A DNA stretch of 64,000 nucleotides from an uncultured bacterium (GTDB taxonomy: Bacteria > Krumholzibacteriota > Krumholzibacteriia > JACNKJ01), in assembly GCA_963695095.1 (NCBI GenBank), contig CAVOFT010000001.1, forward strand, positions 1,024,001-1,088,000, written 5' to 3'. The notes beneath the pieces are model-generated. The model saw only the letters and a list, made by a program, of their open reading frames with translations, was not told the origin of the DNA and ran no database searches. Position numbers and translations under genes: made by a program. Shown piece by piece: positions 1 to 64,000 of this stretch. Each line of letters starts with the position of its first letter. Within the stretch, counting starts at the first letter, position 1.

Positions 1-12983: not shown

Positions 12984-13853
12984 ATGCGCGCCAAGCTCTT
13001 GCTTCCCTTTGCTTTCTGCTCGTGCCTCGGGGTGGCCTATGCGATCGCCCGCGAGCCCGTCGAGCTGCCTTCCGCCGTAGCCCCAGGGGCCACCGTCAAG
13101 GCGGCCCCGACCGTGCGCAGCCTGCTCATGGCCTCGCGCCAGGGGGCGGCGGCCGGCGACACCCTCGTCCTGGGCGTTCTCCTGGAGCCCGCGGCCGGCT
13201 GGCACCTCTACTGGCAGGGCCTCAACGACAGCGGGCTGCCGCCGCGGCCGCAACTGGAGCTGCCGCCGGGGGCCGTCTACCTCGAGGACTGGCGCTGGCC
13301 GGCGCCGGAGCGCCTCGTCTCGCCGGGGAAGATCCTCGATCACGTCTACAAGGGCCGGCTGCTGCTGACCGCTGCCGTTCTGCTGCCCCCGGAGCTGCCC
13401 GCGGGCGATGACCTGGCCATCGCAGGGCGCGTGGACTGGGTGGCCTGCCGCGAAGCCTGCCACTTCGGGAGCGACACGCTCAGCCTGCACCTGCCCATCC
13501 GCCCGGCGGGGATGCCCCCGCAGGCCTCGGCTGCCGCCGAGCGCATCGCCCAGGTGCGGGCGGCGCTGCCGCGGCCCCTGGCCGCGGGCGAGCAGGGCCT
13601 GACCATCGAACGCGGCGAGCGCGGCCTGCTGATCAGCGTGGCCGGGGCCAAGAGCCTCGCGTTCTTTCCGGCCCTGGGTTGCGTCAAGCTCCTCAACCCG
13701 CTGGCGGACGGGGAGGCCATCGGCGCGCGCCTCAACCTGCGCCTCGCCCATGGCCCCCTGGCACAGGGGAGCTTGCGGGGCGTCCTCGCCGTGCTGGCCG
13801 ACGGCGAACGCAGGCACTATCTTCTGGATCACCCCCTCGACCCGCCGCCCTAG
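12984..13853 (+). CDS. DsbD N-terminal-domain protein (protein-disulfide reductase-like)
   Basis: GWHLYW...DSGLP, WRWPAP, DWVACREAC; signal peptide; GGAGG RBS. Confidence 0.8.
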   Translation: MRAKLLLPFAFCSCLGVAYAIAREPVELPSAVAPGATVKAAPTVRSLLMASRQGAAAGDTLVLGVLLEPAAGWHLYWQGLNDSGLPPRPQLELPPGAVYLEDWRWPAPERLVSPGKILDHVYKGRLLLTAAVLLPPELPAGDDLAIAGRVDWVACREACHFGSDTLSLHLPIRPAGMPPQASAAAERIAQVRAALPRPLAAGEQGLTIERGERGLLISVAGAKSLAFFPALGCVKLLNPLADGEAIGARLNLRLAHGPLAQGSLRGVLAVLADGERRHYLLDHPLDPPP

Positions 13854-13883
13854 CCGGGAGCGGGTCCAACCAAGGAGCGATCC

Positions 13884-14492
13884 ATGCACCGCAGCCTGCG
13901 CGGCAGCCTCGCCGTTTGCCTCCTCGTCGCCTTCGCCCTGCCGGCCGCCGCGCTCGGCATCGGCGAGGCGGCCCCCGACTTCACGCTTCGCGACCTCGAC
14001 GGCAAGGAGCACCAGCTCGCCGCCTACCTGAAGGCGGGCAAGACCGTCGTGCTCGAGTGGTTCAACCCCGGCTGTCCCTTCATCGTCAAGCACCATGCGA
14101 CTCACAAGACGATGAACGAGACCGCCGCCGCCGTGGCGGACTCCGGGGTGGTCTGGCTGGCCATCAACTCGGGCGCGCCGGGCAAGCAAGGCCATGGCCT
14201 GGAGCTCAACAGGGAGGCGGCGCTGGACTTCGATCTCAGCTTCCCGGTGCTCCTCGACGAGTCGGGCACGGTCGGCAAGGCCTACGGCGCCAAGACGACG
14301 CCGCACCTTTACCTGATCAGCGCGGACGGCAAGCTGCGCTACCAGGGCGCCATCGACGATGCGCCCAGCCCCGGCGGACCGGTGGGGGAGACCAACTACC
14401 TCGCCGCGGCGCTGGCGGACCTGCTCGCCGGCCGGCCGGTGGCCACGGCCGAGACCAAGCCCTACGGCTGCAGCGTGAAGTACGGGGACTGA
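13884..14492 (+). CDS. exported redoxin (AhpC/TSA, thioredoxin fold)
   Basis: APDFTL, VVLEWFNPGCPF, YGAKTTPH, YQGAIDD, PYGCSVKY. Confidence 0.88.
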   Translation: MHRSLRGSLAVCLLVAFALPAAALGIGEAAPDFTLRDLDGKEHQLAAYLKAGKTVVLEWFNPGCPFIVKHHATHKTMNETAAAVADSGVVWLAINSGAPGKQGHGLELNREAALDFDLSFPVLLDESGTVGKAYGAKTTPHLYLISADGKLRYQGAIDDAPSPGGPVGETNYLAAALADLLAGRPVATAETKPYGCSVKYGD

Positions 14493-14519
14493 TCGCCCGG
14501 CGGGGTCCCTTCCTGCGCT

Positions 14520-14548
14520 TTGACAGCTGACCAATTCCATGATATCCT
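14520..14548 (+). promoter_or_regulatory. sigma70-type promoter
   Basis: TTGACA-N17-TATCCT with TG extension, upstream of 14576. Confidence 0.55.
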
Positions 14549-14575
14549 CCTCCTGAACTCTCAAGGCGGGGCATC

Positions 14576-16291
14576 ATGAAATTGCGCAGGACCCTGGCGT
14601 TGCCGGGCGCCCTGCTGCTCCTCGCAGGCAGCGGCGCCCCGGCGGCGGCTTGGCTCTGGGTTCAGGACGACTGGTCGGGCGGCCACTACGCCGAAGCCGT
14701 GCAGGCCGAAGCCGAGGCCGAGCCGGGCGAGCTGGTCCTGGCCAGCGATCCCGAGCGTTTCATCCCCGCCTTCGACGCCACCGATGCCTATGCGGGCATC
14801 TGGAGCCTGGTGCCCTACCAGGGGCGCCTCCACATGGCCGCCTGCACCGTGCCCATGTCCGACACAGGCGGCGACCTGCTCTCCTACGATCCCGCCACGC
14901 ATGCCACCACCCTCGACTACGCCGTCTTCGAAGAGGGCAACATCGTCCTGCGCGAAGAGGGCGGTCTCCTGATGAGCCCGGGCCTCGACAACCTGGGCAG
15001 CTGGGACTGGGGCAACCTCTATCTCAACGACGGCACGGGCTGGCTGCGCAAGGAGACGGTGCCCGGCGCCCTCCACGTGCACGACGTGGCCATGCACCTG
15101 GGCAGGCTCTACGTGACGACCGGCCTGGGCCCACCGGGCTTCGAGGGCGCCTTGCTCGTCTCCGACGACCTCGGCGACACCTGGCAGCAGGTGATGGCCG
15201 TGCCGCCGCACCCGCCGGACAACTACTTCCGGCGCCTCTACGGCCTGGCGAGCTGGGGCGGCGCCCTCTGGGTGCAGAGCGACTTCTGGTGGCCCGAGGG
15301 CAAGGTCGTCTACGAGCTGCGCGGCGGCGTCACCACCGCGCACACGGTGCCGGCCGGCGCCTACACCCTCTGCGGCTTCGCGAGCTTCGCCGGCCGTCTG
15401 CTCTGCCTCACGGGCACTCTATTGGACTCCTGGGACGGCAGCCTCTGGCGCGGCCTGCTGCTGGACCGGCCCTCCCACAACTTCGGCACGCGGGCCCTGC
15501 TGGTGCGTGGCGGGCGGGTCTACGTCGGCGGCTTCGAGGGCGCTTCCTGGACCGACGACTTGGCCACCTGGCATGCGCTCGAGTTCACCGATTTCGCCGG
15601 GAAGGAGGTGGAGGCCTTCGCCGCACTTCATGGCCGCCTCTACGCGGGCACGCTCGGGGCCGGGGAGGTCTACGTGAACCCGGCCGAGCCGGAGGGCCTG
15701 CTGGTCAGCGAGGCCTTCGGCGCGCCGGCACCATTCTGTGCGGGCAGCCTGGACTGGACGGGCATCCAACCGCCGGGAACGGGCCTTGCCTTTCAGCTGC
15801 GCTCCGCCGCCAGCGAGGCGCTGCTGGCCGCCGCCCCCTTCCTCGGCCCCGACGGCGGCGCCGAGAGCTGGTACACGCAGGCGGGCGCCCCGATCTCCTC
15901 GGCGCACTGCGGCGATCGCTGGCTGCAGTGGCGCCTGCGCCTGACGAGCGGCGATCCCGCCCTGAGCCCCGTGCTGGAGCGCGTGGCCATCGAGCTCGAG
16001 CCGGCGCAGGCGACGGCCGCGCCAGCCGCGGCCGCTGCGGGTGCGCTGCGGGCCTGGCCCAATCCCTTCACGGAGACGCTGCAGCTTGCCGCGCCCGGGC
16101 GCGCGGGGGGCGCCTTCGCGATCTACGACGCGGCGGGCCGCTGCCGGCGCCGCCTGCCGGCGAGCGGGAACGCCGCCGCCTGGGACGGCCGCGATGCGGC
16201 GGGCAGGCAACTGCCCGCCGGTGTCTACTTGGTTCGCCACGAAGGCGCGGGGGCGGCGGGAGCGACCTGCCGCGTGCTGCGTCTGCGTTGA
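14576..16291 (+). CDS. secreted beta-propeller-like protein with C-terminal FlgD-Ig/T9SS-like domain
   Basis: signal peptide; BNR-like SDDLGDTW; C-terminal AWPNPF...IYDAAGR...WDGRD..G..LPAGVYLVR. Confidence 0.75.
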   Translation: MKLRRTLALPGALLLLAGSGAPAAAWLWVQDDWSGGHYAEAVQAEAEAEPGELVLASDPERFIPAFDATDAYAGIWSLVPYQGRLHMAACTVPMSDTGGDLLSYDPATHATTLDYAVFEEGNIVLREEGGLLMSPGLDNLGSWDWGNLYLNDGTGWLRKETVPGALHVHDVAMHLGRLYVTTGLGPPGFEGALLVSDDLGDTWQQVMAVPPHPPDNYFRRLYGLASWGGALWVQSDFWWPEGKVVYELRGGVTTAHTVPAGAYTLCGFASFAGRLLCLTGTLLDSWDGSLWRGLLLDRPSHNFGTRALLVRGGRVYVGGFEGASWTDDLATWHALEFTDFAGKEVEAFAALHGRLYAGTLGAGEVYVNPAEPEGLLVSEAFGAPAPFCAGSLDWTGIQPPGTGLAFQLRSAASEALLAAAPFLGPDGGAESWYTQAGAPISSAHCGDRWLQWRLRLTSGDPALSPVLERVAIELEPAQATAAPAAAAAGALRAWPNPFTETLQLAAPGRAGGAFAIYDAAGRCRRRLPASGNAAAWDGRDAAGRQLPAGVYLVRHEGAGAAGATCRVLRLR

Positions 16292-16313
16292 AATGGGGAA
16301 AGGGAGGTCGAGG

Positions 16314-16964
16314 ATGAAACGAATGCTAGTGATCCTGCTGGGCCTGGCGCTGTGCGCCGCACCCGCGATGGGCGGCACTCAGAGCCTGGGGCCGACGAGC
16401 GGGCAGGCCCCCGTGGCGCCCACGGGGGAGCCGCCGGAGGGGGGGCGCTGGCTGATTGAGGACGGCAGCTTCGAGGAAGGCAATTGCGCTTACGGCTCCT
16501 GGTGGACCTGCACCAGCAACACCGACTGCGAGTGGATCGTCGATCCCTCGCCCATCTGGGGCTACCCAGCCTATGATGGCTACAATGCCGCCTGGCTGGG
16601 GGGCTTCTGCAACGATCAGCCCAACAGCAACTCCTTCTGCCAGGATGTCTTTCTCTGGGGCTGCCTCGGCGGGTGGATCGAGTGGAAATGGATGGGCTGG
16701 GTGCAGAACAACGACGGCAATACCATGCGCGTCACGGTCGACGGCGACGTCATCTTCGAGAAGGTGATGACGACGGCCGATCACACCGTCGGCACCTGGG
16801 GTACCCTCTGGGCGGAGGCCTGGCAGTACAACGGCACCTACGAGTTGTGCTTCGAGTTCGAGGCGACGACCGGCGCCAACATGCTGATCGACTACGTCAC
16901 GATGGCCTACTCGCCCACGGCGGTGATGCCGGCCAGCATCTCGACGGTGAAGAGCCTGTACTAG
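16314..16964 (+). CDS. secreted hypothetical protein with C-terminal ...[10 protein letters not shown] tail
   Basis: signal peptide [29 protein letters not shown]; Trp/Cys-rich body. Confidence 0.75.
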
Positions 16965-16982
16965 GCGGGCGACGCGGGCGAA

Positions 16983-17949
<967 letters not shown>

Positions 17950-18143
17950 TCTCATGCCTCCCCCTGCGCCCCTAATCATAGGACTTGCCTGACGGGGCAC
18001 AAGGGCCAAAGCGAGCTTGGGAACCCTTTCCCATGGCGCCGCTTTTTGCTTGTCAGCCGAGCGGACCCCCTGCCATGATGCGCCGTTGGGACGCCGCTGC
18101 CATGCTGCCAAGCGGCCGCGGGTGGCGCCGAAAGGTAGGGTTC

Positions 18144-19362
18144 GTGCTTCAGCGACTGCTCTCGCTCGCCGCCTTGCTCGCTCTGCTCTACTTGCCCTCC
18201 CTCGCCATCGCTCAGGATTCGACCCTCGTCGCCACCTCCCTGCGGCCGCCCACGGGCCTTCTTGCCGCCGACAACCCCGACGACAACGGCCACGGGATCC
18301 TCCTGCGCTGGTCGGCCTCGCCCGATGACGCCGAGCTGCTGGTCTACGAGATCTGGCGCGGCCCGGCAGCGACGGCGCCGGATTCGTCCTGGTTCCAGGT
18401 CGGCAGCGAGCCCCGCGGCGGCGAGCGCTTCGTCCATTTCGACCAGGATCCCAGCTTCCACGGCGAGCCCAATCCCGCCTTTGTCGCCATCGGCGAGCCG
18501 GTCTTCCTGCGCCTGCGCGGCCGCGCGAGCGGCGGCCGCGTCACGGCCTGGACGCCGGTGGCGAGCGCCGCCGGGCGCGGCAACTGGTTCCACCGGGGCA
18601 AGACGAACATCCTCGCGGCGACGCTGCTCTTCGGCGGCGCCGTCATGTTCTTCATCGCCTCCTCGCGCCGGGGCCGCGAGCTCTACATCCGTCCCATCCC
18701 CGGCCTCAGCGCCGTGGATGAGGCCATCGGCCGCGCCACCGAGATGGGCACGCCCATCCTCTACGTGCTGGGCACGGGCACCGCCGGCGACGTCGCCACC
18801 ATCGCCGGCTACACCATTCTTTCCCGCGTGGCCCGCCGCACGGCGGAGTACCAGACGCCGATCCTGGTGCCGGTGAACGACCCGGTGATGCTGGCCATGG
18901 GCCAGGAGGTGGTCAAGGAGGCCTACACGCAGGCCGGCCGGCCCGAGGTCTACCGGCCCGAGAACATCAGCTACGTCTCGGCCATGCAGTTCCCCTACGT
19001 GGCCGCGGTGCAACGGCATCATGCTGCGCGAGAAGCCGGCGACCAACTTCTACATGGGCGTCTTCCACGCCGAGAGCCTGCTGCTGGCCGAGACCGGCAG
19101 CGGTACCGGTTCCATCCAGATCTCCGGCACGGACCAGGTGTCGCAGATCCCCTTCTTCGTCGCCGCCACCGACTACACCCTGATCGGCGAGGAGCTCTAC
19201 GCGGCCAGCGCCTACCTCTCGCGGGAGCCGGCCCAGCTCGGGCCGCTCAAGGCGCAGGACTATGCCAAGATCATCATCATCCTGATCATCGTCGCCGGGG
19301 TGCTCGCCCTCACCTTCGCGAAGTGGGACGGCATCCTTAATCTCGTGCGCACATCGGTCTGA
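18144..19362 (+). CDS. membrane protein with periplasmic FN3-like domain and DUF6754-like domain (frameshift near 19010)
   Basis: signal peptide, DNPDDNG..ILLRW, TM helix, [21 protein letters not shown]; shifted frame continues [10 protein letters not shown]...[28 protein letters not shown] name from recall only. Confidence 0.7.
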
Positions 19363-19368
19363 GGCGCC

Positions 19369-19998
19369 ATGAAGAAGCAGATACCCATCCTGATCGTGTT
19401 CATCACCGGCCTCATCATGGTGATGCAGTTCTTCGTGCCCCACGCGTACTCGGAGATCCTGTTCGAGTACGCCAACGACTTCGTCATCGTGATCGGCATC
19501 CTCGCCTTGCCCCTGGGCATCTTCTCCCTGATGCGGGGCACCGTGAACAAGGCCCGCAAGGACCCGCGCGAGCGCTTCTACGCCATCGTGACCATCGCGG
19601 GCTTCTTGATCATGGTCGCAGCCGGCGTCCAGCGCACCCAATTCACGACGCCGGGCACCCTGCTGCAGAACATGTTCAACTACGTGATGATCCCCTGCCA
19701 GGCGACGATCTTCTCCATGCTGGCCTTCTACATCGCCAGCGCGGCCTACCGCGCCTTCCGGGTGCGCACCTGGCTGGCCACGGTGCTGCTGGTGACGGCC
19801 TTCATCGTCATGCTGCGCATCGTGCCTTTGCCCGAGCCGCTCTCGAGCTGGAACAGCGCCGCCGTGCAGTGGATCCTGGCGGTGCCCAACATGGCCTCCA
19901 AGCGGGCCATCATCATCGGCGTCGGCCTGGGCGCCATCTCCTACAGCATGAAGATCATCCTCGGCATCGAGCGGGGCTACATGGGAGGCGACAAGTGA
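19369..19998 (+). CDS. uncharacterised polytopic membrane protein
   Basis: about 6 TM; FSMLAFYIASAAYRAFR and ILGIERGY; 6 nt after the upstream stop. Confidence 0.8.
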   Translation: MKKQIPILIVFITGLIMVMQFFVPHAYSEILFEYANDFVIVIGILALPLGIFSLMRGTVNKARKDPRERFYAIVTIAGFLIMVAAGVQRTQFTTPGTLLQNMFNYVMIPCQATIFSMLAFYIASAAYRAFRVRTWLATVLLVTAFIVMLRIVPLPEPLSSWNSAAVQWILAVPNMASKRAIIIGVGLGAISYSMKIILGIERGYMGGDK

Positions 19999-20026
19999 CG
20001 CGCGAGCCGGCGAGGAGTGTGAGCGC

Positions 20027-20873
20027 ATGAACGGCGCGGGACAGGCCTGGTACGATCGACTGCTGAACATCGACCGGCGCTGGATCTACTTGCTGATGGC
20101 CATCGTGGTCATCGTGCCGGCCATCCGGCCCTTCGCGGTGCCCGTGGGCATCTCGGGCGAGGTGCGCTCCGTGCACGATTTCATCGAGGCCCTGCAGCCG
20201 GGGCAGGTCGTCCACCTCGCCATCGACTACGACCCGTCCACCCTCGCCGAGCTGCACCCGATGGCCGAGGCGATCCTGCATCAGTGCTTCGACCAAGGAC
20301 CTGCGCCTGGTGATTACCGCGCTTTCGCAGTTCGGGCCGGCGATGGCGGACGAGGTCGTCACCCGCGTGGCCGCCGAGTACGGCAAGCAGGTCGGCATTG
20401 ACTACACCTTCCTCGGCTACAAGCCCTATCCGGGCATCACCATCCTCGCCATGGGCACCGATTACCGGGTGCCCTTTCCGACCGACTACTACGGTACGCC
20501 GGTGGACGCGATCCCGATGATGCAGGACATCCACAACTACGCCAATGTCGCCTGCGTCGTCTCGCTGGCGGGCGGCAACGTGGCCGACATGTGGATCCAG
20601 TACGGCAACGCCAAGTACGGCGTGCCCGTGGCGCTGGGCGTCACCGGGGTGATGGCCTCCGATTACTACCCCTATCTCCAGTCGGGGCAGATCTTCGGGC
20701 TCCTGCCCGGCGTCAAGGGCGCCGCGGAGTACGAGAGCCTGCGCGGCCGCCCGGGCGAGGCCTCCCGCGGCATGCCCTATCAAGTGACCAGCCACCTGCT
20801 GATCCTCATCGCGATGGTGGTTGCCAATATCGGCTTCATCGCCCAGCGGCGGGCGCGCGCAGGAGCGAGGTAA
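20027..20873 (+). CDS. uncharacterised membrane-anchored protein (frameshift near 20298)
   Basis: IDRRWIYLL TM, DYDPSTLAELHPM; shifted frame YGKQVGIDYTFLGY...YPYLQSGQIFGLLPGVKGAAEYE plus C-terminal TM. Confidence 0.72.
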
Positions 20874-20876
20874 GGC

Positions 20877-21512
20877 ATGGACATGAGCTGGACATCGCTC
20901 GTCTGGCAAGGCGGAGCCGCCTTCCTGACCCTGGCCGTCTTCTCCTTCCTCTACGCGGACAACCCCTTCTACAAGTTCGCCGAGCGGCTTTGGGTGGGCG
21001 TGGCCACCGGCTACTGGACGATGCTGCTTTACCATCAGGGCTTCAGCGACAAGGTTCTCCTGCCCATCTTCACCGAGCACAAGTGGTACTACTTCGCCCC
21101 GGTGGTGCTCGGCCTGCTGATGTGGTTCCGTCTCTCGCCGCGCCTGGGCTGGGTGAGCCGCTATGCCCTGGGCTTCTACGTCGGCATCTCGACGGGCATC
21201 TTCATCCCGCTCGCCTTCAAGACGGCGATCTTCCTGCAGGTGGAGGGGACGATCCGCCCGGTGAGGGGATTCTGGCCGACGGTGAACTTCACGCTGGCGC
21301 TGCTGGGCGTGATCTGCGGGCTGGCCTACTTCTTCTTCTCGCGGCCCCACACCGGCCTGCTCGGCGTCATGTCGCGCACGGGCATCTACACGCTGATGAT
21401 CGGCTTCGGCGCCGGCTTCGGCCTGACCGTGATGGGCCGCGTCGCCCTGCTGGTGCAGCGCGTCATCTTCATGCGCGACTACTTCGCCGCCCTGTGGGGC
21501 AAGCTCTTCTAG
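20877..21512 (+). CDS. uncharacterised polytopic membrane protein
   Basis: LTLAVFSFLYADNPFYKFAERLWVGVATGY and LMIGFGAGFG..VMGR; about 6 TM. Confidence 0.8.
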   Translation: MDMSWTSLVWQGGAAFLTLAVFSFLYADNPFYKFAERLWVGVATGYWTMLLYHQGFSDKVLLPIFTEHKWYYFAPVVLGLLMWFRLSPRLGWVSRYALGFYVGISTGIFIPLAFKTAIFLQVEGTIRPVRGFWPTVNFTLALLGVICGLAYFFFSRPHTGLLGVMSRTGIYTLMIGFGAGFGLTVMGRVALLVQRVIFMRDYFAALWGKLF

Positions 21513-21532
21513 CCTGGCCCGCGCCGCGGGCC

Positions 21533-22153
21533 TCAGCCGCCCTTGGGGCGCGGCAGCTCGAAGAGCGCTTCGCCGGCGACGTGCACGTACCAGTCGGCGC
21601 CCAGCCGGCCGATCAGGTCCAGCTTGCGCGCATCGGGCCCGTCCGCGGCGAGCACCTGCTCGGCGACGTGCACGTAGAGCGCCTCCCCGATGACGTAGTT
21701 GCTCGCCAGCGGCCCCTCGCCGTGGCGCAGGATGCGGTGGAGCCGGCACTCGATCGCCACCGGGCTCTCCGCCACCCGCGGCGGCTTCACGCGCAGGGAG
21801 GCCGCGCGCGCGAAGCCGACGGCGTCGAACTCGTCCACATCGGGCGGATAGCTCCAGGAGGCCTGGTTCATGCGGTCGGCCATGGCCCGCGTCACCACGT
21901 TGACCACGAACTCGCCCGTGGTCTCCACGTTGCGCACCGTGTCCTTCACCGAGCCGTCGCGCGTGTTGGTCGCGCAGAAGACGAGGCTGGGCGGGTTGAG
22001 GCCGCCCAGGTTGAAGTAGGAGAAGGGCGCCAGGTTGCCGCGGCCCGCGGGATCGAGACAGCTGACGAAGGCGATCGGCCGCGGCCCCACGATGCGCGTG
22101 AGCAGCTGGTAGCTGTCGCGGCGCTCCATGGCGCCCAGATCGTAACCGACCAT
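21533..22153 (-). CDS. flavin reductase family protein
   Basis: PRPIAFVS, NLAPFSYFN, KDTVRNV..TGEFVVNVV, PPRVAESPVAIEC. Confidence 0.9.
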   Translation of the reverse strand: MVGYDLGAMERRDSYQLLTRIVGPRPIAFVSCLDPAGRGNLAPFSYFNLGGLNPPSLVFCATNTRDGSVKDTVRNVETTGEFVVNVVTRAMADRMNQASWSYPPDVDEFDAVGFARAASLRVKPPRVAESPVAIECRLHRILRHGEGPLASNYVIGEALYVHVAEQVLAADGPDARKLDLIGRLGADWYVHVAGEALFELPRPKGG

Positions 22154-22158
22154 GGCGC

Positions 22159-23310
22159 CTACTCCAGCCAGCTGAGGAGGTAGTCCGCGTCCTCCACCGC
22201 GAGCGCCGATTTGGCGACGCGCAGGGGGCGGAAGGTGTCGAGCATCACGGCCAGCTCGTCGGTGCGCGCGGCGCCGATCGACTTTTCCATCGTGCCCGGA
22301 TGCGGGCCGTGCGGCATGCCGTCGGGGTGCAGGGTGAGCGAGCCGTACTCGATGCCCTTGCGGCTCATGAACTCGTCCTTGGCGTAGTAGAGCACCTCGT
22401 CGGACATGGCGTTGCTGTGGTTGTAGGGCGCCGGCACGGCGTCCGGATGGAAGTCGTAGAGCCGGGGCACGAAGGAGCAGACGACGAAGCCGTCGCCCTG
22501 GAAGGTCTGGTGCACCGGCGGCGGCTGGTGCAGGCGGCCGACGATGGGCTCGAAGTCGCCGATGTTGAAGGCCCAGGGGAAGTAGTAGCCGTCCCAGCCC
22601 ACGACGTCGAAGGGGTGGTGGGCCATCACCAGCTCGTGCAGCGCATTGTACTGCTTCGTGAGCACGACGAACTCGCCCTCCTCGTCGACGGTCTCCAGGC
22701 GCTCGGGCGCGCGCAGGTCGCGCTCGCAGAAGGGGCTGTGCTCGAGGAGCTGGCCGAATTCATTGCGATAGCGCCGCGGCGTCTCGATGGCGCCGGCCGA
22801 CTCGATGATCAGCAGGCGCGCCGGGCCCTCCAGCACGAAGCGGTGGATGATGCCGCGCGGGATGACGACGTAGTCGCCCTGCCGCAGGCTGAGCGTGCCC
22901 AGCGTCGACTCGAGGCGGCCGCCGCCCTCGGCGAGAAAGACGAGCTCGTCGCCCTGGGCGTTCTTGTAGAAGAAGTCGTCCACCCGGTCCGGCTGCGCGA
23001 AGGAGACGGCCACGTCGCGGTTGAAGAGCACGGGCCGCCGGTCCAGCACGGGGCTGCCGCCGGCCGGCAGGCGGTGCAGGCGCAGGTGGCGCGGCCGCAG
23101 GCGCACATCCGGGTCCGCTGCCCAGACGACCGGCTCGCGCAGATTCACGGCCTGGTGCCGGGTGGGCCGGCGCAGGTGGTACATCAGCGAGGCGGGGCCG
23201 GTGAAGCCCTTGTTGCCCATCAGGTGCTCGTAATGGAAGGCACCGTCCTCGCCCTTGAAGACGGTGTGGCGCTTCTGGGGAATCCTGCCCAGGCGGTGGT
23301 AGAAGGGCAT
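22159..23310 (-). CDS. hmgA: homogentisate 1,2-dioxygenase
   Basis: MPFYHRLGRIPQKRH, HPFDVVGWDG, HQPPPVHQTF, PYNHSN, HGPHPG. Confidence 0.92.
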   Translation of the reverse strand: MPFYHRLGRIPQKRHTVFKGEDGAFHYEHLMGNKGFTGPASLMYHLRRPTRHQAVNLREPVVWAADPDVRLRPRHLRLHRLPAGGSPVLDRRPVLFNRDVAVSFAQPDRVDDFFYKNAQGDELVFLAEGGGRLESTLGTLSLRQGDYVVIPRGIIHRFVLEGPARLLIIESAGAIETPRRYRNEFGQLLEHSPFCERDLRAPERLETVDEEGEFVVLTKQYNALHELVMAHHPFDVVGWDGYYFPWAFNIGDFEPIVGRLHQPPPVHQTFQGDGFVVCSFVPRLYDFHPDAVPAPYNHSNAMSDEVLYYAKDEFMSRKGIEYGSLTLHPDGMPHGPHPGTMEKSIGAARTDELAVMLDTFRPLRVAKSALAVEDADYLLSWLE

Positions 23311-23384
23311 GCTGGTCTCCGGTTGGCTGAGGGGGTAAGGCGGCGAGTGTGCCCGAAACCCGCCCGCTTGTAAACCGGCTGGTC

Positions 23385-24075
23385 GCTGACCCAAGGAGAG
23401 CCGGTGGGTCGCAGGCGCGGATCCGCCGGCGTTGCCGATGCCCACTGCGTAGAGGCCGACGCTGACGCCGAGGCGGGGATGCGTCTTGATGCGCTGCCAG
23501 GCGCGGAACATGCCGTCCGACCAGGAGATGTCATCGAAGACGAAGACAGCCTCCTCGGTGAGGTGCGGCAGCAGCAGCGCCAGGTACTGTAACGTGGCCT
23601 TTTCGTCGTGATGACCGTCGATGCCCGCGAAGTCGATGGCGGGGGCCCCCGCGAGATAGGAGACCAGGATGTCGGCGAAGCGTCCCTGTTCCGCGAGCAC
23701 ATTGGGCAGGCCCAGCTCCTCGAAACTGCGGCGCTAGCGCGACGCGGGGCGGCGAAAACTCCATCATGACCAGTTCGCCCCCGCCGTTTAGATCCAGGGC
23801 GCCGGCGGTGGAGGCGGCCGAGAGACCGATGCAGGTGCCGAGTTCGAGGCCATGCTCAGGTCGGAACTCGCGCAGCAGCCGAAAGAGCATGAGCAAGGAA
23901 AACGGTGCCCGCGGCTGTCGGCTCGAGCAACGTGCCCGATGGTCTATCCGTCCAGGTCGTCGCTGCGTCGCTCCAGGCGCTCGCGCAGGGCCCGCACCGG
24001 CGCAAGGCGTCCGGCCAGGGTATCCCGGAGCGCACGACTGAGAGCCGCCATCCGGGAATTGTCACTCGCCCGCAT
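23385..24075 (-). pseudogene. degraded class I SAM-dependent methyltransferase (Methyltransf_24-like)
   Basis: LELGTCIGLS and IDGHH...VFDDISWS lie in different frames; in-frame TAG near 23945; no proper stop before hmgA; boundaries approximate. Confidence 0.6.
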
Positions 24076-24098
24076 GCGGCGCAAACTGGGAGGCCGGA

Positions 24099-25160
24099 CT
24101 AGCGGCGTCGCCGGCAGAGCGTCCTCAGCCCCCAGATCAAGTGACGTGGCCGCAGCCGTAGCAGATCGCGCGGCTCGAGGCGCCGCAGGCGAGCCAGGGC
24201 CCCAGCGCGGACGCGCGGATCGGCGAAGAAGCGGTGGCGATCCAGCGTTGAGCGATCCGCCAAGCGGGCCTCGAAGTCGGCCAACTGCGCGGGGGACAGG
24301 GGGCCTGTGCGACCGTGCATGATGGCATTGGCAAAGGGGATTGCAAAGAGCTGAACCAATGCCCCGTCGCGTAGGCCCGCTACCAGGTGCATGCCGTCCG
24401 CCTCGGTATCGCCACCGTCCCAGGCAAAGAGGTGGTTGCCGAGTCCGAAGGCGATCGGCGCCCCGGGTCCCAGGACAACTCCCTTGACGAAATGACTTCC
24501 CGTGCAGACAAGCAGCCCGCTGCCGAAGCCGGCGAGCCGACGGGCAAGGCTGAGTTCGTGCGGGCTGGGGTAGATGCTCCGCGAGCCGAGATGGGGAAAG
24601 CCAATGCTGAAGGCGGCTCCGGCCAGAGCTTCGGCGATCAGCGCCAGATCGTCCGATCGCGGGCGCAGGACACGATGCCGGGGATCGGCTTGGTCGAGCA
24701 AGTCCGTGAGCGACCAGACCGCCAGGCGTCCGGCCGCGGTATCCAGCTTGGCCACGGGGCGCTCGCGCAGGCCGAAGACCGCAAGGCCAGCGGCCTCCAG
24801 GAGCCTCAGGTTGCGGTCGAGGCCGGGAGCGCCGAAGGCGAGGGCGTGGTTGTTGGCCAGGGAGACATGGGTGAAGCCCAGCTCGCGGATGAGCCCGAGC
24901 GCACAGGACTCGCAGTCCGCATCCGCGGGACGGCCCTGCTCGCCCGGCAGGATGAACTCCAGGTTCAGGAAGCGGTGCTGGAAGTGGCCCAGCAGAGGGG
25001 CCTCTCGCTTCACATGAGCCGCCAAGGCGGCAGGGTCCGGGCGCCGGTTCCAGAAGCCGAAGTCGCCCGTGAAGGAGATGTAGACCGTATCGCTGCGAAG
25101 CTTTGCCTCGCCCTCCAGGACGAGAACGGCATGTCCGGCCAGCTCCCAGATCGCGCTCAT
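24099..25160 (-). CDS. CapA/PGA_cap-family metallophosphoesterase-like protein
   Basis: FTGD, FLNLE, VSLANNHAL, PHLG, GLGNHLF; ATG overlaps the FAH stop (TGATG). Confidence 0.7.
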   Translation of the reverse strand: MSAIWELAGHAVLVLEGEAKLRSDTVYISFTGDFGFWNRRPDPAALAAHVKREAPLLGHFQHRFLNLEFILPGEQGRPADADCESCALGLIRELGFTHVSLANNHALAFGAPGLDRNLRLLEAAGLAVFGLRERPVAKLDTAAGRLAVWSLTDLLDQADPRHRVLRPRSDDLALIAEALAGAAFSIGFPHLGSRSIYPSPHELSLARRLAGFGSGLLVCTGSHFVKGVVLGPGAPIAFGLGNHLFAWDGGDTEADGMHLVAGLRDGALVQLFAIPFANAIMHGRTGPLSPAQLADFEARLADRSTLDRHRFFADPRVRAGALARLRRLEPRDLLRLRPRHLIWGLRTLCRRRR

Positions 25161-26078
25161 CAGTCGGGTCCGCCGACCGTGCCGGCCAGCGTGCCCAGGC
25201 GCTCGATCTCGAGCTCGATGCGATCGCCCGGCACCAGCCAGCCGCCGGCCGTCTCCGGGCCGAGTTCGAGGATGCAGCCGCTGCCCACGGTGCCGCTGCC
25301 GAAGAGCTCGCCCGGCAGCAGGTCGACGCCGCGCGAGGCGCGCGCGATCATCTCGCCGAAGGAGTAGTGGATGCTCGCCCAGTTGCCGCGGCTGAGCTCG
25401 CGGCCGTTGCCGCCGGGCGATCATGGCCAGGTCGTAGCCCTTGCCGGCGCGGCGGTCCGCCAGCTCGTCGGGCGTGACCAGGCAGGGCCCGAGCGAGGTG
25501 GCGAAGTCCTTGCCCTTGGCGGGGCCGAGACCGACGCTCATCTCCTCGCGCTGCACGCGGCGGGCGCTCCAGTCGTTGAGCACGCAGTAGCCGGCGATGA
25601 GGGCCTCGGCCGCCGCCGGCTCGAGATCGCGCCCGCCGGCGCCGAGCACCGCGGCGACCTCCAGCTCGAAGTCCAGCCAGTCGCCGTCCGGCGGCACGGG
25701 GATCTCGGCCTCATGGCCGAAGAGCGCGTGCGGATTGGAGAAGTAGAAGACCGGGAACTGGTACCAGGCCTCGGGCACCGTGAGCCCCCGCCGCTCGCGC
25801 GCCCTGCGCACGTGCTCCTCGAAGGCGTAGAAATCGCGGAAGCTGGCCGCAGGCAACAGCGGCGGCAGCCAGCGCCAGCCGCCGGCCGGCAGCGCGGCCG
25901 CGGGGGACGGCGGGCGCCGGCCGAGCTGGGCCTGCCAGCGGGGCAGGCGGCCCAGATTGCCGCGGCCTAGAGGGCCGCCGCTGTCCTCCCCCAGGGCGGT
26001 GGCGAGATCGAAGCCCCGTCCATCCTGCCAGAACCCCAGGCGCGCCTGGCCCTGCAACTCGTAGTTGAACAGACGCAT
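25160..26078 (-). CDS. fumarylacetoacetate hydrolase family protein (frameshift near 25413)
   Basis: FRDFYAFEEH, PVFYFSN, DFELEVAAV, NDWSAR..Q, KGKDFATSLGP; shifted frame GSGTVGSGCILE. Confidence 0.9.
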
Positions 26079-26110
26079 GGCCCCCCTCCCGCTGCGCAAC
26101 CGCCTGCCGT

Positions 26111-27200
<1,090 letters not shown>

Positions 27201-27370
27201 GAGGGGCTCCCGGATCGGATTGAGGGGTTTGGACCTGCAGGTCATCAGAGATTACGAGGCCGGGGAGGGCGGCGCAAGCGTGCAATTGGACTTGCCCGGT
27301 CCCAATCCCTCGATTAGGCTGGCGGCAGCCGCAGTCCAAGCGCCTGCGCAGGCCGCAAGAAGGAGGAATC

Positions 27371-27808
27371 ATGAACAAGGTCTCGGATATCCTCAAGCGC
27401 AAGGGGACGGATGTCGCCTCCATCGGCGAGGCGGCCAGCGTGCTCGAGGCGGCGCGCGCGATGAACGAGCGCCGGATCGGCAGTCTCGTCGTGCTCCGCG
27501 GCGAGACCGTGATTGGCATCTTTTCGGAGCGGGACATCCTCACGCGAATCGTCGCCGAGAGCCGCGACCCCGTCGCGACTCGCGTCGGCGAGGTGATGAC
27601 CGCTCCCGTCGCCTGCTGCAAGCTGGGAACCAGTCTCGAAGAGTGCAAGTCGGTGATGACGGAGCAGCGCGTTCGCCACTTGCCAGTGGTCGAGGCGGGG
27701 CGCCTGCAGGGGATCGTCACCTCGGGCGATGTGCTGGCCTTCGAGGCCAAGGAGCAGGAGCACACGATCGAATTCCTCTACAACTACCTCTACGGCACTT
27801 CGCCCTGA
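27371..27808 (+). CDS. CBS-domain protein
   Basis: GIFSERD, VRHLPVV, GIVTSGD; AAGGAGG RBS. Confidence 0.9.
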   Translation: MNKVSDILKRKGTDVASIGEAASVLEAARAMNERRIGSLVVLRGETVIGIFSERDILTRIVAESRDPVATRVGEVMTAPVACCKLGTSLEECKSVMTEQRVRHLPVVEAGRLQGIVTSGDVLAFEAKEQEHTIEFLYNYLYGTSP

Positions 27809-27984
27809 GGCGCAGCGCTCGCGCCTGCCGATCGGCAGCCGCGCCGGCGGGGAATTACCTTGCGGGGCTGCAGGGCGCTGCCTAAACTGACCCGGCTTGC
27901 ACAGGCGTCGCCGCGAAGCTGCGGCAGCGAAGCGGTCTGACCGTCGGGGGACTCGGGGACGCCGAGGAGGAGGAGCTGCCAGCC

Positions 27985-29130
27985 ATGATCGTCGGCGTTG
28001 TCAAGGAGACCTATCCGGGCGAGCGGCGGGTCGCCATGATTCCCGCGCACCTGGGGCCACTGCTCAAGGCGGGCCTCGAACTGGTCGTCGAGCAGGCGGC
28101 GGGCGTGGCGGCGGGCTTTCCCGACGCGGCCTACACGGAGCGCGGCGCCACCCTGGCCACGCGGGCCGAAGTCTTCGCCCGCGCGGACATCCTGCTGCAG
28201 GTGCGCAGCCTGGGCGCCAATCCCGAAGCCGGCCAGGCGGACCTGCCGCTGCTGCGCAAGGGGCAGGTGCTGATCGGCCTCTCGGATCCCCTCGGCAATC
28301 CGGCCGCCGCGGCCGCGATCGCCGCCACGGGCGCCACCCAGTTCAGCCTCGAGTTGATCCCGCGCATCACGCGCGGCCAGGTGATGGACGTGCTGTCCTC
28401 GATGGCCACCGTGGCCGGCTACCGGGCGGTGATCCTGGCCGCCGAGCACCTGCCCCGCATGTTCCCGATGATGATGACCGCCGCGGGCACGCTGACCCCC
28501 GCCCACGTCTTCGTGATGGGAGCCGGCGTGGCCGGCCTGCAGGCGATCGCCAGCGCCCGCAAGCTGGGCGCGGTCGTCCAGGCCTACGATGTGCGCCCCG
28601 CCGTCAAGGAGCAGGTCGAGAGCCTGGGGGCCCGCTTCGTGGAGGTGCCGCTGGACACGGGGGCCGCCGAGGACGCCGGCGGCTACGCCCGCGAGCAGAG
28701 CGAGGAGTTCCTCGCCCGGCAGCGGGAGCTGCTGGCCAAGGTGATCGCCGCGAGCGACGTGGTGATCACCACCGCCGCGGTGCCCGGCAAGCGCGCGCCC
28801 ATCCTGGTGACGGCGGCCATGGTGGCGGGCATGGCGCCCGGCTCCGTCGTGGTGGACCTCGCGGCCGAGCGCGGCGGCAACTGCGAGTTGACCCGCCCCG
28901 ACGAGGTCGTCATGGCCGGCGGCGTGAGCATCCTGGGGCCCGCGAACCTGCCCAGCGACGTGCCCTTCCACGCCAGCCAGATGTTCGCCAAGAACGTGGC
29001 GAACTTCCTGCTCAACATGGTCAAGGACGGCGCGCTGGCGCTCGCCGCCGAGGACGAGATCGTGACCGAGACCCTGGTCGCCCGGGACGGCGCGGTCGTC
29101 CACCCGCGCGTCAAATCGCTGCTGGGCTGA
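27985..29130 (+). CDS. pntAA: NAD(P) transhydrogenase alpha subunit, part 1
   Basis: KETYPGERRVA, MDVLSSM, GAGVAGLQAI, DLAAERGGNC. Confidence 0.95.
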   Translation: MIVGVVKETYPGERRVAMIPAHLGPLLKAGLELVVEQAAGVAAGFPDAAYTERGATLATRAEVFARADILLQVRSLGANPEAGQADLPLLRKGQVLIGLSDPLGNPAAAAAIAATGATQFSLELIPRITRGQVMDVLSSMATVAGYRAVILAAEHLPRMFPMMMTAAGTLTPAHVFVMGAGVAGLQAIASARKLGAVVQAYDVRPAVKEQVESLGARFVEVPLDTGAAEDAGGYAREQSEEFLARQRELLAKVIAASDVVITTAAVPGKRAPILVTAAMVAGMAPGSVVVDLAAERGGNCELTRPDEVVMAGGVSILGPANLPSDVPFHASQMFAKNVANFLLNMVKDGALALAAEDEIVTETLVARDGAVVHPRVKSLLG

Positions 29131-29152
29131 GCGACCCGGCAAGGAGCGGAAC

Positions 29153-29440
29153 ATGGACTTCATCAGCATCCTCACCCTCTTCGCCCTGGCGATCTTCGTC
29201 GGCTTCGAGATCATCACGAAGGTGCCGCCGACCCTGCATACGCCCTTGATGTCCGGCTCCAACGCCATCAGCGGCATCACGGTCATCGGCGCCATCCTCG
29301 CCGCCGGGGCCGAGGGCGGCTCGCCCACGCTGGCTACCTGGCTGGGCGCGACGGCGGTGGTCTTCGCCACGATCAACGTCGTCGGCGGCTTCCTGGTCAC
29401 GCATCGCATGCTGGCCATGTTCAAGAAGAAGGAGAAGTAG
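29153..29440 (+). CDS. pntAB: NAD(P) transhydrogenase alpha subunit, part 2
   Basis: VPPTLHTPLMSGSNAISG, INVVGGFLVTHRML. Confidence 0.95.
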   Translation: MDFISILTLFALAIFVGFEIITKVPPTLHTPLMSGSNAISGITVIGAILAAGAEGGSPTLATWLGATAVVFATINVVGGFLVTHRMLAMFKKKEK

Positions 29441-29442
29441 CC

Positions 29443-30855
29443 GTGAGCGACGCTCTCCTCACCCATCTGATCAACCTGGCCTACCTGATCGCCTCGGTGC
29501 TCTTCATCGTCGGGCTCAAGGGCCTGGCCCACCCGCGCACGGCGGTGCGCGGGAACCTGACTGGCGGCATCGGCATGCTCATCGCCGTCATCGCCGTGCT
29601 GCTGGACCGCCACCTGCTCAGCTTCCAGTGGATCCTGATCAGCATCGTCATCGGCGGCGGCATCGGCGCCGTGCTGGCCAGGCGCGTGCCGATGACGGGG
29701 ATGCCCGAAATGGTCGCCCTCTTCAACGGCTTCGGCGGCCTGGCCTCGATCCTCGTCGCCGGTGCGGCGGTCTACCTGCCGCACATCGCGCTGCCGGACA
29801 ACGCCACGGCGAGCCAGATCCTGCAGGCGAACGTGGCGACGGGCGCGGCGGGCATCATCGGCGGCGTCACCTTCTTCGGCAGCCTGGTGGCCTACCTCAA
29901 GCTGGCCGAGCTGGCATTCAAGGGCAACGTCAGCTTCCCCGGGCTGAAGCTGTTCAATGCGTTGCTCCTGGCCGGCGCCGTGCTCTGCGCGGCCCTCCTC
30001 GTGCGCGAGCCGGGAGCCGACCTCTACTACTGGATCCTCGTCGGCCTCGCCTCCGTGCTGGGCGTCACCCTGACCATGCCCATCGGCGGCGCCGACATGC
30101 CGGTCGTGATCGCCCTGCTCAACAGCTACTCGGGCCTGGCCGCCGCCGCGACGGGATTCGTGCTCAGCAACAACGTGCTCATCATCGCCGGCTCGCTGGT
30201 GGGGGCTTCCGGCATCATCCTCTCCAACATCATGTGCAAGGCCATGAACCGCTCGCTCGGCAACGTCCTGTTCGGCGTCATGGCGGGGGGCGAATCGGCG
30301 AGCGCAGACGAGGTCTACGGTGGCCGCGTCAAGTCGACCAGCGCCGATGAGATCGCCATGATGCTGGATGGCGCAAGCCGAGTGGTCATCGTGCCGGGCT
30401 ACGGCATGGCCGTCTCCCAGGCGCAGCATGCCGTGCGCGACCTGGGCAACCTGCTCGAAAGCCGCGGCGCGACGGTGGAGTACGCCATCCATCCCGTCGC
30501 GGGACGCATGCCGGGGCACATGAACGTCCTGCTGGCCGAAGCGGACGTGCCCTACGACAAGCTGATCGAGATGGACCAGATCAACCCGACCATGGAGCAG
30601 GTGGACGTGGCGATCGTCGTGGGCGCCAACGATGTCGTCAACCCGGGGGCGCGCACCGATCCGCAGAGCCCCATCGCCGGCATGCCGGTCATCGACGTGG
30701 ACAAGGCGCGCACGGTGATCGTCATCAAGCGCTCCCTGAGTCCCGGCTTTGCGGGGATTCCGAATCCGCTGTTCGCCGCCGAGAATTGCCTGCTCTTCTT
30801 CGCCGACGGCAAGAAGGCCTTCCTGGAGATCGTCGCTGCGCTCAAGGCCCTCTAG
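29443..30855 (+). CDS. pntB: NAD(P) transhydrogenase beta subunit
   Basis: IGGADMPVVIALLNSYSG, PGYGMAVSQAQH, HPVAGRMPGHMNVLLAEA. Confidence 0.96.
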   Translation: MSDALLTHLINLAYLIASVLFIVGLKGLAHPRTAVRGNLTGGIGMLIAVIAVLLDRHLLSFQWILISIVIGGGIGAVLARRVPMTGMPEMVALFNGFGGLASILVAGAAVYLPHIALPDNATASQILQANVATGAAGIIGGVTFFGSLVAYLKLAELAFKGNVSFPGLKLFNALLLAGAVLCAALLVREPGADLYYWILVGLASVLGVTLTMPIGGADMPVVIALLNSYSGLAAAATGFVLSNNVLIIAGSLVGASGIILSNIMCKAMNRSLGNVLFGVMAGGESASADEVYGGRVKSTSADEIAMMLDGASRVVIVPGYGMAVSQAQHAVRDLGNLLESRGATVEYAIHPVAGRMPGHMNVLLAEADVPYDKLIEMDQINPTMEQVDVAIVVGANDVVNPGARTDPQSPIAGMPVIDVDKARTVIVIKRSLSPGFAGIPNPLFAAENCLLFFADGKKAFLEIVAALKAL

Positions 30856-30873
30856 CCGGCGACCGAAGGGGGA

Positions 30874-32520
30874 GTGTCGGTGAGTCAGCCGCGTTCACTG
30901 CGACGGCGCTTCATCATCCACATGAGCGTAGTCCTGCTGCTCATTCTGCTGGCGACGCGGCTGTACATGCTCGGCATGGCGCATCTGGAAGGGCATCCAC
31001 GCGGTTTTTGGCCCAGCCTGGAAGTGGTTTTCGAGTCGCTGACGGGGACAGGCTACGGCCGCGATGCCGACTGGCAGCATCCCCTGATGAACCTGTTCGT
31101 GATCGTTCTGCAGCTCATGGGCCTCACGCTGCTGCTGTCGATCTTCCCGCTCTACCTTGTTCCCTTCTTCGAGTCGCGCTTCGAGCCCAGGCTGCCGAGC
31201 AAGGCGCGGGCGATGGAGGGGCACGTCATCCTCTATGGCTATGATCTGGCGGTGAGCTCACTCCTCGGCGAACTCGAGAAGGCCGGCCAGCCCGTCCTGG
31301 TGCTGGAGGAGGACGAGCATGAGGCCCGAGAGCTGCGGGATCTGGGGCATCGAGTCATTCACCGGGACCTGGATGACGATGCGCTTCTCGATGCCGGCCT
31401 CATGCGCGCCGCCTCGATTGTCGCCAACGGCACCGATGCCAAGAACGTGACGCTGGCGCTCTCCGCGCGCCAGCTCGGCTTCACCGGTCCGATCCTGGGC
31501 ATCGTCAACGACCCCACTTACCTCGAGGTGCTCGGCATCGCCGGCTGCAGCGAGGTCGTGGCCCCCCGGCATCTGCTCGCGGTGGCGCTGGCCAAGCGCG
31601 CCAGCGAGAAGGTGAGCCCGACGCTCGCCGGCGCTCACCAGCTGGGCGAGCGCCTGGAGATCTTCCAGATCCGGATCCACCAGAAGAGCCGCCTCGTGGG
31701 CCTCGATCTGAGGCAGGCCGCGCTGGGCGCCAAGACCGGCGTCGTGGTCATCGGCCAGTGGATGGGCGGCGAGCTGGTCACGAGTCCGGGTCCGGAGATG
31801 ATCATCTGGCCCGGCTGCATCCTCGTGGTGGCCGGCTCGCACGAGAGCATCGAGCGGCTGATCCGCCTCGAAGCCGGGACGCGCCCCGTCTCCAAGCACG
31901 GACCCTTCGTGGTGGTGGGGCACGGGGAGGTGGGCAGCCAGGTGGCGGAGCTCCTGCGCGAGGCCGGGGAGCAGGTGCTCTGCATCGATTCGCGCGCGCG
32001 TCCCGGTGTGGATGTCGTCGGGGACGTCATGGCCCCGGAGACCCTGGGCAGCCTGTCCCTGGAGATCGCGCAGGGTGTGGTGCTGGCGCTCGACTCGGAC
32101 GCCACGACCCTCTTCGCCACCGTCTTCCTGCGCGATCGCAGCCACGGCGTGCCCATCCTGGCGCGCGTGAACGAGCCCGAAAATCTGGAGAAGATCCATC
32201 GCGCCGGCGCGGATTTCGCGCTCTCCTTCAGCCAGGTCGCCGGCAGCTTGCTGGTGGGCAAATTGCTCGGTCGCGAGACGCTCGAGCTCGATCCCCAGCT
32301 CAAGTTGCGGACGGTGGCCGGTCGGGCGTTCGGGAAGCAACACCCCTCCGCACTCGATCTGCGCACTCGCACGGGCTGCAGCATCGTCGGCGTGGAGCGT
32401 GGCGAGCAGCTGTTCACCGAGTTCGACGCGGACTTTCGTTTCGAGGCAGGCGACGAGGTCTTCGTCTGCGGCAGCCAGGGCGGCATCGCCCGCTTCGAAA
32501 AGGCCTACGATCTCGTTTAG
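30874..32520 (+). CDS. potassium channel-like protein with tandem TrkA-N/TrkA-C (RCK) domains
   Basis: 2 TM flanking pore-like SLTGTGYG; Rossmann-type GHGEVG; TrkA-C segments. Confidence 0.82.
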   Translation: MSVSQPRSLRRRFIIHMSVVLLLILLATRLYMLGMAHLEGHPRGFWPSLEVVFESLTGTGYGRDADWQHPLMNLFVIVLQLMGLTLLLSIFPLYLVPFFESRFEPRLPSKARAMEGHVILYGYDLAVSSLLGELEKAGQPVLVLEEDEHEARELRDLGHRVIHRDLDDDALLDAGLMRAASIVANGTDAKNVTLALSARQLGFTGPILGIVNDPTYLEVLGIAGCSEVVAPRHLLAVALAKRASEKVSPTLAGAHQLGERLEIFQIRIHQKSRLVGLDLRQAALGAKTGVVVIGQWMGGELVTSPGPEMIIWPGCILVVAGSHESIERLIRLEAGTRPVSKHGPFVVVGHGEVGSQVAELLREAGEQVLCIDSRARPGVDVVGDVMAPETLGSLSLEIAQGVVLALDSDATTLFATVFLRDRSHGVPILARVNEPENLEKIHRAGADFALSFSQVAGSLLVGKLLGRETLELDPQLKLRTVAGRAFGKQHPSALDLRTRTGCSIVGVERGEQLFTEFDADFRFEAGDEVFVCGSQGGIARFEKAYDLV

Positions 32521-32727
32521 CGGCCCTGACCCGGTCCCGATGACATGGAGCTCTCCACACCAATCTGGTGGGAGTGGCGGCAGCGGGCTACGGCCTCCTT
32601 CGCATCGCGGCCGGCGATGCCGCCGTGTCGGTGCTCTACCAGAAGCTCGACGGCAATCCTGCCTTCGGCGGCCGGCTCGCGCTCGAGCGGATCACCCGGA
32701 TCGGGCGGTGGGTCATGGAAGGCGCTC

Positions 32728-33186
32728 TTGACAATTAGTCGGCGGGGCTGGGGCTGGATCCTCGTCCAGCTGGCGATCTTCGCGTTGATCCTGTGGGCGC
32801 CGTCGAGCGGGCGGACGCGCTTTCCCGGCCCGATCCGCTGGCTGGGGCCGCTCCTGATCCTCAGCGGCGCCTGGCTGGGCGCGGGCGGCCTGCTGGCGCT
32901 GGGCCCCGCCCTCAGCATCTTCCCCGAGCCGCGCGCCGGCGGCCGCCTGACCGCGGCGGGGGTCTACACGCGGGTTCGGCACCCGATGTACGGTGGTTTG
33001 GTGCTGGGATCGCTGGGCCTGGCCCTCTGGCGGGGCAGCCTGATCGGCGTGGGGCTGGCCCTCGCGCTCCTGCTCTTCTTCGATCGCAAGTCGCGCCACG
33101 AGGAGCGGCGGCTCGAAGCCCGCTTCCCCAGCTACGCCGACTACCGGCGACAGGTGGGGAAGCGGCTCCTGCCCTGGATCTACTAG
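32728..33186 (+). CDS. isoprenylcysteine carboxylmethyltransferase/PEMT-family membrane protein
   Basis: GVYTRVRHPMYGG, EERRLEARFPSY; TTG start inferred. Confidence 0.82.
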   Translation: MTISRRGWGWILVQLAIFALILWAPSSGRTRFPGPIRWLGPLLILSGAWLGAGGLLALGPALSIFPEPRAGGRLTAAGVYTRVRHPMYGGLVLGSLGLALWRGSLIGVGLALALLLFFDRKSRHEERRLEARFPSYADYRRQVGKRLLPWIY

Positions 33187-33746
33187 CTCTGCTTGCCGGG
33201 CTTCGCCTTGCTCCCTGCGGCCGGCTGCTTGGCCTCGGCCTCGGCCGCGGCAATCAGGCCCTCGATCTTCGCCTTGAGCTGCGGCACGCCACGGGGGTCG
33301 AAGCCGACGGCGCTATGGGCGACCTTGCCATCCGGGCCGATCACGAAGGCGCTGGGGATGCTCTGCACGCCGAAGCGCGTGGCCACCTTGCCGCCCTCGT
33401 CAAAGACCGAGGGGAAGCCCGCCTGCTGCGCCTCCAAGAACTTGAGGCCGTCGGCGGCCTTGCGGTCCAGGCTCACGGCCAGCACGCGGAAGGGGCGGCC
33501 CTTGTACTCCTTGTGCAGGGCCTGCACCTCGGGGAAGGAGCGCCGGCAGGGTCCGCACCAGCTCGCCCAGAAGTCGAGGTAGACGACCTGCCCGCGCAGT
33601 TCCGAAAGGGTGTAGGTCTCCTTGCCGTCCAGGCTGCTGAGCGTGAAGTCGGGCGCCTGCTCGCCGACGGGCGTGAGCGCGAGCGCCGGCTGCGCCAGAC
33701 CGAGAGTCATGGCGAGGAGAGCGAGGCTGAGGAGGGTCTGCTTCAT
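33183..33746 (-). CDS. TlpA-family thiol-disulfide oxidoreductase
   Basis: signal peptide, APDFTL, DFWASWCGPC. Confidence 0.9.
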   Translation of the reverse strand: MKQTLLSLALLAMTLGLAQPALALTPVGEQAPDFTLSSLDGKETYTLSELRGQVVYLDFWASWCGPCRRSFPEVQALHKEYKGRPFRVLAVSLDRKAADGLKFLEAQQAGFPSVFDEGGKVATRFGVQSIPSAFVIGPDGKVAHSAVGFDPRGVPQLKAKIEGLIAAAEAEAKQPAAGSKAKPGKQS

Positions 33747-33782
33747 CGGCGGGAGCTCCTTGGGTGTCGTGAGGTGCCGGCG

Positions 33783-34271
33783 CTACTCATTGTCGCGGGT
33801 GGCGCCGATCTCGGTCTGGGGGTTCTCTGCGGTTGCAAGGTCCGTGCTCGCGTTCAGCACGTAATGATGCTCGATGGGCACGCTCGGTTTCAACATCGCA
33901 CCCACCGAGCAGTAGCGCTCGTGGCTGAGGGCGATGGCCTTCTCGAGCTGCCGGGCCTTGACGTCGCCGCGCACGTGGACGGTCAAGTCCACCTTCGTGA
34001 AGACGCGCGGCGGCTCGGGCGCCCGCTGGGCCCTGGCCTCGATGCGGAAATCCACCACGCGGGCCCGCATCTTCTCCAGCATGCCGAGCACGTCCATCGC
34101 CATGCAGCCGGCCAGGCCGGCCAGCACGAGCTCCACGGGCGAGGGTGCGGCGCCGTGGCCGCCGCCGGCCGGCGAGGTGTCCATGCTCAGCCAGTGGCCG
34201 CTGCCGCTGCGGGCGGCCAGGCTGAGGCCGTCCATGCGGACGAGGTCGATGCTCAAGCTGTCGTTCGCCAT
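33783..34271 (-). CDS. OsmC/YhfA family protein
   Basis: PSPVELVLAGLAGC..MDV, LSHERYCSV. Confidence 0.88.
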   Translation of the reverse strand: MANDSLSIDLVRMDGLSLAARSGSGHWLSMDTSPAGGGHGAAPSPVELVLAGLAGCMAMDVLGMLEKMRARVVDFRIEARAQRAPEPPRVFTKVDLTVHVRGDVKARQLEKAIALSHERYCSVGAMLKPSVPIEHHYVLNASTDLATAENPQTEIGATRDNE

Positions 34272-34308
34272 GTGGCTTCCTTTCCGGGACCGGGCTGCCG
34301 AGGCCGGG

Positions 34309-35346
34309 CTAGAGCAGGGCTTCCAGCTTGGCCAGCAGCGCGGGCTTCGGCATGGCGCCCACGATGCGGTCGGCCAGCTCGCCGTTCTTGAAGACCAGCA
34401 GGGTGGGGATCGACCGGATGTCGTACTCCGCCGGCACCTGCTGGTTCGCCTCGGTATCCAGCTTGCCGAAGACCATGCGGCCCGCCTGCTCGGCGGCCAG
34501 GGCCTCGACGATGGGCCCCACCATGCGGCAGGGGCCGCACCATTCGGCCCAGCAGTCCACGACGAGGAAGGGGTACTTCGCGACCGCGGCGGCGAAGTTC
34601 TCGTCGGTGATGACCAGGGGGGTGCTCGGGTCGTCGCCGAGCTTCATCTGCTCGGCGGCGCGGGCGGCGGCCGCCGCGAGCACGGCATCGGCGTCGCTGG
34701 CGCCGTAGCGCAGCACCTGGTCCACGAAGCTCTGCTCGGGCTGCCGGCCGAGCGTGCTGCTCGCCGGATCCTCGTTGATCACCTGCTGGGGGACGCTGCT
34801 TACCTGGAAGCGCTGGGCCAGTTCCATGTTCTCGGCGGCGCTGACGGCCACCGAGCGCACGCGGCCCTTGGCCTCGATGGCGATCTTGTGGTTCTGCAGC
34901 ACCGAGCCCGGGCAGTGGGGGCAGGTGGGGGTGACGAAGGAGTAGAGGAGCACGTCCTTGTCCAGGGCGGCCAGCTTGGCCTGGCTGTCGGGCGTCAGCT
35001 CGGAAGCGCCGCTGCCGATCAAGCCCAGGGTCTCGACCAGGGCGCCCGCCTCGTGACCGGTGGGGGCGCCGTGCACCTCGATGGCGTAGCCGAGCTCGGC
35101 GCCGAGCACGAGGCTGGGCGAGACGAGGCCGCGGGCGCGCTCGCTCTCGCCGAGGGTCCGCTCGCTCAACTCGATGCGGTCGCTGAGGGCCGCCAGTTCG
35201 CGCACGAACTGGCGCGTGAAGTCCACGGCCTCGGCATTCTCCTGGCCGGCGTAGAGCGTGATGTCCACGCTGCTCTGCAGGCGCTGGCCGAAGAAGTCGC
35301 GCAGGTTCTGTTCGGTCTGCTCGTCGATGAGCGGGGCGGCGTTCAT
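34309..35346 (-). CDS. fusion of AhpF-N-terminal/PDO-like domain and thioredoxin
   Basis: GAPTGHE, FVTPTCPHCP, VSSVP; C-terminal WAEWCGPC...IRSIPTLL. Confidence 0.85.
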   Translation of the reverse strand: MNAAPLIDEQTEQNLRDFFGQRLQSSVDITLYAGQENAEAVDFTRQFVRELAALSDRIELSERTLGESERARGLVSPSLVLGAELGYAIEVHGAPTGHEAGALVETLGLIGSGASELTPDSQAKLAALDKDVLLYSFVTPTCPHCPGSVLQNHKIAIEAKGRVRSVAVSAAENMELAQRFQVSSVPQQVINEDPASSTLGRQPEQSFVDQVLRYGASDADAVLAAAAARAAEQMKLGDDPSTPLVITDENFAAAVAKYPFLVVDCWAEWCGPCRMVGPIVEALAAEQAGRMVFGKLDTEANQQVPAEYDIRSIPTLLVFKNGELADRIVGAMPKPALLAKLEALL

Positions 35347-35390
35347 GGTGCCTCCAGGGGCGGCGCGCTGGCGCCTGCCAAGCGTTCGGG

Positions 35391-35657
35391 TCAGGACTGG
35401 GTCTCGAGGGTGGCCAGGAGCGGGCTCACCAGGGGCTCGTTGAGCTGGTAGCAGAGGGTCTGCCCCTGCCGGCTCACGCTCACCAGCCCGCAGTCGCGCA
35501 GCACGCGCAGATGCTGGCTGACGTTGGACTGCCGGAGATCGAGCTGCCTCTCGATCTCGCCGACACAGCAGCCGCTGCGGGCGAGGAGGTCGAGGATGCG
35601 CAGGCGGGTGGGATGCCCCATCGCCCTGAGTCGCGCACTGGCCAGATCGAAGTCCAC
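35391..35657 (-). CDS. ArsR/SmtB family transcriptional regulator
   Basis: AMGHPTRLRIL, CCVGEI, QSNVSQHLRVLR; GTG start inferred. Confidence 0.9.
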   Translation of the reverse strand: MDFDLASARLRAMGHPTRLRILDLLARSGCCVGEIERQLDLRQSNVSQHLRVLRDCGLVSVSRQGQTLCYQLNEPLVSPLLATLETQS

Positions 35658-35682
35658 GCTGCCCTGCTCCCGTCTGTATGAG

Positions 35683-35733
35683 ATCATTCGCATATGCGCA
35701 TGGAATGATATACAGCCCGGGGCCACCTGTCAA
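35683..35733 (-). promoter_or_regulatory. sigma70 promoter overlapped by candidate ArsR operator
   Basis: minus-strand TTGACA-N17-TATCAT (35733-35705); inverted repeat ATCATTC-N13-GAATGAT (35683-35709). Confidence 0.65.
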
Positions 35734-35752
35734 GGCCCCTGTGAAGCCGGAT

Positions 35753-36319
35753 TCAGGACTTGATGTTCCTTGAACCCCAGAGCCGCAGGAGCGCAGCGCG
35801 GCGCTCAGCGGGGGGTAGGCCGCGCACCACCATCCGCTGGGGCAGCTTCTTCGCCCGGTACTCCTCGAGGCTCATCAGCACACGCGCCGGCACGCCGGCG
35901 GCTACGGAATGGGGGGGGATGTCCGTGGAGACCACGCTGCGGGCGCCGATCACGCAGTTCTCGCCGATGGTGACGCCCGGCATGATGATCGTGCCGACGC
36001 CGATGAAGACGTTGTCCTTCACCTCGATGGGGCCGAACACGTCGAAGTCGGGGTCCTCCTGCCGGAATACCCAGGTGCCGCCGTCGTGGGTGATGAAGCG
36101 GACCTCAGCCGTCACGGTGACATGATTGCCGATGCGAACCAGGTAAGGCTCCGAGCCGAACATCTCGTAGGGATTCTTCGTGAAGATGCGGCAGCGCTCG
36201 CCGATCTGCAGGCCATACTCGCGCAGGAAGGCCGCGTTGTTCGATTCGTTGAGCCCCATTCGCCGCAGGCGGATGCCCTGATTCAGCCAGAACTGCCGTA
36301 GTTGACGAATCGCGCTCAT
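35753..36319 (-). CDS. hexapeptide-repeat acyltransferase
   Basis: FGSEPYLVRIG, FITHDGG, IGENCVIGARSVV, AGVPAR. Confidence 0.88.
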   Translation of the reverse strand: MSAIRQLRQFWLNQGIRLRRMGLNESNNAAFLREYGLQIGERCRIFTKNPYEMFGSEPYLVRIGNHVTVTAEVRFITHDGGTWVFRQEDPDFDVFGPIEVKDNVFIGVGTIIMPGVTIGENCVIGARSVVSTDIPPHSVAAGVPARVLMSLEEYRAKKLPQRMVVRGLPPAERRAALLRLWGSRNIKS

Positions 36320-36397
36320 GGCGGGAGTATCCGCCGCAGTTCGCTGGAGGGCAAGGCGATTCAGGCCGGCGGACCGGCGGACAGCGGAGGTGTCGCT

Positions 36398-38119
36398 GTG
36401 AGTGCATTCCTGTTGCAGCTCGGCGCTGAAGGTCACCGGGATTCCGGTCCGCGCCGGCCCCCACCCGCGTATCAAGCCCTCCTGGCCACCCGGGGCCTGC
36501 GCACCGTGAAGACCTACGAGGGTCAGAACTTCAGCCTCTGGCTTGCCGATACCGGAGCAAATGAGGGGGAGGGCTGGCTCGACCTGCCCGGCGGCTTCCT
36601 CGCCGCGCTTGGGGTGCTGCTCTACCGGGGCTACCGGGGCCGGGCCGCTCTCGAGCGGCTCGCTTCGGATCTAGCGGCAGGTGATGATCCCGAGCCTCAG
36701 CTCGCCGGTACCTTCGTGCTGATCCACTGGACCGGGGAACGGCTCACGATCCGCAGCGATCAACTGGGCTACTATCAGGTCTATGCCGACGAGCAGGGCA
36801 GCACCTTCAGCAGCTCCCTGCTCGCCTGCCTTCCGACCGGCCGACCGCCGCGAGTTTCCGCCCAGGAGCTCTACGAGTACGTCCTCTACGGCTTCTGCTT
36901 CGGATCGCAGCTGCCCTTCATCGGCCTGCGCACGCTGGCGCCGGGTAGCGTCCGGCAGTTGCTGCCCGAGCCCGGCGTCCGGCCACTCCCGCCTTCCTTC
37001 GCGCCCCTCGATCCCGCCCGCCGCTTCGAGGCCCTGCTGGAGGAAGTCCGCGCGAGCCTCCTGGACTACTTCGGCATGGTGAGCGCGGCCTTCGACGGCA
37101 GCCTCACCTGCGCGCTGTCCGGCGGCTACGACAGCCGCCTGATGCTGGCCGCGCTGCGCGCCCTCGGTATCCAGCCCAAGCTCTATGTCTACGGCGGGGA
37201 GCAGCACCCTGACGTGCGAGTGGCCAAGGCGATCGCCGCCGGCGAGGGCTTCCCGCTCGAGCACGTGGACAAGTCGGGCTGGCCCCGCGTCCCGCCCGAG
37301 CGCTGGCGCGAACTCGTCCTGCGCGACTGGGCCGTGTTCGATGGGCTCAAGGCCACGGGCATCTTCGACAACGGCTCGGACTGCGCCACGCGCAAGGCGC
37401 GAGCGACCACGGCCAAGCTACAGCTCAACGGCGCGGGCGGGGAGATCTACCGCGAGATCTGGCACCTGCCGAATCGCCGGCTCCGGATCCAGGATTTCCT
37501 GCACGCGCGCTACGATCCGGGCGACTTCAGCTTCTGCACGGACCGCTTCGATCGCCGGGAGTTCTATGCGCGGCTCGAAACGAAGGTGCGGGCCCTGCTG
37601 CGGATCGATAGGCCTTGGCTCAGGCGCGTCGAGCTGGAGATGCTCTTCCCGCTGCTTCGCAATCGCTTCGCCGGGGCCAACACGGCGATCAACAGCCAGT
37701 GGGGGCCGGCCCTGCTGCCCTTCATGGAGCCGCGCTTCGTCTTTCCCAGCTACGGGATTCCCATCCGCTTCAAGGAGCACGGTCGCTTCAACGCGGCGCT
37801 GATTCGCAGCCTGGATCCCGCGCTGGCCCGCTATCCTTCCGCCTATGGCTGGGACTTCGCGGGCGCGCCGCCGCTGATGGCGCGGCTGCGCAGCCGGGCG
37901 CAGCAGAACGTGCCGATCTCCTGGCGGCTCTCCCGGCGCCGCCAGCGCTACCTGGGCCGGCCGGTCCCCTACTATCTGGAGGCTCCCTACCTGAAGGAGC
38001 TCTTCGGGAATCGTGAGCTGGCGATCCGCGAGTACCTCGATCCCGACCGCATCCACGATCCGGTCAAGAAAGCGCGGGCGCTGACGGCCGAACTTCTCCT
38101 CGGCGGGCACCTCAGCTGA
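36398..38119 (+). CDS. asparagine synthetase-like protein
   Basis: Ntn-like N-terminal domain lacking the N-terminal Cys; PP-loop ALSGGYDSR; NGAGGE; GGAGGT RBS before GTG. Confidence 0.75.
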   Translation: MSAFLLQLGAEGHRDSGPRRPPPAYQALLATRGLRTVKTYEGQNFSLWLADTGANEGEGWLDLPGGFLAALGVLLYRGYRGRAALERLASDLAAGDDPEPQLAGTFVLIHWTGERLTIRSDQLGYYQVYADEQGSTFSSSLLACLPTGRPPRVSAQELYEYVLYGFCFGSQLPFIGLRTLAPGSVRQLLPEPGVRPLPPSFAPLDPARRFEALLEEVRASLLDYFGMVSAAFDGSLTCALSGGYDSRLMLAALRALGIQPKLYVYGGEQHPDVRVAKAIAAGEGFPLEHVDKSGWPRVPPERWRELVLRDWAVFDGLKATGIFDNGSDCATRKARATTAKLQLNGAGGEIYREIWHLPNRRLRIQDFLHARYDPGDFSFCTDRFDRREFYARLETKVRALLRIDRPWLRRVELEMLFPLLRNRFAGANTAINSQWGPALLPFMEPRFVFPSYGIPIRFKEHGRFNAALIRSLDPALARYPSAYGWDFAGAPPLMARLRSRAQQNVPISWRLSRRRQRYLGRPVPYYLEAPYLKELFGNRELAIREYLDPDRIHDPVKKARALTAELLLGGHLS

Positions 38120-39038
38120 GGCTCGGCGGCGGGGCCCCCCCGGCAGCCGGCCCCGGCGCGAGCGCCGCCAGGAATCCCCGCGCCGCCGGCGCCAGCTCCG
38201 TCTCCGGGCGGTGAAGGATGCGGATCGGCCGGCTGGCGCTGAGCCCGGGCAGGCTGGGCCGCGCGAGCTCGCTCGCGCCCGGAGCGTCCGCCAGCAGCCG
38301 TTCGGGGAGCACGGCCAGGCCGAGCCCCGCCCGCACCATCTGCAAGATGGCCTCCGGGCGATCGATCTCCATCAGCACGGGAAAGGGCAGGCCGGCCGCA
38401 GCGAAGGCGGCCTCGATGAGCCCGCGCGTCACCGAGCGGCGGGGGTAGCTGATCCAGCCGAGCGCCGCGACGGCGGCGGGCGCGGGCGCGGGGCCCAGGC
38501 TCGCGAGCAGGTCTGCCGGCGCGACGACGGCCAGGGGATCATCGCGGTAGCTGCGCCCCGCCAGGCCGGTCGGCGTCTCCGCGGCCAGCACGAAGGCCAG
38601 ATCCAGCGCTCCTTCACGCAGGGCCGCCGTGAGGGCGCGGCTGCCGTCCACGCGCACGGAGATGGCGAGGCCCGGGTGGGCGCGCTTGAAGGCGCGCAGA
38701 GGATCCGGCAGATGGTAGATCGCCGCCACGTCGACGGCGCCGATGGCCAGCCGCCCACTGAGCAGGCCGCTCAGCTCGGCCACGGCCTGCCTGCCTTCGG
38801 CGAAGCGGCGCAGGATGTCCCGGGCGATGGGCAGCAGGGCCTGGCCTGCGGCGCTGAGGCGGAGCTGGGCCCCGCGGCCGCCCGCCGGGCGCAGCAGCAG
38901 GGGCTCGCCGACCTCCGCCTCCAGAGCCCGCAGGGCCTGGCTCACGGCCGACTGGGTGACGAAGAGCCGCCCCGCGGCGGCGTGGAAGCTGCCGGCGTCG
39001 ACGACGGCCAGGAAGCACTCCAGCTGACGGCGTTCCAT
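38112..39038 (-). CDS. LysR family transcriptional regulator
   Basis: MERRQLECF...GSFHAAA..LFVTQSAVSQALRALE; substrate-binding domain. Confidence 0.92.
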   Translation of the reverse strand: MERRQLECFLAVVDAGSFHAAAGRLFVTQSAVSQALRALEAEVGEPLLLRPAGGRGAQLRLSAAGQALLPIARDILRRFAEGRQAVAELSGLLSGRLAIGAVDVAAIYHLPDPLRAFKRAHPGLAISVRVDGSRALTAALREGALDLAFVLAAETPTGLAGRSYRDDPLAVVAPADLLASLGPAPAPAAVAALGWISYPRRSVTRGLIEAAFAAAGLPFPVLMEIDRPEAILQMVRAGLGLAVLPERLLADAPGASELARPSLPGLSASRPIRILHRPETELAPAARGFLAALAPGPAAGGAPPPSLS

Positions 39039-39149
39039 CGCACCTCCATGATAAGCTTGGCTAATGGATACGATAACTACAATGAGATGGACTGATGGGT
39101 CAAGTCCGCCTATGCTCGGCGCCGGTCCCGACTCCCTGGAGGTCTCCGC

Positions 39150-40470
39150 ATGAGCATGAGTCCGCGCACGATCCAGCCCGCCAAGGGCAAGCTGGGGGTT
39201 CTCACGCCCGGCATGGGCGCCGTCGCCACCACCTTCTACGCCGGCGTCGAGCTGGCCAGGCAGGGCCTGGGCAAGCCCTTCGGCAGCCTGACGCAGATGG
39301 CCCACATCCGCCTGGGCAAGCGCACCGAGGATCGCAGCCCCATGATCAAGGACTTCGTGCCGCTGGTGCCCATGACCGACCTGGTCTTCGGCGGCTGGGA
39401 CATCTTCCCCGACAACGCCTACGAGGCGGCCATGAAGGCCGGCGTGCTGCCCGCCGAGCAGCTCGAACGCGGTGAAGGGCTTCCTCAGCGGCATCAAGCC
39501 GATGCCGGCCGTCTTCGACCAGAAGTGGGTGAAGAAGATCGACGGCCCGAACAAGAAGAAGGGCGCCAACTGGATGGAGCTGGCCGAGCAGCTCCGCGCG
39601 GACATCCGCAACTTCAAGAAGGCGAACGGCTGCGACCGGCTGGTGATGGTCTGGTGCGCGAGCACCGAGATCTTCCTCAAGGCGGGCGCCGGCGCACGAG
39701 AGCATCGCGAGTCTGGAGAAGGCCATGCAGGAGAACGATCCCTCGATCGCGCCGAGCATGGTCTACGCCTACGCGGCGATCATGGAGGGCGTGCCCTTCG
39801 CCAACGGCGCGCCCAACCTCACCGTCGACTATCCCGGCGATGGTGGAGCTGGCCCGCCGCGAGGGCGTGCCCATCGGCGGCAAGGACTTCAAGACCGGCC
39901 AGACCCTGATGAAGACCATCCTCGCGCCCGGCTTCAAGGCGCGCATGCTGGGCATCAGCGGCTGGTTCTCGCACGAACATCCTGGGCAATCGCGACGGCG
40001 AGGTGCTCGACGATCCCGAGTCCTTCAAGACGAAGGAGGAGAGCAAGCTCTCCGTGCTCGACACGATCCTGCAGCCCAAGCTCTACCCCGATCTCTACGG
40101 CAAGCTCTACCACAAGGTGCGGATCAACTACTATCCGCCGCGGGGGGACAACAAGGAGGGCTGGGACAACATCGACATCTTCGGCTGGATGGGCAACCCG
40201 ATGCAGATCAAGGTGGACTTCCTCTGCCGCGACTCCATCCTCGCCGCGCCCATCGTGCTCGACCTCGCGCTCTTCATGGACCTGGCCAAGCGCGCCGGCA
40301 TGAGGGGCATCCAGGAGTGGCTGAGCTTCTACTTCAAGAGCCCGCAGGCGGCCGCGGGGCTCTACCCCGAGCACGATCTGTTCATCCAGCTCATGAAGCT
40401 GAAGAACAACCTGCGCCACCTGATGGGCGAGGACCTGATCACCCACCTGGGCACCGAGTACTACGACTAG
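39150..40470 (+). CDS. ino1: myo-inositol-1-phosphate synthase (about four frameshifts)
   Basis: GMGAVATT, FGGWD, WCASTE, FANGAPN, GKDFKTGQT, NILGNRDG, RGDNKEGWD, CRDSILAAP distributed over three frames. Confidence 0.9.
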
Positions 40471-40499
40471 ACCCTGCGTGCGGCAATCGCAAGGGTGAG

Positions 40500-40530
40500 A
40501 GGGCCTCGGGGGACAGTCCCCGGGGCCTTT
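40500..40530 (+). terminator. intrinsic terminator-like hairpin after ino1
   Basis: AGGGCCTCGGGG-GACAGT-CCCCGGGGCCTTT. Confidence 0.55.
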
Positions 40531-40596
40531 GTCGTTCGGCGCCGGCCGGCCTCGCCGGCCTTGACGACGGACGGCGGCGCTCGCTAACCTGTTCGC

Positions 40597-41718
40597 ATGA
40601 TCCATCGCTCGCGCCTGCTCTGCGCGCTGGCCGCGCTACTCCCGCTCCTGGCTGCTCCGCCCGGCCACGGCGCCGAGGAGCCGCCTCGCATCGTCTTCGC
40701 CGAGACCGCCCACGATTTCGGCGAGGTCGAGGAGGGCGTGGAGCTGCAGCAGCGCTTCCGCTTCCGCAACGCCGGCGGGGGCATCCTCGAGGCCAGGGGC
40801 GGCTGAGCCTGCTCGGCCGTGCTGGTCAGCGCGGTGGACGATCCGGCGAGCGGCGGCGAGTGGATCCAGGGGCCGGTGCGTCTCGGCCCCCGCGAGGAGG
40901 GCGAGGCCCTGGTCACGCTGAAGCCCCTCGGCTTCGGCCGCTGGTCCAAGGTGGTCACCGTGGCCAGCAACGACCTCAGCCGGCCAAAGGCCCGACTCAC
41001 CTTTTCCGCCACGATTCGCAGCCGCTTCGCCGTCGAGCCCCGTGTGCTCCAGCTCGACCGGCTGCCGGCCGACAGCGACACCGTGCTCGTCGTGGCGATC
41101 ACTCCCCGCCATCCGGAGGGCTTTCGCATCCTCGGTGTCGAGGTCAATCCGCCGCCCGTGCCGGACCCGCTGGGGGAGGATGTCCGGCGCGAGCCGGCTC
41201 AGGCACGGGGCGGCGCACCCTTCACTGTTGCCCTGCGGCCGCCCGCAGTCGCCGCGCCGGAGAGCATGGACGCGCGCTGGCTGCTCGAGATCCGACTGGC
41301 GCCCGCTGCGCAGCCGGGACGGCTCAACGAGCGCATCCGCGTGATGACCAGCGACCCGGTCGTGCCGGATATCGAGCTTGCCGTCCTGGGCGAGCTGACA
41401 GGTGCGCTGGGCTTCCCGGAGCGCCTGGAGATCGCCGGCCGCTTCGCCGGCGTGCCCGCCAGCGGCACCCTGCCCATCCGCCGCCTGAGCGGGCCGCCCT
41501 TTCGGATTCTCAGCGCCACCGCCAACGACGTCCACTTGCGTATCGCCGTCGTGACGCTCACGCAGGGCGAGGCCTACGACATCGAGATCACCGTGCTGCC
41601 GGACATGCCCAGGGGGCGCCACAGCTGCCTGCTGCTCGTCGAGACCGATCGACCGGATCAACGGCAGATCAGCATTCCGCTGCTGGTGCGCCTGGGCCGC
41701 GAGAATCAGGGCGATTGA
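40597..41718 (+). CDS. DUF1573-like secreted Ig-fold protein, probable selenoprotein (TGA 40804-40806 read as Sec)
   Basis: ORFs 40597..40806 and 40819..41718 share one frame; HDFGEV...FRFRNAG...GG-U-ACS matches the family's CxC position; hairpin 40817-40834. Confidence 0.72.
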
Positions 41719-41822
41719 GGCGACTTCGCGTGATTCCCGGTCCGCTGCCGTGTCCCACCGCTCATGGAGAGCCGACTCGCCGCGTCTGCGGACCGGGCCG
41801 GCGATTGCCCCAGGGAGGCACC

Positions 41823-44540
41823 ATGACCCACCAGCGCTGCGCCGCGTTCACCCTGCTCTTGCTGCTGCTCGCGCCACCAGTCGCCCACGCGGCCGACAAC
41901 AGCAACTGGGGGAGCGGCTTCCACCCGCCCGGCGTCCGCGACGGCAATTTCCCGGGCACGGTCAACGCCGTGGCTGCCAACAACGGTCAGGTCTACATCG
42001 GGGGCAGCTTCAGCGAAGTCGGTGCCGTCGAGGCGCGCAACGTGGCGCGCTGGGACGGCCATCACTGGCACGCCATGGGCACCGGCATCGGCGGGGATGT
42101 GATCTCGCTCTACGCCGCCGAGACGGCCGTCTTCGCCTCGGGCTGGTTCAGCGAGGCCGGCGGCGAGCCCGCGCTCTTCGTCGCCCGCTGGGACGGCGCT
42201 GACTGGCATCGCATGGGCGGCTCGGACTTCAACGGCATCGTCAACGGCTTCGCCTACTACAACGGCGGCCTCTACGCCTGTGGCCGCTTCAGCGAGTACG
42301 GCGGCAGCACGATGCCCCTGGTCGCCCACTGGGCAGGCTCCGACTGGGAACGGCTCAGCGGCGGCAACCTGACCTGCTACCACTGCTATCCCGCCGAGGT
42401 CATCGCGCTGGCGGCCTGGGACGGCAAGCTCTGGGCGGGCGGCCGCTTCGACTACGTCAATCCCTGGGACCTGAACGGCCTGGCCTACTGGACGCAGAAT
42501 GACGGCTGGCAGAGCGTGGATGGGGATCTGGGCGTCAGCGGCGGCGACGATGCCATCAGCTGCTTCGAGGCCCACAACTACAGCCTCTACTTCGGCGGCC
42601 CCTTCGCCTTCATCGGCTTCGACCCCTGCCAGGGCTTCGGCTATGTCTTCGGCGGCACCCTGCACACGATTGCCGGCCTTGACCCCTGGAACTACTGGGT
42701 CACCGACCTGCTCGAGTACAACGCGGCGCTCTACGTGGTCAGCGAGGAGTGGATCCGGCCCTGGCTGGGCGTGGGGGGCTGGGGCGAGGAGCTGGGCGAA
42801 CTGGACGGCGCCTTCGCCGCCACCACCGAGCATGGCGACCTCTACGCCGGCGGCACGCTCTTCTACGGCAACACCCACATCGACGGCCTCGCCCGCTGGG
42901 ATGGAGACGGCTGGCGCCGCGTGGGAGAGGGACTCGGCTTCAGCGCCAACAACTCCGATCAGGGCCGCTGCCTGCTGAGCTGGGAGGGTGACCTGTTCAT
43001 GGGCGGCTACCAGACCGGCGTCAGGGGCATCGGCGATGATGTCACCCACTGCGCCAATGTCGGCCTCTTCAACGGCGACGACTGGTTGCCCCTGGCCGGC
43101 GGCTTCGTCGACGCCGTCGAGGACGCCATCATCTACGACGGCCAGCTCCACGTTTGCGGAGCCTTCGATCACGAGGCCTATGGCGGCAACAGCATCTATC
43201 GCCTCGCCCGCTGGGACGGCGCCGCCTGGCAGCCGCTGGCGACGGGACTCAATCCGGGTACCTTCGTCGGCCATGCCTATGCGATGACCCTCTGGCAGGG
43301 CGACCTCATCGTGGGCGGCAACTTCGAGTCGGCCGGCGGCCTGGCCGTCGACAATCTCGCCCGCTGGAACGGAACGGCCTTCAGCGCCGTGGATGACGCG
43401 CTCTTCAGCGGCGAAGTGCGCGCCCTCTGCGTCTACGCGGGCGACCTGATCGTGGGGGGCACCTTCGTGAGCCTCGATGGCCAGGCCGTCGGGCGCATCG
43501 CGCGCTGGGACGGCGCGGCCTGGGACTTCCTCGACGGCGGCATGGGCGACGGCGTCGTCGAAGTGCTCGAGGTCTGGCAGGGTCAGCTCATCGCCGGCGG
43601 CAGCTTCACGACGGCCGGCGGGGTGCCGGCGGCCCGGATCGCGCGCTGGGACGGCAGCGCCTGGCAGGCTCTGGATGCGGGCCTGGGTGGCGCGGACTTC
43701 GTTACCACGGTTCGGGCGCTTCAGCCCAGCGACATCGGCCTCTTCGTCGGCGGTCGCTTCGAGACCGCGGGCGGCCAGCCGGCGGCGAACATCGCGCGCT
43801 GGCAGGCGGGCGGCTGGGAGCCCCTCGGCGACGGCGTCACCGAGGGCTATCTGGGGCAGACCGTCGTGGACGACTTCTGCATCCACGATGGCCAGCTCTA
43901 CCTGACCGGTGACTTCCTCTACGCCGGCGGCCATCTGTCCGCGAACATCGCCCACTGGCGCGAGGCTCTGACGCCGGTGACGCTACTGCGCTTCGATCTC
44001 ATCGCGGAGCCGGGTTCGGTACGGGCGAACTGGGAATTGGCCGAGGGGGAGGGTCCGGTGGAACAGCGCCTGGAGGCGGCGCGGGGGGGAGAGGTCTGGC
44101 AGCCGGCCATCGAGCCCCTGGGCGGCGGCAGTTTCCAGGCTTGCGATCTGGCTGCGCCGCTGGCCGCCGGCGGCAGCTTCAACTACCGGCTCAGCATCCG
44201 CGAGAGCGGGGGCGACTGGCAGCTCCTGCGCCAGGTGGCTGTCCAGGTCCCCCCCCTGACCCCCACGCAGCCTACCCTCGCCGCCTGGCCGAATCCAGGC
44301 GCCGCCATCTTCACGATCCAGGCCAGCCTGCCGGCGCCGGGCGCCGCCGAGCTTGCGGTCTTCGACGTCGGCGGCAGACGCCTGGCCACACTCCATCGTG
44401 GACGGCAGAGCGAGCGGAGCCTGCAGCTGACCTGGGATGGACGGGACGATGGGGGCCGGCCGCTGCCCGCGGGCGTGTACCTGCTGCGCCTGCGCACTGC
44501 AACCGGCCAGGCCAGCCAGCGCTTGGCCCTCCTGCGCTGA
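41823..44540 (+). CDS. large secreted repeat (beta-propeller) protein with FlgD-Ig/T9SS-like C-terminal domain
   Basis: GGAGG RBS, signal peptide, many 'VGG.F..AGG....IARWDG..W' repeats, C-terminal AWPNP...WDGRDD.G..LPAGVYLLRL. Confidence 0.85.
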   Translation: MTHQRCAAFTLLLLLLAPPVAHAADNSNWGSGFHPPGVRDGNFPGTVNAVAANNGQVYIGGSFSEVGAVEARNVARWDGHHWHAMGTGIGGDVISLYAAETAVFASGWFSEAGGEPALFVARWDGADWHRMGGSDFNGIVNGFAYYNGGLYACGRFSEYGGSTMPLVAHWAGSDWERLSGGNLTCYHCYPAEVIALAAWDGKLWAGGRFDYVNPWDLNGLAYWTQNDGWQSVDGDLGVSGGDDAISCFEAHNYSLYFGGPFAFIGFDPCQGFGYVFGGTLHTIAGLDPWNYWVTDLLEYNAALYVVSEEWIRPWLGVGGWGEELGELDGAFAATTEHGDLYAGGTLFYGNTHIDGLARWDGDGWRRVGEGLGFSANNSDQGRCLLSWEGDLFMGGYQTGVRGIGDDVTHCANVGLFNGDDWLPLAGGFVDAVEDAIIYDGQLHVCGAFDHEAYGGNSIYRLARWDGAAWQPLATGLNPGTFVGHAYAMTLWQGDLIVGGNFESAGGLAVDNLARWNGTAFSAVDDALFSGEVRALCVYAGDLIVGGTFVSLDGQAVGRIARWDGAAWDFLDGGMGDGVVEVLEVWQGQLIAGGSFTTAGGVPAARIARWDGSAWQALDAGLGGADFVTTVRALQPSDIGLFVGGRFETAGGQPAANIARWQAGGWEPLGDGVTEGYLGQTVVDDFCIHDGQLYLTGDFLYAGGHLSANIAHWREALTPVTLLRFDLIAEPGSVRANWELAEGEGPVEQRLEAARGGEVWQPAIEPLGGGSFQACDLAAPLAAGGSFNYRLSIRESGGDWQLLRQVAVQVPPLTPTQPTLAAWPNPGAAIFTIQASLPAPGAAELAVFDVGGRRLATLHRGRQSERSLQLTWDGRDDGGRPLPAGVYLLRLRTATGQASQRLALLR

Positions 44541-44745
44541 TCTCGCGCCAGCTTCTGTGCGGGCCCCAGGCAAGCGGCTCCGGCACCCCGCCGGCGGGTC
44601 CCCATGCGCCGCGACCCCGCGATTTGCCCTAGAAAATGGCCTTCCAGGCGCATTTCCGCTTCCAATCGCGGCCAGTCGCGCTATCATTCGCGGCGTGACG
44701 GAAGCGGATTTTTCCTTCCGCGCTAACGCCAAGGAGTTGGACACG

Positions 44746-45090
44746 ATGGCAGTCAAGAAAGTGACGAAGAAAGCAGCCGCGCCCGCGGGGATCAAGCCGC
44801 CGACGCGCAACGAGGTCTACCGCAGCGTTGCCGACAAGACCGGCATGACGCGCAAGGATGTGGTCTCGGTCTGCGACGCCCTGACCGAAGTGATGCTCAA
44901 GTCCGTCAAGAAGCACGGCACCTTCAATTTCCTGGGCCTGATGAAGATGACCCTGGTGAAGAAGCCCGCGGTCAAGGGCGGCAACCTGATCCGTAATCCT
45001 TTCACGGGCGAGATGGTGCCGCAGAAGGCCAAGCCGGCCTCCCGCACCGTGCGCGTTCGTCCGCTCAAGGCCGTCAAGGACATGCTCTAG
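44746..45090 (+). CDS. HU family DNA-binding protein
   Basis: basic protein; VADKTGMTRKDV, RNPFTGE, KAKPASRTVRVRPLK; AAGGAG RBS. Confidence 0.88.
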   Translation: MAVKKVTKKAAAPAGIKPPTRNEVYRSVADKTGMTRKDVVSVCDALTEVMLKSVKKHGTFNFLGLMKMTLVKKPAVKGGNLIRNPFTGEMVPQKAKPASRTVRVRPLKAVKDML

Positions 45091-45120
45091 TCCTTCGTTC
45101 GCGCCAAGATTCCGCAGGGG

Positions 45121-45152
45121 ACCCCCGGCCCGCGAAGAGCCGGGGGTCTCTT
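45121..45152 (+). terminator. intrinsic terminator-like hairpin
   Basis: ACCCCCGGC...GCCGGGGGT followed by CTCTT. Confidence 0.6.
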
Positions 45153-45318
45153 GCAATCTCGCCCCCGTCCGTCCAGGACAACGGCACCCGAATTAGCGAT
45201 TAGCCGCTCTTTCCCCTTGTTTGCCTGGCCTTGTGGCGATCTCTGTGCTATGCTGCGGTTCTGCTATTCGTATCCTTGTCTACGCCTGTTCTTGCAGGTA
45301 ATCAACGGGAGGACCCCC

Positions 45319-45705
45319 ATGTTCAGAGTTGCGATAATGTTGTCATGCTTGTTCCTGCTGCCGATCGTCGCAACGGCGGCCACCTTCGTGATCGATCAGA
45401 CCGGCACGGCCTGGGTGCCCGCCGACATCACCATCGTCGTCGGCGACACGGTGGAGTGGCACTGGAGCAGCCTGACCCACACGGTGACCAGCGGCACGGG
45501 CGCCGCCGATCCCAATGCCGGATCGCTCTTCGATGCGCCTCTGGATGCGGGCAATCCCCTGTTCAGCTACACCTTCACCGTCGTCGGCGACGTGCCCTTC
45601 TTCTGCCGGCCCCACGAGGGCGTGGGCATGACGGGCGTGATCCACGTGGACGACGCGACGGCCACCGACGACTCGGCCTGGGGCAACATCAAGGCCCTGT
45701 ACTAG
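45319..45705 (+). CDS. plastocyanin/cupredoxin-family copper protein with C-terminal ...SAWGNIKALY tail
   Basis: signal peptide; GDTVEW, HTVT, C-RP-H-EGVG-M type-1 copper ligands. Confidence 0.85.
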   Translation: MFRVAIMLSCLFLLPIVATAATFVIDQTGTAWVPADITIVVGDTVEWHWSSLTHTVTSGTGAADPNAGSLFDAPLDAGNPLFSYTFTVVGDVPFFCRPHEGVGMTGVIHVDDATATDDSAWGNIKALY

Positions 45706-45732
45706 GACGCGGTGAACTGACCTGATGGCTCT

Positions 45733-45760
45733 GGCCCCGGCCGCCGGCCGGGGCCTTTTT
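45733..45760 (+). terminator. intrinsic terminator
   Basis: GGCCCCGGCC-GCC-GGCCGGGGCC followed by TTTTT. Confidence 0.75.
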
Positions 45761-45814
45761 CGTGCGCCGCGCGCGGATCGCGGCTACACTGCAGGCGACC
45801 CGCGGAGGTCTGCG

Positions 45815-46561
45815 ATGCCTGTCCGCCCGCTCTGCCTGGCCCTGCTGCTCCTCCTGCCCGCCCTGCCTCGGCCTCTGGCGGCGGCACCGCCCGAAGCCGT
45901 GGCGGCGGATCCCTACGAGGGGATCCGCCTGGAGATGGTCCGGCGGCAAATCGAGGCCCGGGGCGTCAAGGACCCGGCGGTCCTGGCGGCCCTGCGCCGC
46001 GTGCCCCGTCACCGCTTCGTTCCTGCGGCCATGGTCGGAGAAGCCTACGCCGACCATCCGCTGGCCATCGGCGAAGGCCAGACGATCTCCCAGCCCTACA
46101 TCGTGGGGCTGATGACGGAATTGCTGCAGGTCTCGCCCGGGCAGCGCGTCCTCGAGATCGGCACGGGCTCCGGCTACCAGGCAGCCGTGCTCGCCGAACT
46201 CGGCGCCGAAGTCTACAGCATCGAGATCGTGGAGACCCTCGGCCGGCAGGCGGCGGCTCGGCTCGCGGTTCTCGGCTACGAGCGCATCCAGCTGCGCATC
46301 GGCGACGGCTATCGCGGCTGGCCGGAGCGGGGCCCCTTTGCGGGCATCCTCGTCACGGCGGCCCCGGACCACATCCCACGCCCGCTGCTCGATCAGCTTG
46401 CTCCCGGCGGTCGCCTGGTGATTCCGGTGGGAGAGGACCTGCAGCAACTCGAGGTGCATCGCCGCCGACCCGAAGACGGCCCCGAGGGGCCGGTCTTCGA
46501 GCGCGAGATCGTGCTGCCGGTGCGCTTCGTGCCCATGACCGGCGAGGCTGAGCGCCGCTGA
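45815..46561 (+). CDS. pcm: protein-L-isoaspartate O-methyltransferase
   Basis: VPRHRFV, GQTISQPYIV, VLEIGTGSGYQAAVL, PVRFVPM; signal-peptide-like N-terminus. Confidence 0.93.
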   Translation: MPVRPLCLALLLLLPALPRPLAAAPPEAVAADPYEGIRLEMVRRQIEARGVKDPAVLAALRRVPRHRFVPAAMVGEAYADHPLAIGEGQTISQPYIVGLMTELLQVSPGQRVLEIGTGSGYQAAVLAELGAEVYSIEIVETLGRQAAARLAVLGYERIQLRIGDGYRGWPERGPFAGILVTAAPDHIPRPLLDQLAPGGRLVIPVGEDLQQLEVHRRRPEDGPEGPVFEREIVLPVRFVPMTGEAERR

Positions 46562-46701
46562 TCGCCGACGGTTATCACTGGCCTCGCCTCTCGCGAGCCC
46601 ATGGCGCATAAAATCGGACAAAACACATGCGTTTATCCTGTTAAGCTTGCGGGTCCCGCTTGCCTCGCCTAGGCTTTGCTTCCCTGCGAAGGAGGTAGGC
46701 C

Positions 46702-48042
46702 ATGCGATGGATACTCGGCGCGCTCCTGCTGAGCGCGACTCTCAGCGCTGTTGCTGCGGCCCAGCCGGCGGGTGACGCAGCCCTGGGCACGCGGGACTAC
46801 GACGACTACGAGCGTCCGGAGACCTGCGCGACCTGTCACGGCGACTTCTACCAGCAGTGGCGCCAGGCCATGATGTCCCAGGCCTACACGCATCACTGGG
46901 ACGAGATCGAGTACTTCGCGCTTGCGGTGCCGCACGCCGAGATCGACGAGAAGGTGGCCGACGTCAAGGCCGGCTGCAATGGCTGTCACGCTCCCATCGC
47001 CTTCCTCGCCGGCGATGTGCCGCCGCCGCGCCCAGAAGCGGGCTCCCGCGCCAACGAGTCGGTGTCCTGCGATCTCTGCCACAGCCTGCGCGGCTTCAGT
47101 GGCGATACGCCCTACAACTTCAACTGGATCACCGAGCCGGGCCCGGTGAAGGTCGGGCGCAAGGGCGGCGTCGATTCGCCCCACCACGAGTCCGTGCAGT
47201 CGGACTTCATCAGCCAGGCCGAATTCTGCGGCACTTGTCACAACGAGATGAGTCCCTACGGCGTCTGGGTCAAGTCCACCCAGCTCGAGTGGAAGGCCGG
47301 CCCCTATGCCGCCGAGGGGGTGCGCTGCCACAACTGCCACATGCCGCGCGCGGAGGGCCTGAGCGCCGACATGGGCGAGCCCGGCCTCGTGGCGCAGCAC
47401 CTCTTCCACGGCGCCCACGATGCGGGCAAGCTGGCCGGCGCCGTCGAGATGCGGGTGCATCCCGATGAGCGGGAGCAGCCCCTGGACGGCAGCGTCGTCT
47501 TCACCGTTCAGCTCTTCAATGCGAAGGCCGGGCACAAGATCCCCACGGGCTCGGTGGAGGACCGCATCGTCTGGTTGCACGTGACCGCGCGCGACGCGGA
47601 GGGCAAGACCTATCACCTGCCGGTGGACGCCAAGGGCTTCGCGGGCGAGGAGTACACGATCGCCGCCGACGTGCTCGCCTATCAGGACATGGGCATTCCC
47701 CTCGGCAAACCTGACTTCGCCGGCGTGCAGCGGGACGGCGTGCCCTTCGGGGACCGCATCTTCCGCATGCCCTACTTCGATTCCCAGGGCCGCATGACCA
47801 TCATGCAGTGGAACACGGCCTCCCTGGGCGTGGACTATCGGCTCGGACCCCGCGAGACCAAGCTCGAGACCTTCACCTGGGAGCTGCCGGAGGACATCGC
47901 CCTCGGCCGCGTCGAGATCCTCGCCGAGCTGAACTACCAGAAGCTCGTCGCGCCGGTGGCGGCCTTCCTCGATGTGCCCGCCGATGAGGCGGAGCTTGTA
48001 CCCATCAATCGCGCCAGCACCTGGATCGAGGTCTACGACTAG
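46702..48042 (+). CDS. periplasmic multiheme c-type cytochrome (5 CxxCH)
   Basis: CATCH, CNGCH, CDLCH, CGTCH, CHNCH; GHKIPTG; signal peptide. Confidence 0.88.
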
Positions 48043-48056
48043 AAAGGAGCCCCGCC

Positions 48057-49238
48057 ATGAAGCTGCCTCGCCCGTTGCTCGCCCTCCTCGCCCTGGCCCT
48101 GCTGACGCCCGCGGACGCGGGGGCGATTCCCGCCTTCGCGCGCCGCCACAAGCTCTCCTGCAGCACCTGCCACGCGCCGTTTCCGCGGCTAAAGGCCTAT
48201 GGCGACGAGTTCGCCGGCGCCGGCTTCGTCATTCCCGAGCAGGAGAAGGCGCGCGACTACGTCGCCGCGGGGGACGAACTGCTCTGGCTCAACCGCGACT
48301 TTCCCCTGGCCGTCCGCTTCGAGGCCTTCGGCGTCTACACGCAAGAGGCGACCGTGGAGAACGATCTCCAGTCGCCCTGGGGTTTGAAGCTCCTCTCGGG
48401 CGGCGCGCTCGGCCGCGGGGTCGGCTACTACTTCTACTTCTACATGTCCGAGCGCGGCGAAGTGGCCGGCGTCGAAGACGCCTATCTCCACTTCAACGAC
48501 ATCGGCGGCCTCCCCTTCGACGTCATGGTGGGGCAGTTCCAGATCTGCGATCCCCTGATGAAGCGGGAGCTGCGCCTCACCTTCGAGGACTATCTCATCT
48601 ACAAGCTCAAGGTGGGGGAGTCGGGCACCGACCTCGCCTACGATCGCGGGCTCATCTTCACCTACGGCCTCGAGGCGACGGGAACGGATCTGGTCGCCAT
48701 GCTCGTCAACGGCAACGGCAAGGCCGAGGCCGGGGACGCCGGCTTCGACAGCGACAACTTCAAGAACGTCGGCCTGCGCCTGAAGCAAGGTATCGGCGAC
48801 GCGCTGGGGATCGGTGGTTTCGCCTACCTGGGGAAGGAGCGGCTCACGGCGGCAGGTGCCGCGGCAGCGGCCGACAACGAGATCCGCTACCTGGGACCGG
48901 ACCTGACCCTGGCGATCGGCCCGGCTGCCCTCACCGCGCAGTACCTGCTGCGCCGGGACAGCAATCCCGGCTTCCTCGATGTGGAGCCGGCCGCGGAGAT
49001 CGAAACGGCGGGTTGGGTGGCGGAGCTCGTGCTCTCGCCGCAGGGCGATCTGGGCAGGCACTTCATCACCTTGCTCTACAATCGCATCGATTCGGACCTG
49101 GAGGCCCACGACTACGAAACGGTGACGGGGGGCCTAACCTACCTGTTGGCTCGCAATCTGCGCCTTTCGGGGGAGTACACGCGCGATCTCGAGGCTGCGC
49201 GCAGTCGCGTCGTCGTGGGCCTCACCGCGGGCTTCTAG
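48057..49238 (+). CDS. outer-membrane beta-barrel protein with N-terminal CxxCH
   Basis: signal peptide, [16 protein letters not shown], amphipathic strands, C-terminal Phe (VGLTAGF). Confidence 0.78.
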
Positions 49239-49312
49239 CCACCGCCCTTGCGCCGCCGGCGCGGGCGGCCTATCTATCGTGGCAGGGGCCGCGGCGACAA
49301 GGAGGCGGCAGG

Positions 49313-49825
49313 ATGCGACGTTCGCTACTGCAGGCTGCGTTGCTGGCGATGGCGCTTGGGCTCTGCGGAGCCGCCCTCAGCGCCGCCCATGACGAGCCCG
49401 TACCCACGAAGGACGGCGACGTGAAGTACAATGCGCTCACCGCAGAGGAAGCCCGCGTGATCCTCCACAAGGGCACGGAGCGCCCGGGTAGCGGTCTACT
49501 CGAAGCTTTCTGGGAGAAGGGCAGCTACCTGTGCAAGCGCTGCAATGCGCCGCTGTACAGCTCCAGCAGCAAGTTCGACGCCGGCTGTGGCTGGCCCAGT
49601 TTCGACGATGAGCTTCCCGGTGCCGTGCGCCGCGTCACCGATGCCGACGGCCGGCGCACCGAGATCCTCTGCGCCAATTGCGGCGGGCACCTCGGCCACG
49701 TCTTCTTCGGCGAGGGCTTCACGGCCAAGAATACCCGGCACTGCGTGAATTCCATCTCCATGCAGTTCGTGCCGGCGGGCAAGGAGCTGCCGCCCGTGAT
49801 CGCACCGGAGGCCGCAGCCCCTTGA
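49313..49825 (+). CDS. msrB: peptide-methionine (R)-S-oxide reductase, exported
   Basis: [44 protein letters not shown]; signal peptide. Confidence 0.93.
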
Positions 49826-50355
49826 AGCGCGTCGAGCTTCCGCTGGGTGAATTCCGGGTGGAACCCTTCCGCATCTGGGACGCCGGCTGGTTCCTGCTCA
49901 CGGCGGGGAACTTCGCCGCCGGCCGCTTCAACACGATGACGGTGTCCTGGGGCAGCTTCGGCACGATCTGGAACCGGCCCTTCGCGCAGGTGGTGGTGCG
50001 TCCCACCCGTTACACCCAGGGCTTCCTGGACGCTCACGAGAGCTTCACCCTCTGCGCCTTTGGCGAGGAGCATCGCGAAGCCCTGCGCCTGCTGGGCACG
50101 AAGTCCGGCCGCGACGGCGACAAGATCGCCGCCTCTGGCCTGACCCCCGTCGCCGCCCTGCGCGTGGCCGCCCCCGTTTTCGCCGAAGCGCGGCTGAGCA
50201 TCGAGTGCCGCAAGCTGTACTGGCAGGATCTGGATCCGGCGCAGTTCCTCGACCCCGCGATCGAGGAGAGCTATCCGCGGCGGGACTACCACCGCGCCTA
50301 CTTCGGCGAAGTGCTGGCCCTGGCCGCGGTGGAGGACGGGCGCGTGTTCCCCTGA
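49822..50355 (+). CDS. flavin reductase family protein
   Basis: [29 protein letters not shown] start overlapping the msrB stop. Confidence 0.85.
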
Positions 50356-50360
50356 ACAGA

Positions 50361-50390
50361 AAGCCCCAGGGGCCTGCAGCCCCCGGGGCT
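50361..50390. terminator. hairpin between convergent genes
   Basis: AGCCCCAGGGG...CCCCCGGGGCT. Confidence 0.5.
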
Positions 50391-50425
50391 AGTCGTTGCC
50401 AGTTGCCCGCGGCGGGTGCGACCGG

Positions 50426-51484
50426 CTAGCGGCCGGCCCGGAAGCGCTCGAGCTGGCCCTGGAGGTAAGCATCCTCGGGGCTGAGTCCCAGCGCGCGGGT
50501 CATCACCGCGATCGCCTGCTCGACCTCGCCCCGCCGATAGTGCACCTCGGCCAGGGTGTCCAGGATGTTGCTGTCCTCGGGCTCCAGCGCAACGGCCCGC
50601 TCGGCGGCGACGAGGGCTTCGTCCAGGTGCAGATCGTGCGTCGCCGTGAACCAGGCCAGGGCGTTGAGGGTGCCGGCGTCGGTGTCGGTCCGCTTCAGCG
50701 TTCGCGTCAAGAGCCCGGCGACGCACTCGTTCTCGCGCTGGGCCGCTTCGGCGTCGCCCTGCGCCGTGAACCACTCGGCAAAGCGCATGTGCGCCTGCAC
50801 CAGGCCCTGCGCCTCGTAGATCGTGTAGAGCCGGCGCAGCTCGGCGATGGGCGTGGCGTGATCCTCCACGCGCACGTCCACGTAGCGCTCGGCGTACTCG
50901 GGAAAATCCGGATGGGCCCGCACGACGAGCAGGGCCGCCGACTGCTGGCCGCGGGAATCGCCGCCGGCGGCCTGTCCCGCCTCGAGGGCGGCGATCAGCC
51001 GGTCCGCCAGCTCGCGGCCGGCGCTCTCGCGATAGGCGCGGGCCATGCCGGCGACCACGGCTTCGCCGACCAGGATGTTGCCCTGGCAGCTGAAGTGCGC
51101 GCCTTGCGCATCGCCCGCCCAGTCGCTGCAGCCGGATCCCGTCCAGGCGGCGACGCGGCCCGCGGCGTCCACCAGGGCGAGCTGGCGGACCTCGCGACCT
51201 TCGTCGCCGGCAAGCAGACTGTCGCGCGCGGCGGCGGCGCTGAGGCCCGCCGCCATCAGCGCGAGCCCGCGCGGGCCGAAGGTTTCGTTGGACTGGGCCT
51301 GCGTGGCCACGGCGCCGACGCCGCCGGCCGCCCAGGCCACGCGGGGCCCGACGCCGTAGACCTTGGACTGCACGGCGACGCCCAGCTCGCCGGTCGCCGG
51401 GTCATAGGCCACGATGGAAAAGGTGGCGGCGGCCTGGCCGGCGCCGAGGACGAGGATGGCGAGTGCAAGGGCGAGGCGACGCAT
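50426..51484 (-). CDS. DUF1028 (Ntn-hydrolase-like) protein with C-terminal TPR
   Basis: TFSIVAYD...GVAVQS, GAVATQA, QGNIL, GGDSRGQQSAAL; TPR-like ILDTLAEVHY. Confidence 0.85.
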   Translation of the reverse strand: MRRLALALAILVLGAGQAAATFSIVAYDPATGELGVAVQSKVYGVGPRVAWAAGGVGAVATQAQSNETFGPRGLALMAAGLSAAAARDSLLAGDEGREVRQLALVDAAGRVAAWTGSGCSDWAGDAQGAHFSCQGNILVGEAVVAGMARAYRESAGRELADRLIAALEAGQAAGGDSRGQQSAALLVVRAHPDFPEYAERYVDVRVEDHATPIAELRRLYTIYEAQGLVQAHMRFAEWFTAQGDAEAAQRENECVAGLLTRTLKRTDTDAGTLNALAWFTATHDLHLDEALVAAERAVALEPEDSNILDTLAEVHYRRGEVEQAIAVMTRALGLSPEDAYLQGQLERFRAGR

Positions 51485-51546
51485 GGCGACCTCCGGGTGG
51501 GAGAGGACGCTAGCACAGCATAGAGCGGCCGCCTGCTGCAAGCGCC

Positions 51547-54264
51547 CTACTTGAGCATCACGAGGCGCTGCGTATCGCTGCGGCCGGCGGCGCTGAGCCG
51601 CGCCAGGTAGACGCCCGCCGCGGCCTCGCGGCCGGCGGCATCGCGGCCGTCCCAGTCCAGCTGCTGGCGCCCGGCGGGCAAGAGCCCCGCGGCGAGCACG
51701 CGCACCAGGCGACCCGCGACATCATAGACGGCGAGCTGCGCCTGCCCGGCGGCCGGCAGATCGAAGGCGATGGTCGTCTTCGGATTGAAGGGATTGGGAT
51801 AGCTGCCGGCGAGTCCGAAGGCCGCCGCCGTCTCGCCCGGAGCGCCCGTCACCGTCCAGGGCTCGGCAAAGAAGTGCTCGAGGATGAAGGCGATGTTCGC
51901 CCCGAGAGCCGTGAAGTCCATGCGATAGGGCCGGCCGGCCAGGTAGACGAACTGCCCGCCCTCGGGCCGGTGGCTGCCGCCGCCCGGCGGCTGGGCGTGC
52001 ACGCCGGTGCCCCGCGTGCCGCTGAAGCCCGATGTCGTCTGGCAGAGCAGTGTGCTGTTCGGCCCGACGCTCGTCGCGAAGACGTCGGTGTAGCTCTGCG
52101 AACCCGTGAAGGCGACGTTCACGAGGCCCGGGTAGACCGCCGTGCAGTTGCCGGGCGTGCCGCTGCCGTTGAAGGTGACGCCCAGGTAGTCCGCGAGGTT
52201 GCCGGCGAGGAAGCTCTCGCCCATGCGACCGAGCAGCAGCACGTTGCCGCCCACGGCGAGATAGGAGGCGATGGGTGTCTCCTGCCACTTGGGCAAGTCG
52301 CCCGCGTAGTTGTTGCCGACCCAGACCACGGTCGAGTACTGCCCGATCACCTCGCCGGGCACACTGCCATGGCCCAGCGGCGCGGGCAGGGTGGCCGGGT
52401 AGCCGCCGGCGGGCGCGGGGAAGGTATCCCAGAAGTCGAACTCGTTGCCGCCCCAGAAGACCTCGGCCAGGTAAGCGTTCTGGATCTCCGGTGCGTAGGT
52501 GTCCCAGTCCACGCCGTTGACCACCAGGATGCCGGCCGCAAACGTGGGGTTGCTCACCGTGGTCTGCACCTGGCGCAGGATCCAGCGATCGGGATCGAGC
52601 TGCACGCTCTCGACGGTGCCTGCCACCGAGAGCTGGTAGCTCTCGCTCGCCAGCGAATTCTCGACGACGAAGTCCGTGCTGCCCTGGTCCGTGTTCACGC
52701 GCAGGGTGATCGGCATCGCAAAGAGGCCCGTGTTCTCCTGGATCTGCTCGATGTCCACCTGGACCATGCCGGGCGTTGCCGTCCAGCCCAGGCGGTAGAC
52801 GGGGAAGTACTCGCCGTAGACCCACTGCTGGCAGAAGGCGTCCAGATCGCGGCCGCTCACGCCTTCGAGCACATCGCGGAGCTGCTCGGTGGTGGCGCTG
52901 CCGAAGCCGTACTGGGTGCGGTAGGCCGCGAGGCCGGCGAAGAAGTCCTCGTCGCCGAGCACGCCGCGCAGCATGTGCACCAGCCAGGCGCCCTTGTCGT
53001 AGCTGAGATTGCCGTCGAAGATGTTCTCGCTGTAGGGATTCTCGACGATCACCGTGCCGGGGCCGTAGTAGGCCATGCCGTCCATGTACTGGCGATAGGC
53101 CTCGGGGCCGCCGAGGGACTCGTAGTAGACGGCCTCGGTCCAACTCGCGAAGCCCTCGTTGAGCCAGATGTGGCTGAAGTCCGCGCAGGTGATCATGTCG
53201 CCGTACCACTGGTGACCCAGCTCGTGGGCGATGACGCTCTCCCACCAGCCGCCCATGCTGGTGCAGGTCTGATGCTCCATGCCGCCGCCCCAGGGGAACT
53301 GGGCATGGCCGTACTTCTCGTTGATGAAGGGATACTCGCCGAAGGCCGGGGCGAAAGCTTCGATCATGCCCACCACCTTGGCGTTGTTCTCGGCCGCATT
53401 GCCCACGTCGTCGGGATAGACGTAGAAGCGCACTTCCATGGGGTCGCCGCCGCCCATCGGCGTGTACCAGTCCGAGTTCACGGCATAGGGGTGGATGGCC
53501 AGGGACACCAGGTAGGGCACGATGGGGTAGCTGGAGTGCCAGTGGAAGCTACGCGTTCCGTTGCCATTGTCCACGTCCGCTTCCAGCGAGCCGTTCGAGG
53601 CCACGATCAGAGTGCTCGGCACCGTGACGCGGATGTCCATCGTCTCGGCCTTGTCGCTGTTCAGATCCTTGCAGGGCCACCACTCGCGAGCGCCGAAGGG
53701 CTCGCTCAGGGTCCAGATGATCGGCTGGCCCAGGTGGGTGTCCCAGCCGAAGGCTCCGCCGCTGGGATTGCCCGCGTAGCTCACGGAGGCCTGCACGGTC
53801 TCGCCCGGGCCGTAGCTGCGATCGAGATTCACGGTGAGCAGGCCCGCCGCGTGCGTCCAGGTGGTGGCGCCGCCGCCGGCCGTGCAAGCGGTCACGCTCA
53901 TGCCCGTGTCCAGATCCAGCTCCAGGGTGCTGATCGCAGCGCCCGTCACCTCGGCCGTGATGACGTTCGTGCCGGTGAGGATGTGCGTGGTCGGATTGAG
54001 GGCGAGCGTCAGGTCGTAGTGCTGGACGTCGTACTGCTCCTGATTGAAGGTGCGCTCGAAGAGCGCGAGCATCTGCCCTTCCGCGTTGCGCTGCTTGAGC
54101 TCGGCCTCCTTGGCGCGCTGTGCGCGGCTCTCGGCGAGCCGGGCTTCGATATCGAGTTCGTCGATGGGCCTGAGGCCACTGCCGGCGGGAGCCGCGAAGG
54201 CGGCGGGCGCGAGGACGAGGAGGAGGGCGAGAACGGGCACGGCAAGGCGGCGGACGCGGGGCAT
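51547..54264 (-). CDS. M1-family zinc aminopeptidase with FlgD-Ig/T9SS-like C-terminal domain
   Basis: GGMEH, HELGH...WLNEGFA, YDKGA; C-terminal YPNPFNP...WDGRD..G...AAGVYLARL. Confidence 0.9.
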   Translation of the reverse strand: MPRVRRLAVPVLALLLVLAPAAFAAPAGSGLRPIDELDIEARLAESRAQRAKEAELKQRNAEGQMLALFERTFNQEQYDVQHYDLTLALNPTTHILTGTNVITAEVTGAAISTLELDLDTGMSVTACTAGGGATTWTHAAGLLTVNLDRSYGPGETVQASVSYAGNPSGGAFGWDTHLGQPIIWTLSEPFGAREWWPCKDLNSDKAETMDIRVTVPSTLIVASNGSLEADVDNGNGTRSFHWHSSYPIVPYLVSLAIHPYAVNSDWYTPMGGGDPMEVRFYVYPDDVGNAAENNAKVVGMIEAFAPAFGEYPFINEKYGHAQFPWGGGMEHQTCTSMGGWWESVIAHELGHQWYGDMITCADFSHIWLNEGFASWTEAVYYESLGGPEAYRQYMDGMAYYGPGTVIVENPYSENIFDGNLSYDKGAWLVHMLRGVLGDEDFFAGLAAYRTQYGFGSATTEQLRDVLEGVSGRDLDAFCQQWVYGEYFPVYRLGWTATPGMVQVDIEQIQENTGLFAMPITLRVNTDQGSTDFVVENSLASESYQLSVAGTVESVQLDPDRWILRQVQTTVSNPTFAAGILVVNGVDWDTYAPEIQNAYLAEVFWGGNEFDFWDTFPAPAGGYPATLPAPLGHGSVPGEVIGQYSTVVWVGNNYAGDLPKWQETPIASYLAVGGNVLLLGRMGESFLAGNLADYLGVTFNGSGTPGNCTAVYPGLVNVAFTGSQSYTDVFATSVGPNSTLLCQTTSGFSGTRGTGVHAQPPGGGSHRPEGGQFVYLAGRPYRMDFTALGANIAFILEHFFAEPWTVTGAPGETAAAFGLAGSYPNPFNPKTTIAFDLPAAGQAQLAVYDVAGRLVRVLAAGLLPAGRQQLDWDGRDAAGREAAAGVYLARLSAAGRSDTQRLVMLK

Positions 54265-54353
54265 GGGGACACTCCGGGTTCGAGGATGGGCAGCTAGGCG
54301 GCTGGAATGGGATGCCGCTGTCGATGCAGGCGATGCTCGCCGCGCACATCGAG

Positions 54354-55337
54354 TTACAATCTTAGCACATTACCCTGCTGATGCGCCAGTCGATGACAGG
54401 CGCTGCAGAGCGTGACCAGATTGTCGGCAGCGTTGCCGCCGCCTTGCTCGCGCGGCCTCCGGTGGTGGATCTCGAGGAAATGCGTGTTTTCGCAACCCAG
54501 GCCCGCGCAGCGATGCCCGTCGCGGGTCAGCACGGCCCGCCGCTGCGCTGGCGGAACGGAGGCGCGGTTCGGTCGACCGGGAGCATGCTCGCGGCAATCG
54601 CAGGCCGCGGCAGCCGCCGCGGCGGGGGCCAGCGCCCGGCCGTCGGGCAGTTTCGCCCTTCCGCACTCTTCGCAGCGATAGATCACGATCTGGTAGGGAG
54701 GGGCGGCCTGGTTCCGGGCCGCCCGCGACTTGTCACGTGACAAGTCGGCTGCAAGAGCCGCGAAGGCAACGAGCAGCAGCTCGGCGCGAGGGCGCTGATC
54801 GCCCGCCTTGCGCAAGCGCTCGAGCATCGCCTCCAGCTGCGCGTGCTGCTCGGGACTCAGCGTGAAGCTGACCTGCACCGGCGGCGCGGGCAGCCGGGAC
54901 GGCGGGGTCTCGGCGAGCATACTCGGCTGCGCGAGATCTGCCGGCCTCGATGCCCGCGCTACCTTGACGGCCTGCTCCAGCTGCCGATTGCTTGCCTGCT
55001 TGGCAGCCTCCACCCAGCTGCGCTCGGATTGTGGAGTGGCCACTCTGGCGAGCGTGCGGGCTTTGGTCCAGCTCAACTCGCCCGCCGCGAGCGAGGCCTT
55101 CACCGCCGGCAGCGCCTCGAGCGCCTCGGCCAAGCGCATAAACTGCCAGGTCTTGTTGGCCGAAAAGCCCAACTCCACCTCCGCGTAGGCGTGAATGCTC
55201 GAGTAGCCCAGCTCGCGGTAGAGCTTGCGACACAGGATCTCCGCGAAGCAGCCGACGGCGTCGGCCTCGGCGGCGCGCAGGCGGGCGAGCGCCGCCTTGA
55301 GCGCGACGTGCAGCGCGGTCGCGGATTGCTCTGGCAT
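54354..55337 (-). CDS. HNH endonuclease with DUF222-like helical N-terminus
   Basis: LYRELGYSS...Y, GELSWTKAR, CEEC, RRAVLTRDGHRC...C...LEIHH...GG.N...NL..LCSACH..H. Confidence 0.85.
   Translation of the reverse strand: MPEQSATALHVALKAALARLRAAEADAVGCFAEILCRKLYRELGYSSIHAYAEVELGFSANKTWQFMRLAEALEALPAVKASLAAGELSWTKARTLARVATPQSERSWVEAAKQASNRQLEQAVKVARASRPADLAQPSMLAETPPSRLPAPPVQVSFTLSPEQHAQLEAMLERLRKAGDQRPRAELLLVAFAALAADLSRDKSRAARNQAAPPYQIVIYRCEECGRAKLPDGRALAPAAAAAAACDCREHAPGRPNRASVPPAQRRAVLTRDGHRCAGLGCENTHFLEIHHRRPREQGGGNAADNLVTLCSACHRLAHQQGNVLRL
54726..54747. repeat. 22-bp perfect palindrome inside the HNH gene
   Basis: CGACTTGTCACGTGACAAGTCG. Confidence 0.9.
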
Positions 55338-55374
55338 GGGAACCCCCGACGGGAAGGCGGGGGAGGATGCTGAT

Positions 55375-55403
55375 ATTATAATGACTCGATGTGCCGATGT
55401 CAA
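55375..55403 (-). promoter_or_regulatory. perfect-consensus sigma70 promoter for the HNH gene
   Basis: minus strand TTGACA-TCGGCACATCGAGTCAT(17)-TATAAT. Confidence 0.85.
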
Positions 55404-55460
55404 GAGGAGGCCTGAAATCGAGCAGTATTGCGCGATGGCGTTTCGCGCGGCGCTCGCAAG

Positions 55461-55480
55461 GACTTGTCACGTGACAAGTC
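55461..55480. repeat. second copy of the palindrome (20 bp), upstream of the HNH promoter
   Basis: GACTTGTCACGTGACAAGTC, identical to 54727-54746. Confidence 0.9.
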
Positions 55481-55512
55481 GCCGGGCGCCCGCCGCTGCG
55501 CAGGCGCTGCGC

Positions 55513-56505
55513 CTAGCGGAATTCCCCCGGTGGCTCGGGCCGATTGTCCAGGATCGATTCGATGCGCTCCATCATCGCCGGCGTCAGCTTGGCCGCCACC
55601 GCCAGCGCGCCCATGTTCTCCACGACCTGCTCGGGGCGGCTGGCGCCGGTGATCACCGAGCTCACCTGCGGGTTCTTGAGGCACCAGGCCAGGGCCAGCT
55701 GCGCGCGCGTGCAGCCCAGTTCCCCGGCCAGGGGCACGAGGCGCTTGGCCTTGGCCAGGCGCTGGGCCGCTTCCTCGCCCTCGAAGCTGGGCTTGAGCCA
55801 GGCGTACTGGGGCAGCGTGGATCGGCTGCCCGCCGGCACGCCCTTGTCGTACTTGCCCGTGAGCAGACCGCCGGCCAGCGGACTCCAGATCGTCGTGCCC
55901 AGACCGGGGTCTTCATAGAGCGGCGCATACTCGCGCTCCACCCGCTCGCGATGGAACATGTGGTACTGCGGCTGCTCCATCGTGGGCGGCACCAGGTGCT
56001 CGCGCCGCGCAACAGCGTGCGCATGGCGAATCTGCTCGGCGCTCCACTCGCTCGTGCCCCAGTAGAAGGCCCAGCCCTGGTCGACGACCCAGCTCATCGC
56101 GCGTACGGTTTCTTCCATCGGCGTGCGGGGGTCGGGACGGTGGCAGAAGACGAGATCCACGTAGTCGAGCTGCAAGCGGTCCAGCGCCGCCCGCGTGCCT
56201 TCGACGACGTGCTTGCGGCTGAGCCCGCGGTCGTTGGGGCCGCGCCCGCCCCAGAAGACCTTCGTGGAGATCACCAGGTCCCTGCGCTTCCAGTCCAGGC
56301 TCTTGAGCACGCGGCCCATGATCAGCTCCGACTCGCCGCCGGCATAGGCCTCGGCATTGTCGAAGAAGTTCACGCCGGCCTCGCGGGCGGCCTCCATGCA
56401 GGCGCAGGCCTCGGCCTCGCCGAGCTGCGTGCCGAAGGTGACCCAGGAACCGAAGCTGAGCGCTGAAACCTGCAGGCCGCTCTTGCCCAGGGCGCGGTAC
56501 TCCAT
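55513..56505 (-). CDS. aldo/keto reductase (Kv-beta-like)
   Basis: [57 protein letters not shown]. Confidence 0.92.
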
Positions 56506-56676
56506 GATCACTCTCCTTGCCTGCGGCGCCGCGGCGCCAAGTCCGAGTCGAACGGCGCAGTTTAGGGCAAGGCGAGCCGGGAATCCAGATGCCCGCCGCT
56601 TTTTGTGCTTCGCAAGGAGCCGCGGGCAGGGCATCTTGAGCGCAGCGCGCTCCGCCGGCGCCGCGAAAGGACAGCG

Positions 56677-64000: not shown

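Follow-up and report, generated by a model that had tools for sequence, protein, structure and literature searches.

DUF1573 selenoproteins were predicted in a 2007 survey, whose Table 2 gives the family OS_HP2 two members (Zhang & Gladyshev, Nucleic Acids Res, PMC1976440). The family is tabulated as 'UGC' in two reviews (PMC9312934 and PMC13188914) and is represented in NCBIfam by NF041425 (OS_HP2_seleno). Judged by titles and abstracts, the literature naming DUF1573 yielded no functional study, and the literature searched gave no measured selenium incorporation for any family member. The domain also occurs in a Cys form (PF07610), common in Bacteroidota and other phyla, with varied architectures and a TGT- or TGC-encoded motif that is mostly C-G-C.

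A bacterial SECIS of the E. coli fdhF type is a hairpin directly 3' of the UGA, within the coding sequence, with a G starting the apical loop. The fdhF loop has the same four letters as the loop described here. There is no sequence similarity outside the loop, and binding of SelB to the hairpin described here is putative.

Here, we describe a gene in a 64,000-nucleotide window, the whole stretch of DNA that was analysed. It has the H-D-F-G ... N-x-G ... C-x-C layout of Cys-form DUF1573, with the difference that the first Cys is replaced by a predicted selenocysteine. Our best explanation, to which we assign a probability of about 0.9, is that the gene encodes a 373-residue exported, divergent DUF1573 selenoprotein, with a function that we infer. 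That it is a genuine Sec-decoding gene is very likely.

Reading frame and architecture of the product

The region 40597..41718 (plus strand) is a single open reading frame of 373 codons, from ATG 40597 to TGA 41716-41718. As the sequence-only reading had claimed, the frame is broken only by TGA 40804-40806, at residue 70, in the context ...ILEARGG-U-ACSAVLVS.... Gene callers split the gene into 40597-40806 and 40819-41718. GC3 is coding-like on the two sides of this TGA (0.94 and 0.96), and the G+C content of the region is 69%. The features of the gene are as follows.

40597..41718, plus strand: full-length selenoprotein coding sequence of 373 codons, closed by TGA 41716-41718; one frame, one internal TGA
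40597..40671, plus strand: signal-peptide-like segment, residues 1-25; basic start, hydrophobic core, G-H-G before A-E-E; cleavage site placed by eye
40684..41016, plus strand: Ig-like domain 1, a DUF1573 domain with predicted Sec-Ala-Cys, residues 30-140; from Pfam, NF041425 and model strands 32-141
40804..40806, plus strand: UGA read as selenocysteine (residue 70); supported by TGA at the equal column in orthologues of other genomes, Cys in the orthologue P0003 and the Sec machinery
40810..40812, plus strand: TGC codon of Cys72, partner of Sec70 in the U-x-C motif; invariant in 15 of 15 aligned sequences
40816..40835, plus strand: SECIS-like hairpin, 8-bp stem (two G-U pairs), GGUC tetraloop 40824-40827; encodes residues 74-79 (A-V-L-V-S-A)
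41026..41400, plus strand: Ig-like domain 2, residues 144-268; from AlphaFold2 strands 144-268 and Foldseek tandem Ig arrays
41425..41694, plus strand: Ig-like domain 3, residues 277-366; from AlphaFold2 strands 277-366 (pLDDT >90); T350-D motif conserved

Domain assignments run straight across the TGA. PF07610 (DUF1573) matches residues 32-138 with 29.6 bits against a gathering cut-off of 26.1, and PF22544 scores 30.6 bits against 25.5; together, the DUF1573 and HYDIN/VesB-like Ig matches cover residues 30-138. In the AlphaFold2 model (mean pLDDT 84.7), domain 1 is built from both sides of residue 70. Domain 2 contains a Pro/Ala-rich loop of low confidence at about residues 185-208, and pLDDT is 51-65 across residues 191-210. 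These data strongly support a product with three tandem Ig-like beta-sandwich domains. A comparable hydrophobic leader begins 13 of 13 Sec-form relatives, and the leader of this protein is predicted from its sequence to send it out of the cytoplasm. The earlier proposal of an exported multi-Ig protein is thereby supported, by the signal-peptide-like N-terminal segment for the one part and the modelled domains for the other.

Searching the PDB by sequence (E up to 1) gave no hit, and a Foldseek comparison with the same database found only generic tandem-Ig arrays without a functional lead. The best matches are ASH, HYDIN and PapD-like Ig arrays of ciliary central apparatus proteins (E 2e-16 and weaker), with TM-scores of 0.2-0.33 because whole multi-domain chains were compared. 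These are eukaryotic structural proteins that lack the Sec/Cys-x-Cys motif, and at 9-15% identity the likeness is at the level of the fold only.

Decoding of the internal TGA

The genome carries selA (357.6 bits), the SelB winged-helix domain (40.2 bits), selD (342.4 bits, with an in-frame TGA of its own) and a tRNA-SeC with anticodon tca, so that each component which the sequence-only reading had named for checking is present. In the taxonomic family, all 12 genomes have SelA. TGA closes 422 of the 871 long coding-like ORFs in the genome, this gene among them, and therefore the code is not reassigned.

The hairpin is present as first described, with a stem that begins 11 nt after the TGA. Its arms are CCGTGCT (40817-40823) and AGCGCGG (40828-40834) around the GGTC loop (40824-40827), giving 7 bp, or 8 with the G40816-T40835 wobble, and the loop begins 20 nt after the U of the UGA. 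The fold energy of the whole region is ordinary for a sequence of 69% G+C (z = 0.41) and thus uninformative, so the hairpin was tested by other means. Both strands of the 3.64-Mb genome hold 131 GGUC-tetraloop hairpins with a stem of at least 6 bp; by our arithmetic, one would fall 15-45 nt downstream of any given site with a probability of about 6e-4. Just two of them follow an in-frame TGA with coding-like flanks, namely the hairpin of this gene and that of a Sec-peroxiredoxin (G000:C1:2730891-2731814, minus strand). In the latter, the UGA is the peroxidatic-Cys codon (F-T-F-V-U-P-T-E) and, as here, the GGUC loop starts 20 nt after the U. The peroxiredoxin differs in belonging to an unrelated, cytoplasmic-type family (AhpC/TSA, 127 bits) and in its stem, which has 6 bp up to a bulge, against 8 bp here. 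It is an internal positive control for what the SelB of this organism presumably reads.

Within the clade to which this gene belongs (clade A), the six hairpin codons (residues 74-79) are the same at every synonymous site in five orthologues whose protein identity is 41-75%. Counting invariant-residue columns with four-fold or greater degeneracy, 6 of 6 are unchanged in the hairpin versus 8 of 52 elsewhere in the gene (hypergeometric probability about 7e-5, our arithmetic). Since the five hairpins are identical, no compensatory changes are visible, and in clade A the support for the hairpin is synonymous-site invariance only. An Rfam search over 40500-41100, with E values up to 10, gave no SECIS family. 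It returned three weak matches, which we attribute to chance or to a terminator-like hairpin at 40500-40537. Conservation beyond coding need, together with the GGUC twin in the peroxiredoxin, bears out the original suggestion of a bacterial SECIS just 3' of the UGA.

The protein was matched in 16 of the 41 related genomes searched. Thirteen loci from 13 genomes carry U at the motif, as GGUAC in 4, GTUGC in 1 and PGUGC in 8, and a metagenome locus (L033, 75% identical) has GGUAC with a TGA. Fifteen sequences were aligned, of which 12 had been translated through a TGA. Columns 70 and 72 of the motif are invariant in this alignment, counting Sec as Cys, and the TGA stands at the equal column in 12 of 12 aligned orthologue genes. 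Class-wide, TGA was found in 24 of 26 motif hits. The Cys orthologue P0003 (375 aa, 73% identical, 99% coverage) has the motif G-G-C-S-C-S, and its residues over the hairpin region also differ; a search of genome contigs with P0003 as query did not recover its own DNA, so it is from the protein alone that we judge the Cys form to have lost the hairpin. The genome's own paralogue has C-S-C. Among DUF1573-like domains caught by a motif pattern in a further set of loci (L024-L041), Cys comes first in 26 of 28, mostly as C-G-C, and three TGA-bearing domains occur (L033, L040 and L034, the last identical in sequence to L007). The pattern demands (U/C)-x-(U/C) and therefore shows which residue occurs, not that the motif is constantly present. 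Read in that way, these loci agree with the earlier statement that a CxC motif occupies this place in DUF1573 domains, and they join P0003 and the alignment in placing Cys or Sec at the TGA column.

Three other readings of the TGA were considered. It could be a nonsense mutation or a base-calling error, in a pseudogene or at a codon that is truly Cys or Trp. The base quality of the assembly is imperfect, because frame-breaking lesions occur elsewhere in it, including the neighbouring myo-inositol-1-phosphate synthase gene. A search of sequencing runs found 6 DNA runs with sequence from the region, with a share of at most 0.13 each, and no RNA run among those listed. In four of these DNA runs, which come from other samples, two short contigs span 40804-40806 without a listed difference, at a site within 20 letters of their ends, where differences go unlisted. 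However, an error would have to recur at the same column in independent assemblies (the 13 genomes, the further metagenome contig and the class-wide motif hits), between coding-like flanks and before a hairpin kept at synonymous sites, and we regard it as very improbable. Alternatively, translation could stop at the TGA, giving a 69-residue peptide and a separate 299-residue protein from GTG 40819. This GTG is a possible start codon, and among the 10 closest homologues in the database, 9 have entries of about 255-310 aa that start after the TGA. Nevertheless, the 299-residue form would lack the leader and start inside a beta-sandwich, the Pfam domains cross the TGA, every orthologue preserves the 69 codons before the TGA as coding-like sequence, and full-length P0003 joins both parts as one protein, all of which makes separate products scarcely tenable. 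Finally, the UGA could be read through without selenocysteine, by near-cognate insertion of Trp, Cys or Arg or under a reassigned code. Nothing specific favours this, and the role of TGA as a common terminator in this genome, the complete Sec pathway, the Cys aligned with it in homologues (the usual counterpart of Sec) and the match to the hairpin of the genome's Sec-peroxiredoxin leave it hardly credible.

Relation to the OS_HP2 family

The gene is not the founder of a new family but a divergent relative of the OS_HP2 / DUF1573 'UGC' selenoproteins. NF041425 was its sole NCBIfam match, with 31.2 bits over residues 35-140 against a cut-off of 100. As this score lies far under the cut-off, we file the gene as a divergent relative rather than as a member under the model. 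Scores of 29-45 bits were obtained for the Cys orthologue and for the other four Sec forms of clade A; main-branch members reach 77-111 bits, and 2 of the 14 scanned pass the cut-off. The family was found in 184 of the 208 genomes searched of the bacterial class, and its top-scoring members are nearly all Sec forms.

The gene shares with OS_HP2 a Sec at the first Cys of the domain's C-x-C, a leader followed by three Ig-like domains (334-380 residues) and a SECIS within the coding sequence with a GGUC-type loop. The differences are several. The motif is U-A-C here (C-S-C in the Cys orthologue), whereas the family has U-G-C, with the U and C columns equal; the U-G-C or C-G-C motif that the reviews list for the family is thus absent from this clade. 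Relative to the main branch, the clade lacks three residues before the motif and has up to about 14 inserted after it. Counted from the U of the UGA, the loop begins at a distance of 20 nt here and of 42 nt in the main branch, where the U-GGUC-A loops recur in another reading frame and encode P-G-Q, not L-V-S. The adjacent gene for a TPR-TlpA-like protein, described below, is also missing here.

In the main branch, the hairpin shows covariation, as 93.9% of cells pair versus 31-59% with the partner slid, and one pair is C-G in 15 sequences and U-A in 6. We take this GGUC/GGGU hairpin (columns 36-53) to be the main-branch SECIS. A second helix of the main-branch mRNAs (columns 14-18 with 30-34) is a less likely candidate, since it is well paired but nearly invariant and its loop lacks a conserved G.

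Gene neighbourhood and possible function

Main-branch genes are followed, 30-119 nt downstream on the same strand, by a gene for a TPR + AhpC/TSA-Redoxin protein that is secreted or a lipoprotein and carries W-C-x-P-C. This arrangement is our own observation and not a published definition. Judged by W-C-x-P-C, the TPR-TlpA-like partner is present at 16 of 21 loci with a pattern-caught Sec-form gene, from 30 loci fetched. Pfam confirmed it in 5 + 5 loci, several of which are the same genes fetched twice. At the locus described here, the gene directly downstream encodes a beta-propeller/FlgD_ig protein instead, and the nearest TlpA-like gene in the window (33183-33746) lies about 7 kb off on the other strand. 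The neighbour in L009 and L033 is an HU-like gene, and genes for rhodanese and MauE come after the Cys paralogue of this genome. For genome G015, a predicted complex of the Cys paralogue with its TPR-TlpA-like neighbour scored below the mark and is evidence neither way. A few kb downstream, the window also contains genes for a cupredoxin (45151-45705) and a multihaem cytochrome (46702-48042).

The evidence strongly supports decoding of UGA 40804-40806 as selenocysteine, with SelB and Sec-tRNA(Sec) presumably directed there by the coding-sequence hairpin, through the GGUC loop 20 nt after the U. The resulting Sec70-Ala-Cys72 in domain 1, the DUF1573 domain, stands in for the Cys-x-Cys of the family. 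Once the leader has exported the protein, Sec70 and Cys72 may form a selenenylsulfide/selenol-thiol pair that would exchange with thiols or disulfides, or hold a soft metal ion. No reactive residue of domain 1 other than U70 and C72 is invariant. For the main branch, the likely electron partner would be the TPR-TlpA-like thioredoxin-fold protein encoded directly downstream, which is not adjacent in this clade. Given a genuine Sec-decoding gene, we put the chance that the predicted Sec70/Cys72 site is redox-active at about even.

The other function considered leaves the gene a selenoprotein but has the Sec-x-Cys bind or pass a soft metal such as Cu(I), Hg(II) or Zn, with the TlpA-like neighbour of the main branch only keeping the ligands reduced. 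Several proteins bind metals through CxC motifs, and the Cys ligands of copper chaperones are made ready by reductases of the TlpA type; both facts count for metal handling, as do the cupredoxin and multihaem cytochrome genes of this window. In addition, the review table (PMC9312934, PMC13188914) lists several metal-related selenoprotein families from the same 2007 survey, namely MerT, YHS, CopZ-like and putative mercuric reductase. On the other hand, none of the loci examined has a neighbouring gene for metal transport or resistance, the recurring neighbours belong to the thiol-redox families Redoxin, rhodanese and MauE, and U70 and C72 are the only two invariant candidate ligands in domain 1, since His39 and Asp40 of H-D-F-G are not invariant. 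We therefore consider metal binding at the predicted site unlikely, again given a genuine Sec-decoding gene, while noting that neighbouring genes do not allow the redox and metal readings to be told apart. Of the selenoprotein with a redox or metal function that had been claimed at the outset, the Sec part stands, on the machinery, the TGA and the hairpin; the redox or metal role is our inference, and the family has been a predicted one since 2007.

Returning to redox chemistry, a tentative and rather doubtful joint model is that the Sec/Cys-x-Cys Ig domain may be an extracytoplasmic selenol/thiol relay or catalytic module without a thioredoxin fold. In most of the class it would be recycled by a co-transcribed TPR-TlpA-like reductase, and this clade would have lost the linkage, changed the motif to U-A-C and moved the SECIS. 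The lost linkage, U-A-C motif and moved SECIS would together point to a changed partner or substrate.

An annotation is corrected: this gene and 9 of its 10 closest homologues stand as leaderless entries of about 255-310 residues, whereas the product of this gene is a predicted secreted selenoprotein of about 373 residues. As NF041425 does not reach this clade, automated pipelines keep missing these genes. The occurrence of one putative SelB-binding loop (U-GGUC-A) in different frames and at different distances within a single family helps to refine models of the bacterial SECIS. Finally, the conserved pairing with a TlpA-like protein offers a direct experimental handle on the function of the family.

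One reading frame across an internal TGA

The sequence-only reading had joined two listed open reading frames into one continuous frame interrupted only by TGA 40804-40806, and had described a stem CCGTGCT/AGCGCGG with a GGTC loop after it. Reading of the frame bears out the former, and the hairpin was confirmed as described. The ORF listing cuts the gene in two, at 40597-40806 (69 aa) and 40819-41718 (299 aa, GTG start).

Features of the selenoprotein gene (U, selenocysteine, Sec)
40597-41718, + strand: selenoprotein gene; single frame from ATG 40597, 373 sense positions, terminal TGA 41716-41718
40804-40806, + strand: sole internal stop, TGA, residue 70, context ...ILEARGG-U-ACSAVLVS...
40817-40834, + strand: predicted SECIS; stem CCGUGCU 40817-40823, GGUC loop 40824-40827, AGCGCGG 40828-40834

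Two Pfam families, DUF1573 (PF07610, 29.6 bits, cut-off 26.1) and HYDIN/VesB-like Ig (PF22544, 30.6 bits, cut-off 25.5), match within residues 30-138 and span the TGA. A search with the selenoprotein gave protein matches in 16 of 41 related genomes. When these were read through, a TGA was present at the same motif at 13 loci in 13 genomes (P-G-U-G-C at 8, G-G-U-A-C at 4, G-T-U-G-C at 1). The G-G-U-A-C genomes are the window's own (G000), two of the same genus and one of another genus. G-G-U-A-C with TGA also occurs on a 75% identical metagenome contig (L033); a second such contig, L034, has the same sequence as fetched locus L007.

Cys was expected at the TGA column of homologues and was found there in orthologue P0003 (375 aa, 73% identical, 99% coverage; G-G-C-S-C-S), in a paralogue in G000 (C1:1557683-1558702; S-C-S-C-T), and in DUF1573 domains from Bacteroidota and further phyla (TGT or TGC, mostly C-G-C). 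The U70 and C72 columns are invariant in an alignment of 15 sequences, made up of 12 genes in which a TGA was read through and three Cys forms.

The Sec machinery that the proposal called for is present in G000 (3.64 Mb, two contigs), which encodes SelA (357.6 bits), a SelB-type winged-helix domain (40.2 bits), SelD (342.4 bits) and a tRNA-SeC with anticodon tca. Within the taxonomic family, every genome (12 of 12) has SelA. TGA is also an ordinary stop in G000, and its commonest: it terminates 422 of 871 long coding-like ORFs, as well as the selenoprotein gene itself. Outside the window, selD (G000:C1:69142-70107, - strand) likewise contains a TGA in frame, read A-G-G-U-S-A-K, with a GGA-loop hairpin after it.

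The hairpin 3' of the TGA

A G-U pair (40816/40835) lengthens the stem to 8 bp, and the loop begins 20 nt past the U of the UGA. Regional fold energy is unexceptional for 69% G+C (z = 0.41), and no Rfam family matched the hairpin region. Three tests speak for a functional hairpin: codon invariance in clade A (the divergent U-A-C group that includes this gene), a hairpin scan of G000, and covariation in the main branch (the U-G-C group).

The hairpin is letter-for-letter the same in five independent clade A genes, with protein identity of 41-75%. Among these genes, 77 columns hold a degenerate residue that never varies, and in 24 of them the codon is invariant too; at residues with four-fold or greater degeneracy, codons are invariant at 6/6 positions in the hairpin (residues 74-79) compared to 8/52 elsewhere. 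Given the kinship of the sequences, the hypergeometric chance of this result (~7e-5) and the frequency of runs of at least six invariant codons (681 of 200,000 shuffles) are indicative only.

G000 contains 131 hairpins that have a GGUC tetraloop on a stem of at least 6 bp. Six fall 15-45 nt past an in-frame TGA with open frame to either side, and coding-like GC3 in both flanks narrows these to two: the selenoprotein gene and an AhpC/TSA peroxiredoxin, whose loop lies at the same 20-nt distance past the U. The same two genes emerged from a wider set of 47 TGA sites whose open flanks look coding-like.

G000:C1:2730891-2731814, - strand: Sec-peroxiredoxin outside the window; AhpC/TSA 127 bits, TGA at the peroxidatic Cys (F-T-F-V-U-P-T-E)

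A further selenoprotein gene may lie outside the window at G000:C1:2603228 (- strand), where an in-frame TGA has coding-like flanks (…N-Y-P-G-G-*-C-L-G-L-A-P…) and the GUC loop of an 8-bp hairpin begins 24 nt past the U.

In the main branch, a U-GGUC-A or GGGU-containing loop begins ~42 nt past the U. Across 24 sequences, 22 of them distinct, pairing holds in 93.9% of cells, compared to 31-59% with the partner slid. At one pair 15 sequences have C-G and 6 have U-A, at another U-A has changed to G-U once, and the covariation score exceeds all 500 shuffles. The loop region there codes for P-P-G-Q-E-G, in a different frame from the L-V-S of the selenoprotein gene. Protein coding alone does not easily explain one loop recurring in two reading frames and at two distances from the UGA.

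That Sec is inserted at residue 70 of one 373-residue protein, in a SelB- and SECIS-dependent way, is well supported. A base error or nonsense mutation at the TGA is very unlikely, as the TGA is conserved across independent assemblies and the hairpin 3' of it is constrained; a check of sequencing runs over the TGA found only low-share contigs, all of other samples. Were the TGA a stop between two separate products, the second protein would have no leader and would start inside a beta-sandwich. Read-through of the UGA by something other than Sec has no support, given the full Sec machinery of G000 and the use of TGA as its commonest stop.

Predicted protein and gene neighbourhoods

By eye, the protein begins with basic residues, runs into a hydrophobic core and then has small residues ahead of A-E-E, and all 13 Sec-form relatives start comparably; the 373-residue protein is probably exported. 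An AlphaFold2 model from a 15-row alignment (mean pLDDT 84.7, pTM 0.67) has three beta-sandwich domains (residues 32-141, 144-268 and 277-366), with U-A-C between strands 64-68 and 75-79. Foldseek returned only tandem-Ig arrays, such as ciliary central apparatus proteins, and a PDB sequence search with the selenoprotein returned nothing.

In the main branch, the next same-strand gene, 30-119 nt downstream, codes for a protein that combines TPR repeats with a TlpA-like domain (AhpC/TSA-Redoxin) carrying W-C-x-P-C and that has its own leader or lipoprotein signal. By that motif it was found at 16 of the 21 loci (30 fetched) at which the pattern caught a Sec-form gene; Pfam confirmed it at five loci in each of two scans, several being the same genes fetched twice. 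In contrast, the gene following the selenoprotein gene encodes a beta-propeller/FlgD_ig protein, and in locus L009 and contig L033 an HU-like one. The best G000 match to the main-branch partner lies ~7 kb away, in a thiol-redox cluster (33183-35733).

33183-33746, - strand: TlpA-like AhpC/TSA-Redoxin
33783-34271, - strand: OsmC-like gene
34309-35733, - strand: protein with two thioredoxin domains
41823-44540, + strand: downstream gene; 905 residues, secreted-looking, beta-propeller repeats (Rax2, DUF5122), C-terminal FlgD_ig
G000:C1:1557683-1559640 (locus L073, 1468-3427), + strand: Cys-form paralogue region outside the window; 339 aa, C-S-C motif, DUF1573 60 bits
L079 (G015:C2:431300-436300, another genome), - strand: tandem pair; Sec form ends 3374, Cys form 2335-3354, TPR-TlpA-like 1244-2284

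Two genes follow the Cys paralogue in G000: the first, for a rhodanese-domain protein, overlaps the paralogue stop codon at its start, and the second encodes a MauE/DoxX membrane protein. In some genomes Sec and Cys paralogues stand in tandem before the TlpA-like gene, as in L079 and in L017, from another genus of the same family.

Just upstream of the selenoprotein gene, a myo-inositol-1-phosphate synthase gene (39150-40470, + strand) is spread over at least three frames, with Pfam pieces (NAD_binding_5/Inos-1-P_synth) at 39150-39470, 40003-40470 and others between; the breaks look like assembly indel errors or a broken gene. A G+C-rich hairpin and T-rich run (40500-40537, + strand) separate the two genes, and the only Rfam match there is a weak one, to the terminator portion of a leader model. 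This terminator-like element suggests a separate transcript start for the selenoprotein gene. Further downstream on the + strand are genes for a cupredoxin of the plastocyanin/azurin family (45151-45705), a protein-L-isoaspartate methyltransferase (45725-46561) and a multihaem cytochrome c (46702-48042).

Sec70 and Cys72 would form a reactive pair. We put the probability that this pair is a redox-active selenenylsulfide at roughly one half, favouring this reading because the recurrent neighbours are thiol-redox proteins (TlpA-like, rhodanese, MauE) and because U70 and C72 are the sole invariant reactive residues of domain 1 in the 15-sequence alignment. A soft-metal site at the same residues ranks behind it and seems unlikely.

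Relationship to the OS_HP2 family

The selenoprotein family is not new: NCBIfam already has NF041425, 'OS_HP2 family (seleno)protein', the only NCBIfam match. Two reviews (PMC9312934, PMC13188914), which tabulate the family as 'UGC', cite Zhang & Gladyshev 2007 (PMC1976440), where Table 2 gives OS_HP2 two selenoproteins, from Olavius symbionts, and the SECIS figure legend names five other families, with OS_HP2 absent. By title and abstract, a full-text literature search returned no functional study of DUF1573, alone or with 'selenoprotein'.

The selenoprotein scores 31.2 bits against the NF041425 cut-off of 100, and scores of 29-45 were obtained for the other four clade A Sec forms and for the Cys orthologue, compared to 77-111 for the main branch, of which only 2 of 14 scanned proteins pass. 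This gene also differs from the main branch in its motif (U-A-C, not U-G-C), with three residues lacking before it and up to ~14 inserted after it, and in its SECIS loop start (20, not 42, nt past the U).

When a profile built from the 15 sequences was run against 208 genomes of the class, the three-domain family turned up in 184 of them (E <=1e-10). Each of the 44 best-scoring places has exactly one in-frame TGA, a Sec-first ranking that is partly by construction as the profile is mostly from Sec forms. Nine of the ten closest database proteins are deposited truncated (255-310 residues), starting after the TGA. The gene is thus a divergent member of a known selenoprotein family, split by annotation: a genuine but ordinary case.
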